From positions 6,348-70,347 of the forward strand of contig DJWJ01000031.1 of assembly GCA_002440965.1 (NCBI GenBank): 64,000 nucleotides of DNA, in the 5' to 3' direction. Made by a program: the position numbers and the translations under genes. The notes beneath the pieces are model-generated. The model was not told where the DNA came from, searched no databases, and worked only from the letters and a program-made list of their open reading frames with translations. Within the stretch, counting starts at the first letter, position 1; the number at the start of each line of letters is the position of its first letter. Source of the stretch: Candidatus Omnitrophica bacterium UBA6233. GTDB lineage: Bacteria > Omnitrophota > Gorgyraeia > Gygaellales > Profunditerraquicolaceae. Positions 1 through 64,000 of this stretch are shown in pieces.

Positions 1-79
1 GATGATACGATAAAAGTCAAATAAAGTTGGTGAAATGCTCTGGATTATCGGTATTATGACCATAGTCTGGAGTAGATAG

Positions 80-248
80 GTTATAGGTTGCATTCGCTTG
101 TTGGGGCTTGACCCCGTTAAGGAGATTAACTTTAGCACCTATAATCGAATAGTCACCATAGGGCTTGACCCTGAATAGGAGAATGGTGTTCACCGACTCA
201 TAATTCTACTCCGAGACGAGGCAGGTAACATAACAAGGGGAGGGAGTT
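80..248 (+). ncRNA. Putative IS110 bridge/seek-type ncRNA in the non-coding left end (speculative)
   Basis: About 170-nt non-coding left end upstream of the recombinase gene. Contains two 22-nt imperfect direct repeats (104-125, 161-182). Segment 199-215 is reverse-complementary to the element's right end (GGAGTAGAATTAT at 1288-1300). Confidence 0.25.
104..182. repeat. Two 22-nt imperfect direct repeats GGGCTTGACCC(C/T)G..A(A/T)AGGAGA
   Basis: Read directly from sequence: 104-125 and 161-182 are 19/22 identical. Confidence 0.6.
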
Positions 249-1274
249 ATGGGGAGAATGATCGGGGTGGATTTACACAAGAATAGCTTTACCATCTGCA
301 GCTACAAGTCTGAAGATGACTATAAGCTAAAGACGCATAGAGTGAGCCCGAAGGGAATTGAGGCGTTTAAGGCAAGTCTCACCAGGTATGACGAATTAGC
401 AGTAGAATCAACCGGTAACACAGCATTCTTTGTAAGAGAAGTAGAATCGAAAGTAAAGCGGATTAGAATCGTTAACCCGATACAGTTTAAGGTTATCTCA
501 AGCTCGGTAAAGAAAACAGATGAAGCAGACGCTTTGACCATAGCGCGGTTTTTAAGCAAGGATATGATACCTGAGGTAAGGATGCGCACAAAAGAACAGT
601 CGCAGATAGCGTCACTGATTGGCACCAGGGACAAATTCGTGAAGCTGCGCACGGCGCTGAAGAACAAGATACATAATATTCTAAATGCTAACGGGATCGT
701 AACTAAGCCTGAAATGTTTACTTCAGAGAAGGGCTTCGAGAAGATAGCGGCTATTGAATTGGAAAGTTCTTATCGGTTTGAAGTTGATCTGATCGTTGGC
801 CAGATACGGAATTTGAATGAGGCGGTGGATAAGATTAATGATGAGCTTAAAGCCAGGGGCCAGAATATCGATGGCCATAAGAACCTTACCAGCATCAAAG
901 GCATCAGCGATATCGGCGCTACGATATTCCTGAATACCATTGGGGATATTAACGATTTTAAGAGCGATAAACAATTAGCAGCATACTTTGGCATAGTGCC
1001 GCGGGTATATGTGTCGAATAATACAGCGCACTATGGACGCATTACCAAAATGGGTAATAAGATTGCCAGGACTGCTTTGGTGCAGTCAACGTTGGTTGCG
1101 ATAAGGTATAGCCCGTATTTAAGGCGTTTTTACGATAAGCTTAAAACTAAGAAAGGCAGTGGTAAGGCGATTATTGCTACTTCTCGTAAGATGTTAGGGA
1201 TAATTTACAATACTTTAAAGAATAACTGGATATTTGAAGATTTTACACAATTTAAGTTAGTAGGGTGTGTATAG
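249..1274 (+). CDS. IS110-family DEDD transposase/recombinase
   Basis: N-terminal MIGVDLHKNSF... is the typical IS110/IS116/IS902 RuvC-like N-terminus. C-terminal Tnp domain (GIG...ATIF..IGD). 341 aa. GGGGAGGG RBS upstream. Confidence 0.8.
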   Translation: MGRMIGVDLHKNSFTICSYKSEDDYKLKTHRVSPKGIEAFKASLTRYDELAVESTGNTAFFVREVESKVKRIRIVNPIQFKVISSSVKKTDEADALTIARFLSKDMIPEVRMRTKEQSQIASLIGTRDKFVKLRTALKNKIHNILNANGIVTKPEMFTSEKGFEKIAAIELESSYRFEVDLIVGQIRNLNEAVDKINDELKARGQNIDGHKNLTSIKGISDIGATIFLNTIGDINDFKSDKQLAAYFGIVPRVYVSNNTAHYGRITKMGNKIARTALVQSTLVAIRYSPYLRRFYDKLKTKKGSGKAIIATSRKMLGIIYNTLKNNWIFEDFTQFKLVGCV

Positions 1275-1326
1275 GTGCGCATACTGGAGTAGAATTATTT
1301 GACTTTTAACATAGGAGGCGAAGGCT

Positions 1327-1881
1327 ATGGCATATCGAAGCGGAACATACGTTGCTTTTTATGCAGAAGGTAAAACTGAACCAGACGAAACAGATATGAA
1401 ATACTATAATTTACTGCAAGCTTGGGATAAGAATAAGGCTTTTGATTTCTCTTTTGTTAATAGTCATGAAAAAGCTAGCGCCGTAAGAGATACGAGCAAA
1501 AAGATTACATTGGAAAATACCTTGAAAGAGCGGTTAAGAAACTCAAAAAATATGATTTTAGTTATTGGTAAGACAACGAGGTTAGATAGGGACTGGGTTC
1601 CGATGGAGATAGAATATGCGGTAGAAAATTGTAAAATTACCATTATTGCAGCTTATCCAGGATACTTAAATATCCGGGCTCCTCAGCAACTTTCTTTGTT
1701 ATGGCCTACTGCGCTTAAGGAACGAATCGAAAATAATACTGCTCATGTGATCCACATTCCGTTTAGAGAGAAGCCGATTATTGATGCAATTTCGCAATTT
1801 GACTATAACAAATTCCCAAATGGTGGCGGGCTAGGGCATTATAATGATGATGCCTACAGGAGCTGGGGGTTGTTAACCTGA
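1327..1881 (+). CDS. TIR-like domain protein (DUF1863/MTH538 family, ThsB-like)
   Basis: YVAF N-terminal strand, and DWVPMEIEYA with a conserved Glu in the catalytic position of TIR/ThsB-like NADases. 184 aa. AGGAGG RBS. Confidence 0.55.
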   Translation: MAYRSGTYVAFYAEGKTEPDETDMKYYNLLQAWDKNKAFDFSFVNSHEKASAVRDTSKKITLENTLKERLRNSKNMILVIGKTTRLDRDWVPMEIEYAVENCKITIIAAYPGYLNIRAPQQLSLLWPTALKERIENNTAHVIHIPFREKPIIDAISQFDYNKFPNGGGLGHYNDDAYRSWGLLT

Positions 1882-1997
1882 GGACAGTAAAGTTAAGTAA
1901 TATAGATTTACTGTCCCTAAGTTAGTTAATTATTAAGGCGGTATAAAATGGGTACTGATGGCAAAAAATAGTTACTCTGATTCAAGAATTTCATAAG

Positions 1998-2873
1998 TTG
2001 CCCGAGCATGCTCTTTATAAGTCACTAACCGGTTTTAACATTTCTCACTATATATTTAATAAAAACTATTCAGAGCTTCTAAAAATTATAGAATTTATAA
2101 CTAATAACCCAGAGTCTGAATGCTTAATGGACATACGAAATCGCGATCAATTAAATAAGATATTCGAGGAGGTAATTAGATTAATTCACAATTTTGTAGC
2201 ATCAGCAATATCATTAGTTGATCACACAAGAAACATATATAAAAAATTATATAGTTCCAACGGGGAATTTCCTGATTATCAAGACCGGATTAATGTTGAG
2301 TTTGCTAGCGATCCGCTAGTTCAGTTTGTCCACTGTCTCCGCCAATATTGCCAGCATTATCGAGCACCGGATATTTCATTACAGGTTTCTTTTACCGGTG
2401 GAAAAATGAAAAAGACAGTAAATTTACTAAAAGAAGATTTAAGAATATTTGACTCATGGAATGCAACTGCAATAAAGTATCTAGATTCAATTAAAGAGCG
2501 TGTAGATGTATATGAATTAATAACCATATATCATAAAAAAGTACTAGATTTTCATGTTTGGTTTAACTCCAGGCAGAAAGAAATCCATAAAATAGAGTTT
2601 GATTTGTTAAGAAAAAAAGAAGAAGAGCTTTTAACGGCACAATTGGATCATTTTTTAGATACGGCTCTTTCTATCAAAGAAAAATCCAACAGTGGAGAAG
2701 TAGACATATTTTACGGTATTTTTAATTCCAGAGATTATAAGGAATTAAGCGGTATGCCTATGAATGAACCAAAGCGATGTGCAAGAGCGATTGAATTAAT
2801 CGAAATGCACCTTCCTGTTTCTGATAACATAAAAAAGAAAATAAATGCTTGGTATAAAAAACAAAGCCAATAA
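1998..2873 (+). CDS. Hypothetical protein (predicted mostly alpha-helical), TTG start or internal ATG at 2127
   Basis: 291-aa ORF in a very AT-rich segment with no recognisable motifs. Tightly packed with flanking genes. Confidence 0.45.
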   Translation: MPEHALYKSLTGFNISHYIFNKNYSELLKIIEFITNNPESECLMDIRNRDQLNKIFEEVIRLIHNFVASAISLVDHTRNIYKKLYSSNGEFPDYQDRINVEFASDPLVQFVHCLRQYCQHYRAPDISLQVSFTGGKMKKTVNLLKEDLRIFDSWNATAIKYLDSIKERVDVYELITIYHKKVLDFHVWFNSRQKEIHKIEFDLLRKKEEELLTAQLDHFLDTALSIKEKSNSGEVDIFYGIFNSRDYKELSGMPMNEPKRCARAIELIEMHLPVSDNIKKKINAWYKKQSQ

Positions 2874-2895
2874 AACTACAGGGAAGGAGAATACT

Positions 2896-3531
2896 ATGAG
2901 AGCTATTATTGCGATTCATGGAATCAGGAGCAATAAAAAGGATAATTGGATTTACAGTTTTTGTGACTTTGCTAAGGCCGATCTTCGTTTTCAAGGAGAT
3001 GTTGTCCTGCCTTATTATTACGGATTTTTACCTGCTATAGATAGTGTTAATGGATTTGATCGACTTAGGTTTATTCGCGGATTTATGAAGTTTTTACGAG
3101 GTGTTAAAAGTGATTATCCACAAGCAGACCTTAATATTGTTGCGCATAGCTATGGTACAGAAATAAGTTTTCAGGCCATAAAAAGAAGTGGGGAAGACAG
3201 TGTGAAAAAGGGGCCGATTTTGGTTAATAAGCTTATCCTAGCGGGTAGCATTGTTTCTGCTCATAGAGAGATTCCTTACGCTGATACACTTCGAGCAGGA
3301 AAGATTAAAGAAATGCATTGTTACTGTAGCTATGAAGATGAGGTTTGCCGATATAATCCTTTCGGGCATTCAGGTTGCTTTGGATTCCTGAAGCACGTAC
3401 ATGATCCTGTTTGTTATCCAAAACCTTTTGATGATTTAAATATTTTTAATCATCAGACAAATACTCTGGAGCATTGTGATTATTTTACAAAGCAATATGA
3501 ACAAAAATGGCTTGATATCATTGCTAAATAG
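2896..3531 (+). CDS. Small alpha/beta-hydrolase-fold protein (putative esterase/lipase-like)
   Basis: AIHGIRS N-terminal strand, nucleophile elbow VAHSYG (GxSxG-like), later Asp/His candidates. GGAGAA RBS before ATG 2896. The track ORF begins earlier at 2845 in frame. Confidence 0.5.
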   Translation: MRAIIAIHGIRSNKKDNWIYSFCDFAKADLRFQGDVVLPYYYGFLPAIDSVNGFDRLRFIRGFMKFLRGVKSDYPQADLNIVAHSYGTEISFQAIKRSGEDSVKKGPILVNKLILAGSIVSAHREIPYADTLRAGKIKEMHCYCSYEDEVCRYNPFGHSGCFGFLKHVHDPVCYPKPFDDLNIFNHQTNTLEHCDYFTKQYEQKWLDIIAK

Positions 3532-3575
3532 GAAAAAGGTGCCAATTCATTACAATAACATAAAGGAGTTTAATA

Positions 3576-4874
3576 ATGCCTAAAAAGAAAGGGTTAGCAA
3601 AAGAAATATTGAAAAGTAATTTACGAAATAAAAAAGTATATTATTATGTTGATTCCGAATCTGGCATTAAAATAAAAAGTAGGGAAGTTTTTAAAACTTC
3701 TTCAAAAACGATTCAGTTTCCCTTTTGGCCTAACGATGGAAAACCCAAGTATCCCTCGATAAGAAAAGTAATTTGTGAAGGTCTGCCTGAGCCTCTTCCT
3801 AGGGGTTTTTATAAATCTTATACAAAAGGGTATGGTTTTACAAGAGAGTTCAACCCTATAATTTACTACTTAAATAACTCCTTTCCCCAAATAACAACAG
3901 TTATTGTATCGAAAAGTGCTAAAAGTCGCTTCGTTGATAATAGAAAAGTTATTTTTAATCTTAAGGATTTTGAGAATGCCATTCCTCAGGTAGCCTTTAT
4001 GTTGGGCAATCATAGAGAACAAAAGGATTGTTTAGCAAATGACATTCTTTCAAAAATGTTTCCAGGAAAATTTACAGCTAAAGCTACAAAATATCAAAAA
4101 GGGCAATTAAATGCTTTTATCTCGCAGCATTCACTAAAACCAGACGAGCTCTCGAGTGAAGATGTCAAAAGTATTTCCTCTCTTTTTGCCTCGTTACCCT
4201 CAACTCATGAATTCATAAAAAAGAAAGGCATACTATCTACTAAAGAATCTGTCGACAGAATTTTTATTGAAGATATTCTGCAGAGATTTAATGATCTGTA
4301 TTCCCAAAAAACAGAAAGTCAAACCCTGGAGAATAAATGGCAGGAATTTTTTAAAGATAATATTTTGTATTTTAACTTTGGATATGTTGATTTTTTTGAA
4401 AAAAGTAGAATACAGGGTGATATTTCTACTGAAATTCCCGATTTTACAATACTAAATATTTATGGATATTTAGATGTATTCGAAATAAAAACGCATTTGA
4501 CAAAGCTTTTAAGTTTTGATTCCCAAAGAAAAAATTTCTATTGGACCTCAGAAGCAAGTAGGGCAATTTCACAAGCAGAAAATTACATAGATGCTATTAC
4601 AAAAGAAGAGTTAAAAATATGCAAAAACATATTGGATGAATATAGCTATAATATTAATGCAGTTCGTCCAAAAGTTTATATCATTGCAAGCTCAAGAGAC
4701 AAGTTAGCTGGAAGCAAGACTTTAAAATACCAAGGTAAACTTAAGAGGAAACTAAATAATGATTTTAGGCGGTTAAATAATTCGCTGAAAAACATTACTT
4801 TTATTCTTTATGATGAACTATTAGAAGTATTTCAAAATACACTAAAAAGGTTGCAATTAAAGAATGCAGAATAA
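3576..4874 (+). CDS. Shedu-like (DUF4263) PD-(D/E)xK nuclease-domain protein
   Basis: C-terminal PDFTIL...DVFEIKTH...QAENYID...KVYIIASSRD fits the D-(E)xK-Q-Y motif and the end of the DUF4263 nuclease. N-terminal 270 aa of unknown function. Confidence 0.45.
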   Translation: MPKKKGLAKEILKSNLRNKKVYYYVDSESGIKIKSREVFKTSSKTIQFPFWPNDGKPKYPSIRKVICEGLPEPLPRGFYKSYTKGYGFTREFNPIIYYLNNSFPQITTVIVSKSAKSRFVDNRKVIFNLKDFENAIPQVAFMLGNHREQKDCLANDILSKMFPGKFTAKATKYQKGQLNAFISQHSLKPDELSSEDVKSISSLFASLPSTHEFIKKKGILSTKESVDRIFIEDILQRFNDLYSQKTESQTLENKWQEFFKDNILYFNFGYVDFFEKSRIQGDISTEIPDFTILNIYGYLDVFEIKTHLTKLLSFDSQRKNFYWTSEASRAISQAENYIDAITKEELKICKNILDEYSYNINAVRPKVYIIASSRDKLAGSKTLKYQGKLKRKLNNDFRRLNNSLKNITFILYDELLEVFQNTLKRLQLKNAE

Positions 4875-4979
4875 ACAATCATGATAATTTACTAGAATGG
4901 CATTGAAATAGAGCAATAAAACTGACATATTTCAATTGTAAGATATTCTCCGAAAAGAAGTAAAATGGGGAGGGAGCGA

Positions 4980-5123
4980 ATGAAGAAAGTCAGATATGTT
5001 TGTAAAAAATGTGGTCACAAGTTTGTAGCCGAAGTCTTTGAACTAGGAGAAGCAGAAGAAAAAAGATTGCCTACAAGACCAGTTCTATGTGAAAGATGCG
5101 GAGGACCCGTAGAGAGATGCTAA
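4980..5123 (+). CDS. 47-aa Zn-ribbon miniprotein (CxxC...CxxC)
   Basis: GGGAGGGAG RBS 6 nt upstream of ATG. CKKCGH...CERCGG are two CxxC pairs. Not in the ORF track because it is under 60 aa. Confidence 0.35.
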   Translation: MKKVRYVCKKCGHKFVAEVFELGEAEEKRLPTRPVLCERCGGPVERC

Positions 5124-5235
5124 ATTTATTTGATAAACTGCTACTCGTTGGCGTGGCTTGATTAGCAATAAGGTCTATTTTTATTACATTTTTGTCTTAA
5201 AATATATATAATATTTGTATGGACGGGAAAGATAT

Positions 5236-6126
5236 ATGAATCCAGAAATTATTTATACAAACTACAGAGATGAGGCGTTTGCAGAAAAATTTTCTGCAGA
5301 TGCTTATTTTTCTTTCGTAGCAATGCCTTTAGCGGACCATTTTAGTTATCATCCAAAAGAGGTTTTACAAAAAGTTATTCAAGAAGCAGCAAATTCTGCA
5401 AACAGAGAGCGGACAGGAGAAATCAAACAATTTTTATCACCTGAGACTGCTTTGGAAATACCAGGAACAGCTAACGTTATTACAGAGGATATTGTTAAGA
5501 AGATTCTAAGTTCGCATTTTTTTATAGCTGATTTAACAGGAGGAAATGCGGGAGTTTTGATTGAAACCGGTATTGCAATGGCATTTAAATCAAATTCTCA
5601 GATTATTCTTGTTACTCAACATTCCTTGAATGAGTTGCACTTTGATATTAGAAATAATCGAGTTATCTCTTACAATCCAAATGGGAACGTTGACGAAATT
5701 AAGAAAGCACTTTTATTTGCTGCTGGAAGTTTAGAAGAAGACCGGAAGAAATATGTAACACAGGTTTCCAATGGGCTTACTATAGATGCAATTCGCACCG
5801 TTCATTTTTATGCTCAAATTTACCAGAATCCTCAGGTGGAAGCAGGTCAACCAGGTCTTTTCGGGAAATGGGATAAAGAAAGACGATTACAAGGCAATAT
5901 ACCGGAATTTTTTAAAGGAGATTATGGCGAGGATGCTATTCTAATGTTCCAGTTGACTATGCAAGAATTATTAAAGAAGCGCCTTTTTTGGACAGATTAC
6001 AAAAGTCAGCTGGAGGGAGGTGTTGAACATCACGGCTGGGCAGCTCATTTAACGCGACTTGGATGGTTGTTGGTCAAGAATCTTTGGCCTCACTATAAGT
6101 CTGATTATTGCCATCGTTTAAATTAA
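5236..6126 (+). CDS. Nucleoside 2-deoxyribosyltransferase-like (Rossmann/TIR-related) domain protein
   Basis: IADLTGGNAGVLIETGIAMAFKSNSQIILV resembles the PF05014 core with a catalytic Glu. 297-303 aa depending on start (ATG 5215 or 5236). Confidence 0.35.
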   Translation: MNPEIIYTNYRDEAFAEKFSADAYFSFVAMPLADHFSYHPKEVLQKVIQEAANSANRERTGEIKQFLSPETALEIPGTANVITEDIVKKILSSHFFIADLTGGNAGVLIETGIAMAFKSNSQIILVTQHSLNELHFDIRNNRVISYNPNGNVDEIKKALLFAAGSLEEDRKKYVTQVSNGLTIDAIRTVHFYAQIYQNPQVEAGQPGLFGKWDKERRLQGNIPEFFKGDYGEDAILMFQLTMQELLKKRLFWTDYKSQLEGGVEHHGWAAHLTRLGWLLVKNLWPHYKSDYCHRLN

Positions 6127-6128
6127 AA

Positions 6129-6169
6129 AGAATAGCATTTAGAAACGCGCTATTCTTTCTCCTTTTCTC
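6129..6169 (+). terminator. Rho-independent terminator
   Basis: Stem AGAATAGC (6129-6136) / GCTATTCT (6149-6156), 12-nt loop, T-rich tail TTCTCCTTTTCTC. Confidence 0.5.
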
Positions 6170-6427
6170 AAAACTGTGCCATTTCCAAATACCCTGTATA
6201 CAGAGAGTTTTTCTGCCGCGCCGTATTTCTGGGCGTCCTTACTGAGTTCACCTCTTATTGACTATTTTATGATTTCCAGATTTTCTAATTTTTTATAATA
6301 AATAATGTTGTAGAAGAGTTTTTCTGGAGTAAAATATGAAAAAGATGTGTTACGTATTACCAACAGACAAGGTTAATCAGTTAGGAATAATGGAGTCATT
6401 TTTTTATTTCGACAACACTTGATAAAA

Positions 6428-7231
6428 ATGGAAGCCAATCAATTTACAGAATATTTAAAATCACTTTCTGCAGAAATGCAGGTAACTAAGGATCGAATTC
6501 GTTTACTCATAGGTGATAGACATTGGCAAACAGACGGTGAACATAAGGAAGCCATCTTGCGGAAAATGATTCGTTCAGTAATCCCGAGCAAATTAAGTAT
6601 ATGTAGAGGGTTTATGGTGAATCATTTACAAGATGGTACGGGACAAATTGATATTCTTATTCTTGATCGTTTGAATAAACCCGTCTTGTTTCAGGATGAT
6701 GAATTAGTTATTACAACACCTGATTGTGTTAGAGGAATAATTGAAGTTAAAACTAGGATTAATAGTGCTACGGAACTTGACGAAATATTATTGAAGATGA
6801 GCGATTATCTAGAGTTTCAGAAAAAGTATTCCGATATTGCTGCTTTTGGTGGACTATTTGTCTATGAAGATTCAGCGATATCTAATGAAGATGTATTAAA
6901 AGCTCTATATGAATCTGCCAAGAAGGATCAAGCGCGTGCGGTTAATTGGATGAGTATAGGATTAGATAGATTTTTTAGATTTTGGCCAAACGAATTGAAC
7001 CCTGCTGCTAAGATAGGGGGAGATTCCTTCTGGCATTCTTATGAACTTAGAGATTTGTCGCAAGCATATTTTATTAGTAATGTTATGTGGGATGTATCTA
7101 AGCAAGGTATAAATAGCCTATTTAGCGTGGAACGTGCAGACAAGGTTTGGTTTCCTTTACCCGAAGGAAAGGAATTCTATAAGAATGGTTCTATAGGCCT
7201 AAATAGCGGAATAGTTGATTTTAGTCATTAA
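6428..7231 (+). CDS. Predicted PD-(D/E)xK-fold nuclease-like protein (hypothetical)
   Basis: QIDILILD ... IIEVKT gives a D..(E)xK spacing typical of restriction-endonuclease-like folds. The track start TTG 6419 is in frame with ATG 6428. Confidence 0.35.
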   Translation: MEANQFTEYLKSLSAEMQVTKDRIRLLIGDRHWQTDGEHKEAILRKMIRSVIPSKLSICRGFMVNHLQDGTGQIDILILDRLNKPVLFQDDELVITTPDCVRGIIEVKTRINSATELDEILLKMSDYLEFQKKYSDIAAFGGLFVYEDSAISNEDVLKALYESAKKDQARAVNWMSIGLDRFFRFWPNELNPAAKIGGDSFWHSYELRDLSQAYFISNVMWDVSKQGINSLFSVERADKVWFPLPEGKEFYKNGSIGLNSGIVDFSH

Positions 7232-7259
7232 ATGGGCTCTGGCTTAATTTATCATTGTT

Positions 7260-8400
7260 CCTACTGTGTAATATTTAGTTGGTAAATTACTCCCAATAAT
7301 AATGTTTTATCATCCCGCCTAGTCGAGATTGACATTTAATCCTGCCTTTAGTTTTCCCCGGACTATACCCTAAAGGTTCATTGTTTACACCCGAATGTGG
7401 CCTTTTAGTGTTGTAATGACCTACATACTCCCGAATCAGGTATTTTAAGTGCTCTTCCCCAAACACGAAAAAATGATCCAAGCACTCGCGCTTAATGGTT
7501 CCAACAAACCCTTCAGCATAAGGGTTAAGGTTAGGAGAACGATAAGGGATTCTTTTAACCTCGGCATTATGTGGTTTAAATAGTTCATCAAACTCTTTAG
7601 GAAATTTTGCGTCGCCGTCCCGGATAAGAAGCTTCTTAGTTCTATCCTTAAAGATGAAAGAGAGGCTCTTTGTGGTATCGACTACCCATTTTTTATCTGG
7701 CTTTGTGGTAATCCCAGCTATATGTACCTTGCGAGTCCTGATATTAATAAAGAATAGCACATGGAATATCTTTGGCCCCAAGGCAGTCCATACTGTCTTG
7801 GTGAAGAAATCACAGGCCCAGAGAGTTTCAAAGTGTCTTTTGATGAATGCGTCCCAGGAATCTTCCTTGCGTTTAGGAGATGGCTCAATGCCGTTTCTAA
7901 GCAGGATTAACTTTATGGCGCTCCGGGATAGCCTTGAGATATTGAGCTTCTTTAACTCAGCCAAGATCCTACCATAGCCCCATAGTTTATTCTCTTTGGC
8001 CATGCGGACAATGAGATCAACGATCTCCTGCATAGTTTTCCTGGGTCTGCCACGTTTGAGCTGTTTACTAGTCACGCCTTCTGCTGCCCATCTGCGGAAA
8101 GTAGAGTAACTTACTATAGATATAATACTTTTGATCTGTCCGCGCAAAGGCAGGCCATATTTGATGAGCCTACGTTTTTCAGATGTAGTAGTGGTAATCC
8201 TTTTAGGTAGCTTAGAGCGCAGGATTTCGTTTTCAACTTTCATGTATTCAATTTGGCGGATAAGATTAGAATGTGTCATCTTCCCCAAGAGTCCCAAAAA
8301 CTCTTGGAAAAGGGTGCCGTTTATGGTATAAGATTTAGTGAAGTCCATTGGTTTTCTCCTTTGAAAAGTTAATGGATGAAATTAGTAATTAACCTTATGT
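7260..8400 (-). mobile_element. IS element carrying the rve transposase (boundaries approximate)
   Basis: Single transposase ORF. Weak imperfect IR candidates TGGTAAATTACT (about 7279) and AGTAATTAACC (about 8388). Ends not confidently defined. Confidence 0.3.
7287..8348 (-). CDS. DDE transposase, integrase-core (rve) domain, IS481/IS3-like
   Basis: N-terminal HTH region, central D..D..E integrase core (DFT...WACDFF...PYAEGF), C-terminal ...HYNTKRPH typical of rve transposases. 353 aa. Confidence 0.75.
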   Translation of the reverse strand: MDFTKSYTINGTLFQEFLGLLGKMTHSNLIRQIEYMKVENEILRSKLPKRITTTTSEKRRLIKYGLPLRGQIKSIISIVSYSTFRRWAAEGVTSKQLKRGRPRKTMQEIVDLIVRMAKENKLWGYGRILAELKKLNISRLSRSAIKLILLRNGIEPSPKRKEDSWDAFIKRHFETLWACDFFTKTVWTALGPKIFHVLFFINIRTRKVHIAGITTKPDKKWVVDTTKSLSFIFKDRTKKLLIRDGDAKFPKEFDELFKPHNAEVKRIPYRSPNLNPYAEGFVGTIKRECLDHFFVFGEEHLKYLIREYVGHYNTKRPHSGVNNEPLGYSPGKTKGRIKCQSRLGGMIKHYYWE

Positions 8401-8934
8401 TTTGCTACCGGTTAGGACATAGTTTCACTCGTTATTTGACAGGTCTCATAATTTCTGTACCCCGCTGGGAGCAAAAAGCCATAAAATCGCCAAATTCCCT
8501 TCAAAAATTCTCACTTTTTTAGGGCTGATTTTTGGTGGTTTCTTGGCGTTTAGTTTGGCATTTAGTTAAGGCGCGGGGCCAATGAAGCCCAGGTGCTTTA
8601 GAGAGCTAAGAACCATATTTAAGTGCTCTTTTAAATCAGCAAGTGATATGTCTCTAACACCAATGTCCGGACAAATAAGGGTGGACAAACCTATCTCCTA
8701 ATAAATCAAAGAGTTAGGGAAATTAGAGACAAAAATAACCGGACAAATAAGACATTTTTTGCGAGGGAAAACCTCTCTAAAGACGAAATTTCCCTTCTTA
8801 TTGGCCATAAATCCGATATAATACATACTAGCAATAGTGAGAGGTTCCACCTCGGCAAACCGGAGTGGGACCCCAATTTCTATTTCCTCGGTTCTCGACG
8901 ATGGAGTCATTCCCAACAATTTTATTTATTCTTG

Positions 8935-8962
8935 TTGACTTATTGCAAAAATGTGCTACCAT
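8935..8962 (+). promoter_or_regulatory. Candidate sigma70 promoter for the cold-shock gene (long 5' UTR)
   Basis: TTGACT (8935-8940), 16-nt spacer, extended -10 TGcTACCAT (8954-8962). Would give an approximately 170-nt leader, as in cspA-type genes. Confidence 0.3.
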
Positions 8963-9136
8963 AGTTTTGTAGTAAAGATTAGAAGTCTTAGGCCGTGAGG
9001 ATTAGGAAACTAACCTTGCGGTTTTTTTATCGCTGTCATTGTTTGTCCGGTTAGAGTTAGTAGAATCTATCAGATGAAAGTGAGGCGGATTTCTGAAAGA
9101 TTTTACTATAATTATAAGAAAAGGAGGTAACAAGCA

Positions 9137-9337
9137 ATGGTAAAAGGATCAGTAAAGTGGTTCAGCGATCAAAAAGGTTATGGTTTTATCACGCCGGAGA
9201 ATGGTAAGGATGTGTTTGTGCATCATTCATCTATTCAGGGTGAAGGATACAAATCTTTAGCTGAAGGTCAGCAAGTCGAGTTTGAAATCGAACAAGGACC
9301 TAAAGGTGAACAGGCGACTAAGGTCGTCAAGTTATAG
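9137..9337 (+). CDS. cspA: Cold-shock protein (CspA family)
   Basis: [34 protein letters not shown] has RNP1/RNP2 motifs. 66 aa. AAGGAGG RBS. Confidence 0.9.
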
Positions 9338-9350
9338 CCTAAAAAAACGA

Positions 9351-9389
9351 ATAGGGTTCGGCATTAACAGTGCTGAACCCTATTTTTTC
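9351..9389 (+). terminator. Rho-independent terminator after cspA
   Basis: ATAGGGTTC (9351-9359) / GAACCCTAT (9375-9383), 15-nt loop, followed by TTTTT (9384-9388). Confidence 0.65.
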
Positions 9390-9409
9390 ACTTATAAGGA
9401 GTAATTAAA

Positions 9410-9547
9410 ATGAATAGCTGTATGAGATGCGGGGAGAGATTAGCGCATAATTACCTGGTAACGGTATTTACGCTCGTAAAAGAAGAAAGAAAAAGAATGA
9501 TTGTGTGTTTGAAGTGCAGGGAAGTCTTAAACAAACAGCTAAAATGA
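9410..9547 (+). CDS. 45-aa CxxC...CxxC Zn-ribbon miniprotein
   Basis: AAGGAG RBS at 9395-9400. MNSCMRCGE...CLKCREV. Overlaps the start of the next ORF. Confidence 0.3.
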   Translation: MNSCMRCGERLAHNYLVTVFTLVKEERKRMIVCLKCREVLNKQLK

Positions 9548-9915
9548 AGCCAAAAAGAAAAATTAAGAAAATTGATTGCGTGAAATGCAGTCAACAACAC
9601 GCTTGCTGTGACTTTGGGGCTTGGGTGGATCTGGAAGAAGCTAAGAAAATATTATCTCTGGGATTAAAAGGGGGAGACTTTTTTCATCTTGAGAAAGATG
9701 ATGACTACCCTTCCGGTTATCGGGTTGGCACGAGCGTTGAAGATGAACGTTGTTCTTTTTTAACCCCTGAGGGGTTATGCGCTATTCATAAAGTCGATTA
9801 TAATTTGAAACCGCGCCACTGCAAAGAATTTCCATATGAAAATGGAAAATTAGCCCCTTTAGCAGACGTATTATGTTCGGCAGTTAAATTCAAGAAAAAA
9901 TCTAGAAAGAAATAG
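9505..9915 (+). CDS. YkgJ/UPF0153-like Cys-cluster (Zn/Fe-chelating) protein
   Basis: CVKCSQQHACC matches the Cx2Cx4CC pattern of the UPF0153 family, with additional Cys/His downstream. Alternative start at 9544. Confidence 0.45.
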   Translation: MFEVQGSLKQTAKMKPKRKIKKIDCVKCSQQHACCDFGAWVDLEEAKKILSLGLKGGDFFHLEKDDDYPSGYRVGTSVEDERCSFLTPEGLCAIHKVDYNLKPRHCKEFPYENGKLAPLADVLCSAVKFKKKSRKK

Positions 9916-9926
9916 GATAAATCAAG

Positions 9927-10556
9927 ATGAACATTTTTGTAGGAAATTTGCCATTTGACGCTACAGAAGCCGATGTAAAAAAGCTCTTTGAGGGTTTTGG
10001 GAGTGTTCTTTCCGCGGTGATTGTGATGGAGAAACAAAAAAAAGCTCCTAAATCCAGAGGGTTTGGTTTTGTGGATATGCCTGATGACGGACAGGCGAGT
10101 GCCGCGATATCCGCGCTTAACGGTAAAGAATTTATGGGGCGAGCTCTTAATGTAAATTCCGCGCGCTCCAAAGAAGAAGCGCAAGAGGCGCATAAGTTGA
10201 AAGTGAGCAAACGGTTAGAAATTAAGGCGCTTGTCCGACGGTGTTCCAAGGAAGAGACAGGGCCGGATAAGACTTGGTTTGCTCCGGTTTTTAGAAAGCC
10301 CGGCGCCTATAAGGGCGGCAGGCGCACGAATAGCTATATGAAACGCAAAGGATTAGCCGGAATGCCGCAAGAGGAGAAGCCGCGTAGGGATTTTCGGGAT
10401 AATCCTATGCGTTGGCTTAAAAGAAAAGATCAACCAAAAGTTTGGCAGAAGGCTGAAAGGCCGACCCGGCCTGGAGTTGGCGTTAAACCTTGGAAGAAGA
10501 GTATCAGGCTCGCGCAAAAATCTAGTTATAAAGTCAGCAGAAAATCGTATACGTAA
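9927..10556 (+). CDS. RRM-domain RNA-binding protein with long basic C-terminal tail
   Basis: NIFVGNLPFDATE (RNP2) and RGFGFVDM (RNP1). Roughly 120-aa Lys/Arg-rich tail. Confidence 0.75.
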   Translation: MNIFVGNLPFDATEADVKKLFEGFGSVLSAVIVMEKQKKAPKSRGFGFVDMPDDGQASAAISALNGKEFMGRALNVNSARSKEEAQEAHKLKVSKRLEIKALVRRCSKEETGPDKTWFAPVFRKPGAYKGGRRTNSYMKRKGLAGMPQEEKPRRDFRDNPMRWLKRKDQPKVWQKAERPTRPGVGVKPWKKSIRLAQKSSYKVSRKSYT

Positions 10557-10595
10557 AAACCACCCGAATTTTAATCTGTAGCATTTCATTTTAAG

Positions 10596-11552
10596 ATGGC
10601 AGAGAATACAAACACGCTTGTCAGTGTAGTCATAGTTACCTGTGGCGTAGGCAATTATTTGTCAGATTGCCTTGATTCTTTGGAACCTCAAAGACAGGAT
10701 TTCAGGGAAGCGATAATTATCGATAATTCCCTCAATCCTGATTTTTTTAGAAGGATAAAAGAAAGATACTCTTGGGCGCAAATATATCCTAGCGAAGTTA
10801 ATTTGTATTATTGCGCCTCTTTGAATAAGGGAATAGAATTGAGCGGCGGAGAATTCATATTGTGTCTTAATGATGATGTTTCTTTGGCTAAGGATTTCAT
10901 TCATAACGCCTTGAAAGGTTTTTTTAATGATAATATAGGTATGGTTAGCGGCAAAATATTGCGAAAAGACAAAAAAACATTGGATAGCGCAGGGTTATTT
11001 TTGACTAATTATAGAACGGCAAAAGAAAGAGGCTATGCTTTGTCGGATACGGGAAAATTTGCAGAAGCGGGTTTTATTTTTGGCGCAAGCGGTTGTGCCG
11101 CATTCTACCGCAGGAAGATGCTTGAGTCGATTAAAGAGGGGAAGGATTACCTGGATACCGATTTACGCATGTTTTACGAGGATCTAGATGTATCTTGGCG
11201 TTCAAGCAGGCGCGGGTGGAAGTCTTATTATATTCCTGAAGCAATAGCTTATCATGCTCGCGGCGGATCTTTTCGCCCCGAAAGCGGATTAAATAAGCCA
11301 ATGGCTGTCAGGTATCTAAGCGACCGGTTATTTAGCGATTTAATCAAGAATCGGTATATTGTTATGCTCAAGAACGAGAGATTTTCCAGATTCATTCTGA
11401 ATATTGTTCCGATAGTTCTTTATGATTTATGTCTATGGGGGTATGTTTTTCTGTTTCGGCCAAAGGTAATTAAAATATTCATTTCGGATAGGAAATATTT
11501 TGCGCGCGCTTTAAGAAAAAGAAATAAGCTTATCAGGCTGGTCCGCGCTTAG
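10596..11552 (+). CDS. Glycosyltransferase family 2
   Basis: VSVVIVTCG...IIIDNS...LNDDV(DxD)...FYEDLD. 318 aa. Confidence 0.75.
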   Translation: MAENTNTLVSVVIVTCGVGNYLSDCLDSLEPQRQDFREAIIIDNSLNPDFFRRIKERYSWAQIYPSEVNLYYCASLNKGIELSGGEFILCLNDDVSLAKDFIHNALKGFFNDNIGMVSGKILRKDKKTLDSAGLFLTNYRTAKERGYALSDTGKFAEAGFIFGASGCAAFYRRKMLESIKEGKDYLDTDLRMFYEDLDVSWRSSRRGWKSYYIPEAIAYHARGGSFRPESGLNKPMAVRYLSDRLFSDLIKNRYIVMLKNERFSRFILNIVPIVLYDLCLWGYVFLFRPKVIKIFISDRKYFARALRKRNKLIRLVRA

Positions 11553-12659
11553 ATATGAAGATAATATTCCCAAGGCTAGCCACCAGATTGTGTTTATTTC
11601 CGGTAGGAAGAACGAGAAATCGACAGCATTGTGGAATAAGAAAATGCAGCACAATGAGAGTAATCCGGCAAGCTGCTTGTCTCCTGAATCTTTAATTTTT
11701 TTAAAGCCCCTCCTTAAAACAGAAATAACCAGCCATAAAAATGAAGCTAACCCCAGAATACCAGTCTCTGCTAGGATTTGTAAATAAGAGTTATGGGTGT
11801 ATCTGGAAGATGGAAGATTGAAATTTCCGATTCCTACTCCGTTGAGCGGATGTTTTTCGATGATTTTTATTGTCTCCATCCAGTAATCCCACCTGGTTAG
11901 CGCTGAAAAGGTTGGAGTAAACTGTTTCTTTTCGATTGCGCTTCGGGTAATAAATATTGATATAATAATCGTTAATACCGCCAAAAGGACAAAGAGCCTT
12001 CTTTTTTTAATCCCTCCCCGCATATAAAAGAATATTAATAATCCTCCCAACAAGCTTATCAGAGCGCCTAATGACTTAGTGAGAAATAAAGCCATTGATA
12101 ACGGGATAGCTAGCCAGATTAAAGGGCCGATGGTTAGGGTAAGGGGTAAGACCATGGCTAAGTATCCTCCCAAGGCATTGGGGGTGACGAAAGGGAAAAA
12201 TGTGCGTTTTTGAGCGATATAATCCAGGATGAAAGAGCTGGAAATATTTTGTTCAGCGATATAGCTTGTGAGGTGCTGGAAGCCTAAGATATATTGGTAA
12301 ATAGACAGAAGACTGATAATTAATCCGGAAGCAACCAGCCAGAAAATCGCGCGGTTTCTGTATTTGCAAGAAAATGACGCTCCTACGAGAAAAAGCAATA
12401 TTCCGGTTGCGTATTTATAGGATTCCCCTATGCTTATTGACTTATCCTGCGATAATATTAAAGAAATGGCGATTGACAATATAAATACAGATAATGGTAA
12501 TGCCAGATATTTGGTTAACCTTAAAGTTTTAGAGTTTCGCAACAGCCAAGCCAAAAGAAGCATAAATAAAAATGCGGAAAAGATAAAATTAGCATATGGA
12601 AAAGCAAGAGAGGATATGAAGGGGCGGATGAAAGTAAAAAATAATATTATGTCTGACAC
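11511..12659 (-). CDS. O-antigen ligase/polymerase-like (Wzy_C domain) polytopic membrane protein
   Basis: About 10 predicted TM segments. Periplasmic-loop motif HNSYLQILAETGILG matches the Wzy_C/WaaL signature (H-N-x-Y-L...E-x-G-x-x-G). Confidence 0.7.
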   Translation of the reverse strand: MSDIILFFTFIRPFISSLAFPYANFIFSAFLFMLLLAWLLRNSKTLRLTKYLALPLSVFILSIAISLILSQDKSISIGESYKYATGILLFLVGASFSCKYRNRAIFWLVASGLIISLLSIYQYILGFQHLTSYIAEQNISSSFILDYIAQKRTFFPFVTPNALGGYLAMVLPLTLTIGPLIWLAIPLSMALFLTKSLGALISLLGGLLIFFYMRGGIKKRRLFVLLAVLTIIISIFITRSAIEKKQFTPTFSALTRWDYWMETIKIIEKHPLNGVGIGNFNLPSSRYTHNSYLQILAETGILGLASFLWLVISVLRRGFKKIKDSGDKQLAGLLSLCCIFLFHNAVDFSFFLPEINTIWWLALGILSSYLSADQPDKLISFS

Positions 12660-12863
12660 TTGTTTAATTATACTTCCTTTTAGGTTAAAACGTCAAGATT
12701 TACTTATTTGTGTTTAAGCAAGGCTTGAGTTTGGGCTTTAAAATGATATAATATTGTCTGGCAAATCCATGAAAAATCAAGAATTCTTTTGTGGTTAATA
12801 GCATGTCTATATTCTAAAAGTAGCCACGTTTGAGTATACGGCATAAGGGAGAAATCCGCGGAT

Positions 12864-14420
12864 ATGGGAAAAGAATTTGGTAAAGGCAGGGGCTCCCTTA
12901 AAATATTCTTGTTGATTTCCCTGATTTTATTTTTTGCTCTGTTTTTGCGCTTGTATACTTTGAGCCAGAAGAGTTTTTGGTATGATGAAGCCTGTAGCCT
13001 GCAGTTTTCAGTTAACCATATCGGCGCAATTTTCAATGACCACTATTTAATCAGGCCGCTGTACTTCATTTTTCTTCAAATCTGGACGCATATTTTTGGC
13101 ATAGGAGAGTTTTTTTCCAGGCTGCCTTCGGTAATCTTCGGTTTTCTTTCCGTTTTGTTCATATATTATTTGGGTAAAGAACTGTTTGAGAAAAAAACCG
13201 GAATTATTGCCGCCTTTTTGCTGGCTGTCTCTTATTATCATATTGCCTGGTCGCAGCAGGCAAGGAATTATTCTTTACTGGTTTTCTTATGTATAATTTC
13301 CAGCTTAAGCTATATCCTGGCGGTTAAACGGGGCCGTTTATTCGGTTTCTGCATTTATTTCATTTTCACTGTTTTAGCGGTTTTGACCAATCCCATAGCT
13401 ATCCTATTGTTTTTGTTTCAAATGGCCATTATCTTTAAATTTCTCCATGTCGGCGAAAAAAGATGGAAGATCACGTTATCCCTGGTTTTTATTCCGATTT
13501 TTGCCCTGATTTTCTTGCTATATAAATTCAGAGTCTATGTGCTCCAGGATTTATCTGCAGCTGGACTACCGGGAGTGAACATACAAAGAGTTTGGGAGTT
13601 GTTTAATGTATTCAGTTCCGGTGGAGGGTATGTTGCGCAGGGGGCGACAGCCCATCAGGCAGGTTCTTCCGTAGTTTTTTTATCGTTCGTTATCGGTATA
13701 CTTTTCCTTGCTTTCTATATTTATGGTGTTTTTGCGAGTTTTCGGAATAAAAGAAAGAGTGCCATTTATTGTCTTGGATGGTTTTGGATCCCGTTTTTTG
13801 CCTTGATTTATCTGCAATTATTCGGTTTTAACTGTTTTTCTCCCAAGTATATGATATTTGCTTTGCCTGCTTATTACTTGATTATTGCAAGAGGCATGGC
13901 TTTTTTATCATCGAAAGTCACCTTGTTGATTGTGCTTATAGGGATTATTTTAAGCAGTTATTTCCATTTAAATTTTTACTATCATCCGCCGGATTATTCT
14001 TCGTGGAGAGAAGCAGCCGCCTATGTTGGAAAATATATAAAGGGTTCGGATAGGGTTATAATTATTCCTTCGGCGCAGATCACTCCTTTTTGGTTATATT
14101 ATAAGAGTTTTTCCGGGGATTTTTCATCCATCGGTAATGGAATTAACGGTAAGGTAAGGTTGGTTAATGGAGTCTGGCGAAAAGAGTTTTATGACGGAAG
14201 AAATCTTGTTACAGGAATTGGGCTTAATGGTGTTGGAGATTTTATCAGGGATAATGCCGATAAGAAATCCGATCTTTGGGTGATTGTTTCTAAATATTGG
14301 CCCGGTTTAAGAAATTACCAGATGTTTACGGAATATTTACAGAGTAATTATGTTTTTGTCGAGAAAAAAGAATTTAGTTTTGAAGGGGTTGAAATTTTAC
14401 GGTATAAAACCGCTTCATAA
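12864..14420 (+). CDS. GT-C family glycosyltransferase (PMT_2/ArnT-like, polyprenol-P-sugar dependent)
   Basis: N-terminal TM followed by the YDEA loop motif (DE). Multiple TM segments and a C-terminal periplasmic domain. 518 aa. Confidence 0.6.
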   Translation: MGKEFGKGRGSLKIFLLISLILFFALFLRLYTLSQKSFWYDEACSLQFSVNHIGAIFNDHYLIRPLYFIFLQIWTHIFGIGEFFSRLPSVIFGFLSVLFIYYLGKELFEKKTGIIAAFLLAVSYYHIAWSQQARNYSLLVFLCIISSLSYILAVKRGRLFGFCIYFIFTVLAVLTNPIAILLFLFQMAIIFKFLHVGEKRWKITLSLVFIPIFALIFLLYKFRVYVLQDLSAAGLPGVNIQRVWELFNVFSSGGGYVAQGATAHQAGSSVVFLSFVIGILFLAFYIYGVFASFRNKRKSAIYCLGWFWIPFFALIYLQLFGFNCFSPKYMIFALPAYYLIIARGMAFLSSKVTLLIVLIGIILSSYFHLNFYYHPPDYSSWREAAAYVGKYIKGSDRVIIIPSAQITPFWLYYKSFSGDFSSIGNGINGKVRLVNGVWRKEFYDGRNLVTGIGLNGVGDFIRDNADKKSDLWVIVSKYWPGLRNYQMFTEYLQSNYVFVEKKEFSFEGVEILRYKTAS

Positions 14421-14493
14421 AACCATAACCGCGTGTATTTGGTCTCCAATAATTTTATCATATGATTATTCAGATGTTTAATATTTTTGTGAT

Positions 14494-15243
14494 ATGTTAA
14501 AAAATAAATTTAGCTATGAAAAACAATGTGGCATTTCTGTGATTATCCCGGTTAATAATGAAGCGGAGAATATAGATTATTTGTATGAAAGTTTAAGTAC
14601 GGAATTGGAAAAATTACGCATTGGCTATGAATTGATATTTATCGATGATTTTAGCTCTGATAATACCAAAGAAGTGATAAGCGCTCTCTCTGCACGAGAC
14701 AGGCATATTTGTTATTGCAGGCTTAGCGAAAGATCCGGGCAGACGTCAGCGATTTCAAAAGGGTTTCAGATGGCCAAGAATGATATAATTATAACTATGG
14801 ATGGTGATCTTCAATGCGATCCTGTATATATAAAAGATATGCTAGCTAAGCTTGATGAAGGCTTTGACGCTGTGCTTGGTTGGAGAGTTGTCAGGAAGGA
14901 TGGCGCTATAGTCAGGATATCTTCTTGTTTAGGTAATTCGATTGTCAACCTTATTTTCCAAACAAAATTTAGAGATATAGCCACGCCTTACAGGGTATTT
15001 AAAAAAAATGTTTTTCCAGTTAATTATAATTTGAATCGTGGTTATCATAGATTTCTCCCTTTATTTTTCAATAAAAGATGCAATTTTCTTGAATTTCCCA
15101 TTTGTTTTAAGAAGAGGTATCGTGGAAAATCGCACTATAATATCAGTAAACTTTTTAATTGTCTGGCAAGTATAATTCTTCTGTTAATTTCTAGGCATAG
15201 GCAAAGCAGAGGAGGTAGCCTTTATTTTCTACATAATGGATAA
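14494..15243 (+). CDS. GT2 polyprenol-phosphate glycosyltransferase (DPM1/ArnC/GtrB-like)
   Basis: ISVIIPVNNEAENI...FIDDFSSDNT...MDGDLQ(DxD). 249 aa. Confidence 0.7.
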   Translation: MLKNKFSYEKQCGISVIIPVNNEAENIDYLYESLSTELEKLRIGYELIFIDDFSSDNTKEVISALSARDRHICYCRLSERSGQTSAISKGFQMAKNDIIITMDGDLQCDPVYIKDMLAKLDEGFDAVLGWRVVRKDGAIVRISSCLGNSIVNLIFQTKFRDIATPYRVFKKNVFPVNYNLNRGYHRFLPLFFNKRCNFLEFPICFKKRYRGKSHYNISKLFNCLASIILLLISRHRQSRGGSLYFLHNG

Positions 15244-15264
15244 ATTGATATCTAAGAGATAAAA

Positions 15265-17082
15265 ATGAATATTCTGGGCTTAGCCTGTTTTTATCACGAT
15301 AGCGCAGCGTGTCTTTTACAAGACGGCAAAATTATTGGTGCCGTTGAAGAAGAGCGCTTTACGCGCAAGAAACACGATTCCAGTTTTCCCATAAATTCTA
15401 TAAACTGGTGTTTGAAAGCAGCGGATATAAAACCAAAAGATCTGGACTATGTCGTGTTTTATGATAAGCCCTTTATAAAATTTGAGCGGATTCTGGAAAC
15501 GTATCTTATGTATGCGCCATCAGGGGTCAGGCAATTTATTCAGGCCATACCTTTGTGGCTGAAACAGAAGCTTTGGATTCCGGATATCATTCGGAAAGAG
15601 CTGGATTTCGAGGGAGAAATCTTGTTTTCCGAACATCACCGTTCGCACGCCGCCAGCGCCTTCTACCCCTCGCCGTTTAAAGAGGCAGCTTTTTTGACTA
15701 TAGACGGAGTGGGGGAATGGGAAACAACAAGTTTTGGGGTAGGCAAAGAAAACGATTTGGAATTAAATTATTATCTTAAATTTCCTCACTCTTTGGGGTT
15801 GTTGTATTCCGCTTTCACGTATTATGCCGGTTTTAAGGTTAATTCGGGCGAGTATAAACTTATGGGATTGGCTCCTTACGGTGAACCGAAGTACTCCGGT
15901 TTAATTTTAGATAATTTGATTGATCTTAAAAAAGACGGTTCTTTTAAATTAGATATGAAATATTTTGGTTTTTGTAACGGTGTAAAGATGACTAATTGGA
16001 GATTTGAGAGATTATTTGGCGGGCCGCCGAGGAAACCGGAGACCGGAATCAGGGAAAAAGACATGGATATTGCCGCTTCTATCCAGAAGGTTACCGAAGA
16101 AATTATGTTGAGGATGGCTTCTTATGTGCATGAGGTTACAAAACAGAATAATCTTTGTCTTGCCGGAGGAGTGGCGTTGAATTGCGTTGGTAACGGCCGA
16201 ATCCTGCGCGAAAGCCCTTTTAAAGAGATATGGATACAACCGGCAAGCGGAGATGCCGGCGGCGCTTTAGGCGCAGCGTTTTGGGTTTGGCATAAGTATT
16301 TAGGCAACAAAAGGGAGCCGGATAAAAACTCTGGCAGGCAGGATAACTCTCTATTTGGGCCATCTTATAGCGATAACGAAATAGAAAGTTTTCTTAAGAA
16401 AGCAGGCGCGTCTTACAAAAAATTGCCCTTTTCAGAGATACCTGAAGTTGTTTCCGGCTTAATCATTCAGGGCAAAATTATAGGATGGTTTCAGGGGCGT
16501 TTGGAGTTTGGGCCTCGTGGTTTAGGCGCCAGGAGCATAATCGGCGATGCGCGCAATCCCGATATGCAGTTGAAATTGAACCTGAAAATAAAATACCGCG
16601 AGTCATTCCGGCCTTTTGCTCCTACGGTTTTAAATGATAAAGCTAGCGAGTGGTTTGAATTAGGTATTGAAAGCCCTTATATGCTTTTAGCTGCTTCTTT
16701 AAGGAGCGATAAGCGGATAGAAAATAAATCTCTATCAGAGGGGCTAAGAGGATTGGATAAAATGAAGGTTATTCGTTCGTTGATACCCGCAGTTACGCAT
16801 GTAGATTATTCAGCGAGAATCCAGACTATAAAAAAGGAAGATAATCCACTGTATTATGATACAATAAATCAATTCTATAGAAAAACTGGTTGTCCTGTAA
16901 TAATCAATACTTCGTTTAATATAAGGGGTGAGCCGCTTGTCTGCAGCCCGGAAGATGCCTTTAGGTGTTTTATGCGGACGGAAATGGATAATCTTGTGAT
17001 GGGAAGGTTTTTATTGGATAAAAAAGAGCAGGAGGCGGTTAATAATGGCGAGAATCGGCAGGAAGCATTTGAGCCCGATTGA
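15265..17082 (+). CDS. Carbamoyltransferase (NodU/CmcH/TobZ family)
   Basis: MNILGLACFYHDSAACLL N-terminus (Kae1/YgjD-like). C-terminal YrdC-like carbamoyl-adenylate domain. 605 aa. Confidence 0.85.
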   Translation: MNILGLACFYHDSAACLLQDGKIIGAVEEERFTRKKHDSSFPINSINWCLKAADIKPKDLDYVVFYDKPFIKFERILETYLMYAPSGVRQFIQAIPLWLKQKLWIPDIIRKELDFEGEILFSEHHRSHAASAFYPSPFKEAAFLTIDGVGEWETTSFGVGKENDLELNYYLKFPHSLGLLYSAFTYYAGFKVNSGEYKLMGLAPYGEPKYSGLILDNLIDLKKDGSFKLDMKYFGFCNGVKMTNWRFERLFGGPPRKPETGIREKDMDIAASIQKVTEEIMLRMASYVHEVTKQNNLCLAGGVALNCVGNGRILRESPFKEIWIQPASGDAGGALGAAFWVWHKYLGNKREPDKNSGRQDNSLFGPSYSDNEIESFLKKAGASYKKLPFSEIPEVVSGLIIQGKIIGWFQGRLEFGPRGLGARSIIGDARNPDMQLKLNLKIKYRESFRPFAPTVLNDKASEWFELGIESPYMLLAASLRSDKRIENKSLSEGLRGLDKMKVIRSLIPAVTHVDYSARIQTIKKEDNPLYYDTINQFYRKTGCPVIINTSFNIRGEPLVCSPEDAFRCFMRTEMDNLVMGRFLLDKKEQEAVNNGENRQEAFEPD

Positions 17083-17455
17083 GGATATGAAGAGATTCGG
17101 TATAACTATGGGGATGGTTTTTCTTGTTATTGCCATAATCGTTCTTCTCGGGAACAGATATAATCCTCTATCTATTTTCTTTGTGTCTTTTGTTTTCTTC
17201 GTTTTAGCTTTTCTCCGGCCGCTTATTTTAAAACCCATTTATGTATTTTGGATGAAGATGGCATTTTTATTGGGTTGGGTAAATACCCGGATAATTTTAA
17301 TTGTATTATTCTATACGCTTTTTACCCCAATAGGCCTTGTAATGAAGTTATTCAAGATGGATTTGTTGGATAGGGTTATTGAAAAGAAAAAGGAATCATA
17401 CTGGAAAAAGAAAGAGGAAATCGATAATCCAGATGGTTATCAAAGGCAATTCTAA
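17045..17455 (+). CDS. SxtJ-like small membrane protein
   Basis: 3-TM small protein immediately after and overlapping the carbamoyltransferase gene. The carbamoyltransferase/SxtJ/DUF5989 triad is recurrent. Likely true start is downstream (MKRFGITMG). Confidence 0.45.
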   Translation: MARIGRKHLSPIEDMKRFGITMGMVFLVIAIIVLLGNRYNPLSIFFVSFVFFVLAFLRPLILKPIYVFWMKMAFLLGWVNTRIILIVLFYTLFTPIGLVMKLFKMDLLDRVIEKKKESYWKKKEEIDNPDGYQRQF

Positions 17456-17470
17456 AAAGGATGGAAAATT

Positions 17471-17629
17471 ATGGGTAAGGCCTCAATTTTACGGGAATTC
17501 TGGGATTTTTTGCGTATCCGAAAAAAATGGTGGCTGGCTCCGGTAATAATTATATTATTTCTTTTAAGTATTTTAATATCTTTGTCGCAAACTAGCGTTG
17601 TCGCTCCCTTTGTATATACTTTATTTTGA
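17471..17629 (+). CDS. DUF5989 (SxtK-like) 52-aa membrane miniprotein
   Basis: AAAGGATGG RBS. ...RKKWWLAPVIIILFLL... shares the KKWWL.P...L motif with the paralog at 18510-18692. Confidence 0.5.
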   Translation: MGKASILREFWDFLRIRKKWWLAPVIIILFLLSILISLSQTSVVAPFVYTLF

Positions 17630-17706
17630 TAACAGCGGAGTCAACCCAGGTAATTATAGGATAGCGTTAGTCGCGCTAGAATTAAGCGAGGTTAATTATA
17701 AAATTT

Positions 17707-18426
17707 ATGTTTGAAGAAGGATTAGTGTCTATTATTATTCCTACATATTTGGAAGCAGATAATATCCAGGGTTTGTTAGAGCGCGCTATATCTGCTTTGG
17801 ATGCTCAGGGCAGTATAAGATACGAAATATTGGTTATCGACGATAATTCTTCCGATGACACCGTCAATATTGCGAAAAGAGTTTTAGAAAAAAAAGGTAG
17901 AGTCATTAGGCGTATCGCAGGCATAAAAAGCCTTTCCCTTTCGGTGCTGGACGGAATAAAGGAAGCAAGGGGGGATATTATCGTAATTATGGATGGAGAC
18001 GGCAGCCATCCTCCGGAACTAATCCCGCTTTTTGTCAAGAATCTTAAAGAAGGTTATGATTTGGTAATTGGGAGCCGCTATATTCGTGGTGGAGGAACAA
18101 GAAATTTTCCGTTATCGCGTAAGATAATCTCACGTTTGGCCTGTTTTTTAGGCAGAATAGTCAGCAGCGTAAGAGATAATACCTCTGGTTTCTTGGGTAT
18201 AAAAAGAAGAGCGTTGGAAGGTATGGTTTTTACATCCTCGGGTTTTAAAATAGGTTTGGAAATATTCGTTAAAGCCCGGGTTAATAAGTTTAAAGAGATT
18301 CCCTACGTTTTTGTGAATAGGGCCAAAGGAAAGAGCAAGTTAAGAACAAATACTATTATAGAGTATCTTTATCAAATTCCCGTTCTTTTAAAGTATAAGT
18401 TTCTAAAAAACAAAAAGTGTGTTTGA
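17707..18426 (+). CDS. GT2 polyprenol-phosphate glycosyltransferase (DPM1-like)
   Basis: VSIIIPTYLEADNI...VIDDNSSDDT...MDGDGSHPP (DxD). 239 aa. Confidence 0.75.
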   Translation: MFEEGLVSIIIPTYLEADNIQGLLERAISALDAQGSIRYEILVIDDNSSDDTVNIAKRVLEKKGRVIRRIAGIKSLSLSVLDGIKEARGDIIVIMDGDGSHPPELIPLFVKNLKEGYDLVIGSRYIRGGGTRNFPLSRKIISRLACFLGRIVSSVRDNTSGFLGIKRRALEGMVFTSSGFKIGLEIFVKARVNKFKEIPYVFVNRAKGKSKLRTNTIIEYLYQIPVLLKYKFLKNKKCV

Positions 18427-18475
18427 TAAGCTTAATTGATACTCGGTCTATCGCTTATGTAGACCGGTAGATATC

Positions 18476-18503
18476 TTGACAGGAAAAAGTAGGTAAGTAT
18501 AAT
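18476..18503 (+). promoter_or_regulatory. Perfect-consensus sigma70 promoter, leaderless configuration
   Basis: TTGACA (18476-18481), 16-nt spacer, TATAAT (18498-18503). The ATG of the next ORF sits at 18510, 6 nt after the -10. Confidence 0.45.
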
Positions 18504-18509
18504 ATTTAT

Positions 18510-18692
18510 ATGCAAAACAAGAAGCCGAAATTTAGCTCGAATCTGGAATTATTAAAAGCCCTATTTTTACTCATAAAGCTAAATAAAAAATGGTGGCTTT
18601 TACCTCTCTTGGCAATCTTAGCTTTCTTAGGTTTGTTCATATCCTTAACCGGGAATCAGTCAGTTTTACCTGCCATATATGCTTTATTCTAA
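18510..18692 (+). CDS. DUF5989 (SxtK-like) membrane miniprotein, second paralog
   Basis: ...NKKWWLLPLLAILAFLGLF... Paralog of 17471-17629. Confidence 0.5.
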   Translation: MQNKKPKFSSNLELLKALFLLIKLNKKWWLLPLLAILAFLGLFISLTGNQSVLPAIYALF

Positions 18693-18780
18693 ACAGAAAG
18701 AGCTCCTTCTGTTTTTACTATTTTTTATACCGGCAAGAGGGATAATTTTTGTCCCTCCTCATAGTAAATTAATTCAATAA

Positions 18781-18945
18781 ATGAAGTTTGCCTTCGTTTT
18801 TCTTATTTGTCTCTTAGGCATGATGCTGCCATGGAGGCTTAGGGTTATTTATTGCGATATCCTTGGTTGGATATTGCAAGGTGTTTATATGGCATATTTT
18901 TTCATTCTTAAGACCATTATAAGTTCCCTTAAGAAAAATAAATGA
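18781..18945 (+). CDS. 54-aa hydrophobic miniprotein, ATGA-coupled to downstream gene (tentative)
   Basis: MKFAFVFLICLLGMMLPW... Stop TGA at 18943-18945 overlaps the ATG at 18942 of the PP-loop gene. Confidence 0.25.
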   Translation: MKFAFVFLICLLGMMLPWRLRVIYCDILGWILQGVYMAYFFILKTIISSLKKNK

Positions 18946-19781
18946 AGAATACAGAAGAGATAGCTGTTTTATATTCAGGCGGGACAGATTCGACGTGTGC
19001 TGCCGCTTTGGTGGCAGAAAAATTCCAGAAAGTACATTTATTGACTTATAAGCGTTTTGGAATATCTTCGGCAGAGCATTCAGTGCTCAATGCTCAGAAA
19101 TTGAAGGAGAAGTTCGGCCAAGAAAAGTTTATCCATTCTATTCTGGATGTGGATAGACTATGCAAGAATATCTCTTATTCCAGGTATCTTTACTATGCAA
19201 AAAAATACGGGTTTTTCCTTCTTACCTGTGGTCCCTGCAAACTTACTTTACATTTACGTAGTTTGATTTATTGTTTGGATCAGGATATCGGATATGCCTG
19301 TGATGGAGCGAACAAAAATATGCTTGGTATTTTTCCGGATCAGATGGAAGAGGTGATCGATGAGTTAAGAAATCTTTACCTTTCTTACGGAGTTAAGTAT
19401 GTTACTCCGGTTTTTGATTTTGATTATCCCAATAACATTGAATGGGCCGATAAACTTGGGTTTAAAGAGTTGTTCGGAGAGGATATTTCCGGGGCCGAAA
19501 CCCCTGGAGTGACTACAGGTAAAGCGTTATACCAAATGAATATTTTGCCCTCCGAAAATATCAAAGGCACTAAATTCGACCGGAAAATGCAGATTAGGTG
19601 TTTCCAGTTCACGTTATTTCATATCTTTGCAAACGGATATTATATTCCCATATACGGATTGGATAAATATAGAAAAGCCTTTATGGATTTTTATAAAGAG
19701 AAAATTTTAGACTACAGAATAATGATCGATGAGTATTTGAATAAGGGCGATAAAAGCCGCCTTCATTATTTGCTTCATTAG
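18942..19781 (+). CDS. PP-loop superfamily ATP pyrophosphatase (N-type), possibly N-acetyl-sugar amidotransferase/QueC-like
   Basis: AVLYSGGTDSTCAA is an SGGxDS PP-loop. CGPC motif. 279 aa. Confidence 0.55.
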   Translation: MKNTEEIAVLYSGGTDSTCAAALVAEKFQKVHLLTYKRFGISSAEHSVLNAQKLKEKFGQEKFIHSILDVDRLCKNISYSRYLYYAKKYGFFLLTCGPCKLTLHLRSLIYCLDQDIGYACDGANKNMLGIFPDQMEEVIDELRNLYLSYGVKYVTPVFDFDYPNNIEWADKLGFKELFGEDISGAETPGVTTGKALYQMNILPSENIKGTKFDRKMQIRCFQFTLFHIFANGYYIPIYGLDKYRKAFMDFYKEKILDYRIMIDEYLNKGDKSRLHYLLH

Positions 19782-19789
19782 AGGCTATT

Positions 19790-21211
19790 ATGAGAATCGC
19801 CTTAGTTTTTCCAAAATATACCCATAAAGATTTCTCTGAAAATCTGAAGATTGTAAACGAAGAATTTTGTTTTGCGCCGCCAATTATATTGGCGTATGTA
19901 GCTGCTATTCTGGAAAAATATGGGCATGAGGTTATCCTGTTAGATGCAAGAGCGCTGAATCTTTCCAAGGAAGAATTGTTGCTTAAGCTAAAAACTTTTA
20001 AACCAGATCTTCTCGGTTTTAGGGCAGAAAGTTATCATTTTCATGATGCATTAGAATGCATTACTTACTTAAAACATAAACTGAATATACCTGTTTTTAC
20101 GGGAGGGCCAAACCTGTCTTTTTATATCAGAGAGACAATGGCCTACAAAGAGATAGACTATGGGATTATTGGAGAGGGAATTGAGTCTTTGCCGAAATTA
20201 ACTGAGGCGTTGCAAAATAATAAGGATTTAAGCGGAATAGAAGGGATAGCCTATAAGCAAGATAATGAAATCAGGATAACTCCTGTTGCTTTAAAGCCGG
20301 TAGATTTTGATAGTTTTCCTTTTCCTGCGCGGCATTTGCTTTCCAACGAGAAATACTATTCTTTTCCTTCCCAGAGGAAAAATTTTACTATAATGGTAAC
20401 CGCTAAGGGATGCCCTTATAAATGCAGTTTCTGCGCGATAAATTGCCTTCCGTATTCTGAAAGATCGGCCGGCAGGGTCGTGGATGAAATCGAAGAATGT
20501 GCCGGGAAATACAGGATTAGAGAGATAGATATATTCGACGCGACTTTTTTTTACAATCGTAAGCGGGATTTGGAGATTCTTAGCCAAATAATCAAAAGGA
20601 AGATACCGGTAGAATGGTCCTGTAGGACTAGGGTGGATTTGGTTGATGATGAGTTACTTGGTATGGCCTATCAGGCCGGGTGCCGCAGAATATATTATGG
20701 AATCGAATCGGCCAGCCAGGAGATCCTAAAGTCGATCAATAAAGGAATCACCCTGGCAAAGATTAGGGAGGCTATTGCCCTGACCCATAAGCATAAGATC
20801 AGGACCTTGGGTTTTTTTATGTTCGGCGGCCCCGGAGAGACGAGGGAGACGATAAAAAAGACGATTGAATTCAGTAAGGAACTTAAGCTGGATTTCATCC
20901 AGATTTGTAAAACAATCGCCAAACCTGGTTCGGATCTAAACGAATTATTAAAAAAGAAAACAAACAAGGATTATTGGAGCGAATATATATCCGGCAGAAA
21001 CGGAAAATCGTGCGCTCCGTTTCCTGCGCCCTGGACCGGTTTGACCAATGAAGAGTTATTCGCTTGCGTGAAAAAAGGGTATATGAGTTTTTATCTCAGG
21101 CCTTCCCAGATACTCAGGATTATCTTTGAAACAAAGTCGCTGGATGAGTTATTCCGGTATATAATAGTTGGAACAAGGATGGTTTTGTCTTATCTTAAAA
21201 GAAGTTCCTGA
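19790..21211 (+). CDS. B12-binding (class B) radical SAM enzyme
   Basis: N-terminal Rossmann-like B12-binding domain (MRIALVFP...). GCPYKCSFCA is a CxxxCxxC motif. 473 aa. Confidence 0.75.
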   Translation: MRIALVFPKYTHKDFSENLKIVNEEFCFAPPIILAYVAAILEKYGHEVILLDARALNLSKEELLLKLKTFKPDLLGFRAESYHFHDALECITYLKHKLNIPVFTGGPNLSFYIRETMAYKEIDYGIIGEGIESLPKLTEALQNNKDLSGIEGIAYKQDNEIRITPVALKPVDFDSFPFPARHLLSNEKYYSFPSQRKNFTIMVTAKGCPYKCSFCAINCLPYSERSAGRVVDEIEECAGKYRIREIDIFDATFFYNRKRDLEILSQIIKRKIPVEWSCRTRVDLVDDELLGMAYQAGCRRIYYGIESASQEILKSINKGITLAKIREAIALTHKHKIRTLGFFMFGGPGETRETIKKTIEFSKELKLDFIQICKTIAKPGSDLNELLKKKTNKDYWSEYISGRNGKSCAPFPAPWTGLTNEELFACVKKGYMSFYLRPSQILRIIFETKSLDELFRYIIVGTRMVLSYLKRSS

Positions 21212-21253
21212 TTTATGGCGGATTTTGGTTTTTAGGATGGAGGATAAGAAGAA

Positions 21254-23206
21254 ATGGCGGATAATTCTATTAAACATAAAAAGATAGGCATAATCCTGGC
21301 CGTTATTTTAGTTCTTCTTTTTGCCTCATTATTCTATTATCCGGTAATAAAGGATCTCGGGAACACGGTCATCAGTGAGGATGATTGGTTCGGGGAATAT
21401 TTCTACGCCGGTTTGACACGGAAATCGATTGTCGAGTATTTTCAACTGCCCCTGAATACCCCTTATTTGAGCGGCGGATATCCTTATATATCCCATCCGT
21501 GGGATTATACCTTTAATCCATTTTTATTATTTATATTGCCCTTCGGGGAAGTATCAGGCTTAAGGATTGCAGTTTTTTTGACTTTCCTTCTGGGCGCGTT
21601 AGGTATGTTTTACCTAACAAAAAGTGTATTGAAATTTAATTTATTAGGAGCGGTTTTTTCCAGCCTTACTTTCATATTCTGCAATTGGGGTGCTTATGAA
21701 GTTGTAGATGGGAATATCCATCAGTACATATATTATTATTTTCTTCCTTGGCTGCTCGCTTTCTTTAAGAAATCGGCGGATGACAGGAATTGTCTTTTAT
21801 TTTCTTGCCTGATTTTATCATTTTACATAATGAATAGCGGGTTATCATTGATCGTTGTTCTGTTATTCTTGTTTATGAGTGCTTCTTTGGATTCTATAAG
21901 TATAAGTAGCAAGCCAAAAATTAAAATTAATCCTTTAATTCCGGTCGTTCTCTTGATTGTCTTAGGTTTAAGTATCTTATTGTCCGCCGTGAAAATAATA
22001 CCTATGTATAATCTATATTCATTGAGAGCAGAATGCATCCATTTGCCATATGAAGATATATATTCCAAGGTTTCTGCCGCTACAGATGCTTTTCATGCAT
22101 CTTTGAATATGGATCGGCTCTGGAGGGGGTTATTTACTGGTTACTTAGGTTATTCTTCAATGCATCTTGGTTATTTGCCCGTTATTATTGCCTTTTTTTC
22201 AATCCTCCTTTATTTTAAGGAAAACCTGCGTTACTTGATATTGTTAGTCGTATTTACTTTAATCGCTTTTGGGAAAAATAGTCCGATTGATATTTTTAAG
22301 ATTATTTGGCATATTCACCCCGTGGTCCATGGTATTTGGAGACTGGATAAATATTTCTGTTTCTTTATACCGTTTTTTATCTCCATTATTGCAGGAAGAT
22401 TCTTTCTTATAGTTGAAAAGCGTCGCAAGCTCTACCTCTTCGCTATTTTGCTGGCCATAATCAGCGTAGGCAATATTTATATTCAAAATCAGGCGGTATT
22501 CAAAAAGATGGTATATGAATATAAGCCTAAATTAAAAATATATAGTGATTTCTTTCAGGTAAAAATAGAGGACGCACTTGTCAGGCGTGAGCGTCCGGGT
22601 TTCTTCGATATACACGATTTGCGTGATTATCAGCCATTTTGGCTGCTTTTGGGGCAGAATCTGGGCGTAACAGATTTTAATTGGAACGGCAACTTGAGGC
22701 TTAAGGAGAACGCTATCCCTAGATACTTTTTGCCTTTAGGCGAGAAAATGGGAAGGGAGAAAACGTTTTTCGTAAAGGGATATGAATGTTTACCGAAGGG
22801 TCGCTTTTCACTGGTTGATTTGGTAAGTAAAGGCGAGAGTAACCCTAAATATAAGGGGGAATTTTTCTTTTTGGATAAAACCAATGAAGCGTCCCAAATT
22901 TACTTTAGTCCTAATATTATGGAGTTTAGCGTTGAGCTCAAGAATCCCGATACATTGGTAATTAATCAAAACTACAACAGTAATTGGAGGACGGATACAG
23001 GGATTCTCCAGGAGTACGGTGGCCTCTTAGCGGTTAAGTTCAGTGAAGCGGGAAAATACAGGATTAGACTGAGGTATATCCCGAAGGATTTCTATTTAGG
23101 CCTTCTTATAAGCTTGTTTACCGTAGCGGTATTCATTGTGTTTTGGATAAAAAATAATACCCGGGATAAATCTGTCGGGGGGCGTGTATTGGGGAGTCGG
23201 AGATGA
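21254..23206 (+). CDS. Large polytopic membrane protein (possible GT-C/YfhO-like)
   Basis: About 12 or more TM segments with a C-terminal soluble domain. 650 aa. No definitive motif. Confidence 0.45.
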   Translation: MADNSIKHKKIGIILAVILVLLFASLFYYPVIKDLGNTVISEDDWFGEYFYAGLTRKSIVEYFQLPLNTPYLSGGYPYISHPWDYTFNPFLLFILPFGEVSGLRIAVFLTFLLGALGMFYLTKSVLKFNLLGAVFSSLTFIFCNWGAYEVVDGNIHQYIYYYFLPWLLAFFKKSADDRNCLLFSCLILSFYIMNSGLSLIVVLLFLFMSASLDSISISSKPKIKINPLIPVVLLIVLGLSILLSAVKIIPMYNLYSLRAECIHLPYEDIYSKVSAATDAFHASLNMDRLWRGLFTGYLGYSSMHLGYLPVIIAFFSILLYFKENLRYLILLVVFTLIAFGKNSPIDIFKIIWHIHPVVHGIWRLDKYFCFFIPFFISIIAGRFFLIVEKRRKLYLFAILLAIISVGNIYIQNQAVFKKMVYEYKPKLKIYSDFFQVKIEDALVRRERPGFFDIHDLRDYQPFWLLLGQNLGVTDFNWNGNLRLKENAIPRYFLPLGEKMGREKTFFVKGYECLPKGRFSLVDLVSKGESNPKYKGEFFFLDKTNEASQIYFSPNIMEFSVELKNPDTLVINQNYNSNWRTDTGILQEYGGLLAVKFSEAGKYRIRLRYIPKDFYLGLLISLFTVAVFIVFWIKNNTRDKSVGGRVLGSRR

Positions 23207-24198
23207 AATTACAGGATAAACTTGAATCTTTAGTTTCAATGTTAAAAGCAAGATTCTTAGGTAAGCGGATTCCTCTTGCCGTGCGCCTGCAGGTGACGAA
23301 TCGTTGTACCTTGCAATGTAAATATTGCAACCTTTGGAATTCCGAGAAAAGCGAGCTTGGAACCGGAGATATCCTTAGGTTAATAAAAGAGCTTGCATCT
23401 CTGGGGACCAAGAGGATTTCGATCAGCGGAGGTGAGCCGTTACTAAGAGCCGATATCGCCGAGATTATCGATTGTTGTTGGAAAAACGGGATTTATCCCG
23501 AGATGAACTCCAACGGTTCGGTAGTCCCGGAGAAAATCGGGGTCGTCAAAAAGATCGATTTCCTTAAACTCAGCCTTGATGGTCCTGAAGAAATCCATGA
23601 TTATGTCAGAGGGGCTGGTTCCTACAGGAGGGTAATAGAGGCCGCAGAGGCTGCATTTAAGAACAAGGTCAATTTTGGTTTCGCTTGTACATTAACGAGA
23701 TTCAATGTTAATTCTTTGGATCATATTCTAGCCTTGTCAGAGAAATACGGAGCTATCGCTGCCTTTCAGCCTTTAAAGCAAATCTATCGTGGAATAAAAG
23801 ACATCACAGATATTGCTCCATCGCCAGAAGAGTTCCGTTCGGCTATAGCCAGTTTGATTGTTAAAAAAAAGTCAGGTAATAGATATATTCGTAATTCTTT
23901 GGCGGGACTAAAACATATATGCAGCTGGCCCCACTATGCAAAATTGAAATGTTGGGCCGGACGTATCTTTTGTATCATCGATACTGATGGAACATTATAT
24001 CCCTGCGATAGGATAGATTATCACATGGAATTACCCAATTGTATCTCCTTGGGTATCGGGAATGCCTTAAGTCTGCTTCCTTATGTCCGCTGCGGCGGTT
24101 GCGGATTTTGCGGAGCTCTAGAATTGAATTATCTTATGCAGCTTAAGCTCAATGGCATGCCGTCGATTAGAAAAATAATAAATTTCAGGAAAAGATAA
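23203..24198 (+). CDS. Radical SAM/SPASM-domain protein (paralog 1 of 5)
   Basis: VTNRCTLQCKYCN (CxxxCxxC), GGEPLL. C-terminal Cys-rich SPASM region (CWAGR...DGTLYPCD...CGGCGFCG). Confidence 0.75.
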   Translation: MKLQDKLESLVSMLKARFLGKRIPLAVRLQVTNRCTLQCKYCNLWNSEKSELGTGDILRLIKELASLGTKRISISGGEPLLRADIAEIIDCCWKNGIYPEMNSNGSVVPEKIGVVKKIDFLKLSLDGPEEIHDYVRGAGSYRRVIEAAEAAFKNKVNFGFACTLTRFNVNSLDHILALSEKYGAIAAFQPLKQIYRGIKDITDIAPSPEEFRSAIASLIVKKKSGNRYIRNSLAGLKHICSWPHYAKLKCWAGRIFCIIDTDGTLYPCDRIDYHMELPNCISLGIGNALSLLPYVRCGGCGFCGALELNYLMQLKLNGMPSIRKIINFRKR

Positions 24199-26099
24199 TG
24201 AGCGGATTCGTCGGATGTTTAAATTTTGAGGGTAGAGGAGTTGACAAAGAGACTCTGCAGGTGATGTTGAAAACTATCTCACACAGGGGCTCCGGGGAAG
24301 GGGGATTTTTCGGAGATAAGAATTTTTCCGTCGCTTATATCGGCCCAGGGTTCTCCGGTCCCGGCGCTAAAAATGACCAATCCGCTATAGGTAGTTCCGA
24401 AAGAATTACAGTGGTTTGTGACGCAGAGATATATAATTGGCGGGAGCTTAAGGATATACTGGAAGCCGATGGATTCGTTTTTGAGACGGGTTCTGATTCC
24501 GAAGTCATCCGGAATAGCTATATCCGTTGGGGACCGGGTTGTTTTAATAAATTTAACGGCATATTTGCGTTATGCATATTTGATAAGTATGCAAATGAGC
24601 TAATATTAGCCAGAGACCATCTCGGGATAAAGCCTATATATTTTTACCAATCGGGCGACGTCCTGATATTTGCCTCTGAAATAAAGGCCTTGCTTGCCGG
24701 CGGGTTTGTCCCCAGAAAGATAGATTATCAGGCCTTGAATGACTATTTTTCCTTCGGTTTTTCGGTTATTCCTAAAACGCTTGTCCGGGGAGTTGAAAGG
24801 CTGTCTCCCGGCTCGTATCTAAGCTGCGGCAGGCATGGTTTTAGAAAGGTCCAATATTGGGATGCGATTCCCGCAAGAAGCAAGAAAAAAGCGATCCGTT
24901 ATTACGAGGAAGAATTTTCTTATCTTCTGGAGGATTCCATAAAATTAAGATTAAAGGGGGATGGGGTTAAAGGTATCTTGTTAAGCGGAGGGATTGATTC
25001 GTCTGCTTTGACATATTTCATTACCAGGGATATCCCTGGGATCCTTACGTTTTCAATTGGATTTAAAGAGAAAGAGCGCGTTTTTGACGAAAACAGGAAT
25101 TATGCTTCTTTGGTTGCCGAGAAGTTTTCCACGCGGCATAAAGATATGTTCCTTGAGGCAGAGAGGACCGATATAAATCAGCTTAGAGAAATAACTAGAT
25201 TCAATGATGATTTATCCGGTTATCCGTGTATGGTTGCCGAATTCTTTCTCTCGCGTTTTGCCGGAGATAAGGTTGAGATTGTTTATGACGGGACCGGGGT
25301 AGAACAGATTTTAGGAGGTTTGGATACCGATAAGGCCGATAAAGCCTTGTATTTCTACAAGGCGTTTCCATCCTGGTTCAGGAATTTTCTGGCCGAAAGT
25401 ATCTCTAAGAGGATTCCGGTGCGCGACAGGACTCCGGAAGATCTGTTTTTCAGGCTGAAGAAATTTCTCTACGGCTCAAAGTTCCCTCCCGAGGTTGCCC
25501 ATTTTAAATGGAGAGAGATATTTTCCGAGCAGGATAAGATTGGACTTATCCATCCTGCTTTGCTGGAGATGATGAATTCAAGGTCTCCTTCAAGCGTGTA
25601 TGAATATTATTATCGGAATGCCGGGGATGTTGCCTTGTTCGAGAAATTTTTATACGCCGACCAGAAGATAATATTGGAGACTCTACTTAAGAGATTGGAC
25701 GGGGTCTATTCGGCATCCGGCCTCTCGGCGAGATTTCCGTATTTGGACTACAGATTTGTCGAGCTATGTGCCGGGTTGCCTACGGAGTTGAAGATAAACG
25801 GCCTGACAAACAAATATATGCTCAGGAGGGCTATGAGAGGGAAGCTGCCTGCGTGGGTAATTAACCGGAAGAAACGGGGTTTGACTTTGCCTCTTAATCT
25901 TTGGATAAAGGGTAGTTGGCGTAAGATGATAAACGATATCCTGTTTTCTTCGTCTTTAACCGGGACATATTTTAGTCGCAGCTATATCGAGAAGATGATT
26001 CGGGAGCATAACGATAATAGAGAAGATCACAGCTGGAAAATCTTTAGTTTGATCTCTTTTTATCTGTGGGCGGAGATATATGATATAGATACAAAATAG
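24198..26099 (+). CDS. Asparagine synthetase (AsnB)-family amidotransferase homolog lacking the N-terminal Cys
   Basis: N-terminal MSGFVGC has Ser where the Ntn Cys2 should be. PP-loop LLSGGIDSSAL in the synthetase domain. 633 aa. Confidence 0.8.
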   Translation: MSGFVGCLNFEGRGVDKETLQVMLKTISHRGSGEGGFFGDKNFSVAYIGPGFSGPGAKNDQSAIGSSERITVVCDAEIYNWRELKDILEADGFVFETGSDSEVIRNSYIRWGPGCFNKFNGIFALCIFDKYANELILARDHLGIKPIYFYQSGDVLIFASEIKALLAGGFVPRKIDYQALNDYFSFGFSVIPKTLVRGVERLSPGSYLSCGRHGFRKVQYWDAIPARSKKKAIRYYEEEFSYLLEDSIKLRLKGDGVKGILLSGGIDSSALTYFITRDIPGILTFSIGFKEKERVFDENRNYASLVAEKFSTRHKDMFLEAERTDINQLREITRFNDDLSGYPCMVAEFFLSRFAGDKVEIVYDGTGVEQILGGLDTDKADKALYFYKAFPSWFRNFLAESISKRIPVRDRTPEDLFFRLKKFLYGSKFPPEVAHFKWREIFSEQDKIGLIHPALLEMMNSRSPSSVYEYYYRNAGDVALFEKFLYADQKIILETLLKRLDGVYSASGLSARFPYLDYRFVELCAGLPTELKINGLTNKYMLRRAMRGKLPAWVINRKKRGLTLPLNLWIKGSWRKMINDILFSSSLTGTYFSRSYIEKMIREHNDNREDHSWKIFSLISFYLWAEIYDIDTK

Positions 26100-26158
26100 G
26101 TTATTGAGCCGCTGGAAAAATACTTTTGCAGATTCGGACTTAAAGAGAAAGGCAGGGA

Positions 26159-27385
26159 ATGATGAAATCCGCAGGAATAATCAAGAAATGCTTTTCGGTC
26201 GTATTGGGCATACTGGTAATTTTACTTATACTTGAAATGATTTTGAGGGTTTCCGGTTGTCTTTATTTCTTTCTTCGCCGGGACCGGCAGATGATAGAAA
26301 GATTGAATGATGGAAAAAGCAAGTATGCGATCTTATGTTTGGGTGAGTCATTCACATACGGGGGCGAGCTTGACCCTAAATATTCATACCCCCGTCAATT
26401 GCAGGATATCTTCGATAAGCGTAATCCCGGCGCAAATGTTCTAGTCGTAAACGGGGGTATCTGCGAATATAATTCTTCCCAGGTCCTCGAAAATTTACTT
26501 AGGAATATCCGTAAGTATAAGCCTAAGCTGATTGTTTTACTGGTAGGCTCCAGCAATAGGTTTAACTTTATAGGTTTTAGCCAGGATAGTTCTATAATTT
26601 CGGAATCCAGGCAGTTTGTATATCGACTCAGGGTATACAAATTATTCAAGATAGCCGCGCTTAACTTAAGGCAAAAGCTCTTCGAGATGAGGGTAGGCAA
26701 GGAAATAGATAAGATTTCAGGTAAGCTGGAACGTTACGCGTTCCTGGATGCTATCGATCCCGATAAACACATTCTTGAGGATATTGCGGACGAAAACCAT
26801 GACTTGATAGTATGCCTCAGGAGATTGGGTGACGAAAAATCCTTTCTGGAGTTATTTAAGAAATATACCGGAGAACATCAGGATCCTTATCTTTTACAAT
26901 ACCAGGTATCCGAGTTTATGGAAGATATATACGGCGGGACTAACAAGGATTCGAAGACTATTCTTTCTGAGATGCAAAAGAAGCTAAAGGAGGCTCCGGA
27001 TCTGAAGGATAATAAGAATTTCTTCTTTTACTATTATTTATTCTTCAAAAAGATGAAAGACATTTATAGCGATGAGCGCATAGATAATTGGTTAAGAAAC
27101 GATTTAGAAAAAATAGCGGAGATTTGCCGTAAAAACAACATCAAGCTGGTTCTCCAGGAGTATCCATATCCTTATCCTGACGCTAATGCTGTCTTGCGCA
27201 AGATAGCGGAAAAATATTCGTTACCGCTGGTCAGAAACGGCAAGGGTTTCGGAGAGTTAATTATGAAAGAAGGCAAGAAACGTTACTTCCTCGATGACAG
27301 CCACTGCACCGCGGCGGGTTACGGAGTTATGGCCAAGAATGTCTACGAAGTGATTGAGCCGGAGGTATCCGGGAAGAGACATTAA
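26159..27385 (+). CDS. Membrane-anchored SGNH/GDSL-like hydrolase
   Basis: N-terminal TM. LGESFTYG (block I, GDSxT-like). C-terminal DDSHCT (DxxH). 408 aa. Confidence 0.5.
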   Translation: MMKSAGIIKKCFSVVLGILVILLILEMILRVSGCLYFFLRRDRQMIERLNDGKSKYAILCLGESFTYGGELDPKYSYPRQLQDIFDKRNPGANVLVVNGGICEYNSSQVLENLLRNIRKYKPKLIVLLVGSSNRFNFIGFSQDSSIISESRQFVYRLRVYKLFKIAALNLRQKLFEMRVGKEIDKISGKLERYAFLDAIDPDKHILEDIADENHDLIVCLRRLGDEKSFLELFKKYTGEHQDPYLLQYQVSEFMEDIYGGTNKDSKTILSEMQKKLKEAPDLKDNKNFFFYYYLFFKKMKDIYSDERIDNWLRNDLEKIAEICRKNNIKLVLQEYPYPYPDANAVLRKIAEKYSLPLVRNGKGFGELIMKEGKKRYFLDDSHCTAAGYGVMAKNVYEVIEPEVSGKRH

Positions 27386-27399
27386 TTATTTATAATACT

Positions 27400-28377
27400 A
27401 TGAACATAGCCGACAAGTTAAATTTAGCATCCGCGTTTATAAACGCAAGATTCTTCGGAGCCAGGAGGCCAGCTATAGTGAATTGGGCTCTTACTTATAG
27501 ATGCAACCGTTCCTGCAGGTATTGCGGCGTTTCCGATAACAAAACAGTTGAATTAAGCACCCGGGAAGCGATTTCCGCGATAGATGAAATGTGCGATTGC
27601 GGCACTAGAAAAATACATTTTACTGGGGGAGAGCCTTTGGTAAGAGAAGATTTTCTTCAGCTGCTTGGTTATTGCCGAAAGAAAGGGATAAGTATAAGCG
27701 TAAACTCAAATGGCGCCCTGGTTCGGCAGGGAATAAAGAGTCTTAGAGGGATAGACGGGTTATCTTTAAGTTTAGACGGTCCCCAAGAGATACACGATGC
27801 TGTCAGGGGAGAGGGATCATACTATGAGGTTATGGATGCGGTAAAATACGCTAAGGAAAACAATATAAAGGTTCGGTTTACAACAGTATTATCAAAATTA
27901 AATCTATCAAGTATCGGTTTTGTTTTAAGGAAAGCCGAAGAGCTGAATACGGCAGTGATCTTTCAGCCGGCACAGAAATTCCTTTTAGAAACCAAGAAAA
28001 TCAATCCTATAGCAGCTTCTATTGTGGAGTATAGAAATGTGATTGCTAAATTAATAGAAAAGAAGCGTAAGAACAGGTTTATAGGTAATTCGTTGTCTGG
28101 TTTGCATCATTTATACCACTGGCCTTCTTTAATAAGAATTTCTTGTGTAAATGCTTTGGTTATTTGCCGGATCGAGCCGAGCGGGGAAATTTACGGTTGC
28201 GCTGATTTTAAGGGTAGGCCATCCGGGATTAAAATACAGGAAGCAGGATTCAGGAAGGCATTCTATAGCCTTGTGCCGTTAACTTGTAATGAATGTTGGT
28301 GCGCTTCTTATACGGAGCTGAATTGTTTGTTTTCAGGGAAACCGGATTCCATCCTTAACCTGAAAAAGTTGATTTAA
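27400..28377 (+). CDS. Radical SAM/SPASM-domain protein (paralog 2)
   Basis: LTYRCNRSCRYCG, GGEPLV, C-terminal SPASM Cys cluster. Alignable with 23203-24198. Confidence 0.75.
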   Translation: MNIADKLNLASAFINARFFGARRPAIVNWALTYRCNRSCRYCGVSDNKTVELSTREAISAIDEMCDCGTRKIHFTGGEPLVREDFLQLLGYCRKKGISISVNSNGALVRQGIKSLRGIDGLSLSLDGPQEIHDAVRGEGSYYEVMDAVKYAKENNIKVRFTTVLSKLNLSSIGFVLRKAEELNTAVIFQPAQKFLLETKKINPIAASIVEYRNVIAKLIEKKRKNRFIGNSLSGLHHLYHWPSLIRISCVNALVICRIEPSGEIYGCADFKGRPSGIKIQEAGFRKAFYSLVPLTCNECWCASYTELNCLFSGKPDSILNLKKLI

Positions 28378-28387
28378 AACATTATTT

Positions 28388-29371
28388 ATGGTTAGAAGGG
28401 TATTTAATATTTTCTATTGTTTATCGCTAGCAAGGATTTTTGGGATTAGATTTCCATTGCTGGTTGGCTGGTCAATTACAAATAGGTGTAATTCCGAATG
28501 TCTTTATTGCACTTCTTGGAGAGATAAAAAAGATGAGCTTAATACACAGCAGTTGTTTTCTATTATCGATGAGCTTGCTGAGATGGGTACGCAGAGTATC
28601 AGTTATACCGGGGGAGAGCCGCTTATCAGAGAGGATATCGGGAGGATAGTAAGATATACGAAGAGCAAAGGCATAAAAACCGGTATATCCAGTAATGGCT
28701 TACTCGTAGGGGGTAAAATTGACGATATCAAAGGTATAGATTCTCTTGTCTTGAGTTTCGACGGAGAAGAAGAGATACATGATATGCAGCGCTGCAGTGG
28801 ATCATACCGGAAAGTATTAGAAGCGATCAGATTGGCGAAAAAAAATGATATTTTCACAAGGCTCCATACCGTTTTAACCAAGAATAATATAGACTCCGTT
28901 GATTATATACTTGATTTTGCTAAAAGAGAGAAGCTGATTGTAAGTTTTACGGTGGTAGAATTCGATCCTTTTAGCGAAAAAGAAGAAATTCTAAAGCTTC
29001 TTCCCCAAAAGGAAAAATTCAGAGCGGTTATATCAAGGCTTATATCGGAGAGGAAAGATGGAAATAAATATTTAGGAAATTCGCCCGTTGGTTTAGAATA
29101 CCTTTTAAGTTGGCCATATTGCAAAAGGATGCTTTGTTCAGCCGGCAGGATTTATTGTCGGATAGAATCTAATGGCGATGTTTTTCCTTGCGCAAACCTG
29201 GTAAATGAAACTGTGCCTCAAAACTGCGTTAAGGATGGTTTTCGGAATGCTTTTAAGAAATTATCGCTGAATAATTGCGACGCTTGTTGGTGCGATACGC
29301 GTATAGAAATAAATTATATATATTCGTTTAATTTAGAAGCGATCTATAATGCAAAATCGATTTTTCGTTAA
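28388..29371 (+). CDS. Radical SAM/SPASM-domain protein (paralog 3)
   Basis: ITNRCNSECLYCT, GGEPLI, SPASM cluster (CSAGR...DVFPCA...CDACWC). Confidence 0.75.
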   Translation: MVRRVFNIFYCLSLARIFGIRFPLLVGWSITNRCNSECLYCTSWRDKKDELNTQQLFSIIDELAEMGTQSISYTGGEPLIREDIGRIVRYTKSKGIKTGISSNGLLVGGKIDDIKGIDSLVLSFDGEEEIHDMQRCSGSYRKVLEAIRLAKKNDIFTRLHTVLTKNNIDSVDYILDFAKREKLIVSFTVVEFDPFSEKEEILKLLPQKEKFRAVISRLISERKDGNKYLGNSPVGLEYLLSWPYCKRMLCSAGRIYCRIESNGDVFPCANLVNETVPQNCVKDGFRNAFKKLSLNNCDACWCDTRIEINYIYSFNLEAIYNAKSIFR

Positions 29372-29410
29372 GAACCGCGTTAAATCACTGAAACGTTTAG
29401 TATTTATTAT

Positions 29411-31015
29411 ATGCCGGTAATGAAAAAAAATAACTCCTTTTTATATTTAATTGCGGCCTTTTCGCTTTTAGTTACTTTGTATTGTCAGTTTCCCCTTTTG
29501 ACGAATAAGTTCGCAATAGATGATGATGTGCGCCAGGAGATCTATCACTATGAGCGCTATAGGGATAAGGATTTATTCAAGGATGATTTAATAGTAACGG
29601 ATTATTTGAAGAAATGGAACCCGATCGGTCTTAATTCTTTCTATTATTTAATAAGCAAGATATACGATCCGGTTCAATTTACGAAAATCCTGCCATTTTT
29701 TCTTTGCCTATTTTCGGTAATTTACATGTATTTAATTGGTAGGACATTAAGGAATGGTTCAGCCGGTTTATTGTCCGGCCTTATGTTTATTTTTCTTGCT
29801 TGGAGTAGAAAGGATTTCGCTGCTTTTAGCACTGGTAATGGAGAGGATTTCGGTATACTTTTTTGCATAATGTTTATCTATTATTTTCTCAAGAAGGATT
29901 CTCTGAAAACCGGGATATCTTTGGTTTTGCTCGCTTTATTCTATCCGCCTTTACTGATAATTTGCCTGTTGACATGCATATTTTGCCTAGTATTTGAATT
30001 TTCACGGAGTGGTATAATTAAAAAGAAAGACTTAATAATTTTAGCTTCTGTATTGTTTATAGTCTTAGTTACATTAATAATAGAGTATGGCGATGGTAAG
30101 ATAAAGATGTTGTCCTTAAAGGAAATGAGAAATATGCAAGAGTTTTATCCCTGGGGGAGAAAACCGCTTTTTTTCGCTTCATTTTACCGGCGTTGGACAA
30201 ATGCGGAAAGTGGGATAGCCTTGGATTATCCTGTCGCTTGGCTGGCTGTAGTATCTTTTTTACTGTTCTTATTTCGCAGGAAAAAGGCGTTAGCAAATTT
30301 GCCTTGTTCATTATGGTATTTTATTTTTATATCTTTTATTATGTTTATAATTGCAAATATCGTCATGTTTCGTTTATATGGTCCTTCCAGGTTCTTGAGA
30401 TACCCACTGCCTTTATTCCTGATCTTTTTTGTTGCGGTAAATATAAGCGATATAATAAACAGTATTAAATCTGTTCGCAGAAAGTCGGTGTTCTTACTCG
30501 GATTTATTTTTTTGACTATGCTTTGTTTTGTTCCAAAACTAAAAGCTCGTTATAGAATAGCGCCTTATCCTAGTCTATATGCTTTTTTGCAAACATTGCC
30601 AAAAAACGCGCTTATTGCCGGAGAGCCATTTTTAATGGATGATATTCCGACTTTCGCAAAAAGAAAAGTCTTGATGGATGATGAAGTTTCTCAGCCTTAC
30701 TTTGCGGATTTTTACCCGCTTATTAAAGAGAGGATTTTTGATTTTTTCGGAGCCTATTATTCGGATTCTTACGAAAAAGTATGCGATTTTTGCCGAAAAT
30801 ACGAAGTAACTTATTTAGTCGTGAACAAAAAACATTTTTCGCCGGATTATTTGACAGGGAAGTTTATTTATTACAATCCTTTCAACGGTTATATTAAGAA
30901 TTTAATAAAAGATAGGCCGGTATTATTGTTGGCTAATATCCCGGAAGAAAAAAAGATATTTAAAGACGGCGACATATTTGCGCTTAAGGTAGAAGATATC
31001 TGTAAGGAGAAATAG
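29411..31015 (+). CDS. Polytopic membrane protein (possible GT-C-like)
   Basis: Multiple TM segments. IDDDVRQE acidic loop after TM1. C-terminal soluble domain. 534 aa. Confidence 0.45.
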   Translation: MPVMKKNNSFLYLIAAFSLLVTLYCQFPLLTNKFAIDDDVRQEIYHYERYRDKDLFKDDLIVTDYLKKWNPIGLNSFYYLISKIYDPVQFTKILPFFLCLFSVIYMYLIGRTLRNGSAGLLSGLMFIFLAWSRKDFAAFSTGNGEDFGILFCIMFIYYFLKKDSLKTGISLVLLALFYPPLLIICLLTCIFCLVFEFSRSGIIKKKDLIILASVLFIVLVTLIIEYGDGKIKMLSLKEMRNMQEFYPWGRKPLFFASFYRRWTNAESGIALDYPVAWLAVVSFLLFLFRRKKALANLPCSLWYFIFISFIMFIIANIVMFRLYGPSRFLRYPLPLFLIFFVAVNISDIINSIKSVRRKSVFLLGFIFLTMLCFVPKLKARYRIAPYPSLYAFLQTLPKNALIAGEPFLMDDIPTFAKRKVLMDDEVSQPYFADFYPLIKERIFDFFGAYYSDSYEKVCDFCRKYEVTYLVVNKKHFSPDYLTGKFIYYNPFNGYIKNLIKDRPVLLLANIPEEKKIFKDGDIFALKVEDICKEK

Positions 31016-31018
31016 GAA

Positions 31019-32230
31019 ATGCCTTTTAATAAGATTCCTCATAATAGGGTAATAGTAAAAGCGGGGGAACTTTGGGGCATTCTTTTATTGTATTTAAGAA
31101 ACCAGTTGGTAAATGGCCGATACATCTCAGATTTCGAAGCGGAATTCGCAAGGTATATAGGTGTAGAATTTTCTATTGCTTTGTCTTCTGGGCGCTTAGG
31201 TTTAAGGTTAATACTTGAATCTTTAGAGTTGGATAAAGGAGATGAGGTAATTATGCCCGCGTATACTTTTTATGCTGTTCGGGAAACCATAGAAAAATGT
31301 GGCCTCAAGCCGGTCTTAGTAGACGTAAATGAAGATGACTGTAATATGCAGGTGGGTCTTATCGAGGGGAAGATTACTATAAGGACAAAGGCAATAATTG
31401 CGACTCATCTTTATGGTAATTCCTGCGAGTTGAACCGAATATTAGAGATTGCCGGTAAGTATAATTTGTTTGTTATTGAAGATTGCGCTCAGGCATTAGG
31501 GGCGCAATATTGCGGAAGAAGAGTGGGTTCTTACGGTGATTTTTCGTTTTTTAGCCTCGAGTCGGTAAAACCGTTTCATACCTTTGGCGGAGGTGTGATA
31601 GCTACGAATAACCCCCTCTTATATGCAAAACTAAGAAATCTGGTTGAAAAATTGCCTCGTCCCAGCTGTTATGGCATATTCAAAAAAATAAATTTTACGA
31701 TTATAGAGGCCATATTAACCTGTCCTTTTTTCTTTTCCGTATTTGTTTATCCTATTTTACTGGGCACATCTTTTTTAAATAAAGATTTGAAGGGCATCGC
31801 GAAAAAAACAAAAAATAAATTCAAGATTTTTGAAAGCAAGTATTCCAATTTTCAGGCATATATAGGGCTTCAGAAATTACGTGATCTGGATAAATTGTTA
31901 AACAAAAGAATTGCCAACGCCAAGCTTTTGATTTCCGGGTTAAGACCCGGGATATTTACTCAGGAAGTCAAGTCCTGTTTAAAGCCGATATTTTATTATT
32001 TAGTTTTAAAAAGCGGCAATGCTTGTATGTCCAGTAGAATATTGCTTAGAAAAGGAATCGATGTGGATTCAAATTTGGTGCAGAAATGCTCTGAATTTTT
32101 AGCGGAAGAAGAATATCCTATTACTTGTCGGATCAGTAAGGCAACGCTTTTAATTCCTGTGTATCCGCAGTTGAGTAATCGCGAGATAAGGTATGTTTGT
32201 AAAATAATAAACCAGGTTTTCAGCGAATGA
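31019..32230 (+). CDS. DegT/DnrJ/EryC1/StrS-family PLP-dependent sugar aminotransferase (with unusual hydrophobic insert)
   Basis: Aminotransferase N-terminal region, FSLESVKPF (PLP-Lys). Typical C-terminal. About 40-aa hydrophobic insertion at aa 215-255. Confidence 0.65.
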   Translation: MPFNKIPHNRVIVKAGELWGILLLYLRNQLVNGRYISDFEAEFARYIGVEFSIALSSGRLGLRLILESLELDKGDEVIMPAYTFYAVRETIEKCGLKPVLVDVNEDDCNMQVGLIEGKITIRTKAIIATHLYGNSCELNRILEIAGKYNLFVIEDCAQALGAQYCGRRVGSYGDFSFFSLESVKPFHTFGGGVIATNNPLLYAKLRNLVEKLPRPSCYGIFKKINFTIIEAILTCPFFFSVFVYPILLGTSFLNKDLKGIAKKTKNKFKIFESKYSNFQAYIGLQKLRDLDKLLNKRIANAKLLISGLRPGIFTQEVKSCLKPIFYYLVLKSGNACMSSRILLRKGIDVDSNLVQKCSEFLAEEEYPITCRISKATLLIPVYPQLSNREIRYVCKIINQVFSE

Positions 32231-33207
32231 AACTTACTCAGAAACTAAACATTATATTTTCACTTGTAGCTAAAAGGATAATGAAAGTCAAGGCCCCGCT
32301 TTTGGTCAGTTGGTCTTTAACTAATAGATGTAACTACCGATGCCAATATTGCGGTATTTGGAAAGAAAATACAAAAGAGTTAAATACTAGTGAGGTATTT
32401 TTCGTGATAGATGAATTATCTAGATGTGGAAATAAGGCGATTGCATTTACGGGTGGCGAATCGCTAATGCGTGATGATATTATAGATATAATAGACTATT
32501 GTTCTTACCGGGGTATATATACCAAGCTATCGACCAACGGTTCTTTAGTTAAGGATAAGATAAACGGGCTTAGCAAGATAGGTTTTGTGCGAATGAGTTT
32601 TGATGGACCGAAAGAGGTTCATGACGCCCAGCGGCAAAACGGTTCCTATGATGAAGTTGTTGCTGCTGTGGATTTGTTGAGAAAAAATAATATTAAAGTA
32701 GGTTTAAATTGCGTTATTTCAAAATTGAATGCAGGTCACATCAGCGATATTCTAAATGAAGCAAAAAAAATGGATTTAAGGATTTCTTTTCAGCCCCTGG
32801 AGTATAGGAATAATAGGGAATTTTTATTTGAAAATATGCCCAGTAACGAAGAATATAAAAAAGTTTTTGAGATACTTCTTGCTGAGAAAATAAGAGGCAA
32901 CAGGTATATAGCGAATTCGCCCATGGTGTTAAGTTATATGCTTAATGGTTTCCGGCAGAGTAGTATTAAATGTTGGGCGGGATTATTAATTTGGAGAATA
33001 ACGCCGGAGGGGGAAATTATGGCCTGCGACAGATTAGAGGGATCCACTGAATCCTACTCATGTTTGGACGGAGAAATAGGCAAGGCGCTTAACATGATGG
33101 GCCCTGTCCATTGCTCAAAAATGTGTTTAAGGAATTATACTATTGAATTGAACTATCTTCTGTCATTTAAACCGTCAACCATATTGAATTTAAGATATGA
33201 TTTTTAG
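32227..33207 (+). CDS. Radical SAM/SPASM-domain protein (paralog 4)
   Basis: LTNRCNYRCQYCG, GGESLM, SPASM cluster. Confidence 0.75.
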   Translation: MKLTQKLNIIFSLVAKRIMKVKAPLLVSWSLTNRCNYRCQYCGIWKENTKELNTSEVFFVIDELSRCGNKAIAFTGGESLMRDDIIDIIDYCSYRGIYTKLSTNGSLVKDKINGLSKIGFVRMSFDGPKEVHDAQRQNGSYDEVVAAVDLLRKNNIKVGLNCVISKLNAGHISDILNEAKKMDLRISFQPLEYRNNREFLFENMPSNEEYKKVFEILLAEKIRGNRYIANSPMVLSYMLNGFRQSSIKCWAGLLIWRITPEGEIMACDRLEGSTESYSCLDGEIGKALNMMGPVHCSKMCLRNYTIELNYLLSFKPSTILNLRYDF

Positions 33208-33213
33208 GTATGT

Positions 33214-34455
33214 ATGAAACATAAAATATTTTTTATTATAATTAATATTTTTATTGTTTGTGTTTTATTGGTAATCCTAGAGGTGTCTGCGCATTTAGTT
33301 CCTGGCAAAAAAGATCTTCTGGAAGAGATAGTTAATGTTCTTGAGGAGGATTCTTTGCTTTTTTGGAGACAAAAGCCAAACCTGCAAACAATGTTCCAGG
33401 ATTTTCCAGTAGAAACAGATTCTCTTGGCTTGCGCGTAAATAGATATGCATATCAGCAGGGGACAGGCCATATATTTAGAATTGTTTGTCTGGGGGCCTC
33501 GCCTACATTCGGCTGGGCCGTTAAATATGAAGATACCTATTCCTGCCAATTAGAGAAGATGCTTAATAAAAGTTACGGCAAAAATAAAGCATATGAAGTG
33601 ATTAATGCCGGAGTTATAGGATATTCATCTTATCAGGGGTTGCTTTTTCTAAAAAGGGATATATTAAAACTGAAGCCGGACCTTATTACGGTCGCCTATG
33701 GCCTTAATGATGCGGATAGGCATCGTTTCTTCAGAAGTAACGGTAAGAGCGATAAAGAATTAAAACCAAAGAGCTTATTCCTGGTTTCTTTGGAGAATTT
33801 ACTCAACAGGAGCCTGTTTTTCAGATTATGCAAGAACTTTATTTTTAAAGTAGAGAGTGTCAGGACTGAGTTTTCGGGTAACAAGGGGGATGTTTATTTC
33901 GGGAGGTTAAGAGTTTCTGCTCAGGATTTCAGGAATAATATCAATGAAATTATACGCATCGCAAACCAAAATGGGATAAAAGTTATATTAGTGAAAATTC
34001 CTATAAATTCCGCTTCTTCCGAGGAAAAACCCTTGATTCAACAGGCTCAATATGACATTGCTCTTTCTAGGGGATTGGATTATTTGAAAGCAAAAAGAAT
34101 AAACGATGCAATTGTTCAATTTAAAGATGCTCTTACATATGATTCTTCATCCAGCAGAGCTTTTTTTTATTTAGCTGCTTGTTATGAAATGAAAAAAGAA
34201 CCTGTAGCTGCTCAGGATTATTTTCAAGAAGCAAAAAAAATGCAAGTTGTTCAATTGAGGACGGATTTGGAAGTTTATAACGGTATAATTGAGGAGATAG
34301 CTGAGGCCAAGGAAGTGCCATTGGCAGATGCCGGGCCGGATTTTATTAGAAATAAAGAAAAAAAATTGTTCGCTACTCCTATTCATCCTAATAACGAAGG
34401 CCACAAAATTGTCGCAACAGTAATTTATGATGCAATGTTACGGTATAATCTTTAG
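33214..34455 (+). CDS. Membrane-anchored SGNH-like hydrolase with TPR-like segment
   Basis: N-terminal TM, LGASPTFG, C-terminal HPNNEGH. Paralogous architecture to 26159-27385. Confidence 0.45.
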   Translation: MKHKIFFIIINIFIVCVLLVILEVSAHLVPGKKDLLEEIVNVLEEDSLLFWRQKPNLQTMFQDFPVETDSLGLRVNRYAYQQGTGHIFRIVCLGASPTFGWAVKYEDTYSCQLEKMLNKSYGKNKAYEVINAGVIGYSSYQGLLFLKRDILKLKPDLITVAYGLNDADRHRFFRSNGKSDKELKPKSLFLVSLENLLNRSLFFRLCKNFIFKVESVRTEFSGNKGDVYFGRLRVSAQDFRNNINEIIRIANQNGIKVILVKIPINSASSEEKPLIQQAQYDIALSRGLDYLKAKRINDAIVQFKDALTYDSSSSRAFFYLAACYEMKKEPVAAQDYFQEAKKMQVVQLRTDLEVYNGIIEEIAEAKEVPLADAGPDFIRNKEKKLFATPIHPNNEGHKIVATVIYDAMLRYNL

Positions 34456-34464
34456 AGGGTAGAT

Positions 34465-35448
34465 ATGGATTTGTGGACTAAAATCGGATTTGCAAAATCA
34501 ATAATTCAGGTTATTCTTTTCTCGCGGAGAATTCCTTTGATAGTCAGCTGGCATTTAATAAATAGATGCAGCCGCAGTTGTATTTATTGTTCCAGGTGGA
34601 AAACAGCTACGGGCGAAATGGAAAATAATGAAATCCTAGGGGTTATTGATGAATTGGCGAAAATGGGAACTCGGGTTATTATATTTAGCGGCGGCGAACC
34701 GTTATTAAGAGACAATATCGGTGAAATTATAAGTTACTGCCGGAGCAAGGGTATATTTACCGGCTTGACCAGTAACGGGGATTTGGTAGAGAGAAAGATA
34801 AACGAGATTAAAGAACTGAATGTCCTTAAATTAAGCCTTGATGGTCCGGAAGAAATACATGATTTTCTGCGGGGTAAAGGTTCCTTTGATAAAGTCATGG
34901 AAGCAGTTGAGGCAGCAAAGAAGGTAGGGATACCGGTTAAATTTAATACGACCTTAACCAGATACAATATAGGATGCATAGATTTCCTGTTGGCAAAAGC
35001 AGAAGAGTTAGACATTCAGATAAAATTCCAGCCTGTTAGTCATGTGCATGCGCCGGACAGAGACATCAGCGATTTGCTGCCCGAAGCTAATAAATATCAA
35101 GAGACAATAAGCCGGCTCATTTATCTTAAGAAACGCAACCCATATATAATAAACTCGACTTCCGCACTTAAATACCTTTATGCTTTGCCAAAGGGCAAAA
35201 AAATTAATTGCTATGCCGGTAGAATCATCTGTTGTATAATGCCTGACGGGCGTGTTGCGCCATGTTCTGCTATAAGAGATAGTTTTTATTCCGTTAGTTG
35301 TTTATCCGTTAGGTTTAAAGATGCTTTTGATAAGTTGCCGCCGGTTTATTCATGCAAGGGTTGTTGGTGCACAAGCACATTAGAATTGAATTGTTTTTTA
35401 AGGTTTGATTTAGATACGTTTTTAAACATGAAGAATATGTTTAAATAG
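34465..35448 (+). CDS. Radical SAM/SPASM-domain protein (paralog 5)
   Basis: LINRCSRSCIYCS, GGEPLL, SPASM cluster (CYAGR...DGRVAPCS...CKGCWC). Confidence 0.75.
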   Translation: MDLWTKIGFAKSIIQVILFSRRIPLIVSWHLINRCSRSCIYCSRWKTATGEMENNEILGVIDELAKMGTRVIIFSGGEPLLRDNIGEIISYCRSKGIFTGLTSNGDLVERKINEIKELNVLKLSLDGPEEIHDFLRGKGSFDKVMEAVEAAKKVGIPVKFNTTLTRYNIGCIDFLLAKAEELDIQIKFQPVSHVHAPDRDISDLLPEANKYQETISRLIYLKKRNPYIINSTSALKYLYALPKGKKINCYAGRIICCIMPDGRVAPCSAIRDSFYSVSCLSVRFKDAFDKLPPVYSCKGCWCTSTLELNCFLRFDLDTFLNMKNMFK

Positions 35449-35523
35449 GTAACTGTAAAAATATAATATTAAAAAGAGGATAGAGAGAATAGGGATAAAT
35501 AGTTTAAAATGGAGGGAGTCGAG

Positions 35524-36261
35524 ATGAAGAAGCTATTTTTCTTATTGCTAATGAATATAAGTCTTTCCGCGACATGTTTATATGCGGGTTATGATTTAGA
35601 AAAGTATTTTCCTACTGGCCAGAAAGATATCTGGGCTTATTCTATGGTGGAACATGATATTGGACAGGAGGCGGGTAAAAATGAAGCGGAGATTGGCGTA
35701 GAAGTAAGATTCTTAAAAGATGGAACAGGGAATGACTTATATGGGCCTATTCGTATGTTAATCAAGTATAGCGATGGAGAACGGAATGAGTATTCTATAA
35801 GCAAGGATTCGGAAGGAATAAAGGTTAGCAAGTTCGTTAAAGAAAACAACTATTATTCCGTTTTTGAACCACCGTTTTTGTTGCTACCTTCTAAAATTAA
35901 CGAAGGAGAAACTAAAGAATATTCTGGTATTATCACTTATTTTGATTCAGATAAGGAAAAAGGGAAAGCAAAGATTAAAAGAGAGCTTACCGCGAATGGT
36001 TTGGAGGATGTAGAGACAAAAGCGGGCGTATTTAAAAACTGCGTTCGCATTTACGTTAAAGAGGTTATTAATAAAGAAAACGGTGAAGTAAAGAATAAGT
36101 TCTATACGTTCTGGTTTAGCCCTGAAGCCGGAGAAGTTAAAGAAGTCGTCAGGACGATTACCTTCCGTTTGGCGGAGAATGAGTATAAAAAAACTTCCTC
36201 CGATGAGAGTACGATGGAGCTAAAAAGAACTACAGTAAACGGGAGAAGTTTTGGTAATTAG
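35524..36261 (+). CDS. Secreted hypothetical protein (signal peptide)
   Basis: GGAGGGAG RBS 7 nt before ATG 35524. MKKLFFLLLMNISLSATCLYA is a signal peptide. Predicted beta-rich. Confidence 0.5.
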   Translation: MKKLFFLLLMNISLSATCLYAGYDLEKYFPTGQKDIWAYSMVEHDIGQEAGKNEAEIGVEVRFLKDGTGNDLYGPIRMLIKYSDGERNEYSISKDSEGIKVSKFVKENNYYSVFEPPFLLLPSKINEGETKEYSGIITYFDSDKEKGKAKIKRELTANGLEDVETKAGVFKNCVRIYVKEVINKENGEVKNKFYTFWFSPEAGEVKEVVRTITFRLAENEYKKTSSDESTMELKRTTVNGRSFGN

Positions 36262-36414
36262 CCGTTTGAATTCCCACCTTTTTATGCTAATTATTTCTCC
36301 ATAAATGCGTATAAAATTTATCTATTGGACGTTAATTTCTTTATTGTTTTTTTTCTGTATTCCCTACATTCATAATTGTTGTTCTCGCGATTATGTTTGG
36401 GAGGATTTTTAAAA

Positions 36415-38247
36415 ATGGGAAGGATCTGCGGTTTTATAAATTCCAATAGCGTTTCCGCGAATATTGCCAATATGCTTTCTAACTGTTATCCTGCGGGGGA
36501 GAAGAGCGATTTCTCAGGGCTTTATTATGTTGACAGAGATACTTTTCTAGCAGTAGAAGGAAAAGGCAACTTGGCGCGCAGCATGGATGGAAGGTTCGCA
36601 TGCCTTATAGATGGAAAAATATTCAACCTGAAAGAACTTTCCGCCGATTTCATGGATAAAAAGAGTCATGGAAATGCCGATTCTCAGGCAGCCGCTATAT
36701 TAAGTTTCTATATGCAACAGGGAACAGCAGCTTTTAGCCGGCTCAAGGGGTCATTTGCCCTAGTTATATGGGATTCAAGAGAGCAGCAGTTGATTTTAGC
36801 CAGGGATCCTTTCGGCATAAAGTGTGTCTACTATGCAAATACCCGCGGGGTACTTTCTTTCTCCTCGAGCCTGACAGGCCTTGTAAGAATGCCATGGTTT
36901 AATAAAGAGATCGGCATGAGCGGGTTTCTGGAATACCTATCTTGTGGTTATGTTAGTTCCCCCTCTACAATATATAAAAACGCAGCTTCTTTAAATGCAG
37001 GAGAATACCTTGTGTTTAAAGATAATGATGCCAGGATAGAAAATTATCGCCCTGTTGAACCCCATAAATGGTATTTTCATGATACTGGGGATATAGGGGA
37101 GCGCGAACTCGTAGATAGATTTGAGCGGCTCTTATTTAACGCTATAAGTTGTCGGTTATCCAAAACCCAGAAGACAGCGGTATATCTTAGCGGAGGGATG
37201 GATACCTCATTGCTTTGTGCCATGCTCAGGAATTATACAGACGGAGATATCGTCGCTTTTACCTCGGGGTCCAATAATCCTATATGCGACGAGACGCATC
37301 ACGCACAGGCGGTGGCCAAGCATCTTAACATAGAATGTAGAAGTTATTACCCGACCAGGGAGGATTTTTTTAGTGCGCTAGAGCTTCTACCGGATATCTA
37401 CGGACAACCCTTTGCCGACATATCCGCCATACCTACCTACCTTATAACGCGGAAAGTCGCGGAAGAATTCAGGATGGTATTTACAGGAGAGGGGCCTGAT
37501 TTTATGTTCGGGAATTACGATTTTCGTTCCCTCTACTATTATTATAAAGTTGTCCCTCCCGGATTACGCGGACAGGTTTCTAGGCTGGTCGGCTACATTA
37601 TCCAGCGATTCTATAAGGCTAGAATATCTCCAAATTTAGATGTCCCTGAACTTATGAGGCAAAGGGATTTTTTTTGGGTTTTTCTCCGGATGTTTAAAAG
37701 CGCTGATCTGGAAAACCTGGTAAGGGAATCAATTTATAATGAAAGCTTTTGGGTCTATAGGTTTTTGGAGAAGCGCAAAGATATTCCTCTGGCGGAAAGA
37801 TTGAGGCTAGCCCAGTATATCTGTTATGGTATTAATAATGTCCTATACAAATCTGAGCAGGCTCATAGCGCTAGCTTGGTTGAGTTGGTATGCCCGTATT
37901 ATGACGCAGAGTTATTCAATTTTGTTCAGTTTCTTCCGACGAAGTATAAATTCAGGCGATTTTTTGGCAAATATCTGCAAAAGAAACTACTCTATAAATA
38001 CGTACCTAAGAAGATGCTCGATCGCCCCAAAAGAGGCTTTGTTGTGGATTTTGCAGAGTTTGGCATGGCACCGTTGCGGGCCCTGACAGATAAATACCTC
38101 AGTAAGAAAAGACTCGATGAAACAGGAATAATAAATACAAGCTTCGCATTGCAATGCGTGGAGGACTACTACAGGGGAGACACCAGTATGGGGCCTAAGC
38201 TATGGACCCTTCTAGTATTTGGGATGTGGTGTGACCGTTTTCAATAG
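36415..38247 (+). CDS. AsnB-family amidotransferase homolog lacking an N-terminal Cys (second paralog)
   Basis: GGGAGGA RBS then MGRICGF (Cys at position 5, not 2). PP-loop YLSGGMDTSLL. 611 aa from ATG 36415. Confidence 0.75.
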   Translation: MGRICGFINSNSVSANIANMLSNCYPAGEKSDFSGLYYVDRDTFLAVEGKGNLARSMDGRFACLIDGKIFNLKELSADFMDKKSHGNADSQAAAILSFYMQQGTAAFSRLKGSFALVIWDSREQQLILARDPFGIKCVYYANTRGVLSFSSSLTGLVRMPWFNKEIGMSGFLEYLSCGYVSSPSTIYKNAASLNAGEYLVFKDNDARIENYRPVEPHKWYFHDTGDIGERELVDRFERLLFNAISCRLSKTQKTAVYLSGGMDTSLLCAMLRNYTDGDIVAFTSGSNNPICDETHHAQAVAKHLNIECRSYYPTREDFFSALELLPDIYGQPFADISAIPTYLITRKVAEEFRMVFTGEGPDFMFGNYDFRSLYYYYKVVPPGLRGQVSRLVGYIIQRFYKARISPNLDVPELMRQRDFFWVFLRMFKSADLENLVRESIYNESFWVYRFLEKRKDIPLAERLRLAQYICYGINNVLYKSEQAHSASLVELVCPYYDAELFNFVQFLPTKYKFRRFFGKYLQKKLLYKYVPKKMLDRPKRGFVVDFAEFGMAPLRALTDKYLSKKRLDETGIINTSFALQCVEDYYRGDTSMGPKLWTLLVFGMWCDRFQ

Positions 38248-38463
38248 GAATTAACTAATCCAGAGTAAGGCATGGATAAGATAAAGATAGATCAAATTTT
38301 AGATTTATGGGGAGTTATTAAATGTCCCATTAACTTTGTAAAAGCAAAACTTATATCAACAAGTAAAATAAATGCAACACCCTGTAATCCATAGCTTGAA
38401 CATGGAATTGATTAATTTTTAGTAAGTTATAGTGTAGTCGTTATTCAAAAATATGTTGGAACA

Positions 38464-40002
38464 GTGAATAAACAGAAAAAAATCAACGATTGGTCGGTAG
38501 CGCTTCTGCTTATTTTTATCTTCTTCCTGTATTCTTATAACCTTACCGGATGGCTAATTCATGATGACGAGGGAGGTTATCTCTATCAGGCCTGGCGGAT
38601 GACAGAAGGGTATGCGCCCTATAGAGATTTTTATACTCCTAAAGAACCGCTTTTTCTTTTTACGGGGAGTTTTATCTTTAAACTTTTCGGCTTGGATATT
38701 TTTTGGGTAAGAATGTTTAGCGTTGTTCTAACTATTCTTACGGGTTATTTGATTTTTTTGATAGGCAGAAGAGTTTATTCCAATGTAATCGCTTTTTCAG
38801 CCGCGCTCCTTTATCTTACCCTGCCTATAGTTTATTCTCAAGCGAGGCTTTTTCGTTCAGATTCTCATGTGGTCTTTTTTTCTACGCTTGGTTTGTTTTT
38901 GTTTCTGAAAGGTTGGCAGGATAAAACCAGGCCTTTTTTCCTTTATAGCGGAATTTTTTATGCCATAGCTTTGGGCTATAAGCTGGCGGCAATATTAGGA
39001 ATGTCCGCCTTAGTTTTTTTTCTTGTCTACGAGGCGGCGATGCGGAAAGAGAAAAGAATTTCCACCTTTTTATATTTTTTTATTCCGTTTGTTTCGGGTT
39101 TTCTGGTTACCTCCGGGATTATTTTAATCATTGTGTTGAATTTATCACCTTCTTTTTTAAATTGCCTAATCAATCATCAATTGGGGCAGCCGCTTTTATC
39201 TTCCGTGCATATGTTCTCAACTTTAAGAAATAACGCAAGGGATTTTTTCATGCTCAATTCTTGCCAATATGATTTGCCAGATACGCAGTCATGGTTGATC
39301 ATTTGGTCGCTACCGGTGATTGTATACTATTTATTTACCTCAAAAGAGACGAGGAAAATACTCTCTTTTTATATTTTTGGCGTTGTTGTCCTGTTATTTA
39401 GCCCATATCCCGGAGAAATATTCCGTTATCTGCTTTATTTCCTTCCCGTTGCAGTACTAGTTTTTACTAGTATCATTTTTTATCTTCTAGGGCGCAAGAG
39501 GAATGTAATTGTCAGGATTCTTGGGCTGGCGGTGCTATTGTTTATTTTGATAAAGATGCTTACCTCGGCTTTTATGAAAGATAAAGCAATTTTTAACGCG
39601 AAAGAAAATGGGACTCTTGCCTTTGCCGGTTATATCAAGAATCATACTGCAGAAGATGATTATGTAGTTGCTGATTATGGAGATGTCCTTTTTCATGCGA
39701 AAAGAAAAACTACTCCTCTTATGGCGGGAATGAGTAAATCAACGGTTGATAACGGAGTTATTACCAGCGATAAACTGATAAGCGAACTGGAGAAATACCA
39801 TGTTAAGATGGTTCTCATCCATAAAGAGGGCGGTATAGATAAAAAATTGGGATTTTATTTGGGAATTCTTCCGCATCATTTCAGTACTTTAATCAATTCA
39901 AAGGATGGATCCCGGTTTTTATCTTATCTTCAGAGTCAATATCAGCTTGTCGCTGACTATAACAGGTCAGGGCAGATATTTTCCGTTTATGTCAGAAAAT
40001 AA
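38464..40002 (+). CDS. GT-C family glycosyltransferase (PMT/ArnT-like)
   Basis: WLIHDDEGGYLYQAWRM loop after TM1. Approximately 11 or more TM segments plus a C-terminal periplasmic domain. Confidence 0.65.
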   Translation: MNKQKKINDWSVALLLIFIFFLYSYNLTGWLIHDDEGGYLYQAWRMTEGYAPYRDFYTPKEPLFLFTGSFIFKLFGLDIFWVRMFSVVLTILTGYLIFLIGRRVYSNVIAFSAALLYLTLPIVYSQARLFRSDSHVVFFSTLGLFLFLKGWQDKTRPFFLYSGIFYAIALGYKLAAILGMSALVFFLVYEAAMRKEKRISTFLYFFIPFVSGFLVTSGIILIIVLNLSPSFLNCLINHQLGQPLLSSVHMFSTLRNNARDFFMLNSCQYDLPDTQSWLIIWSLPVIVYYLFTSKETRKILSFYIFGVVVLLFSPYPGEIFRYLLYFLPVAVLVFTSIIFYLLGRKRNVIVRILGLAVLLFILIKMLTSAFMKDKAIFNAKENGTLAFAGYIKNHTAEDDYVVADYGDVLFHAKRKTTPLMAGMSKSTVDNGVITSDKLISELEKYHVKMVLIHKEGGIDKKLGFYLGILPHHFSTLINSKDGSRFLSYLQSQYQLVADYNRSGQIFSVYVRK

Positions 40003-40183
40003 TAATAAGTTTTTAATAAAGCTCTTTTATTAAATGAAGAAAAATGTATGGTTCTATCTATCTGAGAAACGTAGCGCTTTTAGAGATTTATCGTCTATAT
40101 TTGTGGGCAATATTCATATTGGAGGCAGTATAAATACCTGTTTAAAGACGTCGATTCCGTCTTATTGATGTCGAAATTTAATT

Positions 40184-41767
40184 ATGCACTTTATCAATAA
40201 AATATCTTCGATAGCTCAAAAATATAGCCGTTGGTTAATCCCGCTTATACTTTTATCCATATTCTGCTTCTTTTATTTCTATAATATTACCGGGTGGCTA
40301 ATCCATGATGACGAAGGCGGATATTTGTATCACGCTTGGAGGATGAGTCAAGGTGAGTTGCCTTACCGGGACTTTTACAGCACGAAAGAACCCTTTTTTC
40401 TCTATACCGGGTATCTTATTTTTAGTTTCTTAGGCCCCGATGTTCTATGGGTAAGGATTTTTACTGCCATTATTACAATTCTTACCGGTTGTTTGATTTT
40501 CTTGATAGGCAGGCGGGTTTATTCCTATAAAGTAGGTTTTTGGTCTTCAGTCACATATCTTGTTTTACCTGTAGTTTATTTTCAGGCGCGGCGTTATCGT
40601 CCTGATGCTTATGCCGTATTTTTTTCCGTTTTAGGCCTTTTTCTGTTCATAAAAGCCTGGCAAGATAATAAAAATTCATTTTTTGCCTATTCGGGGATTT
40701 CTTACGCAGTTTCATTAGGGTATAAGCTTTCTACTTTTATCGGCATAACAGCCGTATTAATTTTTATTTTTTATCAAGCGGCAACGCAGAGAAGGCTGAG
40801 GATTATAAGCCGGGTTTTAGTTTTATTTATAGGCGGTTTTTTTGTAGCGATAGTTGCTTCATCTATTTTTTTGAATAAGATATCTTTTTTGCTTTTAACC
40901 TGCATATTTAAACATGAGCTTAGCCAGCCATTGTTATTGTTTCCGAATCTAATAACTACCGTGGTGAATAATATAAAAGAATTCTTGATGATTGGGCCGA
41001 AGCAATATGGTTTACGCGATGGCCATTCATGGTTTATAATTTTTTCTCTGCCTCTGGCGATATGTTATTTGTTTGCAAGTAACCAGATAAGAAAGATTTT
41101 TTCTTTTCTCATTCTTTGTTCCTGTTTTATCTTATTAGCCCCTTATCCCAACCAAATCCTGCGTTATTACTTGTATGTGGTTCCCGTGGCTGTTCTAATA
41201 TTTGTAAGCTTCCTATGGTCATTGTTTCAGCACAAGAGGAGTATCTTTATAAGGATATTCGGTGCCTTGATATTAGTATTTATCTTGATAAAAGTTATCC
41301 TGCCGGGTTTGAAAAAAGATAGTGTGCTTTTTTTAGTTAAGGAAGATGGCACAGCCTTATTGGCGGAATACATTAAGAATAATACGCGGGAAACGGATTA
41401 TGTAATGGCTGAATACGGGGACATACTTTTTCATGCCCGGAGAAAGACTACCTATCTTATGGCTGGAATGAGTCAGTCAGCTATAGATAACGGCGTGATT
41501 ACTAGTGATAAGTTAATAAATGAACTTGAGAGCTATCCTGTGAAGATGGTGCTTATACATAGGGAAGGGGGAATACCGGAAAAACAGGGGTTCTTTTTCG
41601 GGACTCCCTATGCGCCGCATCATTTTAGTACCTTGATTAATTCAAAAGACGGCCCTAAATTTATTAGCTATCTGCACAAGCATTATCTATTGACGGATAC
41701 TTTGAACCGGAGTGGAGAGATTTTTGATATTTATTATAAGAAAGAGTCGTTAAATTCCTTGAAATGA
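40184..41767 (+). CDS. GT-C family glycosyltransferase (tandem paralog)
   Basis: WLIHDDEGGYLYHAWRM. Roughly 50% identical to the upstream paralog over the full length. Confidence 0.65.
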   Translation: MHFINKISSIAQKYSRWLIPLILLSIFCFFYFYNITGWLIHDDEGGYLYHAWRMSQGELPYRDFYSTKEPFFLYTGYLIFSFLGPDVLWVRIFTAIITILTGCLIFLIGRRVYSYKVGFWSSVTYLVLPVVYFQARRYRPDAYAVFFSVLGLFLFIKAWQDNKNSFFAYSGISYAVSLGYKLSTFIGITAVLIFIFYQAATQRRLRIISRVLVLFIGGFFVAIVASSIFLNKISFLLLTCIFKHELSQPLLLFPNLITTVVNNIKEFLMIGPKQYGLRDGHSWFIIFSLPLAICYLFASNQIRKIFSFLILCSCFILLAPYPNQILRYYLYVVPVAVLIFVSFLWSLFQHKRSIFIRIFGALILVFILIKVILPGLKKDSVLFLVKEDGTALLAEYIKNNTRETDYVMAEYGDILFHARRKTTYLMAGMSQSAIDNGVITSDKLINELESYPVKMVLIHREGGIPEKQGFFFGTPYAPHHFSTLINSKDGPKFISYLHKHYLLTDTLNRSGEIFDIYYKKESLNSLK

Positions 41768-41818
41768 CTATAAGGCTTGTTTATAATGCTGATAAAGATT
41801 GAGAAAGCCTATTAAACT

Positions 41819-42850
41819 ATGAAAAATATTCCTTTGGCAAGATCAAAGATATTGTCTTGTTATCATGAAATCAAGCAAATAGCAAGAGGAGAAATTCCCG
41901 TTCCGCGCTCTATAAAGATATTTCCCGTAGAGATATGTAATCATAGGTGTAAAGGATGTCATTCTCTTGTTTTGTTTTCAGGCGCGCACCCTTATTTGGA
42001 TACAAATTTATACTATAGGCTTATTGACGAATGGAGCACGTTAGGGGTGGAGAGCGTTAGTTTTGCCGGCGGCGGTGAACCTTTGATGCATCCGAAGATA
42101 AGCAAGTTTATAGAGTATGCTTATAGAAAAAAAATGGGCGTTGGAATTTTGACTAATGGCACTTTATTGGATCAAGAGAAGATTGACACTATACTTTCGT
42201 ATGGGACTTTTATCAGGATAGGCATAGACGGGGCTGATAGGCAGGTTTATGCCGAGCAAACCGGAGTAGACCATTTTGGGTTGCTGTTGGATAATATCAG
42301 AAGAATGATATCCAGAAAAAAGAAGCTGAAATCCAAGATAACCGTAGGATTAAAGTTTCTTATTACAAAGATAAATTATTGTCATGTTAAAAAGGCCTGT
42401 TCGCTTGCTTCGAGATTAGGAGTTGATTATTTGCAATTTAAGACTTCTCGATCAAATGCATACGAGATTAACTCTTTGTGTGCAGATAAAGTTAATCGTG
42501 TTATAGCAGAAGAACAATCCAAGTTAAATAGAAGAGGGTTTTTTATATTTGGCGATGCCCGGAGGACAAATGTCAGCGGCAAGTGTTTCCTCAATATGGT
42601 TAATTCGACATTAGATACGGATGGAAGTTTATACATATGCCCTGCTTTCCAGCATAGAAAGAGAGTTCACAGGATAGCTAGCTTGGTTAAAGAAAGTTTC
42701 GCTAAAGCGTGGTTCAGTAAAAAACATAAAGACAAGGTAAAAAGGATTGATATGCAACAATGCCGGCTTTATAATTGCTCTCTTTTTGAAGCTCATGGCG
42801 TGGCTAAAGAGGCGATACTTGAAGATAAGCTGCATTTGCAATTCATATAA
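41819..42850 (+). CDS. Radical SAM protein (with partial C-terminal Cys cluster)
   Basis: FPVEICNHRCKGCHS (Cx3Cx2C). GGGEPLM. 343 aa. Confidence 0.65.
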   Translation: MKNIPLARSKILSCYHEIKQIARGEIPVPRSIKIFPVEICNHRCKGCHSLVLFSGAHPYLDTNLYYRLIDEWSTLGVESVSFAGGGEPLMHPKISKFIEYAYRKKMGVGILTNGTLLDQEKIDTILSYGTFIRIGIDGADRQVYAEQTGVDHFGLLLDNIRRMISRKKKLKSKITVGLKFLITKINYCHVKKACSLASRLGVDYLQFKTSRSNAYEINSLCADKVNRVIAEEQSKLNRRGFFIFGDARRTNVSGKCFLNMVNSTLDTDGSLYICPAFQHRKRVHRIASLVKESFAKAWFSKKHKDKVKRIDMQQCRLYNCSLFEAHGVAKEAILEDKLHLQFI

Positions 42851-42883
42851 AAATACCGATAGGGCATCATATTCCCGCAGAAA

Positions 42884-43570
42884 ATGCAGAACTCAGTAGT
42901 AATACCTATTTATAACGAAAAAGAATGTGTATGGGGAGTCTATTCTTCCGTAAAAAAGGTGATGGAAGGTTTAAAGGAGTCATACGAGATAATATTTGTA
43001 AATGACGCTTCAGAAGATGATTCTTGGTTGGAATTGAATAAGGTGGTTTCACGGGATAGCCTGGTAAAAGTAATAAACTTAAAAAAAAGATCCGGAGAGT
43101 CACTAGCGGCGAAAGCAGGATTTGATGCCGCTTGTGGTAATATAATTATCAGTATGGATGGAGACGGTCAACTTGAGCCTAAAGATATACCGAGGTTATT
43201 AACTAAACTGAAAGAAGGTTATGATGTAGTTTGCGGCTGGCGTTATGAAAGAAACGACCCTTGGTTGAGAATAGCTTCATCTAAGATAGCTAATATCATC
43301 AGGCGGATTATGATAGGAGAGAAGATACATGACGTTGGGTGTTGTTTGAGGGTTTATAAGAGAGAGTGCCTTGCGGGAATTCCTTTTGAAGGCCAGTTTT
43401 ACAGGTTTTTCACCGCTTTTCTATTTAAGAAGAGGCTTAAGATAACTGAAATTAAAGTGTGCCATTATCCAAGAAAACACGGCGTATCAAAATACAACCT
43501 GCATAACAGGCTGTTTAGCAGTTTACCGGGTTTTTTCTATATAATGATGTATAAAAAAAGAAATTTTTAG
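42884..43570 (+). CDS. GT2 polyprenol-phosphate glycosyltransferase (DPM1-like)
   Basis: VVIPIYNEKECV...FVNDASEDDS...MDGDGQ. 228 aa. Confidence 0.7.
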   Translation: MQNSVVIPIYNEKECVWGVYSSVKKVMEGLKESYEIIFVNDASEDDSWLELNKVVSRDSLVKVINLKKRSGESLAAKAGFDAACGNIIISMDGDGQLEPKDIPRLLTKLKEGYDVVCGWRYERNDPWLRIASSKIANIIRRIMIGEKIHDVGCCLRVYKRECLAGIPFEGQFYRFFTAFLFKKRLKITEIKVCHYPRKHGVSKYNLHNRLFSSLPGFFYIMMYKKRNF

Positions 43571-43579
43571 AGTTTTAAT

Positions 43580-44599
43580 ATGCAGCGTATATTGCAAAAA
43601 AGATATTATATAAGAAAATGCCTTTCGTTTCTAAAATCGCTTCTGGCGAAGAAGCGTCTGTTTAATTTCATTGTTTGTTTTGTTTCATTTGTATTAAAGA
43701 AGGATAAATTGACAAGCTATCCTTCTATGATAATGATAGAGCCGACGAATAGATGCAATTTCCATTGTTCTCTTTGCGCTTTGGGCAACGGCTTGGATAA
43801 ACGCCCGGCAGCGGAGTTACCTTTTGAGGCATATAAAAAAACGATAGACGAGCTTTCGGATTACTTGTCATGGGTAATGCTCTATATTCAAGGGGAGCCT
43901 TTGTTGAATAAAGATATTTTTAAAATGGTTGCCTATGCAAAGATGCGTAAAATTTATGTTTCGTTCTCTACTAACGGTTATCTATTGGATAAGGAGAATA
44001 TAAGTCAAATATTGAATTCCGGTTTGGACCATTTGACGGTATCTCTTGATGCGGCTCGGGCAGATACATTTAAAGAATATAAAAAGGTAGACGCTTTTCA
44101 AAAAGTGGTAGGTAATGTAAAGGCATTGGTAGCGCAGAGAAAAAAAGACCGTAGATTAAATCCTTGTATATGCTTGCAGATGATAGCTATAAAGGAGAAT
44201 GAAGGCGAAATAGAAGATTTTCTCGATTTAGCAAGCGAGGTTGGAGTGGATGAGGTATTCATAAAACCGGCAAGAATCGATTTTTTTCCGCAAAAGTTTA
44301 CGGCCTCTCTTCCTAGTGACAAAAAATATATCAGGCCGTCTTATTTGGAATCCCGGGAAGCGCCCAGGAGATGTTTAAAACCGTGGATGTCTTTTGTGAT
44401 AAATTCAGCCGGTGTCGCTGCACCCTGTTGTGAAGATGTGCTTCTTGCTTATCCCATTGGCAATATCTTTAGTGATACCATAGGGGCAATTTGGAACGGA
44501 AAGAGGATGCAGGATTTCCGGTACAATCTATCCCATAAAATCGAGAATAATCCGTTCTGCAAGGACTGTAGTTACAACGTATTCTTCAGGTCATTGTAA
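43580..44599 (+). CDS. Radical SAM/SPASM-domain protein
   Basis: IEPTNRCNFHCSLCA, QGEPLL. C-terminal CLKPW...APCCED...CKDCS SPASM-type cluster. Confidence 0.7.
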   Translation: MQRILQKRYYIRKCLSFLKSLLAKKRLFNFIVCFVSFVLKKDKLTSYPSMIMIEPTNRCNFHCSLCALGNGLDKRPAAELPFEAYKKTIDELSDYLSWVMLYIQGEPLLNKDIFKMVAYAKMRKIYVSFSTNGYLLDKENISQILNSGLDHLTVSLDAARADTFKEYKKVDAFQKVVGNVKALVAQRKKDRRLNPCICLQMIAIKENEGEIEDFLDLASEVGVDEVFIKPARIDFFPQKFTASLPSDKKYIRPSYLESREAPRRCLKPWMSFVINSAGVAAPCCEDVLLAYPIGNIFSDTIGAIWNGKRMQDFRYNLSHKIENNPFCKDCSYNVFFRSL

Positions 44600-44689
44600 T
44601 CGTTAGTTGCTTAGGCAGGAGGTTTGGGATTTCTGGGATAACGTGTTGGTAAGTAGATTGTAATTGCGGTTTTAACGGTGCTAAATCCG

Positions 44690-44717
44690 TTGCATATTTG
44701 GATAGGCAAGATATAAT
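44690..44717 (+). promoter_or_regulatory. Candidate sigma70 promoter upstream of epimerase gene
   Basis: TTGCAT (44690-44695), 16-nt spacer, TATAAT (44712-44717). Confidence 0.35.
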
Positions 44718-44791
44718 TATAAAGATCGGGAAAATATATTTAATGGATAAATATTAATTAAGCGATAAATTCATTGTGAAAGGAGTTTAGG

Positions 44792-45730
44792 ATGCGTTTT
44801 TTAGTCACGGGAGGAGCTGGTTTTATCGGATCGCATATCACCGAGCGAATTCTTGAAGCCGGGCATTTTGTGCGGGTATTGGATAATTTCTCAAGCGGTA
44901 AAGAAGATAATCTATCTTTTGTAAAAGAATATGCGGATAGATTTGAATTAATCCGCGGCGATATCTGCAGCAGCTCTACCTGCGAGAAAGCCACAAGCGG
45001 TATTGATTATGTTTTACATCAGGCAGCATTGCGTTCAGTGCCCAAGTCCATGGAGGAACCCCTGAATTATAACCATGTTAATATAGACGGTACATTTTTC
45101 ATTTTACAAGCAGCAGCCAAGAATAAAGTTAAACGTTTTGTTTTCGCTTCATCAAGTTCGATATATGGAGATACAAATAAATTTCCTGAGCAGGAAGCTG
45201 ACTATCCTTTGCTTGTTTCTCCTTATGCTTTATCGAAATTAGCCGGAGAATACTATTGCCGTATTTTTTCCGAGCATTTTAAGCTAGAAACGATATGCCT
45301 TAGGTATTTCAATGTTTTCGGTCCTCGCCAGGCCCCTGATGATGAATATTCGGCGGTTATACCTAAGTTTATCCACTGTTTTCTTAATAATCAACAGCCC
45401 CCGATTTTCGGGACTGGCGAGCAATCCAGGGATTTTACTTATGTGGAGAATGTTGTCCAAGCGAATATTAAGGCAGCTTTACTTACGGATGTCAAACATG
45501 AAGTATTGAATGTAGCATGTGGTAGGGATAATACCTTGCTTAACCTGGCAGAGATATTGAGTAAGATCATGGGTAAAAATATCAAGCCGGAATTCTTTCC
45601 TAAACGCCCTGGAGACGTCCTTAAAACTCTGGCAGATATTTCTAAGGCTGAAAAAGTTCTCAGTTGGAAATCAGTCGTAGGTTTTGAAGAAGGTTTGCAG
45701 AGGACTATTAATTGGTTTAAAAGCAGATAA
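44792..45730 (+). CDS. NAD-dependent nucleotide-sugar 4-epimerase (extended SDR, GalE/WbpP-like)
   Basis: VTGGAGFIGSH, YALSKLAGE (YxxxK). 312 aa. Confidence 0.85.
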   Translation: MRFLVTGGAGFIGSHITERILEAGHFVRVLDNFSSGKEDNLSFVKEYADRFELIRGDICSSSTCEKATSGIDYVLHQAALRSVPKSMEEPLNYNHVNIDGTFFILQAAAKNKVKRFVFASSSSIYGDTNKFPEQEADYPLLVSPYALSKLAGEYYCRIFSEHFKLETICLRYFNVFGPRQAPDDEYSAVIPKFIHCFLNNQQPPIFGTGEQSRDFTYVENVVQANIKAALLTDVKHEVLNVACGRDNTLLNLAEILSKIMGKNIKPEFFPKRPGDVLKTLADISKAEKVLSWKSVVGFEEGLQRTINWFKSR

Positions 45731-45840
45731 TGCGCAGTTCTGTAGATAATTGCATAATCCATCCGTTAAGCTATCTATATTTACAGGATTTAGTTAATCC
45801 ACGTTAAACAATTCAATATTTTTAGTCTCTCGTTGTTCAA

Positions 45841-45865
45841 TGTGCAATTGGTCCAGATATTGCAC
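45841..45865. promoter_or_regulatory. Inverted repeat GTGCAAT-N11-ATTGCAC (possible operator)
   Basis: Read directly from sequence, in the intergenic region 75 bp upstream of the GT4 gene. Confidence 0.2.
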
Positions 45866-45905
45866 TTAAACCGCTTTTAGCCGGATAATAGCAGGTATTT
45901 ATTGA

Positions 45906-45934
45906 TTGTAGATTAAAGCTACAAATAGTATAAT
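45906..45934 (+). promoter_or_regulatory. Candidate promoter, leaderless configuration
   Basis: TTGTAG (45906-45911), 17-nt spacer, TATAAT (45929-45934). ATG at 45941, 6 nt downstream. Confidence 0.3.
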
Positions 45935-45940
45935 AATCCG

Positions 45941-47110
45941 ATGGCTGAAAATGGAAAGATTAACCTGCTTTATGTAATTACTAAGCTTGAACTCGGAGGC
46001 GCTCAGAAGCATTTATTAAGTCTCTTGCAGTCTTTGGATGCGAATCGGTTCAGGTTGTTTCTGTTTACGGCTAATAGAGGGGAGTTGCTTGATCAGGTAA
46101 TTAACATTCAGGGACTTAAGTTTTATCGCTGCGCATTTATGGACCGCCCGGTCAATCCTATTAAAGATTTACTATCATTTCTATTGCTATGCTTATTTAT
46201 AAAGAAGAATAATATTCATATTGTTCATACTCATAGTTCAAAAGCGGGTATTTTGGGTAGGCTTGCTGCTAAGGCGTGTAGGGCAAAATTCATAATTCAT
46301 AGTGTCCATGGCTGGAGTTTTAATGATTATCAGATTAAATGCGTAAGCTATCTTTATGTTTGGCTCGAAAGATTCTGCGCCAGGTTCACCGATAGGATCG
46401 TAGTGTTTTCAGAATGGGATAAGCACAAGGGGTTGGCGAGAAGAATCGGGAATAAAGAGAAGTATATATTTATAAGACATGGGATCGCGCCTGATGATTT
46501 CAGAAGTAAGTCTTTCCGCCATAAAATAAGGAAAGATTTAGGTTTCTCTGAGGACAATCCGGTTATAGGCTCGGTTGCTTGTTTTAAGCCTCAGAAGGCC
46601 CCTTTAGATTTCGTAAAGTCAGCTTATTTGCTGAAGAAGATATTCCCCAAAATAAAGTTTTTGATGGTCGGGGACGGCATACTCGGTAATAAGTTGGTAC
46701 GGTTGATTAGGGAGCTTGATTTAAGCAATGATTTTGTTCTTACAGGGTGGCGCCGCGATGTCCCGCTTATTTTATCGGCGATAGATATATTTGCGTTGAC
46801 TTCACTTTGGGAAGGAATGCCGATTGCTGTATTGGAGGCTATGGCCGCGGGAGTCCCGGTTGTTGCTACAGATACTGGCGGTATAAGAGAGGTTATTTCG
46901 GAAAATGTAAATGGATTTTTGGTTAGGCCCGGAGACCCTCAGGCATTTTGCGATAGAATCGCCCGGCTTTTGGAAGATGACAATTTAAGGGAGTCTTTCG
47001 TAAAAAAGTCTGGGAGTATAATTAAAAGGCCTGAATTTCTGGCGGTGAATATGCTTAAGGAAACAGAACGGATATATTTGAATTGCGGTAGCGGGGTTTG
47101 CTGTGGGTAA
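45941..47110 (+). CDS. Glycosyltransferase family 4 (GT-B fold)
   Basis: EGMPIAVLEAMAAGVPVVATDTGGIREV is the E-x7-E motif. 389 aa. Confidence 0.8.
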   Translation: MAENGKINLLYVITKLELGGAQKHLLSLLQSLDANRFRLFLFTANRGELLDQVINIQGLKFYRCAFMDRPVNPIKDLLSFLLLCLFIKKNNIHIVHTHSSKAGILGRLAAKACRAKFIIHSVHGWSFNDYQIKCVSYLYVWLERFCARFTDRIVVFSEWDKHKGLARRIGNKEKYIFIRHGIAPDDFRSKSFRHKIRKDLGFSEDNPVIGSVACFKPQKAPLDFVKSAYLLKKIFPKIKFLMVGDGILGNKLVRLIRELDLSNDFVLTGWRRDVPLILSAIDIFALTSLWEGMPIAVLEAMAAGVPVVATDTGGIREVISENVNGFLVRPGDPQAFCDRIARLLEDDNLRESFVKKSGSIIKRPEFLAVNMLKETERIYLNCGSGVCCG

Positions 47111-48086
47111 ATATTTCCTGATTTTTCTAGCTGGTTTAGCTATTAGTATTCTACTCATAGTTTTACTGAAGAAGATTTCTTCGCGTTTTAATATTTTAAT
47201 TACCAAAAAGATTCCTTTAGTAGGTGGATTTTGTGTAGGGCTTGCTTTTGGTTTTGCTTCCTTAATAGGTTTTTTTCTTCTCCAAGGAGATCTTCGCACA
47301 TTATCTTCTGTGATTGGGGTAGCTTTTGTAATGTTAGTTTTTGGGCTAGCCGATGATTTCAGGGAATTGTCTGTTATCCAGAAGTTCTTTTTGCAGTTTA
47401 TATGCGTTTTACTTTTGGCCCTGGCGGGTATAAGAACCCACATAGTTTTCTTTGGTTTTTGGGGTAATCTGCTAATCACTATTGTCTGGGTTTTAGGGGT
47501 AACCAATTCTTTCAACTTACTCGATATTTCTGACGGATTATCCGCTAGCGTAGCTTTGATTGCGGGAGCTTCATTTTTTGCTATTTCTTTTATTCATTGT
47601 CAGTTTGATGTTCAAATACTTTCTTTATCCTTATGCGCAGCGCTTTCCGGTTTCTTGGTTTTCAATCTTCCTCCCGCAAAAATATATTTAGGCAATTCAG
47701 GAAGCCATTTTCTCGGTTTTATCTTAGCCATACTTGCGCTTATGGTCGATTATGCTCCTATTGACAGGCCTGTTGCTTTACTCAGTCCGATAATAATACT
47801 TTGGCTGCCTCTTTTAGATACAGCCTTTCTGATATATTTTCGGCTCAGAAAAGGATTAATTCCTTTTCACAAGAGCGATGATCATATTGCGTTAAGGTTT
47901 GTTACTTTTGGCTTTACGACCAAAGAGGTATTGATATTGATGTCAGCGTTGGCTTTATTTTTTGCTTTTTGTGGTATAGTCGTGAGCAAGGCAAACAATT
48001 TAATAGGGACAATTGTAGCAATGTTTGTTCTATTGGCAAGTTTTGGAGTTTTTGTAGGATTGCATAAGCTAAAAAACAATGGCTAA
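47103..48086 (+). CDS. Polyprenol-phosphate:HexNAc-1-phosphate transferase (WecA/MraY family)
   Basis: NSFNLLDISDGLSA is the conserved Mg/UDP-sugar motif. Approximately 10 TM segments. 327 aa. Confidence 0.8.
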   Translation: MGKYFLIFLAGLAISILLIVLLKKISSRFNILITKKIPLVGGFCVGLAFGFASLIGFFLLQGDLRTLSSVIGVAFVMLVFGLADDFRELSVIQKFFLQFICVLLLALAGIRTHIVFFGFWGNLLITIVWVLGVTNSFNLLDISDGLSASVALIAGASFFAISFIHCQFDVQILSLSLCAALSGFLVFNLPPAKIYLGNSGSHFLGFILAILALMVDYAPIDRPVALLSPIIILWLPLLDTAFLIYFRLRKGLIPFHKSDDHIALRFVTFGFTTKEVLILMSALALFFAFCGIVVSKANNLIGTIVAMFVLLASFGVFVGLHKLKNNG

Positions 48087-49380
48087 GAAAAAGGTTATTA
48101 TTTTAGGCGCAGGGCTTACCGGATTAAGCGCTGCCTGGCATCTTCAAAAGAGGAGTATACCTTACATAATTTTTGAAAAAGAAAGGTCTATCGGGGGGCT
48201 TTGCCGTTCTAAAAAAATAGACGGCTTTACTTTTGATTGTGATGGGCATATGTTGCATTTTAGGCATCGTTATGTTTTTAATCTGGTAAAAAGCCTCTTA
48301 GGCGATAATCTGGTGAAGCATGAGAGAAACGCTTGGATTCATTTTTATGATAGGCTAATCCGTTATCCTTTTCAGGCTAATCTTTTTGGCTTGCCATCCC
48401 GTATCGCCCGAGAGTGCCTTACGGGTTATCTTAAAGTTCATAAGAACAAGCTTTATGAGTATGCTAACTTTGAGGATTGGATAAAGTTTACTTTCGGTTA
48501 CGGAATAGCCAAACACTTTATGATTCCTTATAATTCCAAGTTTTGGACTCTTCCCTTAAAAGAATTGACCTGCGATTGGCTTGCCGGTTTTATTCCTATC
48601 CCTACCAGAGAACAGGTTGTGCTTGGCGCGAAAAGAGATGTTCCAAAGCAATTTGGTTATAATGCGAGTTTTTGGTACCCAAGGTCTGGAGGGATCAACG
48701 AATTACCCAAGGTTTTGGCTTGTGGATTAAAAGATGTTCGGATTGGATGCCGCGCCAAGCGGATAGACTTAAAGAAAAAAGAAATAAGTTTAAGCTCTGG
48801 AGGTAAGGAAACGTTTGATTGCTTGATTTCTACTATTCCTTTACCTGAGGTTTGGCATATTGCGCCGGATCTTCCCGCTAGTGTCGCAGTGTCATTTAAG
48901 AAGTTAAAATGGAATTCCATTTTTAATTTTAATATCGGTTTGAACCATTGCGGAAACCACAACAGGCACTGGATTTACTTTCCCGATAATAAGCTGTGTT
49001 TTTTCAGGGTAGGTTTCATTAATAATATTTCATCTTCTCTTGTCCCGCGCGGTAAAAGTTCGATGTATATAGAAGTGGCTTACTCCCGGGAAAGACCGTT
49101 AGATAAGAGAAAGATAATAACGAACATTATCAGGGATTTAAAAAGCGTTAACCTGATTTCCTGTCCGGATGAGGTATGCCTTCAGGACATTAACGATATA
49201 GAATACGGTTATCCGATTTATGATTTATTTTATAAGCATTCTAGAGACAATGCTGTTGGATTCCTCAGAGAAAACGGCGTAATTTCTTGCGGCCGTTACG
49301 GGTCTTGGAGATATATGTCTATGGAAGATGCGATACAGGATGGAAGGAGGGCAGCAGATGAAGTTGGCAAGCTTTTTTAA
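48079..49380 (+). CDS. FAD-dependent oxidoreductase (amine-oxidase/UDP-galactopyranose-mutase-like fold)
   Basis: KKVIILGAGLTGLSAA...FEKERSIGG is a Rossmann FAD-binding GxGxxG. 433 aa. Confidence 0.55.
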   Translation: MAKKKVIILGAGLTGLSAAWHLQKRSIPYIIFEKERSIGGLCRSKKIDGFTFDCDGHMLHFRHRYVFNLVKSLLGDNLVKHERNAWIHFYDRLIRYPFQANLFGLPSRIARECLTGYLKVHKNKLYEYANFEDWIKFTFGYGIAKHFMIPYNSKFWTLPLKELTCDWLAGFIPIPTREQVVLGAKRDVPKQFGYNASFWYPRSGGINELPKVLACGLKDVRIGCRAKRIDLKKKEISLSSGGKETFDCLISTIPLPEVWHIAPDLPASVAVSFKKLKWNSIFNFNIGLNHCGNHNRHWIYFPDNKLCFFRVGFINNISSSLVPRGKSSMYIEVAYSRERPLDKRKIITNIIRDLKSVNLISCPDEVCLQDINDIEYGYPIYDLFYKHSRDNAVGFLRENGVISCGRYGSWRYMSMEDAIQDGRRAADEVGKLF

Positions 49381-50152
49381 AGAAAGAATCCGGAAACTTT
49401 TTTTATGCCGTCGTGTATTTATTGATATGGCTTTGCGCCAGTTTAAAGAAAAATATGCAGGTTCCAAACTCGGTTTATGGTGGGCGGTAGTTACGCCTTT
49501 ACTTTTTGCCGTGAGTATCAATTTTGTCTTTATCTCGGTTTTTAATATACAAATGCCCAACTATACTTTATTTGTTCTATCTGGAATGATCCCTTGGTTC
49601 TTTTTTACGAATTCTCTCTCGGAGGCCGCAGGTTCATTTTTATCTAACTCCTCAATCTTGAGGCAGACTCTTGTTCCTCGAGAGTTCATTCCAATGGCTT
49701 CGGTTATGGCAAGCCTTCTGAATTTCGCAATGGGTTTAATCTTTTTGTTACCCTTTTTTATAATCGCCAATATAAAAGTTTTAACGATCATGCCCTTATT
49801 ATCGGTGGTTATATTATTTCACTTTATTTTTATTGCAGGTTTCGCGCTATTGTTATCCGTCCTCAACGTTTTTATGAGGGATTTACCGCATATCTTGTCG
49901 ACTTTATTCATGGTTTGGTTTTGGATTACTCCGGTGTTCTATTCAATAGATATGGCACCTGCTTCTTTTTTATGGGTATGTTTCATAAATCCAATGACCC
50001 ATTTTGTAGTGATATATCGGGAAATATTGTTTCAAGCCAAGTTTCCTCCCCTCGGTAATTTCTTTATTCTAGGTTTACTGTCCTTGGGATTTTTCTTGAT
50101 AAGTTACCTTATTTTTATATTAAAAGAACCCGAGTTATTAAAAAGAATATGA
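49358..50152 (+). CDS. wzm: ABC-2 type polysaccharide exporter permease (Wzm/TagG/KpsM-like)
   Basis: GGAAGGAGG RBS before ATG 49358. Six TM segments. ABC-2 signature region. The track ORF begins earlier at 49328 and overlaps the upstream gene. Confidence 0.75.
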   Translation: MKLASFFKERIRKLFLCRRVFIDMALRQFKEKYAGSKLGLWWAVVTPLLFAVSINFVFISVFNIQMPNYTLFVLSGMIPWFFFTNSLSEAAGSFLSNSSILRQTLVPREFIPMASVMASLLNFAMGLIFLLPFFIIANIKVLTIMPLLSVVILFHFIFIAGFALLLSVLNVFMRDLPHILSTLFMVWFWITPVFYSIDMAPASFLWVCFINPMTHFVVIYREILFQAKFPPLGNFFILGLLSLGFFLISYLIFILKEPELLKRI

Positions 50153-52911
50153 AAAGAGTCGAAATCAAAGGAGCTTGGGAAAAATATCTCATAAAATTTA
50201 TTAATCAAGGCAAGGTTTCTTGGGAAGAAATCTGGGCTCTAGAGGATATAAATCTTGAAATTGATAAAGGACAAACCGTATGTTTAATTGGACAGAATGG
50301 GTCTGGGAAAACTACTCTTTTGAGGTTGATTGCCGGAATGCTCCTTCCGGATAAAGGTGAAGTTAATGTTGATGGCAGGGTTTCTGCTTTGATGGAACTT
50401 GGTGCGGGGTTCAATCCGGAATTTACGGGTAGAGAGAATATTTCGCTTAACGCCAGGATGTATGGATTAAGCGATGAAGCCCTGGCAGGCTCTTTGACTA
50501 AGATTATAGATTTTGCCGATTTGGGTAAATTTATCGATGCTCCAATAAAATATTATTCTCAAGGTATGTTCATGCGCTTAGCCTTTAGTTTGGCAATATT
50601 CGTTGAGCCGGACATACTTTTGATTGACGAAGTTTTATCCGTGGGTGACGAAGAGGCAAGGCAAAAATGTATCAAGATGATCTTTGACCTGAAGAATGCG
50701 GGTAAAACAATAGTTTTAGTGACTCACGATTTAGATATGGCGGTTAAATTGTGCGATCGCGCCATTCTTATAGAAAAAGGAAAGATCATAAAGGACGGAT
50801 TACCCAAGAAAATAATACCTTATTATTTTGAGACTATCGGGGATAAATCTGGAGTTGCTGTTCTTGGTTACGATAAGTATAGAATCGTGTTTAATAATGG
50901 AAAACTTAGTATTTCCTACGAAGATAATCTTCTTAGCAGGGGTTTCGGAGGCTCGCTTTCTTTTTTCTCTCCCTGTATTAATAGATGGTTATCATCTTCA
51001 GATTTGTCTTGGAAGATCAATAGATTATCTGAAAATAAAATTATTGCTGAGGGTAGTTCTGGAAGCCAGGCATTGTCTCAGATATGGACAGTTGAGCTGC
51101 TTGAAAACCAGCTTAAATGGGACATGGAACTTAAAGAAAGCTTGGCCGTTGATCCCCATATGGATTTATTTTTAAGCCCGGATTATAAGAAGCTTTTTAC
51201 CGCAGACAAAGATATGGATATACCCGATTTTTCGAATAAGTCAGATTGGCAGGAGTTGTATGCTTCTCGTGATTTTCTGGGTTTTTCTGCTCCGGATAAA
51301 AGCGCGAGTCTGCCTTTATTATTGTTTAAAGCAAATGATCGGAGTGTTCCATTTAGGGCTTTTAACACAGGTTATATCCAGGAAGCGCGGGTAATGCAGG
51401 CGCATCTTGGCGATGACCGCATTTTTTCGTTCAGTATAAGATTTTTTCCTTCTCGGAAAGACTTTGAAGATCTTATCTGGATTCTAAAGGAGGAATTGCG
51501 CCAGAAGCGCGAAGCGGAAGAACAGGAAAAAGCGAGGGCGCAGAAAGCGAAAGATGAAGAACGGATTTTGGCGCAAACTCTTCAAGCCGGAAATTTCCGT
51601 GTTTTTGCGGATGTTGATAGTAGGAAAGTAAAGATTTATTTTAGAGAAAGAGAAGTCAGCAGCGGAAAAGGAATTTATTCGGATATATGTATGGCCGAAA
51701 GCGGCGTTTGGATAAACCCGGATTTTGCGCAGTGGCAAGTAAGAAGAACCTGCCCGGAGGAATTGAGCTTGATTTTTGTTTTCCCGGAACTATTTTTTCG
51801 TCAGATTTGGGTATTCAGGGCGGTTGATAATAGGATAATTCTTAAGGTATCGTTGGAGACCGACAAGCAGTTTTCAATAATTTCTCAATATTTAAGATTT
51901 GAGGTCAGCGATAAATTTAAGGAATGGAAAACAATTTATGAAAAAGGTGATGTTGCGGCCAAACAATATTATAACAATATCGCGCCAATAAGAATCAAAG
52001 ATAATAAAGTTACAGAGATAATCTTGGGGGCTGGATCCGGTAATGAAATTGCGCCTCTGGGTATTCGTTCTTATTCAGGGTATGGCACAAAAACATTAAG
52101 TGTTTTTAAAAAGAAAGAATCAAATGGTGAGTCTATTTGCGTTAATTATTCGGCTATTATTCCGAGGAATGCGCAGTTGATTTCTCCCGGCAGAGTAGAT
52201 TTATTTGAGGGGGAGATAGTTTTTAGTGGCGGTATCAGTTTAAGTGAACCCATAAAGAAAACCGGTATTCTGAAAAGGAATAATCTTGGATTTATTTTTG
52301 ATTCCGGCAGAGGAAAGATTTTTTTTGATGGCAGAGAATTGACCAAAGATTTGGGAGTATATACTTCTTTGCGTTCAAACGGAATTTGGTATGATTCGTT
52401 TCAGGGGGTTTGGGACTTTGAATGTTTGGATGATTTTAGGATGATAGCCAGAGGAGACTGGCAATGTATTCCTGTTTCGCAAACCTGGATCATAGAATTT
52501 CTGAAGGAAGGCTGTATATATTGGAAAGTGGTAATGGATGTTTATGAGGTCGTTGATTTGGAAATCCAACAAGCGAGCGTTATGCTTTCGCCGGAATACA
52601 AAATTTGGGAGGTTTCGGGTATACCCAAAGGATATTTTTCGCAAGGCTATACTAATGATTATGATATTTTGCCTTTTAGATTTTGGAATGGAAAATCGGG
52701 AGAAACCGGGCTCTGTGCTTCGGGAGATAAAATACCCGGTGTATGTTTTAAGAATATTCGGGATGAGGCATTTTGTAATGCCATTGTGGAGAATACCGAT
52801 TCAATTTACCGTGGGAGGCTGCTTCAATATCAAAAGGAAAACTTGCATAAACTTTTACCGGGTAAATACGACTATTTTGAAGGGGTAATAAAGATTGAAT
52901 CTACGGGATAA
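50149..52911 (+). CDS. wzt: ABC transporter ATPase (Wzt/TagH-like) with about 690-aa C-terminal extension
   Basis: GQNGSGKTT (Walker A), YSQGMFMRLAFS (signature), LLIDEVLSVGD (Walker B). Extension contains three repeat modules and a charged coiled coil. Confidence 0.8.
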   Translation: MKRVEIKGAWEKYLIKFINQGKVSWEEIWALEDINLEIDKGQTVCLIGQNGSGKTTLLRLIAGMLLPDKGEVNVDGRVSALMELGAGFNPEFTGRENISLNARMYGLSDEALAGSLTKIIDFADLGKFIDAPIKYYSQGMFMRLAFSLAIFVEPDILLIDEVLSVGDEEARQKCIKMIFDLKNAGKTIVLVTHDLDMAVKLCDRAILIEKGKIIKDGLPKKIIPYYFETIGDKSGVAVLGYDKYRIVFNNGKLSISYEDNLLSRGFGGSLSFFSPCINRWLSSSDLSWKINRLSENKIIAEGSSGSQALSQIWTVELLENQLKWDMELKESLAVDPHMDLFLSPDYKKLFTADKDMDIPDFSNKSDWQELYASRDFLGFSAPDKSASLPLLLFKANDRSVPFRAFNTGYIQEARVMQAHLGDDRIFSFSIRFFPSRKDFEDLIWILKEELRQKREAEEQEKARAQKAKDEERILAQTLQAGNFRVFADVDSRKVKIYFREREVSSGKGIYSDICMAESGVWINPDFAQWQVRRTCPEELSLIFVFPELFFRQIWVFRAVDNRIILKVSLETDKQFSIISQYLRFEVSDKFKEWKTIYEKGDVAAKQYYNNIAPIRIKDNKVTEIILGAGSGNEIAPLGIRSYSGYGTKTLSVFKKKESNGESICVNYSAIIPRNAQLISPGRVDLFEGEIVFSGGISLSEPIKKTGILKRNNLGFIFDSGRGKIFFDGRELTKDLGVYTSLRSNGIWYDSFQGVWDFECLDDFRMIARGDWQCIPVSQTWIIEFLKEGCIYWKVVMDVYEVVDLEIQQASVMLSPEYKIWEVSGIPKGYFSQGYTNDYDILPFRFWNGKSGETGLCASGDKIPGVCFKNIRDEAFCNAIVENTDSIYRGRLLQYQKENLHKLLPGKYDYFEGVIKIESTG

Positions 52912-55900
52912 CTATTATAAATTCAAAAGACATTTGGAGTCTAAAGGAGGATTCTACGCTTTATGCAGAGGCCTAAAATATATTTTATATTTATTTAGGC
53001 ATAGCGGAGCTTTGTTTCGCAGCCGAAATATTATCGAAAAAGGTAAGCTTAAGTTGGTATTTAACGGTCACGGAATTTCAATTTTCTGGGATAATATTGA
53101 AATTACCAAAAATGCCGGGTTAAATTGCGGCATAAAGATATCGGAAGCATGGACTGATTCCACGAAGGCAAAGTGGAAGGTTCTGGAGAGTGGGCCGGAT
53201 TTGCTTAAGTTCTCAGTTTGTTTCAAAAAATTGCCCCTAAGACAAATCTGGACATTAGGAGTAGATAGCCAGGAAATTTTCCTTTGGCATATAGATCTAG
53301 AAGTAAAATCTTCCATATTAATAGATGAACTGCGTTTTATAAATCAAGTTCGGCCAGTTTATAAGGCTTGGTTATCGGATTATCTACAAAATTATTTTCC
53401 CCGTTTAGACAATTGCTGGCATGATTTGAACGGTAATGAAGATGGATCGGTTTGTCTTGTAGGTTTAAGACATCCGAGGCAGGCAGATATACCTCGTTGT
53501 TTGGTTTTGGAAACGCAGGATGGTGTTTTGCCGGCTTTGATTCAGAATACCCCAAAACAACACGGCACTAATTTAATAGGTTTTAAGTTAATCAGGAAAG
53601 GCGTGGAAAGAAATTATTATCCGGGGATGCACAGTATTTTTTCCTGCCGGATAAATATTTTTATTGAGGATGAACCTTTGGATATAAAGATTGAGCATTT
53701 GCGTAGAAGTATTTTCGATAAATCTTTGGCTGCTAAGGCCGTAGAAGATAAAACTAGAAAAAAGCCGAGTGTTTCATTGGTTAATTTGCCTTGGAAGAGG
53801 GGAGGGAAATGGGGGGTGCGTGCCGGTTCGCGCTGGCCGCATATACTTGACGATAGCGAGACAAATTATTTGCCGTTTCCGTTCTTTCTGGCTTACGCTG
53901 CGGCATTGCTGCAGAAAAATTATTTTTCGGTCAGCCTTATTGACGCTATTGCAGAGCAGCTTGATGAAGAAGTTTTTTTGAAGAAAATTACCGGATTGAA
54001 CATTGATTTTCTGGTTGCGGAAACATCCACCCCGTCTTTTTATAATGATTTGGCTATTTTAAAGAAAATTCATTCTTCTTTGGGTATTCCGATAATACTT
54101 TGCGGACCGCACTTTGAGATTTACCAAACTCAGATTTTGAAAGATAACGATTTTATAGCTTATACGCTATTTGGAGAATATGAATTTACTCTACTTGAGC
54201 TTTTGGTTAGTTTGGCAGAGAAGAAAGATTTATCCGGGGTGAAGGGTTTAATTTGGAGAGCAGGGAGTGACGTTATCAAAAATCCGGCGCGGGAGGCTTG
54301 TGATATAAATCTTTTGCCTTGGCCTCTTCGGGACGCCTTGCCTATGGGAAAATACATGGATTTGCCTGGAGGATTGCCTATTCCTTCGGTTCAGATGCTG
54401 TCTTCCCGAGGGTGCCCTTTTAGGTGCACGTTTTGTCTTTGGCCGCAGGTATTTTATTCCGGGCGCGATTACCGGCCGAGGGATGTTGGGGACGTAGTAA
54501 ATGAAATGGAGTATTTGGTAAAGGTTAAAGGATTCAAATCTATATATTTTGATGACGATACATTCAATATTGGCAAAGAAAGGATTCTCGAATTTTGCAA
54601 ACAGGTTAGAGGCAAAGGATTGCAAAACATACCTTGGGCGGTAATGGCAAGAGCTGATTTAATGGACAAGGGAATCCTTTCCGAAATGAAATCCGCCGGC
54701 CTTTGGGCGGTGAAATATGGAGTTGAATCCGAAAATCAATTATCAGTTGATGATTGCGAAAAGAGACTGGACTTAAGAAAAGTTACTGAAATTGTCGGAA
54801 TCACCAAATCCCTCGGGATAAAAACCCATCTTACGTTCTGCTTTGGTTTTCCTGGGGAGACGGATAAAAGTATTCGGAAAACCATAGATTATTCATTGAA
54901 ACTCGACTCCGATTCCGCCCAATTTTCCATTCTTACTCCGTTTCCCGGAACGGAATTGTTTGAGCGGTTAGACAATGAGAATAGGATACTTACGAAGGAC
55001 TGGTCAAAATATGATGGCCATCACAGTTGTGTTTTTCAGCCAGATATTTTGACCGTGGATGATTTGGAAAAGGCAAAAGAGAAGGCTTGTGTTATTTGGG
55101 CTCAGAGTAAGCTGGGCAAGAGGCATCTTGGTTATGATTTTGGTTTATTGTTGCAATACCAAAGAATCGGCGGGTTGGCATATGCTTTAAAAAGGGCATT
55201 TCATTATTGCTCCGGGAGGGTTACCGGAGCAATGCGGAATTCCTATGAACGGATGTTTGGTTTTGCCAAGGGGGCGGGATTTCTTACGGCAAAATTTTTA
55301 AAATACATTATCGATGGTGATGCCCGGCGTCACTACCTGCAGCTTCAAGGGGTTCATAGCGGTGAATACGCCTTTGTCGGCCCCAATCACGTGCAGGTCG
55401 ATTTGACTAACAATTGCAACAATAATTGTCTGGCTTGCTGGTGTAATTCTCCGCTTTTAGAGGAGAAAGCTTTGGGTTTGGAAGCTAAGGAGCAAGAACT
55501 TCCATTGAATTTGGTTAAAAGGCTGCTTGATGAATTAGCTTCTATGAGGACAAAGGAAATTTATTTTTCCGGAGGAGGGGAGCCTTTTGTCCATCCTGAC
55601 ATTATGGAGATTCTTGAGTATGCAAAACATAAAAAATTCATCTGTTATGTGAATACGAATTTCACCTTGTTTGATAGGAATAAGATTGATAGCTTAGTTA
55701 GAATGAGGATGGATCATTTAACGGTAAGCACTTGGGCAGCTACTCCTAATACATATTCCATAACCCATCCCAATAAGGATAAATCCGTTTTTTGCGACAT
55801 CATTGACAATCTCAAGTATTTGAATTCCATAAAGAGGGGCAAACCGGGCGTAAAATTATATAATGTCATTTTTAACAAGAATTTTTTTGAATTGGAAGAT

Positions 55901-56533
55901 ATGATTGAGATAGCATCCCGGACAGGTTCCGAATTTGTCGAATTTACTTTAATCGACACGATACCGGGTAAAACCGAGGAATTACTTTTAGATTCACGCC
56001 AGATCGCAGAATTGCGTAATTTAGCGGAAAAGATTTCGTGTAAACTAGACAATGCGGGTTGTTATAAAGGAGTGAAGGTTTTGAATTTCAAATCATTCTT
56101 AAGGCGTATTGCCAGCGATTCCGACCTAAAAAAAGCGACATATGACCGCAACATTATCGATAAAATTCCCTGTTATGCCGGGTGGATTTTTAGCCGTATT
56201 ATGCCTAACGGTGATGTTAACGCATGTCTTAAGGCGCATAGGATTCCCATGGGTAATCTATATAAAGCAAGTTTCAGGGAGATTTGGAATGGCGACAAAC
56301 AAAGGTATTTCCGGAAAAAAACATTGGTTTACGAAAAAAACGATTGTTTCTTCAAGTCTATCGGAAATGATCCGGAAGTTCAAGAGGCAGGATGCTATAA
56401 GAGTTGTGATGATATAGAGAGAAATACTTCATTTCATCGAAAAGTCAGCAGCCTTAATTTATTTGAGAAGAATTTTGTCGGTATTTTCTCAAAGCTTAAA
56501 AGGGTGAAGATTCGAAATGGAAAAAAAATCTAG
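52895..56533 (+). CDS. Tri-domain fusion: Wzt-C-terminal-like repeat module + B12-binding radical SAM + radical SAM/SPASM
   Basis: aa 50-140 alignable with the Wzt extension repeats (..PLRQIWTLGV....FLWHIDLEV). CPFRCTFCLW (nt about 54413-54443). NNCNNNCLACW (nt about 55411-55441). CYAGW...DVNAC SPASM/twitch (nt about 56170-56240). 1212 aa. Confidence 0.7.
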   Translation: MNLRDNYYKFKRHLESKGGFYALCRGLKYILYLFRHSGALFRSRNIIEKGKLKLVFNGHGISIFWDNIEITKNAGLNCGIKISEAWTDSTKAKWKVLESGPDLLKFSVCFKKLPLRQIWTLGVDSQEIFLWHIDLEVKSSILIDELRFINQVRPVYKAWLSDYLQNYFPRLDNCWHDLNGNEDGSVCLVGLRHPRQADIPRCLVLETQDGVLPALIQNTPKQHGTNLIGFKLIRKGVERNYYPGMHSIFSCRINIFIEDEPLDIKIEHLRRSIFDKSLAAKAVEDKTRKKPSVSLVNLPWKRGGKWGVRAGSRWPHILDDSETNYLPFPFFLAYAAALLQKNYFSVSLIDAIAEQLDEEVFLKKITGLNIDFLVAETSTPSFYNDLAILKKIHSSLGIPIILCGPHFEIYQTQILKDNDFIAYTLFGEYEFTLLELLVSLAEKKDLSGVKGLIWRAGSDVIKNPAREACDINLLPWPLRDALPMGKYMDLPGGLPIPSVQMLSSRGCPFRCTFCLWPQVFYSGRDYRPRDVGDVVNEMEYLVKVKGFKSIYFDDDTFNIGKERILEFCKQVRGKGLQNIPWAVMARADLMDKGILSEMKSAGLWAVKYGVESENQLSVDDCEKRLDLRKVTEIVGITKSLGIKTHLTFCFGFPGETDKSIRKTIDYSLKLDSDSAQFSILTPFPGTELFERLDNENRILTKDWSKYDGHHSCVFQPDILTVDDLEKAKEKACVIWAQSKLGKRHLGYDFGLLLQYQRIGGLAYALKRAFHYCSGRVTGAMRNSYERMFGFAKGAGFLTAKFLKYIIDGDARRHYLQLQGVHSGEYAFVGPNHVQVDLTNNCNNNCLACWCNSPLLEEKALGLEAKEQELPLNLVKRLLDELASMRTKEIYFSGGGEPFVHPDIMEILEYAKHKKFICYVNTNFTLFDRNKIDSLVRMRMDHLTVSTWAATPNTYSITHPNKDKSVFCDIIDNLKYLNSIKRGKPGVKLYNVIFNKNFFELEDMIEIASRTGSEFVEFTLIDTIPGKTEELLLDSRQIAELRNLAEKISCKLDNAGCYKGVKVLNFKSFLRRIASDSDLKKATYDRNIIDKIPCYAGWIFSRIMPNGDVNACLKAHRIPMGNLYKASFREIWNGDKQRYFRKKTLVYEKNDCFFKSIGNDPEVQEAGCYKSCDDIERNTSFHRKVSSLNLFEKNFVGIFSKLKRVKIRNGKKI

Positions 56534-57980
56534 CTGTAATCCAATCGTTTCGGGGGCAGATATCCTTTTGGTGATACCCCCTCCTTTTTTTACTAGAATG
56601 CCGCATATAGGAGTGGCATATTTGTCGAGTTTTCTCAAGGCCAAAGGGTTTAAAGTCTCTGTTTATGATTTAAGCCTGAAGCTATATAATTGCGCGACAG
56701 ACGAACTGAAGGAATTCTGGCAGATCGATCTTCTTAATAAGTTATTTGTTACGGAAGCAGCCGATTCTGTTTATAAGAATTTTGAGCAGCAAATAACCAG
56801 ATTTGTGGAGGATGTGTTAGCTACCGATATTAAAGTAATAGGTTTTTCCGTGAATATTATAAGTATATTTTTGGCTAATCGCATAGCGATGGAAATCAAG
56901 AGGAGAGACCCGGGTAGGTTCATTATTTTTGGCGGACCAGGAACATATTTCAAGCATCCGCGTGAATTAACCGAATCCGGATTTGTCGACTTGTATATAA
57001 TAGGGGAAGGCGAATTGACTCTTAGTAACATTTTAATTTCTTATTATTCGGGAAAAAATATAGAAACAGCTCCAGGGATATTGTCGGGGAATGATCTAGG
57101 CAGGTGCCAGGCCATCCCCGGGCAGACTATACATAACCTAGATACAATACCTCCGCCGACATTTTCAGAGTTCAATCTTGGTGACTACAATCAGGGTAAC
57201 GAATATAAACCGTTGCCTTTGCTTTTAAACCGTGGTTGTATTAATAGGTGTTCATATTGTATTGATTGTATAATGTGGCCGAAATACAGATCCAGATCCC
57301 CAAAACATATTATGGCCGAGATTGATTATCATATTAACAAAAACAATACCAAAGCTTTCGAGATTCTTGATTTGACTTGTAATGGTAATCTTGGACAGCT
57401 TTCAAAAACATGCGGTTTAATTATCGACTCAGGTTATAAGTTTGATTGGGTCAGTTATGCAGTCATCCGCAGGAATATGGATTTTGCGCTTTTGAGAAAA
57501 ATGAAACAGGCCGGTTGCAATACTTTGATATATGGCGTGGAAAATGGTTCGGATAGAATTTTAAAGAAGATGGGGAAAAGATATACGGCAAAAGAGGCTT
57601 CTGGGGTAATCCGGACTACACATAAAGCCGGGATCCGGGTGAATATAAATATCATCGTGGGGTTCCCGGGAGAAACGGAGAAAGATTTTGAAGATACAAT
57701 TGATTTTATCCGCGAGAACAAAGATTATATCAATGAGGTTACAAATGTATCAGGCTGCACATTATTCCCTGAAGCAGAGATTGGGATAAACAGTAGGAAA
57801 TACGGTATAGTCTGGGATGAGCATAGCGAGCCGATGCTGTATGAGGATTCAAATGGACTAAACCGGTCCGGAAGAATTGAGCGTGTGGCTAGAATGGTAG
57901 AGGCAATCAGCGAATTAAACCTGTCCAAGTCTATAATTAACAAGCCGGCTCTCGCCCCAATCATGAGAGAAGCTAGATGA
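56517..57980 (+). CDS. B12-binding (class B) radical SAM enzyme
   Basis: N-terminal B12-binding fold (ILLVIPPPFF...KGFKVSVYD). NRGCINRCSYCIDC is a CxxxCxxC motif. 487 aa. Confidence 0.75.
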   Translation: MEKKSSCNPIVSGADILLVIPPPFFTRMPHIGVAYLSSFLKAKGFKVSVYDLSLKLYNCATDELKEFWQIDLLNKLFVTEAADSVYKNFEQQITRFVEDVLATDIKVIGFSVNIISIFLANRIAMEIKRRDPGRFIIFGGPGTYFKHPRELTESGFVDLYIIGEGELTLSNILISYYSGKNIETAPGILSGNDLGRCQAIPGQTIHNLDTIPPPTFSEFNLGDYNQGNEYKPLPLLLNRGCINRCSYCIDCIMWPKYRSRSPKHIMAEIDYHINKNNTKAFEILDLTCNGNLGQLSKTCGLIIDSGYKFDWVSYAVIRRNMDFALLRKMKQAGCNTLIYGVENGSDRILKKMGKRYTAKEASGVIRTTHKAGIRVNINIIVGFPGETEKDFEDTIDFIRENKDYINEVTNVSGCTLFPEAEIGINSRKYGIVWDEHSEPMLYEDSNGLNRSGRIERVARMVEAISELNLSKSIINKPALAPIMREAR

Positions 57981-58091
57981 TAAAAAGAACATTTAAGCTC
58001 CCGTTATTACTCGTGCTTATTTTTGTCAGTATGGTTTATTTGGTTTATTTTTTATTATTGGAGAAACTAAGGAAACAGAAGGTTTTCTAGT

Positions 58092-59282
58092 ATGTCTATG
58101 CGTATACTTATGGTTCATCCTCATGATATTTATTCTTCAGCTGAACCTTGGACAAGAAGGGTTGTTTCTCTTGCCAGTGAGTTGGCCAGAAAGGGCAATG
58201 AGGTAAAGTTAGTTTATTTTTCTCTTTCCTATAAATATGGAGAAAGCCGTATTGCAGATAATTGTCAGGCAATATCGTTTCCAAGGAATATTACCCCCCA
58301 GGTTTTTATCCGAGATATTCGTTCTTTGGTATCGTTAGCCAGATGGGCGGATATCATTCATTTCCAAAAGTGCCACTACTACTCCGCCTTACCCGCAGTA
58401 ATCGCAGCCTATCTTTACAATAAGCCTTTGCATTATGATTGGGATGATTGGGAGGAAATGATTTGGTATGAATCCTGCGGGAAATCGGTGCATTCCCGCT
58501 TCATTGGTTTTTTCTTTAAGATACTGGAACGTTTTTTGCCTGTATTGGTTGATTCCGTATCCGTTTCCAGCCGGAATCTCGGGGATTTATCTGTTAAATT
58601 TGGAGTTAGTCCGAAATGTCTTTATTCTGTGCCGGTAGGGGCGGATTTGGAGCAATTTAACCCCGGAGTTGACGGATCGGGAATAAGAAAACGGTATAAT
58701 ATCAATGATTCCCTGGTTCTTTATTTAGGCCAGCTCCACGGAGCGCAATATATCGATATTTTTATAAAAGCAGCAAGAATTGTAATAGACAGATACCCGC
58801 GGGTTACTTTTATGATAGTAGGCGAAGGTTTTATGGAAAGATCTCTTAAAGAATTAGTTCAGGGGATTGGAGTGAGCAGGAATTTTATTTTTACCGGTTC
58901 ATTTCCCCGTGAAGACATTCCCGGATGTATTTCTGCCGCCGATATCTGTGTAGCTCCTTTTAAGAAGACAAAAGTTACTATCTGCAAAAGCCCTCTTAAG
59001 ATTGCCGAATATCTGGCTTCAGGCAAGCCAATTGTGGCAAGCAATGTTGGAGAGGTGGAAAGGATGATTTGGGATGCGGGTGTCTTGGTTGAACCCGGAG
59101 AAGCTGAGCCGTTCGCAGAAGGCATACTTAAGCTTCTCAGTGATAGCCGTTTGAGGCAAGATTTGGGGAATAAAGCAAGAAAAAGAGCCGAAGAGACGTA
59201 TAATTGGAAAGTTTCGGCACAGACCTTGTTGACTGCTTATGAAAGATCCCTTAACCGAAGAGATAACCATAATTCAGCATAA
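58092..59282 (+). CDS. Glycosyltransferase family 4
   Basis: GT-B fold. C-terminal KIAEYLASGKPIVASNVGE...EPGEAE. 396 aa. Confidence 0.7.
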   Translation: MSMRILMVHPHDIYSSAEPWTRRVVSLASELARKGNEVKLVYFSLSYKYGESRIADNCQAISFPRNITPQVFIRDIRSLVSLARWADIIHFQKCHYYSALPAVIAAYLYNKPLHYDWDDWEEMIWYESCGKSVHSRFIGFFFKILERFLPVLVDSVSVSSRNLGDLSVKFGVSPKCLYSVPVGADLEQFNPGVDGSGIRKRYNINDSLVLYLGQLHGAQYIDIFIKAARIVIDRYPRVTFMIVGEGFMERSLKELVQGIGVSRNFIFTGSFPREDIPGCISAADICVAPFKKTKVTICKSPLKIAEYLASGKPIVASNVGEVERMIWDAGVLVEPGEAEPFAEGILKLLSDSRLRQDLGNKARKRAEETYNWKVSAQTLLTAYERSLNRRDNHNSA

Positions 59283-59283
59283 G

Positions 59284-60378
59284 ATGAAGATCATATTCAT
59301 TACTCGTGAAGGATACAGGTTGGCCGGAGCCAGAGTCCGATGCTATAATTTTTCCAGGGGCCTTATGAAATACGGGATAGAATCAGAGGTTTTCTCGTTT
59401 GCGGATACCTTGGGAGCCAGAGACGGAGAAGGCGAATCCGCCATGGGCATTGCGGAGAAGATAAAATTAAATTATCTGGCTTTTAAGAGGCTGATTAAGG
59501 AAAAGAACAGTATTTTTTGCATTCAGCGTTTCAATTATCATTCTTTTGCTCCATATTTGGGGCATTTATTCCTCCGGAATAAAATCATTTTTGATCTTGA
59601 TGATTGGGAAATGCGCGAGAACCCAAAGTACTATTTTGGTTTTTATCCCAGTTCCAAGGCGCATTTTTGCGCGCGTGAGATCGCCAAAAGAAGCGTTTTC
59701 TGTATTTCAGCCAGCAGGTTTTTGCAGCATTTCCTGGGCCGATTTAACAGGAAAGTTCACTATCTTCCTTCCGGAGTCGATACGCAATTATTCAATCCCG
59801 CCGAAAATATTCCTGCCGCAGAGAAAATAGTCATTTCTTGGATAGGGACTTTTAATAAAATGGAATACATCGAGAATATAGATTTTGCTTTACGTTGCTT
59901 TGTTAAATTAAGAAAAAAACATAAAGACATCCATCTTGATATAGTAGGGGATGGAATCTATAAAGATAGCTTGGTCAGGCTGGTTACTAGATTCAATGAT
60001 TCAAATGTTAGGATTAAAGACTGGATTGCTCCTGATGAGATGCCTATTTATCTTCGTGGAATTCAGATTGGTATTCTTCCCGTAAGAAGAAGCAATAGTT
60101 TTAATCTTTCGAAAAGCCCGACAAAATTATTTGAGTATATGGCGATGCAAAAGCCGACGGTATGTAGTGCGATCGGGGAAGCGATGGATATTGTTAAAGA
60201 TGGCGATAACGGGTATCTGGCTTGCGATGCGGATATGTTTATCAAGAAAATGGGATATTTGATTGATAATTCCAGCCTTAGAAAACAGATGGGGGCCAGG
60301 GCAAGGGAAAGCGTAGAGGATAAATATTCTTTGGGAGTATTGTGTGGCCAATTTAAGGAAATATTGGAGAGTATTTGA
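59284..60378 (+). CDS. Glycosyltransferase family 4-like (GT-B)
   Basis: MKIIFIT... C-terminal LFEYMAMQKPTVCSAIGE...DNGYL. The track ORF begins earlier at 59239 and would overlap the previous gene; ATG 59284 directly follows its stop. Confidence 0.6.
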   Translation: MKIIFITREGYRLAGARVRCYNFSRGLMKYGIESEVFSFADTLGARDGEGESAMGIAEKIKLNYLAFKRLIKEKNSIFCIQRFNYHSFAPYLGHLFLRNKIIFDLDDWEMRENPKYYFGFYPSSKAHFCAREIAKRSVFCISASRFLQHFLGRFNRKVHYLPSGVDTQLFNPAENIPAAEKIVISWIGTFNKMEYIENIDFALRCFVKLRKKHKDIHLDIVGDGIYKDSLVRLVTRFNDSNVRIKDWIAPDEMPIYLRGIQIGILPVRRSNSFNLSKSPTKLFEYMAMQKPTVCSAIGEAMDIVKDGDNGYLACDADMFIKKMGYLIDNSSLRKQMGARARESVEDKYSLGVLCGQFKEILESI

Positions 60379-61250
60379 TGGCTGGGATTTCGATTATAAT
60401 CCTGACATATAATAACGCTGCATTTACAAAACGGTGTCTAGTTTCCGTATTCGCCCAGAATTATCAAAATCCGGAAGTTATTGTCGTGGATAACCATTCG
60501 AGCGATGGCACGATTGAAATGATTAAGCGGGATTATTCGCAGGTTATTTTGATCGAAAATAATATTAACCTAGGGGCAAGTAAGGCTAGAAATCAGGGTA
60601 TTAGTGTTGCGAATGGTGAATGGATTTTGACATTGGATAGCGACGTTGTTTTAGAAAAGGATTTCTTGAGTAGATTCGATTCGCTAAGCAGCGGTTTCGC
60701 TGCAGATACTGCCATGGTTCAGCCGAACGTTTTTAGTTTTGACGGTAAGGCCATCTATTCTCAGGGGATATATTTAACAAAGTTCAGGAGATTTTATGAT
60801 TTAAACCGGGGTAAACCGGATTCTTATATCAGCCCGAAGAGAAAAAAAATCATTGGTCCTTGTTCTGCCGCCGCTTTTTATCGCCGCAGCGCGCTCAATC
60901 AATTAAAAGAAAATACCGGTTATTTTGACGAGCGTTTTTTCTTTCTGGTAGAGGATGTTGATTTAGCCTGGCGAGCCAGTAAATCCGGGTGGAAAACAAT
61001 TTTTGTCCCCGAACTTAAGTGTTATCATTGTGGTAATGGGTCCCGGACCGGCAAAAAGCTAAGACGATTTTTATGTTCTCGCAATCGTATCCTGATGATT
61101 AATAAGAATGAAAGCTTTTTAGGAAAGATTTTTGTTTGTTTAATCAGTCTGCCTTATGAGTTGCCCAGATTTATTTTTAGCTATCTAGATATAGGAGAAT
61201 GCCATATTGATTATTCTGTTTTGGGAAATAAAACAAGAGTTAAAGCATAG
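60375..61250 (+). CDS. Glycosyltransferase family 2
   Basis: ISIIILTYNNAAF...VVDNHSSDGT...LDSDVVL (DxD). 291 aa. Confidence 0.75.
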   Translation: MMAGISIIILTYNNAAFTKRCLVSVFAQNYQNPEVIVVDNHSSDGTIEMIKRDYSQVILIENNINLGASKARNQGISVANGEWILTLDSDVVLEKDFLSRFDSLSSGFAADTAMVQPNVFSFDGKAIYSQGIYLTKFRRFYDLNRGKPDSYISPKRKKIIGPCSAAAFYRRSALNQLKENTGYFDERFFFLVEDVDLAWRASKSGWKTIFVPELKCYHCGNGSRTGKKLRRFLCSRNRILMINKNESFLGKIFVCLISLPYELPRFIFSYLDIGECHIDYSVLGNKTRVKA

Positions 61251-61336
61251 AATATTTATTAGGGAAATGCTATTCTAGCGGTGAATATTGATTTACTAAT
61301 TAAGTAGAAACGAATGGCAAGGAGGGGTGTAAAAAA

Positions 61337-61837
61337 ATGAAAAAGTCGTTAGTTAGAATAGGGCTGATAATTCTGGGATTGCTGTTAATTAGCCTATCGA
61401 TTTGGTTGGCTATAAGATTAAATGAAGTGCAGACGGAACTAAATATCGAGCGTCAGCTTAGCGCAAGCCTGCAGAAAGAACTTGCCGCCACCAGGATTAA
61501 GCTCGATAGAGTCAAGGTAGAGCTGGATAATACTCGAAAACAGCTTAATGAGGTTAATAAAAGATCTGCGGTAATGCAAGGCGACAATATTAAGTTATCT
61601 ATTGAGAAGAAAACCTTAAAGGCAAAATTGGATTCCTTGAAAGAGCTAAAGGCTGCTATCGAACGAGTCAAAAGGGAGATATTGCAGCAAAAACAGCAAG
61701 AACTTTTGGCTAGAAAAGAAGCGCAGAGAGAAAAGAATGTTCGTAAGTTAGCCGAAGGAAACCGCGGTTTTGTTTTGAAAGACAGTAAGTCAACATATAA
61801 GCCGACGGTAAAAATTGAAGTTCGTCCCGGTTGTTAA
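61337..61837 (+). CDS. Membrane-anchored coiled-coil protein (hypothetical)
   Basis: N-terminal TM (IGLIILGLLLISLSIWLAI), then heptad-rich charged helix. 166 aa. Confidence 0.5.
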   Translation: MKKSLVRIGLIILGLLLISLSIWLAIRLNEVQTELNIERQLSASLQKELAATRIKLDRVKVELDNTRKQLNEVNKRSAVMQGDNIKLSIEKKTLKAKLDSLKELKAAIERVKREILQQKQQELLARKEAQREKNVRKLAEGNRGFVLKDSKSTYKPTVKIEVRPGC

Positions 61838-61991
61838 ATTTATATTATCGTCTAAGTTGTCTTACAGCCATTCGTGAGAAAGCGACAGGGAGAAAGAGGA
61901 GTTTGTTAACTCCCACTTGAAATAATTAAAATTTGTTAAATAATACTTGACAGAGCCGATTTCTTGTTTTATGCTCTGGGTGAGGTAAGAC

Positions 61992-62543
61992 ATGAAGATT
62001 GTAGGAGTGAATATAAAGAGAGTAAGGGAAGACAGGGGAATGACGCTTAGATCTTTGTCCAGAGAGGTAAATGTCAGCGCCAGTTTCCTGTCTCAGATTG
62101 AAACTGGCAAAGCTTCCCCTTCATTGGTTACCTTAAAGAGTATTGCCGATGCTCTTTCGACGACCGTAGGGAATTTGATAGGGGAAGGCCAGAAGGTGAG
62201 TGATAACCCCATAGTCAGGGCCAGCGAGCGCACGCGCCTGCAGGAAGCCGGCAAAGGCGTGGGTATCTATCTATTGACCTCTCAGGATGCGAATAAACAG
62301 ATGGAGCCTTTGTTGTTTAAATTAAGCGCAAAGGCAAATTCGGGAGGTGTTTCTTATAAACATTTCGGGCAAGAATTTGTTTTAGTGCTTAAGGGGGCAA
62401 TCGAGATTACTTTAAACGATTCAATGTATGTTTTAAGAAAAGGAGATAGTATTTATTTTAACTCGAACGTTCCGCATGAATTCAGGAATATCGGTAACGA
62501 AGAGGCGGAAGCCATCTGGGTGATTACTCCCCCTACTTTCTAA
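61992..62543 (+). CDS. XRE-family HTH transcriptional regulator with C-terminal cupin domain
   Basis: LRSLSREVNVSASFLSQIETGK (HTH_3). C-terminal cupin_2-like (G.S.YF....PHEF.N). Confidence 0.8.
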   Translation: MKIVGVNIKRVREDRGMTLRSLSREVNVSASFLSQIETGKASPSLVTLKSIADALSTTVGNLIGEGQKVSDNPIVRASERTRLQEAGKGVGIYLLTSQDANKQMEPLLFKLSAKANSGGVSYKHFGQEFVLVLKGAIEITLNDSMYVLRKGDSIYFNSNVPHEFRNIGNEEAEAIWVITPPTF

Positions 62544-62611
62544 GGCTATTTTTTTGTTCAATTTGTTAAGTATTATTTAATTTTGTTAACTAACATAAAA
62601 CTTGGAGGTGT

Positions 62612-63832
62612 TTGGTGAAGGATTTGATTAAAGCTAAGGCGCGGGGGCTGAGTGAATCGTTGATTAAATTCTCTAATAGGATAGCCGATTGTAGCCCCGG
62701 CAGAAGCAACCTGCAGGAATTTACCGGGATGATTTCCGGGGAGATGAAAAATCTGGATTTCGATAGGGTAACTAGCGATAAAGCGGGTAACTTGATAGGA
62801 ATTATAAATGGATATGAAAAAAAAGACGCCTTGATTCTCATATCGCATTTAGATATATTGTCGCCCCAAGACCAGAAAACAGAAGCAGCGCTTAAAAGCG
62901 GGGTAGTAAAATTTAAAGCCGGCATAGTTTCCAGTATATATGCGGCTGCCCTGATGAAGAGAGCTTTGTTTCCTTTAACCGGAGATTTGATTGTTTGCTG
63001 TGTGCCCCGGCTAGAGTGTTGCGATTTCGGCATAAGATACCTTTTTGAGAATTATCTGAAATCAAAGCTTAAGAAAATACGCGGAGTCGTTCTTTGTGAG
63101 CCGACCGATTTTAATATATGCTTGGGGCATAAAGGAAGAATGGAATATGAAATAATAGTTAAGGGCAGTTTGAACCGAAACTTTCTGGAGAATCGGGGTA
63201 TAAATATGCTGGGAACGATGTTTCCCTTGATAAACGAGTTGGAAAAGTTTTCCAAACAGCTCCCCAGCGATTCCAACCTCGGGTTTTCTAATCTTAGGAT
63301 AAAAGATGTCAGGTATAGCGGATATCAACCTGAAGATGAACGCAATGAGTTCAGGGTAGTTGTGGATAGGGTATTCATACCGGAAGAAAACCTTGCTGGT
63401 ATATTGAATAAAGCAAAGGCTATAGCCAAGAGTGTATATAAAGGCGAGCCGGATGTAACTATAAATACCGCTTTGGCAAAGGAAAAAGTAAAAACTAGCG
63501 CTGGATTAGAGCTTGTTTCGGAAAAAGAATTTAAGCCGTGGATAATGGAGAGCTACCATCCGTTTGCCCTGGATTCTCTTAAGAGCCTAACTGATAATGG
63601 TTTTAAGTCTTCTTTCGGCTATTGGAAAAAGATTATAACTGAGGGTTCATATACTTGCGCCGAGTTAGAAATACCCACGCTTGGGTTTGGCGCCGGTTCG
63701 GAAGATTCTGTAGGTTCGGGAGCAGAGTTGTTAAGTTTAGATGAACTGGAAAGAACGGTATACGGTCTAGGGCTGATCATTCAAAGGAATATCGGAGTTC
63801 CGACATTCGGTTGGAGTTCGGATGAAATCTAA
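62612..63832 (+). CDS. M20/ArgE/DapE-like metallopeptidase-family protein (tentative), non-ATG start
   Basis: GNLIGII.G......LILISHLDIL resembles the M20 H-x-D-V-V block. TTG/GTG start near a GGAGGT RBS. 406 aa. Confidence 0.4.
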   Translation: MVKDLIKAKARGLSESLIKFSNRIADCSPGRSNLQEFTGMISGEMKNLDFDRVTSDKAGNLIGIINGYEKKDALILISHLDILSPQDQKTEAALKSGVVKFKAGIVSSIYAAALMKRALFPLTGDLIVCCVPRLECCDFGIRYLFENYLKSKLKKIRGVVLCEPTDFNICLGHKGRMEYEIIVKGSLNRNFLENRGINMLGTMFPLINELEKFSKQLPSDSNLGFSNLRIKDVRYSGYQPEDERNEFRVVVDRVFIPEENLAGILNKAKAIAKSVYKGEPDVTINTALAKEKVKTSAGLELVSEKEFKPWIMESYHPFALDSLKSLTDNGFKSSFGYWKKIITEGSYTCAELEIPTLGFGAGSEDSVGSGAELLSLDELERTVYGLGLIIQRNIGVPTFGWSSDEI

Positions 63833-64000
63833 GATTGTTAAGGCTAATATCCTGACGCTGAACTGCGGCAGTTCTTCCTTGAAATATAAGATAATCAGGA
63901 TGCCGGATGAGGAGTGCTTTGTTGAGGGGGAAGCTGAAAGAGTGGGCATCAAAACTCAAGGAGAGTCTCTTATCAGCCATTCGGTTTCAGGCAAGACGAG
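63822..64000 (+). CDS. ackA: Acetate/propionate kinase, N-terminal fragment (truncated by window end)
   Basis: MKSKIVKANILTLNCGSSSLKYKI matches the acetate kinase N-terminal ATP-binding motif (LVLNCGSSSIKY). Confidence 0.7.
   Translation, partial: MKSKIVKANILTLNCGSSSLKYKIIRMPDEECFVEGEAERVGIKTQGESLISHSVSGKT

What the first reader, a model, noticed from the sequence alone, without database searches (positions are those of the whole stretch)
1..1300. IS110-family element whose upstream non-coding end looks like a bridge-RNA locus
The recombinase gene (249-1274) is preceded by about 170 nt of structured non-coding DNA. This contains two 22-nt near-identical repeats (104-125, 161-182). It also has a 13-17-nt segment (199-215) that is the reverse complement of the element's right end (GGAGTAGAATTAT at 1288-1300), and CTGGAGTAGA recurs in direct orientation at 67-76. 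This arrangement would fit an IS110 bridge-RNA left end: a non-coding end upstream of the recombinase that carries a guide complementary to the donor end. The window start may truncate the left flank.
Basis: partly seen in the sequence, partly recalled or inferred. Interest (0 to 1): 0.55.

Follow-up and report, generated by a model that had tools for sequence, protein, structure and literature searches.

The report
Bridge-RNA insertion element targeting ribosome-binding sites
This is a complete 1.3-kb IS110-family mobile element whose upstream non-coding end encodes a guide ("bridge") RNA that steers insertion into the ribosome-binding sites of genes; the kind is known, but this widespread clade orders its guides differently from the model element IS621 and carries an extra, unexplained match between the RNA's tail and the element's right end.

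Summary
Several details are wrong.

- **Boundaries.** An empty site and left-flank contigs place the element at window 2-1317, not ending at 1300.
- **Target.** It sits in the Shine-Dalgarno TAAGGAG of a ThsB-TIR gene, and its right end regenerates AGGAG for that gene.
- **RNA structure.** About 120 related loci show a covarying RNA at about 19-215: 97% of cells paired and 20/35 pairs compensatory.
- **The two 22-nt repeats.** They are the paralogous target- and donor-binding modules.
- **Target guide.** The nucleotide before AAGGAG in the first module matches the host flank in 69/73 independent insertions.
- **Donor guide.** A 4-5-nt segment 5' of the second hairpin covaries with the first bases of the left end.
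- **Guide order.** The top-strand match lies 5' and the bottom-strand match 3'. This is the reverse of IS621 and matches IS1111-type seekRNAs, although the RNA is upstream of the recombinase.
- **The 200-212 / 1286-1298 complementarity.** It is real, conserved and covarying. It is a subterminal "RE box", not the donor end or the canonical donor guide, and its function is open.

Verdict: a new variant of a known kind, of moderate interest.

The parts
1..1 (+). Last base (G) of the host target/core GGAG at the left junction. The rest of the left flank lies outside the window.
   Evidence: L036 carries the same locus with its flank...AAAATAATAAGGAG|ATGATACG. The empty sites L123 and L126 read ...AATAATAAGGAG|GCGAAGGCTATG.
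2..1317 (+). The complete insertion element, 1316 bp when one copy of the shared AGGAG is counted.
   Evidence: Occupied site compared with empty site. Homologous ends in about 90 loci.
2..248 (+). Left non-coding end (LE).
   Evidence: Conserved across recombinases that are only 49-75% identical.
3..11 (+). Extended -10 element, TGaTACGAT, of the promoter formed only when the right end is joined to the left end.
   Evidence: With TTGACT at 1299-1304 the spacer is exactly 17 nt. The circle junction scores better than the integrated junction in 46/49 elements. The function is inferred.
11..24 (+). Left subterminal inverted repeat, TAAAAGTCAAATAA.
   Evidence: A perfect 14-nt complement of 1295-1308 (I2).
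19..215 (+). Predicted bridge RNA. The start is inferred from the -10 element and the 3' end is approximate.
   Evidence: Structure covariation: 97.1% of cells paired, 20/35 pairs compensatory, 0/500 shuffles reach the observed value. Many G-U pairs fix the strand as +.
26..34 (+). Helix P1a, 5' strand. It pairs with 189-197.
   Evidence: 8 of 9 pairs show compensatory changes, 0/500 shuffles. Part of the minimum-free-energy fold.
36..74 (+). 5' stem-loop (SL0). Its 3' strand overlaps the GGAG of P1.
   Evidence: Minimum-free-energy fold. By eye, the two strands change together in homologues in the alignment. Not scored formally.
69..76 (+). Helix P1, 5' strand (GGAGUAGA). It pairs with 205-212.
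   Evidence: 5 of 8 pairs compensatory, for example Ruegeria GAGGCGGA/UCCGCCUC. P1 crosses P1a, so the two form either a pseudoknot or alternative folds.
79..146 (+). Target-binding arm. Helix P2 (79-87/138-146) encloses hairpin H1 (102-116) and its flanking loop strands.
   Evidence: P2: 6 of 9 pairs compensatory. H1: 3 of 5.
93..97 (+). Possible right-target guide, UUCGC, complementary to the right flank GCGAA at 1318-1322.
   Evidence: Weak. The clade-wide best run is 3.85 against 3.48 +/- 0.10 in permutations, with no consistent register.
118..126 (+). Left-target guide, UAAGGAG (118-124, same sense as the target TAAGGAG), followed by AU (125-126), which equals the first two bases of the LE. 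It lies inside the first 22-nt repeat.
   Evidence: The nucleotide at -7 matches the host flank in 69/73 unique insertions (permutation mean 34.4, maximum 47 of 20,000). 23/24 match when the RNA base is not A. The +1/+2 bases equal RD1-2 in 75/75.
152..155 (+). Right-donor guide, GUCA, complementary to LE bases 3-6 (TGAT).
   Evidence: Covaries across the clade: TGAT/GUCA, TGGC/GCCA, TGGT/ACCA, TGTT/GACA, TGAG/CUCA, AGGTT/AACCU.
154..188 (+). Donor-binding arm. Helix P3 (154-158/184-188) encloses hairpin H2 (159-173) and a 10-nt 3' bulge.
   Evidence: H2: 4 of 5 pairs compensatory. P3: 93% of cells paired with little variation.
175..182 (+). Left-donor guide, AUAGGAGA, same sense as the joined donor ATAGGAG|A (1311-1317 plus position 2). 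It lies inside the second 22-nt repeat.
   Evidence: Direct sequence identity. It is invariant in all loci, so no covariation test is possible.
198..214 (+). 3' tail of the RNA. 205-212 is the P1 3' strand, and 200-212 is complementary to the RE box.
   Evidence: Single-stranded in the minimum-free-energy fold. Tracks the RE box better than it tracks the P1 5' strand.
249..1274 (+). Recombinase gene, 341 aa: a DEDD RuvC-like domain plus a C-terminal domain carrying the conserved serine (GIVPRVYVSN).
   Evidence: Pfam, NCBIfam, alignment to IS621.
1286..1298 (+). RE box, GGAGTAGAATTAT. It is subterminal, 19 nt from the end, and complementary to RNA 200-212.
   Evidence: Present in 49 distinct elements. 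It equals the reverse complement of the tail at variable positions (46-47 of 49) where the P1 5' strand does not (30 of 46). Mean run 9.05 against a permutation mean of 7.18 +/- 0.18. Absent in IS621.
1295..1308 (+). Right subterminal inverted repeat, TTATTTGACTTTTA. It contains the -35 hexamer TTGACT (1299-1304).
1311..1317 (+). Right terminus, ATAGGAG. It supplies the Shine-Dalgarno sequence for the downstream ThsB-TIR gene (ATG at 1327).
   Evidence: The same terminus occurs in nearly all of the roughly 75 parsed right ends. An ATG lies 4-12 nt downstream in 57/73 flanks against 11.8 +/- 3.1 in shuffles. No + strand terminator was found.

Best explanation
Window 2-1317 is an intact, recently mobile element of the IS110 family, belonging to a large uncharacterised clade.

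**The RNA.** The 247-nt left end encodes a bridge (seek) RNA of about 200 nt. It has a 5' stem-loop and two paralogous arms.
- In each arm, the strand 3' of a GGGC/GCCC-type hairpin carries an 8-9-nt segment identical to the top strand of the DNA partner, so it would pair with the bottom strand.
  - In the target arm this is N-AAGGAG-AU.
  - In the donor arm this is AUAGGAG-A.
- The strand 5' of the hairpin carries a short segment complementary to the top strand on the other side of the crossover. GUCA matches the first bases of the left end. A weak match to the right flank sits in the target arm.

**The reaction.** The recombinase-RNA complex would recombine the excised circle, whose junction reads ...ATAGGAG|ATGATA..., with a host Shine-Dalgarno sequence xAAGGAG. 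Crossover would fall within the shared (A)GGAG.

**The outcome.**
- The element lands co-directionally just upstream of a start codon.
- Its right end restores AGGAG at the original spacing.
- No terminator follows, so the downstream gene can still be translated.
- Joining the two ends would create a sigma-70 promoter, TTGACT-17-TGnTACGAT, that drives the RNA and the recombinase.

**Shown:** boundaries, target, RNA structure covariation, and guide-target and guide-donor covariation.
**Inferred:** transcription start, RNA-protein binding, strand chemistry, promoter activity, and non-polarity on the downstream gene.
For: **Boundaries and target**
- The empty site (L123, L126) compared with the occupied site (L036) gives exact boundaries and the target TAAGGAG|GCGAAGGCTATG.
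- Eight Ruegeria copies have different flanks, all of the form xAAGGAG|IS|...ATG.
- Nearly all of the roughly 75 parsed right ends read ATAGGAG.
- 57/73 right flanks have an ATG 4-12 nt downstream, against 11.8 +/- 3.1 in shuffles.

**RNA structure**
- 97.1% of cells paired, 20/35 pairs compensatory, 0/500 shuffles reach the observed value, and slid controls give 26-49%.
- P1a has 8/9 compensatory pairs.

**Guides**
- Target guide: 69/73 concordance at -7, permutation maximum 47 of 20,000. Variant Shine-Dalgarno targets AATGGAG (L007) and AAAGAG (L076) are mirrored in the RNA.
- Donor guide: six or more distinct compensatory RD/RNA combinations.

**Promoter and recombinase**
- The junction promoter is conserved; the circle scores above the integrated form in 46/49.
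- Recombinase domains are present.

**Established mechanism in the family:** Durrant 2024 (PMC11208160), Siddiquee 2024 (PMC11187229).
Against: - There is no expression, binding or recombination data for this clade.
- The right-target guide is statistically weak and has no fixed register.
- The left-donor guide is invariant, so it rests on identity alone.
- P1 and P1a cross. The nested-only folding algorithm can therefore keep only one of them, and forcing P1 costs about 10 kcal/mol.
- Covariation between RNA and donor could be inflated by shared ancestry, because both lie in the same element. The target-flank concordance is not affected by this.
Confidence: 0.85

Rival explanations
1. This would be a canonical IS621-type bridge RNA in which 199-215 is the donor guide pairing with the element's right end at 1288-1300, with 67-76 and 1284-1293 marking the boundaries.
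For: The 13-nt complementarity is real and conserved. The RNA is in the left end, as in IS621.
Against: - The true end is 1317.
- 1286-1298 lies 19 nt inside it.
- The segments matching the recombining junction are 175-182 (identity only) and 152-155 (covariation).
- The guide order is the reverse of IS621, as verified on a real IS621 copy.
- 67-76 is an RNA helix strand.
Confidence: 0.04
2. The RE box acts as RNA. In transcripts that contain it, it pairs with the bridge RNA's 3' tail. Such transcripts are the recombinase mRNA 3' UTR, or RNA that reads round the terminator-less circle across the RE-LE junction. The pairing would replace the weaker P1 and give a fully nested fold. It would act as a processing signal or a conformational switch that reports whether the ends are joined.
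For: - The RE+LE transcript folds into a nested structure with a 10-bp RE box:tail helix, the subterminal-repeat hairpin and P1a, at -90.1 kcal/mol.
- The tail is single-stranded in the RNA folded alone.
- The tail keeps Watson-Crick complementarity to the box where its pairing to the P1 5' strand is only G-U.
- There is no terminator on the + strand.
Against: - The predicted junction promoter starts downstream of the box, so the box enters the RNA only on read-through.
- Ruegeria and Francisella relatives lack a clear box.
- There is no experimental support.
Confidence: 0.3
3. The RE box acts as DNA. The RNA tail, and possibly the same-sense P1 5' strand, would pair with the two strands of the subterminal box. 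This would form a third recognition module that extends donor (right-end) recognition or represses the junction promoter.
For: - In the larger subclade the box, GAAGTAGACA, contains the -35 hexamer TAGACA. In the window it directly abuts the -35.
- Both a same-sense and a complementary RNA segment exist, as in the two binding loops.
Against: - The box is 14-24 nt from the crossover, and the distance differs between subclades.
- No such contact is known in the IS621 structures.
- Strand invasion away from the active sites is mechanistically unsupported.
- Some relatives lack the box.
Confidence: 0.3
4. The upstream region is only a 5' UTR or regulatory leader of the recombinase mRNA and has no guide function.
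For: It lies between a promoter and the start codon. Structured leaders are common.
Against: A leader cannot explain why one RNA nucleotide predicts the host base 7 nt left of each independent insertion (69/73). Nor can it explain why variant SD targets are mirrored in the loop.
Confidence: 0.02

Closest known systems
IS621 / IS110-group bridge RNA (Durrant et al. 2024, PMC11208160; Hiraizumi et al. 2024, PMC11208158)
   Same: - A DEDD recombinase with a conserved C-terminal serine.
- The RNA is encoded in a long left end, downstream of a promoter rebuilt at the circle junction.
- A 5' stem-loop is followed by two stem-loops, each carrying one guide for each DNA strand.
- The first loop reads the target and the second reads the donor.
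- The second loop is the more conserved.
   Different: - The guide order within each loop is reversed. IS621 has the same-sense guide 5' and the complementary guide 3' (checked on L129).
- Target and donor share 5 nt (AGGAG) rather than a CT dinucleotide.
- The subterminal inverted repeats are 14 bp rather than 2-3 bp.
- There are crossing helices, P1 and P1a.
- An RE box complementary to the RNA tail is present here and absent in IS621.
- The proteins are only 23% identical.
IS1111-family seekRNA / bridge RNA (Siddiquee et al. 2024, PMC11187229), including the reported exception ISMtsp17 with an upstream non-coding region
   Same: - The top-strand match lies 5' of the bottom-strand match.
- The subterminal inverted repeats fall in the 7-17-bp range.
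- The recombinase length of 341 aa lies within 330-350 aa.
- Similarity to IS5075 is slightly higher (29%, 76 bits) than to IS621 (23%, 62 bits).
   Different: - The long non-coding region is upstream of the recombinase, and the right end is only 43 nt.
- The motif reads GIVPxxxxSN rather than GL-P----S(T)G.
- Phylogenetic placement is unresolved, because IS5075 against IS621 is itself 27% and 63 bits.
IS900/IS901/IS902/IS116-type IS110-family elements of actinobacteria, reported to insert between the RBS and start codon
   Same: They belong to the IS110 family, and their orientation-specific insertion is tied to a Shine-Dalgarno-like motif next to a start codon.
   Different: As I recall, those elements are larger (about 1.45 kb, recombinase about 400 aa) and insert with the recombinase gene opposite to the target gene. 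Here the recombinase is co-directional and the right end replaces the SD. Homology and RNA were not compared.

Membership tests
IS110 family (ISfinder sense; NCBIfam NF033542 'IS110 family RNA-guided transposase') | [quoted passage not shown] | tested here: met
   PF01548 E=2.5e-14 and PF02371 E=9.5e-22. NF033542 scores 223.9 bits against a cut-off of 140.
IS110 family (ISfinder sense; NCBIfam NF033542 'IS110 family RNA-guided transposase') | Conserved catalytic serine in the G..P....S(G) motif | tested here: met
   GIVPRVYVSN aligns with IS621 GLTPRRYESG. The serine is present, but the following residue is N, not G.
IS110 family (ISfinder sense; NCBIfam NF033542 'IS110 family RNA-guided transposase') | Site-specific insertion without terminal inverted repeats or a conventional target duplication; a short core is shared by donor and target | tested here: met
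   Empty site compared with occupied site. AGGAG is present at both junctions and once in the empty site.
Bridge RNA, IS621 type | Structured ncRNA in the long left end, with a 5' stem-loop and two guide-bearing stem-loops | tested here: met
Bridge RNA, IS621 type | A loop segment covaries with or matches the host target | tested here: met
   69/73 concordance at -7, and 64/73 flanks match 7/7.
Bridge RNA, IS621 type | A loop segment covaries with or matches the donor (the element's ends) | tested here: met
   The right-donor guide covaries with LE bases 2-5. The left-donor guide is identical to the right terminus but invariant.
Bridge RNA, IS621 type | The second guide of the target loop pairs with the right flank | tested here: inconclusive
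   Best run 3.85 against 3.48 +/- 0.10, with no fixed register.
Bridge RNA, IS621 type | [quoted passage not shown] | tested here: not met
   The order is reversed here. The IS621 order was confirmed on L129 and in the paper's text.
Bridge RNA, IS621 type | The RNA is expressed and binds its recombinase | not testable with these tools
   This needs RNA-seq and binding assays.
Bridge RNA, IS621 type | A match to a published covariance model | not testable with these tools
   Rfam 15 gives no hit to the window and none to the IS621 bridge RNA itself. The published models are not available here.
IS1111 group / seekRNA | Subterminal inverted repeats of 7-17 bp | tested here: met
   11-24 and 1295-1308 are 14/14 complementary.
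IS1111 group / seekRNA | The long non-coding region (the RNA gene) lies downstream of the recombinase | tested here: not met
   The LE is 247 nt and the RE is 43 nt.
IS1111 group / seekRNA | The top-strand match lies 5' of the bottom-strand match in the RNA | tested here: met
   compared with the paper's description.
IS1111 group / seekRNA | The recombinase clusters with IS1111-type proteins | tested here: inconclusive
   29%/76 bits to IS5075, 23%/62 bits to IS621, and 27%/63 bits between IS5075 and IS621. NF033542 covers all three.

The most novel reading that the evidence does not exclude
This clade may represent a distinct bridge-RNA architecture with three features.
1. The RNA is encoded in the left end but its guide order is of the IS1111 type.
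2. It is naturally programmed to Shine-Dalgarno sequences, so the element can sit inside operons and hand its own SD to the downstream gene.
3. It has a third, co-evolving pairing module. This is the RNA's 3' tail against a subterminal right-end box that overlaps or abuts the -35 of the junction promoter. The module would let the RNA sense or act on the joined RE-LE state, through a circle-specific fold or processing, extended donor recognition, or promoter autoregulation.
Probability: 0.35. Interest if true: 0.7.

Novelty: new variant of a known kind. Interest (0 to 1): 0.5.

Why it matters
Bridge/seek-RNA recombinases are being developed as programmable DNA-insertion tools, and almost all mechanistic work rests on IS621 and close relatives. 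This clade is large: 4,735 homologues at E<=1e-30, found from Omnitrophota to Wolbachia and Ruegeria.

- **A natural reprogramming series.** Single-nucleotide guide changes are matched by the host flank. This is direct field evidence for RNA-guided site choice.
- **A mixed architecture.** The RNA is upstream, as in IS110-type elements, but the guide order and subterminal repeats are IS1111-like. This bears on how the two groups are related.
- **A way to live inside operons.** The element hits the SD and then replaces it.
- **An unexplained module.** The right-end box/tail complementarity is conserved and could reveal how these elements tell the excised from the integrated state, or how they regulate themselves.

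For the window itself, the element is a presence/absence polymorphism inside a TIR/ThsB/Shedu defence island.

Tried and rejected
- **Rfam 15 scans of the window.** No relevant hit. Uninformative, because Rfam also fails to hit the real IS621 bridge RNA.
- **Boundaries from the 10-nt direct repeat (67-76 / 1284-1293).** Rejected by the empty site.
- **A consistent register for right-target guide pairing.** There is only a weak overall excess and no diagonal. The window's UUCGC/GCGAA match is 2-3 nt off the register seen in L057, L108 and L001.
- **Sub-group assignment by sequence.** All of these were non-discriminating:
  - NCBIfam.
  - PDB sequence search, which gave only IS621/ISCro4 at E of about 1e-10.
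  - Plasmid tblastn.
  - Pairwise BLASTP.
- **Source names of homologues.** Only the generic 'IS110 family transposase'.
- **Literature search for Shine-Dalgarno or RBS targeting together with bridge RNA.** None found in the held library. One 2026 preprint on IS110 boundaries could not be read.
- **The handshake idea for the donor loop.** The dinucleotide after GGAG in the donor loop (AA/UU/CA/...) looked, by eye, unrelated to the right-flank bases listed. This was not tabulated.
- **A covariance model of this RNA, to search IS5075 and IS621.** Considered and not run, because the expected yield was low.
Full report
**1. Observation.** The ORF 249-1274 encodes a 341-aa IS110-type recombinase: PF01548 + PF02371 and NF033542 at 224 bits against a cut-off of 140.
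- 104-125 and 161-182 are 18/22 identical.
- CTGGAGTAGA occurs at 67-76 and 1284-1293.
- 200-212 is a perfect complement of GGAGTAGAATTAT, which lies at 1286-1298, 2 nt from the stated coordinates.
- The 13-nt run exceeds shuffles: 13 against 6.2 +/- 1.0.
11-24 is a perfect 14-nt complement of 1295-1308 (I2).

**2. Boundaries and target.**
- The identical recombinase occurs on longer contigs that carry the left flank. L036 reads ...GCAGCAAAATAATAAGGAG|ATGATACG....
- The downstream ThsB-TIR protein also occurs on contigs that lack the element. L123 and L126 read ...AATAATAAGGAG|GCGAAGGCTATGGCA....
- The element is therefore window 2-1317, with AGGAG shared between target and right terminus. The window starts exactly at the left junction.
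- The target is the Shine-Dalgarno (SD) sequence of the 184-aa ThsB-TIR gene (ATG at 1327).

**3. The clade.** Scans returned 35 genome and 80 metagenome loci, 49-88% identical at protein level.
- Eight Ruegeria copies have unrelated flanks of the form xAAGGAG|ATGGGATG...CATCATAGGAG|n(5-8)ATG.
- Nearly all of the roughly 75 parsed right ends read ATAGGAG.
- 57/73 unique right flanks have an ATG 4-12 nt downstream, against 11.8 +/- 3.1 in shuffles.
- The clade thus inserts co-directionally into SD sequences and restores AGGAG for the downstream gene.
- No + strand terminator was found between the LE and the ThsB gene.
- 4,735 homologues score E<=1e-30, mostly on contigs of 1.3-1.6 kb. The identical protein is named as coming from a Candidatus Omnitrophota MAG.

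**4. The RNA.** The left end is conserved far beyond what the protein divergence would predict.
- On 41 non-redundant sequences, RNAalifold and explicit pair counting support these helices:
  - P1, 69-76/205-212.
  - P2, 79-87/138-146.
  - H1, 102-106/112-116.
  - P3, 154-158/184-188.
  - H2, 159-163/169-173.
- Overall, 97.1% of cells are paired and 20/35 pairs have compensatory changes. 0/500 shuffles reach the observed values, and slid controls give 26-49%.
- A further helix, P1a (26-34/189-197), has 8/9 compensatory pairs.
- P1a crosses P1, so the two form either a pseudoknot or alternative folds. The nested minimum-free-energy fold keeps P1a and a long 5' stem-loop (36-74) and leaves the tail 198-216 unpaired. 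Forcing P1 costs about 10 kcal/mol.
- Frequent G-U pairs fix the strand as +.
- The two 22-nt repeats are H1 and H2, each with its 3' loop strand. They are the paralogous target and donor modules.

**5. Guides.**
- **Target loop, 3' side (GU-N-AAGGAG-AU).**
  - The N equals the host base at -7 in 69/73 unique insertions. The permutation mean is 34.4 and the maximum is 47 of 20,000. When the RNA base is not A, 23/24 match.
  - 64/73 flanks match the 7-mer 7/7.
  - Variant targets AATGGAG (L007) and AAAGAG (L076) are mirrored in the RNA.
  - Flanks differ between copies of one element, and the -7 T is present in the empty site. These bases are therefore host DNA, and the concordance reflects RNA-guided site choice.
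  - The two bases after GGAG (AU/AC/AG) equal the first two LE bases in 75/75 loci rather than the right flank. This resembles the handshake guides described for IS621.
- **Donor loop.**
  - AUAGGAGA (175-182) equals the joined donor ATAGGAG|A, but it is invariant.
  - A 4-5-nt segment 5' of H2 (152-155, GUCA) is complementary to LE bases 3-6 and covaries: TGAT/GUCA, TGGC/GCCA, TGGT/ACCA, TGTT/GACA, TGAG/CUCA, AGGTT/AACCU.
- **Right-target guide.** It is only weakly supported.
- **Crossover.** L076 keeps AAAGAG at the left junction and ATAGGAG at the right end. The crossover therefore lies within the last about 3 nt of GGAG.

**6. Promoter.** Joining the right end to the left end gives TTGACT(1299-1304)-17 nt-TGaTACGAT(3-11). 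Equivalent promoters occur across the clade, and the circle form scores above the integrated form in 46/49 elements. This matches the junction promoters described for the family.

**7. The RE box.** The complementarity between the tail and a subterminal right-end box is a clade feature.
- The mean perfect run is 9.05 against 7.18 +/- 0.18 when elements are permuted.
- The box equals the reverse complement of the tail at variable positions in 46-47 of 49 elements. The P1 5' strand does so in only 30 of 46, where it pairs by G-U instead.
- The 3' extension (AATTAT, AATTATTG, AATTTTT, AATC) tracks the box, not P1.
- IS621 shows nothing comparable: a run of 8 against 7.1 +/- 1.1.
- The box lies 14-24 nt from the end. 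In the larger subclade it contains the -35 hexamer TAGACA.
- An RNA reading from the RE across the junction into the LE folds into a fully nested structure closed by box:tail.
- Whether the pairing is RNA-RNA or RNA-DNA cannot be decided here.

**8. Comparison with known systems.**
- On a real IS621 copy (L129), the same-sense guides AUCGGGCCU and ACAGUAUC are 5' of the hairpins and the complementary guides CGUAG and CAAG are 3'. Here the order is reversed.
- Siddiquee et al. report exactly this order (top-strand match 5') for IS1111-type seekRNAs, together with subterminal repeats and proteins of 330-350 aa. In those elements the RNA is downstream, with rare exceptions such as ISMtsp17.
- Protein similarity does not resolve the placement: 29% to IS5075, 23% to IS621, and 27% between those two.
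- The element is a member of the IS110 family. It works like a bridge/seek-RNA system but fits neither described sub-architecture fully.

**9. Verdict.** It is a new variant of a known kind and of moderate interest. Its most novel component, the RE box/tail module, remains unexplained.

Noticed in passing
window 1327-4874; upstream genes in L036 8-2746: The element sits in a defence island. Gene order: TIR_2 (349 aa), a 398-aa unknown, ThsB_TIR (142 aa), then the IS, then ThsB_TIR (184 aa, 1327-1881), a 291-aa unknown (1998-2873), an alpha/beta-hydrolase-like protein (228 aa, 2845-3531; Pfam matches just below the curated cut-offs) and Shedu SduA_C (432 aa, 3576-4874). The insertion is a presence/absence polymorphism between otherwise identical loci (L123 and L126 lack it).
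   Followed up: partly
window 2-13: Immediately after the captured host SD, the LE opens with a mini-ORF, AUG AUA CGA UAA. The ATGGTATG subclade has a similar mini-ORF, ATG AAT GAA GCT TGA. It overlaps the -10 element. Its possible role in disposing of ribosomes that load on the orphaned host SD was not tested.
   Followed up: no
L074 and L084, right flank directly after the IS end: The flank repeats the last ~15-19 nt of the right end (L074 TAGACATTCATCATAGGAG, L084 ACATTCATCATAGGAG). This could be a right-end remnant or a scar from an earlier event. The right terminus ATAGGAG differs from a target only at -6.
   Followed up: no
window 17-193, minus strand: A 58-aa ORF, called as a gene in one JGI record (L037), lies entirely antisense to the covarying RNA. 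It is probably a spurious call.
   Followed up: partly
L129 1470-1570: This IS621 copy has a partial tandem duplication of its left-end start. CCTTGTATTATCCCTCCAGTGCAGAG...GCCGTATCGGG occurs twice.
   Followed up: no
L006, L014, L017, L021 (Wolbachia endosymbiont of Cantharis cryptica): Several copies of a 49%-identical relative are present. They have a large insertion in the H1 loop, and some copies are truncated (L014 and L017 diverge inside or after the RNA). In the L006/L021 copy comparison, sequence identity runs past the stop codon and stops at a point with no ATAGGAG beside it, although a later pattern scan did find CAATCATAGGAG downstream of the L006 gene. The right end of these copies is therefore unresolved.
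   Followed up: no
L019 right end: One Ruegeria copy has CATCAAAGGAG instead of CATCATAGGAG at its right terminus, so position -6 carries the target-like A. This could be a mutation or a trace of heteroduplex repair near the crossover.
   Followed up: no

Follow-up and report, generated by a model that had tools for sequence, protein, structure and literature searches.

A ThsB-type TIR gene in an Omnitrophota defense island is probably the 3′ gene of a Thoeris-like HD-like–ThsB–ThsB operon split by an IS110 element

We analyzed a 64-kb stretch of DNA from a Candidatus Omnitrophota genome (hereafter, the window), to which the JGI contig L012 was 100% identical. The first 8,400 bases or so of the window form part of a defense and cargo hotspot on a terminase-encoding mobile element; a module of TerL and a divergent HTH is common to L012 and the loci L007, L009, and L099, and the cargo differs between them. 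Three plus-strand ORFs that a preliminary description had placed here, encoding a TIR-like protein, a 291-aa protein, and a hydrolase, were present at those positions (Table 1). Beyond them lies a Shedu nuclease gene, indicating that the region is a defense island. Rfam analysis of window bases 1–9000, in which an IS110 bridge RNA or any other RNA was sought, gave no match.

Table 1. Positions of the features at the locus, numbered from the first base of the window
Feature	Position	Strand	Basis and remarks
IS110-family insertion sequence	1..1322	+	Transposase CDS 249-1274; right end between 1275 and about 1322
thsB184, ThsB-type TIR protein, type II Thoeris ThsB clade, catalytic Glu94	1327..1881	+	PF08937, PADLOC PDLC00421, E94
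Perfect 10-bp inverted repeat GGACAGTAAA / TTTACTGTCC, 15-nt loop	1882..1916	+	Directly 3′ of the thsB184 stop codon
hel291, all-helical defense-island protein	1948..2873	+	Family N-terminus from ATG 1948; intact ORF TTG 1998-2873
hyd211, small alpha/beta hydrolase, nucleophile elbow AHSYG	2896..3531	+	RBS and ATG 2896, 211 aa
Shedu (SduA) nuclease, separate single-gene defense system	3576..4874	+	PF14082 SduA_C 2.6e-20; PADLOC SduA PDLC00384 8.7e-23

The product of thsB184 (184 aa) matched the Pfam family ThsB_TIR (PF08937) at 4.4e-17, scoring 62.7 bits where the cutoff is 21.2, and the PADLOC ThsB model PDLC00421 covered its full length, residues 1–162 (1.8e-64). The profile search thus confirmed the TIR-like assignment that had been made from the sequence. 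The Glu residue of PMEIEYA, which had been noted as putatively catalytic, corresponds to E94. E94 was invariant across the 26 relatives of alignment A3, of which the most distant showed 32% identity, and it was also invariant in a second alignment, A4. A profile search of viral contigs with A4 identified five loci of ThsB184 relatives (43–56% identity), each with a ThsA_Macro gene directly 5′ of the relative, indicating that the ThsB184 clade represents signaling ThsB. A scan of genome contigs with ThsB184 as a single-protein query yielded no confirmed relatives. ThsB184-type proteins make up 366 clusters.

We then examined the surroundings of thsB184 for a non-TIR partner. Four ThsA_Macro proteins and an HD-like protein (see below) were used as tblastn queries against the whole 64 kb, and nothing was detected, indicating that neither partner is encoded in the window and agreeing with the earlier remark that it holds no Macro-type ThsA. 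Furthermore, the nine genes scanned on either side of thsB184 gave no Pfam or PADLOC match to SIR2, SLOG, or Macro, and among the remaining genes within ±10 kb on L012, precomputed Pfam annotation showed none of these domains and no ThsA_Macro. Together with the viral relatives, each preceded by ThsA_Macro, and with the IS110 element that abuts thsB184, the lack of ThsA_Macro speaks for ThsB184 as a decayed type II Thoeris remnant, which would have lost its Macro-TM ThsA in a rearrangement associated with the IS and would now be non-functional or stand on its own.

The IS110 transposase scored 223.9 bits with the NCBIfam model transpos_IS110 (NF033542; cutoff 140) and matched the Pfam families DEDD_Tnp_IS110 (PF01548) and Transposase_20 (PF02371). 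One copy only of the element was present in the window, and its left non-coding end (1–248) would contain the bridge/guide RNA region. Upstream of the window, L012 carries a cluster of TIR (349 aa), HD-like (398 aa), and ThsB (142 aa) genes, and the stop codon of the last, thsB142, lies 7 bp before window base 1. The 349-aa protein matched TIR_2 (PF13676, 2.6e-12) and the 142-aa ThsB matched PF08937 (6.8e-14). The IS110 element therefore stands between thsB142 and thsB184, and ThsB184 appeared as an orphan because the window begins inside the split operon. This label holds inside the window, where tblastn found neither a ThsA_Macro nor an HD-like gene, but not on L012, where the 398-aa HD-like gene is located just upstream.

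Another Omnitrophota MAG (L016) provided the uninterrupted arrangement. There, genes for HD-like (411 aa), ThsB (141 aa), and ThsB (183 aa) proteins are contiguous and free of any IS, and the two thsB genes are separated by a 13-nt spacer (TAA-GGAGTAAATAATC-ATG). The proteins share 50% (HD-like), 75% (ThsB142), and 66% (ThsB184) identity with those of the window system, and synteny between L012 and L016 covers exactly these three genes and breaks on either side. The suggestion that the gene might be a TIR singleton was thus not borne out, as the L012 cluster is split by IS110 and the L016 operon is not. We propose that ThsB184 is probably the 3′ gene of a Thoeris-like HD-like–ThsB–ThsB operon that was split by IS110, and that the two genes downstream of it are independent cargo. 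The element would have inserted in the 13-nt spacer between thsB142 and thsB184, thereby pushing thsB184 into the window and leaving its partners outside; as a result, thsB184 may have been silenced or have lost its coupling to the operon. The HD-like, ThsB142-type, and ThsB184-type genes occur together in one other genome only, L016, and the other loci with a short HD-like form carry a single ThsB. The 349-aa TIR_2-lectin-like protein may be part of this conserved core system.

The comparison with L016 also bears on the remnant explanation. The HD-like–ThsB–ThsB order was retained without an IS in a second genome, with the 13-nt spacer and at 50–75% protein identity, which argues for selection on the arrangement. 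Moreover, the thsB184 ORF is intact and keeps all family-invariant residues, including Glu94. We therefore regard decay of a type II system as an unlikely origin of ThsB184, and the split operon as the preferred reading. The inverted repeat that directly follows thsB184 marks the end of synteny with L016. Its RNA fold has an energy of −12.7 kcal/mol (z = −2.3), and it may be a transcript end or a cassette boundary; the terminator scan did not call this hairpin because it is without a T-run.

Next, the two downstream genes were analyzed. The 291-aa ORF (1998–2873) begins 116 nt past the TIR stop codon. In agreement with the preliminary description, in which no motif had been recognized, the protein gave no significant match in Pfam, PADLOC, or NCBIfam. 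We collected 26 homologues of about 310 aa. A counterpart of the N-terminus that they carry (M.SNGKKIV.LI.EF..LPEY) can be read in the window starting at ATG 1948 (MGTDGKK), one base out of frame, indicating that the 291-aa ORF is an N-terminally frameshifted copy. The frameshift site is an A6 run at 1963–1968, the frameshifted sequence was identical in contigs from two samples, and the distance from the TIR stop codon to the frameshifted start is 66 nt. The family has the invariant residues H64, N65, H76, R78, Y94, Q95, R115, Q119, and H120. An AF2 model of hel291 reached a pLDDT of 91, and Foldseek searches with it against PDB and BFVD gave nothing at E<0.01; a match to phrog_12680 was obtained at 6.6e-6. 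The identity of hel291 as a HEPN RNase was considered from its Rx4-6H motif and rejected, as Pfam, a PDB profile search, and Foldseek were unsupportive. Of 21 family members, a single one gave a weak AbiJ_NTD4 match (E 0.015), which was treated as noise.

Neighborhoods of the 291-aa family, a small sample of 8 distinct contexts, contained BREX, type I RM, PIN, and Abi_C genes. In close relatives, the gene is followed instead by a conserved KE-rich partner gene of ~250 aa, of which no remnant was found in the window. Scanning viral contigs with the 291-aa alignment gave nothing, and iterative TIR profile searches detected no TIR ORF in 11 other loci of the family. These results indicated that hel291 is an independent defense-island cassette rather than a partner of TIR.

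As for the hydrolase, the ORF carrying AHSYG extends over 2845–3531, and its start is almost certainly ATG 2896, as judged from the preceding RBS GGGAAGGAG, which gives a predicted protein of 211 aa. Full-length members among its 69 homologues are nearly all 206–218 aa. With this start, the gene lies 22 nt past the 291-aa gene without overlap; it had been described as overlapping or adjacent, and the latter applies. Across 21 sequences, H8–G9, S85, D148, and H186/H193 were invariant, corresponding to a Ser-Asp-His triad and an oxyanion HG motif. The protein scored just below the Pfam cutoffs for Lipase_2 (19.3 vs 20.3 bits) and DUF900 (17.5 vs 20.5), and a PDB profile search matched class 3 lipases only, at E 0.3 and over the nucleophile elbow. 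No relative was found on viral contigs with the hydrolase alignment.

The neighbors of hydrolase homologues varied, comprising Tle1-like, HerA_C, MTase-helicase-SduA_C, and prophage cargo genes in a small sample of five contexts. The gene might be functionally tied to its downstream genes, here Shedu, rather than to those upstream, and act as an accessory or a regulator that precedes various defense operons. In the window, 44 nt separate it from SduA downstream; at L101, a homologue heads a hydrolase–MTase–helicase–SduA_C operon in which the genes are packed 9, 1, and 4 nt apart; and other homologues immediately precede a Tle1-like gene (L096) or are located near HerA_C (L098). We consider such a tie doubtful, since the partners differ among only five contexts, which co-residency in a hotspot fits equally well, and the hydrolase has no regulatory domain. 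We regard hyd211 as a cargo gene of Omnitrophota mobile elements that recurs 5′ of various defense-like genes; it is an independent cassette, or possibly one tied to the genes downstream.

The three genes had been put forward as a possible undescribed TIR-based module; in such a module, TIR would signal, the helical protein would sense, and the lipase-type hydrolase would kill the cell. They are indeed on the same strand, tightly spaced, and all within a defense island, and the catalytic residues of TIR and the hydrolase are intact. However, co-occurrence was observed at no other locus. The TIR profile searches that were negative for the 11 loci of the 291-aa family also detected no TIR ORF in the four hydrolase loci scanned, which accords with the alternative raised in the preliminary description, namely a hydrolase unrelated to TIR. 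Conversely, 80 genome loci of the HD-like family (L016–L095) and the five viral ThsB184 loci contained no homologue of the 291-aa protein or the hydrolase. Synteny with L016 stops exactly at the thsB184 stop codon, the site of the hairpin, and the 291-aa gene is frameshifted, with close relatives keeping another partner. This absence of co-conservation largely refutes the proposed module, and a functional three-gene system is therefore highly improbable.

A pairing of the 291-aa gene with the hydrolase apart from TIR, for example with a sensor or nuclease working alongside an effector of the lipase type, was weighed in the same way. The 22-nt distance on the same strand indicates that the two genes may be co-transcribed here, and both families were seen only in defense-island or mobile-element contexts. 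Nevertheless, among the loci examined, the families were never neighbors outside their own contig; close relatives of the 291-aa gene precede the KE-rich protein that is absent from the window, and hydrolase relatives adjoin unrelated genes. A dedicated two-gene system is accordingly very unlikely. The three genes are separate cassettes in chance juxtaposition within a defense hotspot, and the trio carries no weight as a system.

We further characterized the HD-like family, for which bacterial and archaeal genomes provided at least 849 homologues; no second HD-like gene was found in the window. An alignment of 25 sequences showed the invariant residues H90/H93, H146–D147, D257–H258, H298, and D330. 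The resulting signature, HSxxV…HDIA…D (HSxxV at H93 and HDIA at H146–D147), is of the H…HD…D metal-binding type. None of the 25 members matched Pfam HD, and a search of PDB sequences with the family profile gave no match. The top Foldseek matches were PDE2A and PPX/GppA, which were non-significant (E about 1), and hhalign of the family against a bona fide HD protein gave a probability of 2.5%. From its motifs and these sub-threshold fold matches, the 398-aa protein is a putative HD-superfamily phosphohydrolase.

The family occurs in two forms. Seven of the 10 short-form loci have a ThsB-type TIR gene 0–12 nt downstream, and an eighth, the contig-truncated L078, has a TIR_2-type ORF 9 nt away. 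Long-form members, such as the product of the L030 gene at 5989–7722, are fused to RyR (PF02026), and a TIR_2 gene, often TIR-LRR, is located within 1.5 kb in 34 of 72 loci. In phage proteins, the RyR domain binds or cleaves 2′/3′cADPR (PMC13232231), so that the RyR fusion and the TIR-LRR neighbors tie the HD-like family to cADPR-type ligands; the short form, to which the L012 protein belongs, is without a RyR domain. This association with TIR genes suggests a Thoeris effector role for the HD-like protein, which could alternatively be a signal-degrading regulator rather than an effector. As a tentative proposal, to which we give somewhat less than even weight, the family may be an undescribed class of Thoeris-type effectors, with a short form driven by ThsB, a long form whose RyR acts as receptor of a cADPR-type signal made by TIR, together with TIR-LRR sensors, and ThsB184 as one of three alternative sensor TIRs that feed one HD effector. 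We found no description of an HD-type Thoeris effector, and HD, HEPN, and RyR are absent from the main text of a recent survey (Yirmiya et al. 2025, bioRxiv 10.64898/2025.12.03.692087); our comparison of effector classes covers that main text and part of its Table S1, and an HD effector may be catalogued there.

Under the split-operon reading, ThsB184 would serve as the second TIR sensor in a system that resembles Thoeris and has an effector of the HD type. By analogy with characterized Thoeris systems, phage infection would lead at least one of the TIR proteins, which may respond to different cues, to turn NAD+ into an ADP-ribose-derived signal. This signal would activate the HD-like enzyme, which would then degrade nucleotides or nucleic acids and abort the infection. 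The analysis exposes an HD-like–ThsB(–ThsB) module that is compact and conserved and occurs in both bacteria and archaea, and the sister architecture of TIR-LRR and HD-RyR links a host enzyme to RyR, recently shown to be a 2′/3′cADPR binder. If confirmed, HD phosphohydrolase activity would be an additional effector chemistry in TIR immune signaling and RyR an additional sensor domain, through which the bacterial host itself would perceive immune signals, and the cluster would be a testable candidate for several TIR sensors converging on one effector. When genomes are scanned in windows, a gene that looks orphaned at the edge and beside an IS calls for a check of the parent contig.

Finally, we compared these proteins with known systems. 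Canonical HEPN RNases resemble hel291 in that it is all-helical, resides in defense islands, and has an invariant R115-x4-H120 (LRQYCQHY). However, hel291 has no Pfam HEPN match, Foldseek returned HEPN toxins only at E about 3, and in the AF2 model the motif is located at the C-terminal end of a helix and is followed by a beta-hairpin, unlike in canonical HEPN. The HD-like family has the metal-ligand signature HSxxV…HDIA…D of HD-superfamily defense enzymes that deplete nucleotides or cleave nucleic acids (SAMHD1-like dGTPases, Cas3 HD), and its best fold matches, although non-significant, were the HD-superfamily proteins PDE2A and PPX/GppA. It differs in lacking a profile match to Pfam HD or any PDB sequence. 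Its long-form members are like the phage RyDEP (PMC13232231) in carrying RyR, and they adjoin TIR-LRR genes. RyDEP are viral counter-defense factors, whereas the long form is RyR fused to a host enzyme and the short form of L012 has no RyR.

Among Thoeris systems, type II consists of a ThsB TIR and a Macro-TM ThsA, the latter named ThsC in the portion of the survey compared here. ThsB184 belongs to the same ThsB clade, with a full-length PADLOC ThsB match and the catalytic Glu retained. In contrast to type II, no Macro ThsA was found in the window or among the called genes of the flanking 10 kb, and an HD-like protein and a second ThsB are present instead; unlike both type I and type II, ThsB184 has no SIR2-SLOG or Macro-TM partner in the genes scanned with Pfam and PADLOC. 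The same portion of the survey describes 29 Thoeris configurations and a modular logic in which TIR sensors are swapped between effectors. The effectors of types I–XI are given there as SIR2-SLOG, Macro-TM, SLOG, caspase, DUF2270, DUF6650, SLATT, CMP hydrolase, TIR-SLOG, ion channel, and HIT hydrolase, and type III combines several TIRs with one SLOG effector. The L012 cluster differs from such multi-TIR systems in its candidate effector, a predicted HD-like phosphohydrolase, and resembles them in grouping three different TIR genes (349, 142, and 184 aa) around a single non-TIR enzyme within a defense island.

The three ORFs described earlier were confirmed, and profile search upheld the TIR-like assignment of ThsB184, the 184-aa TIR protein. 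It matched Pfam PF08937 (4.4e-17) and the PADLOC ThsB model PDLC00421 (1.8e-64, covering residues 1-162), and by these profiles it is classed as a solid ThsB-type TIR. Its putative catalytic Glu is likewise kept: E94, the Glu in 'PMEIEYA', was invariant in 26 relatives with identity down to 32%. The coordinates of all features are collected in the table.

Next, we analyzed the contigs containing the exact sequence of the 291-aa protein encoded downstream of thsB184. The look-up found a 106-kb JGI contig, L012, and a second contig, L013. The window was 100% identical to L012 across the compared stretch, the two coordinate systems being offset by 8,003 bases. On L012, the gene order is TIR349 – 398 aa – ThsB142 – [IS110] – ThsB184. 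The same order is implied for an NCBI Omnitrophota MAG by locus-tag spacing, as five tags separate the hydrolase (WC578_01905) from the 398-aa protein (WC578_01930). Just before TIR349, inside the mobile element, L012 2823-5193 encodes an HD protein (198 aa), an uncharacterised 200-aa protein, a SurE 5'-nucleotidase and a CTP-dependent riboflavin-kinase-like protein.

Genome contigs were scanned with the aligned 398-aa family, and the results were searched by local phmmer. As observed in L016, a contig of another Omnitrophota MAG, the order HD-like (411 aa) – ThsB (141) – ThsB (183) occurs uninterrupted by an IS and with the two thsB genes 13 nt apart (TAA-GGAGTAAATAATC-ATG). The identities to the window's system were 50% for the HD-like, 75% for the ThsB142-type and 66% for the ThsB184-type protein. 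Synteny between L016 and L012 was confined to exactly these three genes and broke off at both sides; the L016 operon has a serine recombinase gene on one side and HTH and SNF2 helicase genes on the other. In the window, the end of synteny coincides exactly with an inverted repeat that has perfectly matched 10-bp arms (1882-1916; −12.7 kcal/mol, z = −2.3) directly 3' of the thsB184 stop codon. This repeat was ruled out as a canonical intrinsic terminator, having no T-run. The IS-free order and the synteny limits together indicate that IS110 occupies the inter-thsB spacer and that thsB184 is the 3' gene of a predicted HD-like–ThsB–ThsB operon. Thus, the gene described at first as an orphan would belong to an operon starting upstream of the window and split by IS110.

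The IS110 element (window 1-1322) is a single copy oriented as the operon, and Rfam detected no RNA in its 248-bp left end, where a bridge RNA would be expected. Since AGGAGG lies 8 nt ahead of the thsB184 ATG, read-through might still allow its expression despite the insertion. The best-supported account is an IS110-split, Thoeris-like operon that combines several TIR sensors with a putative HD-like effector and has unrelated cassettes after it. The substance of this operon lies mostly just outside the window.

For the candidate effector, the 398-aa protein, at least 849 homologues were identified among bacteria and archaea. Its family shows the invariant elements 'YVH93SVNV', 'LFH146D147IAYP', D257-H258, H298 and 'ILCD330ELQEW', which form the HD-superfamily pattern, and we named it HD-like on this motif evidence. 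The AF2 model was confident (pLDDT 86.5, pTM 0.90), and its best PDB fold matches were HD-superfamily proteins (PDE2A catalytic domain, PPX/GppA), at E of about 1 only. The HD assignment found no confirmation in Pfam HD, in a profile search of PDB or in an hhalign comparison with a real HD protein.

Two architectures were observed in this family, namely a short form of ~400 aa and a long form of ~580-600 aa with a C-terminal RyR domain (PF02026). A ThsB142-type TIR gene lies 0-12 nt downstream of the short form in 7 of 10 loci (Omnitrophota, Methanosarcina, Clostridiaceae, Syntrophomonadaceae and Haloplasmataceae), and in an eighth, a TIR_2-type ORF lies 9 nt away. For the long form, a TIR_2-type ORF was present within 1.5 kb in 34 of 72 loci. 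Six of seven such neighbours compared with Pfam scored above the TIR_2 cutoff and one slightly below it (22.1 vs 28 bits); five of the seven checked also contain LRRs. Phage RyR-domain proteins bind or cleave 2'cADPR and 3'cADPR (2026 preprint, PMC13232231). The TIR gene linkage and the RyR fusion thus argue that the HD-like family is tied to TIR signalling.

Pairs of HD-RyR (~580 aa) and TIR_2-LRR (320-630 aa) genes occur widely among MAGs of Firmicutes and Chloroflexi (L030 5989-9506; L023, L026, L040, L052, L053, L057 and others). They resemble a bacterial TIR-LRR sensor with an effector bearing a cADPR-binding RyR domain. HD-RyR genes are also adjoined by a channel-like TM–TrkA_N–RyR membrane protein and by a 516-aa DUF4231 (SLATT-like) protein, whose N-terminal 'GVTGHRD' looks SLOG-like by eye.

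The preliminary description had proposed that the TIR, 291-aa and hydrolase genes form one module. Homologues of the 291-aa protein occurred beside BREX (PglZ/BrxL), type I RM with Mrr, Abi_C or a proteasome-domain protein, in the vicinity of PIN and an integrase, or on a plasmid, and in the contexts examined neither a TIR gene nor this hydrolase was beside them. Of the 291-aa and hydrolase homologue loci that were scanned iteratively with four TIR seeds, none yielded a TIR ORF. Conversely, 80 HD-like genome loci and 5 viral ThsB184 loci contained no homologue of either protein. These results refuted the proposed module. The other suggestion, a TIR singleton plus an unrelated lipase-type effector, held for the hydrolase, an unrelated cassette, but not for ThsB184, which belongs to the predicted operon. 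L012 and three further loci share a TerL-like gene and a divergent HTH_31 repressor followed by different cargo. This module marks a cargo/defence hotspot in related elements of prophage- or satellite-like type, so the genes are alternative cassettes in the hotspot of one mobile-element family, and that hotspot explains the side-by-side position of the three genes.

The hydrolase contains AHSYG, with sub-threshold matches only to Lipase_2 and DUF900. Because a ribosome-binding site, GGGAAGGAG, precedes ATG 2896 and full-length homologues almost all span 206-218 aa, we assign the gene to 2896-3531 (211 aa). It is consequently adjacent to the 291-aa gene, beginning 22 nt past its end, and the overlap considered earlier is dismissed. 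H8-G9, S85, D148 and H186/H193 were invariant in 21 homologues, so that the predicted oxyanion motif and Ser-Asp-His triad are intact. Homologues were observed in a conjugative element beside a Tle1-like gene, on a chromosome beside HerA_C and in a prophage-like cargo region; in L101 (6001-11594), the hydrolase is the first gene of a compact operon, hydrolase–MTase–helicase–SduA_C. The hydrolase might play an accessory role in various Omnitrophota defence operons. In the window (2896-4874) it precedes Shedu; it is also 5' of the Tle1-like gene in L096 and near HerA_C in L098.

The 291-aa protein, first described as having no recognisable motifs, had no significant match in Pfam, PADLOC or NCBIfam. 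Its 26 homologues are ~310 aa and share the N-terminus M.SNGKKIV.LI.EF..LPEY. The window encodes this N-terminus beginning at ATG 1948 (MGTDGKK), and its continuation lies in a different frame (KIVTLIQEFHKLPEH…); the A6 run at 1963-1968 is one base short, and the conserved N-terminus is lost. The sequence here was identical in contigs from two different samples, so the frameshift is probably real and a read error unlikely. The gene thus appears to be a frameshifted copy, and the protein, if made, would start at TTG 1998 without ~17 conserved residues. Its AF2 model was confident (pLDDT 91), helical with one beta-hairpin, and Foldseek searches of PDB and BFVD returned nothing at E<0.01. The invariant H64, N65, H76, R78 and R115-x4-H120 motif together point to a site for catalysis or binding. 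Neither Foldseek nor Pfam supported HEPN membership, despite R115-x4-H120. The protein also matched phrog_12680, a function-unassigned family (6.6e-6). As a tentative guess, it might be a stand-alone abortive-infection-type enzyme, conceivably an RNase. No conserved neighbourhood with TIR was found; instead, 70%-identical relatives have a conserved KE-rich, coiled-coil-like partner of ~250 aa, which had no Pfam, PADLOC or PHROG match and is absent from the window.

Bases 1 to ~8,400 are a defence island bounded by the IS110 and rve-type transposases. Within it, the gene for the 303-aa protein with a weak TIR-like core is followed by the DUF6602/NucC-like nuclease gene, and the pair possibly represents a defence candidate of its own.

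Features of the window and of comparison loci (L-numbers; unprefixed positions are those of the window)
Feature	Position	Strand	Length	Matches
TIR349 (TIR_2)	L012, upstream of window base 1		349 aa	PF13676 2.6e-12; PADLOC ThsB 3.3e-17
398-aa protein	L012, between TIR349 and ThsB142		398 aa	no family match
ThsB142	L012, stop codon 7 bp ahead of window start		142 aa	PF08937 6.8e-14
IS110 transposase	249-1274			NCBIfam 223.9 bits (cutoff 140)
ThsB184 (TIR)	1327-1881	+	184 aa	
291-aa ORF	1998-2873	+	291 aa	none significant (Pfam, PADLOC, NCBIfam)
Hydrolase ORF as first drawn	2845-3531	+		
Shedu SduA	3576-4874			
Weak TIR / nucleoside 2-deoxyribosyltransferase-like core	5215-6126		303 aa	PADLOC TIR effector 8e-6; phrog_1817 1.7e-5
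DUF6602 / NucC-like PD-DExK nuclease	6419-7231			PF20247 4.9e-19; PADLOC 3e-22
rve-type transposase	7287-8348	-		
Zinc-ribbon ORF	within 1 to ~8,400			
TerL-like + HTH_31 module	L012 1-2200; L007 3566-5601; L009 2-814; L099 745-2691			
KE-rich partner genes	L007 6323-7087; L008 1265-2017; L010 8909-9673; L011 2021-2785		~250 aa	
Other HD-RyR neighbours (TM–TrkA_N–RyR; 516-aa DUF4231)	L042 2484-4250; L076 7691-9241			

Yirmiya et al. describe 29 putative Thoeris configurations and assign names to types I-XI (bioRxiv 10.64898/2025.12.03.692087). The effectors named there include no HD or RyR protein, whereas the candidate here is HD-like; HD, HEPN and RyR are absent from the main text of that paper. 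It is possible that the HD-like configuration is already catalogued among the 29. Literature searches on TIR-HD or an HD effector found nothing. As originally stated for the window, no ThsA-type partner was present: neither ThsA_Macro nor a SIR2/SLOG gene, nor a second HD-like gene, was found in the window or the flanks examined. In contrast, a ThsA_Macro gene (280-290 aa; PF20016 around 1e-43 to 1e-46, PADLOC ThsA down to 1e-69) lies directly 5' of each ThsB184 relative on viral contigs (43-56% identity), as in type II Thoeris. This arrangement places ThsB184 in the type II Thoeris ThsB clade, apparently re-used here with a different partner.

Follow-up and report, generated by a model that had tools for sequence, protein, structure and literature searches.

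The sduA gene in the window (the whole stretch of 64,000 nucleotides that was analysed) clearly encodes a Shedu (SduA) nuclease of the ordinary single-gene type, and this label is already public. The protein belongs to the Shedu family: its catalytic set is intact, its nuclease core has the Shedu fold and its architecture has three parts. The gene lies in a defence-island context and has no conserved partner gene. The locus as a whole is best explained as a stand-alone type-1 Shedu in an IS-flanked defence island of Candidatus Omnitrophota with a mechanism described by analogy, to which we assign a probability of about 0.88. The gene and the parts of its product are the following:

3563..3568, + strand: ribosome-binding site AAGGAG of sduA, 7 nt 5' of the ATG, read from the sequence
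3576..4874 including the stop codon, + strand: sduA, type-1 Shedu immune nuclease of 432 aa (ORF list, Pfam, PADLOC)
3576..4070, + strand: N-terminal putative sensor or regulatory domain (NTD), residues 1-165 (AlphaFold2 model of the domain alone)
4071..4319, + strand: helical linker, residues 166-248 (AlphaFold2 secondary structure)
4320..4871, + strand: DUF4263 / SduA_C PD-(D/E)xK nuclease domain, residues 249-432 (alignment to 8ps4, profile against 8ti8, Foldseek)

The ORF (3576-4874, + strand) is intact, and the length of its product (432 aa) is near the type-I mean of 386 aa. The order NTD (1-165), helical linker (166-248) and DUF4263 domain (249-432) is that of the type 1 (type I) architecture. 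The Pfam model SduA_C (PF14082, DUF4263) matched residues 251-416 over model positions 3-159 of 159 with 73.6 bits (E = 2.6e-20), the curated cut-off being 27 bits. The Shedu-like DUF4263 PD-(D/E)xK nuclease that an earlier note had proposed for this ORF was borne out by this HMM search, which the note itself had suggested as a check, and also by profile comparisons, catalytic residues and fold. All 13 PADLOC models that matched the protein were SduA models, the best being PDLC00384 (E = 8.7e-23, residues 67-421). When the single protein was searched against PDB sequences, only Shedu proteins were found (E. coli SduA 8ps4, E = 5.8e-6), and a profile of 67 family members matched B. cereus Shedu 8ti8 with E = 2.3e-30 and 8ps4 with E = 6.2e-20. 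Both profile alignments begin at about position 219-225 and so cover the nuclease domain and the preceding helix only. Two NCBI proteins from Candidatus Omnitrophota are 100% identical to the sduA product, MDD5680375.1 ("DUF4263 domain-containing protein") and MFA5062813.1 ("Shedu immune nuclease family protein").

Six residues of E. coli SduA (E226, Q230, D269, E283, K285 and Q314) were found to be catalytic by mutagenesis (Loeff et al., bioRxiv 10.1101/2023.08.10.552762). All six align with identical residues of the sduA protein:

4329-4331, + strand: codon of catalytic E252, aligned with E. coli SduA E226
4341-4343, + strand: codon of catalytic Q256, aligned with Q230
4440-4442, + strand: codon of catalytic D289, aligned with D269
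4482-4484, + strand: codon of catalytic E303, aligned with E283
4488-4490, + strand: codon of catalytic K305, aligned with K285
4572-4574, + strand: codon of catalytic Q333, aligned with Q314

All six positions are invariant or nearly so across the family; D289, K305 and Q333 do not vary among the 67 members, of which at least 90% have E303. The motif set D289, E303-I-K305 and Q333...Y337 and the KVYIIASSRD block were found exactly where the earlier note had put them, and the block P365-KVYIIASSRD was aligned to 'PKAIIIVGRD' of E. coli SduA. The AlphaFold2 model of the full-length protein, built with 67 homologues, had a mean pLDDT of 88.1. Its only significant Foldseek matches in the PDB were Shedu structures (8ps5, 8ps4, 8ti9 and 8ti8, probability 1.0), the best being E. 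coli SduA 8ps5 (E = 1.8e-11). The chain 8ti9_B of B. cereus Shedu was matched with a TM (target) of 0.77 and an rmsd of 3.3 A. Structure prediction, also named in the note as a check, thus gave a nuclease core which superposes on the solved Shedu structures. E. coli SduA (8ps4/8ps5) resembles the sduA protein also in its type-1 layout, in which an NTD and a helical linker precede the DUF4263 domain. B. cereus Shedu (8ti8/8ti9, Type 1A), which gave the strongest profile match of the nuclease and a TM of 0.77 for the core, has a four-helix linker like that of sduA.

The N-terminal part of the protein was described in the earlier note as an unassigned domain of 270 aa. It is indeed unassigned, as no Pfam match to the NTD was obtained in the sduA protein or in 38 relatives, but it is not a single unit of 270 aa: the models divide it into a domain of about 165 aa and a helical linker of about 83 aa. 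Modelled alone with AlphaFold2, the NTD is predicted to be a compact alpha/beta domain (pLDDT 91.9, pTM 0.85) consisting of a four-strand beta-meander (9-47), a beta-beta-alpha-beta-beta-beta-alpha core and one extra helix. The predicted strands are 9-15, 19-26, 31-39, 44-47, 64-68, 108-112, 118-120 and 124-128 and the predicted helices 93-102, 129-143 and 147-161. The linker is predicted to contain the helices 177-185, 194-205, 212-215 and 218-242; its position is the same as that of the linkers of B. cereus Shedu (118-170, four short helices) and E. coli SduA (146-188). The domain is basic (pI 9.9), with 31 K+R against 14 D+E. Of the description of this region as very Lys/Asn-rich, the part on lysine was correct (13.9%), whereas the Asn content (6.7%) is at the level of the whole protein and shows no enrichment. 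The best-kept positions of the NTD are K19, P75, G77, G85-Y-G-F-x-R90 and P163, the motifs being formed by aromatic residues and Gly; G85 is invariant and G87, F88, P75 and G77 are kept in at least 90% of the 67 sequences. The most conspicuous motif is located as follows:

3828..3845, + strand: NTD motif G85-Y-G87-F88-T-R90, with L74-P75-x-G77 upstream of it (conservation in 67 sequences)

The distribution of the NTD was surveyed by a profile search over 1.84 billion cluster representatives, clustered at 50% identity. The domain was found in 252 clusters at E <= 1e-3 and in 111 at E <= 1e-10. Relatives occur in Omnitrophota, Levybacteria, Saccharibacteria, Nanoarchaeota, Elusimicrobiota, Anaerolineales, Gracilibacter, Bdellovibrionia and Gammaproteobacteria. 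In nearly all of the clusters the domain is N-terminal, as it is in the matches of 390-465 aa, and SduA_C was present in all three proteins of that length that were scanned; shorter matches resemble contig fragments. No fusion of the NTD to other effector domains was seen among the matches of this search. The 1405-aa match P0221 is an insect-allergen repeat protein and was discarded as a false positive.

The catalogued relatives of the domain are found in the PADLOC subfamily PDLC00384. The NTD alone matched this model, which dates from 2023, with E = 1.4e-8 over residues 66-139, and the NTD with the linker matched it with E = 1.4e-14, residues 67-246 being aligned. The whole protein scored 79 bits over model positions 108-454 of 476, with its first 66 residues uncovered, as compared with 490 bits for a member from Rhizobium. 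The sduA protein is best described, as far as such scores tell, as belonging to a related sister group of PDLC00384 and not as a member. The Rhizobium protein is the Shedu of Rhizobium beringeri (517 aa, plasmid pRlX1, NZ_CP140808.1; PDLC00384 member with 2e-147). It proved to be homologous to the sduA NTD profile (40.7 bits; hhalign 97.2%, query columns 61-169), and this PDLC00384-type protein aligns at the NTD motif ('LPGGFVQDPTYGLGVTKEL'). It differs in a longer unrelated stretch before the common core and in an acidic C-terminal tail. The Shedu of the cultured Thalassospira profundimaris (416 aa, NZ_JPWH01000024.1) has the same overall architecture as sduA, as does that of Rhizobium, and its NTD matched the profile at positions 18-164 (41.4 bits; hhalign 97.1%). 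The first approximately 66 residues, which form the beta-meander, are common to sduA and the Thalassospira protein but are not detectable in that of Rhizobium. The motif LPxGF...GYG(F/V)T(R/K) and the linker are common to sduA and the PDLC00384-type and Thalassospira relatives, although the overall identity of sduA to the Rhizobium and Thalassospira proteins is only about 24-25%.

The NTDs of the two Shedu enzymes with solved structures seem to be of other kinds. The NTD of E. coli SduA forms a DNA-end clamp, and the enzyme responds to a sensed DNA end by nicking (Loeff et al., bioRxiv 10.1101/2023.08.10.552762). For the 117-aa NTD of B. cereus Shedu a single sPC4/Whirly unit (beta-beta-beta-beta-alpha) is predicted, and this enzyme assembles into an octamer and then makes double-strand cuts (Gu et al.). 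For sequence comparison we used the NTDs of two plasmid-borne proteins, one from Priestia (B. cereus-like, 72% identical) and one from Paraburkholderia (E. coli SduA-like, 74%), both identities being those over the nuclease domain. In PADLOC they belong to subfamilies other than PDLC00384, namely PDLC00399 (Priestia) and PDLC04067/00388 (Paraburkholderia). The sduA NTD profile gave about 0 bits with each of the two NTDs in hmmsearch, and hhalign gave probabilities of 0.7% and 0.1%, respectively. A kinship to the E. coli SduA clamp was rejected, as Foldseek, the PDB profile search and hhalign (0.1%) were all without a match: 8ps4 and 8ps5 were absent from the 50 best Foldseek matches of the NTD alone, and the conserved end-stacking Trp25 of E. 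coli SduA has no demonstrable counterpart in the sduA NTD. A kinship to the B. cereus-type NTD found no support in the sequence comparison (hhalign 0.7%). PC4, Whirly, MRP and PurA structures were also absent among the 50 best Foldseek matches of the NTD; the B. cereus NTD, however, is disordered in the deposited structure, and comparisons of monomers miss this fold (Gu et al.). The predicted four-strand meander (9-47) may bear a remote resemblance to the sPC4/Whirly fold.

The suggestion that the N-terminal half may be a new sensor variant was only weakly supported by these results. In its strongest form it would mean that the NTD is a truly new sensor fold outside all catalogued Shedu classes, a new variant with a new trigger. 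The confidently predicted domain did not resemble any PDB fold in Foldseek at E <= 1e-3 (best E = 0.44, TM <= 0.23) or any viral fold in BFVD at the same threshold (best E = 0.21), its profile had no match among PDB sequences, it belongs to no Pfam family and it showed no profile similarity to the NTDs of the relatives of E. coli SduA and B. cereus Shedu. The match to PDLC00384 and the hhalign values of 97% with the two RefSeq Shedu NTDs speak against this explanation, as does the survey of Gu et al., in which 7,687 Shedu homologues were sorted into 79 NTD clusters, 59 of them novel. That survey includes the folds NRF1 and NRF2, reported without a PDB homologue, and the unclassified class 1X; relatives of the sduA NTD were in NCBI before it was made. 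Moreover, the order beta-beta-alpha-beta-beta-beta-alpha of residues 64-143 fits NRF1 (Type 1B), for which a beta1-beta2-alpha1-beta3-beta4-beta5-alpha2 core with a basic cavity formed by two helices was described (Gu et al.), although the two were compared by the verbal description only. We consider a truly new fold unlikely. The occurrence in about 250 clusters, the PDLC00384 match and the homology to the Rhizobium and Thalassospira proteins indicate that this NTD class has already been catalogued. Judged from sequence, the sduA NTD is a recurrent class which has been swept into the Shedu catalogues and is not new.

Downstream of sduA, on the same strand and after a gap of 105 nt, lies a small gene:

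4980..5123, + strand: gene of a 47-aa CxxC...CxxC zinc-ribbon protein, GGAGG site 6 nt 5' of the ATG

This ORF with its strong RBS exists as described in the earlier note. Two homologues, in the loci L089 and L090, are 83% and 87% identical with all four Cys kept, and the dN/dS values against them are 0.16-0.28. By these measures of sequence conservation, the ORF is a real gene. The suggestion that it may be an accessory of the Shedu nuclease was not upheld, since in the 86 loci checked a homologue follows a Shedu gene in this genome only. In a tblastn search of 84 loci with the zinc-ribbon peptide, it was found only in copies of the same genome. The conservation downstream of homologous Shedu genes, which the note had proposed to check, was not observed.

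An accessory role would make the system a two-component Shedu in which the zinc-ribbon protein is a DNA-binding or regulatory partner. The precedent is KELShedu of E. coli, a two-gene system of KELA (12.6 kDa) and the DUF4263 protein KELB (PMC12577705), which resembles the sduA locus in having a DUF4263 nuclease as effector and shows that a small protein can be a partner of such a nuclease. The KELA gene, however, lies upstream of the nuclease gene, with which it is translationally coupled across a 3-bp gap, and is needed for defence (PMC12577705), unlike the small gene of the sduA locus, which lies downstream and is not conserved together with the nuclease. The common strand, the gap of 105 nt and the lack of a detected terminator between the two genes would be compatible with such a pair. 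So would the distant locus L073, in which Shedu is followed by a 50-aa zinc ribbon (33% identity) and then by a TIR protein, the last not being homologous to the TIR-like protein of the window. ORFs with CxxC follow Shedu genes in 5 of 85 loci from other genomes as compared with about 2.3% of background ORFs, but the five proteins differ in kind and size. No zinc ribbon follows the Shedu genes most similar to sduA (L085-L088, 66-70% identity), and it is lacking after almost all other homologues as well; in the three closest loci the next genes are unrelated and encode 156, 211 and 93 aa. The close homologues of the zinc ribbon in turn adjoin unrelated genes, and Shedu is not found in their vicinity: the L089 homologue is flanked by a 56-aa ORF and a GmrSD-like gene, with a caspase-helicase upstream, and that of L090 precedes a 138-aa ORF. 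The DNA similarity to these two loci is restricted to positions 4955-5131 of the window and so ends at the borders of the ORF, and the GC content of the small gene is 0.42 against 0.305 of sduA. A partnership of the two proteins is thus highly improbable, and the small gene was rejected as a Shedu accessory. A role as accessory to the next gene, which is TIR-like (296/303 aa), was rejected as well: homologues of that gene with 55-91% identity stand alone in four loci of different context, none with a zinc ribbon upstream.

The genes surrounding sduA form an island of about 8 kb (249-8348), with a transposase gene of the IS110 type at one end and an integrase gene of the rve type at the other. 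Besides sduA, the island carries genes for a ThsB-like TIR protein, two unknown proteins, a TIR/deoxyribosyltransferase-like protein and a DUF6602/NucC-like nuclease. The same genome has more TIR genes immediately upstream of the window. The neighbours of Shedu differ in every homologous locus examined, and the defence genes vary from locus to locus. According to Gu et al., transposable elements and defence islands are strongly associated with Shedu genes. Scans for promoters and terminators at the locus gave no more sites than expected by chance, the Rfam search of positions 1-9500 found nothing, and no match was obtained in the phage collection. A 91%-identical homologue of the 296-aa neighbour carries the name Candidatus Velamenicoccus archaeovorus. 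On this identity, the host organism appears to be related to Candidatus Velamenicoccus archaeovorus.

That the protein is not an immune effector but a nuclease with a housekeeping function or of a mobile element, such as a restriction endonuclease or a repair enzyme like NucS/EndoMS, is highly improbable: outside its own family the Shedu core is structurally nearest to EndoMS/NucS (Gu et al.) and sduA lies between two transposase/integrase genes, but every significant match in sequence and fold is a Shedu (the first other Foldseek match of the full-length model, a nickase, having E = 4e-3), the gene is patchily spread over Omnitrophota, candidate-phyla-radiation bacteria, Nanoarchaeota, Bacillota and Proteobacteria, and the different defence genes around it in each locus are the pattern of a mobile defence gene, not of core repair.

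The stand-alone Shedu nuclease encoded by sduA can be assigned a mechanism by analogy with the studied enzymes. The protein would most likely form a homotetramer through its C-terminal DUF4263 PD-(D/E)xK domains, with the nuclease kept inactive by the NTD and the helical linker. In both studied Shedu enzymes, removal of the NTD or linker resulted in toxicity (Loeff et al., bioRxiv 10.1101/2023.08.10.552762; Gu et al.), which argues for a regulatory function of the N-terminal region. A cue associated with infection, most probably a structure of nucleic acid, may be bound by the basic NTD, and this binding would free the Mg2+-dependent active site (E252, Q256, D289, E303, K305 and Q333). The freed nuclease would then nick or cleave invading DNA, either by end-directed nicking as in E. 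coli or by octamer-dependent double-strand cleavage as in B. cereus, the two studied enzymes differing in mechanism. For its oligomeric state, auto-inhibition, ligand identity and anti-phage activity we infer by such analogy only.

The sduA protein is one further Shedu nuclease, encoded in a defence island of Omnitrophota, and as such has little import beyond correct annotation. What value remains lies in the NTD class, with its confidently predicted fold, its roughly 250 clusters and its lack of a structural relative in the PDB. A more far-reaching reading of the locus is tentative and, in our opinion, rather doubtful. According to it, the NTD would represent a sensor class whose fold and trigger are unlike both the DNA-end clamp and the sPC4/Whirly octamer mode; the Omnitrophota, candidate-phyla-radiation and DPANN carriers of the NTD would in that case sense a different infection cue via Shedu. 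Independently of this, the zinc-ribbon gene could be a small mobile gene travelling from one defence island to another, with a function in regulation or anti-defence. The structure or ligand of any member of the NTD class, for example from the cultivable Thalassospira or Rhizobium, would reveal how a third kind of Shedu sensor works.

The sduA gene, which encodes the 432-aa Shedu nuclease, is located within a defence island of about 8 kb (249-8348), which is bounded by two genes of mobile elements. The GC content over roughly 2000-7000 is 0.30-0.36, compared with about 0.37-0.44 in the rest of the window.

Genes of the island and two features downstream of it
249-1274, + strand, IS110-family transposase gene, one boundary of the island
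1327-1881, ThsB-like TIR protein
1998-2873, unknown gene (291 aa)
2845-3531, alpha/beta hydrolase-like gene (228 aa), overlapping the preceding gene
3576-4874, + strand, sduA
4980-5123, + strand, 47-aa zinc-ribbon ORF
5215/5236-6126, TIR / nucleoside 2-deoxyribosyltransferase-like protein (296-303 aa)
6419-7231, DUF6602 protein (270 aa) with an N-terminal NucC-like PD-DExK domain
7287-8348, - strand, rve-type integrase gene, the other boundary of the island
9137-9337, cold-shock-domain gene
9410-9547, second small CxxC...CxxC ORF (45 aa)

Shortly before the window begins, the same genome carries three further genes of likely defence function (locus L001, 3681-6419), which encode a TIR_2 protein (349 aa), an unknown protein (398 aa) and a ThsB_TIR protein (142 aa) and lie just ahead of the IS110 element. 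Because of this arrangement, the insertion site of the element may have been a larger island rich in TIR genes. On the scale of the whole window (1-64000), every 1-kb bin has a positive GC skew, and the cumulative value climbs steadily to 10.9; the entire window therefore seems to belong to a single replichore, its + strand being strongly enriched in G relative to C.

The product of the first TIR gene matched PADLOC ThsB1 (E=1.8e-64). No recognisable ThsA was found beside it, and neither of the two genes which follow it (291 and 228 aa) had a match in PADLOC. The genes at 1327-3531 could represent a system similar to Thoeris whose effector is non-canonical.

The 296-303-aa protein encoded downstream of the zinc ribbon combines an unrecognised C-terminal half with an N-terminal half that gave weak matches to PADLOC "Effector TIR" (8.2e-6) and Pfam Nuc_deoxyrib_tr (0.033). 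Its homologues form 59 clusters, the few with a named source being from Omnitrophota, one of them Candidatus Velamenicoccus archaeovorus. In all four loci examined the homologous gene was solitary and each time in another context; in L114 it lies within an operon of type I R-M genes. The DUF6602 gene, whose NucC-like domain was detected by both Pfam (4.9e-19) and PADLOC (PD_DExK, 3.1e-22; NucC, 2.4e-12), directly follows this TIR-like gene, and for this reason the two might work together as signal producer and effector. No cyclase gene adjoins the DUF6602 gene.

The gene order Shedu, zinc ribbon, TIR-like is common to the window and locus L073 (385-5471), where hsdM and hsdS are followed by genes for a distant Shedu homologue (371 aa, 27% identity), a zinc ribbon of 50 aa (33% identity to that of the window) and a 315-aa TIR protein; the TIR proteins of the two loci are not homologous. 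The Thalassospira profundimaris locus L096 (2189-6057) carries a RefSeq Shedu whose N-terminal putative sensor domain is of the same class as that of the window's Shedu. The gene 51 nt downstream of it encodes a protein of 277 aa with two zinc ribbons (CxxC...CxxC) in its C-terminal part, and a 441-aa gene on the opposite strand lies upstream.

In a tblastn search, the 47-aa zinc-ribbon peptide weakly matched the 45-aa ORF (32% identity, E=0.57). Regions about 82-83% identical in nucleotide sequence to that of the 47-aa gene (4955-5131) were found in L089 (4009-4160) and L090 (133-312). The loci sharing the gene are otherwise unrelated, its neighbour being a GmrSD-like gene in L089 and a 138-aa ORF in L090, and the nucleotide similarity stops at the ORF borders. 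With a dN/dS of about 0.2, the 47-aa zinc-ribbon gene behaves as a small self-contained gene moving between variable regions.
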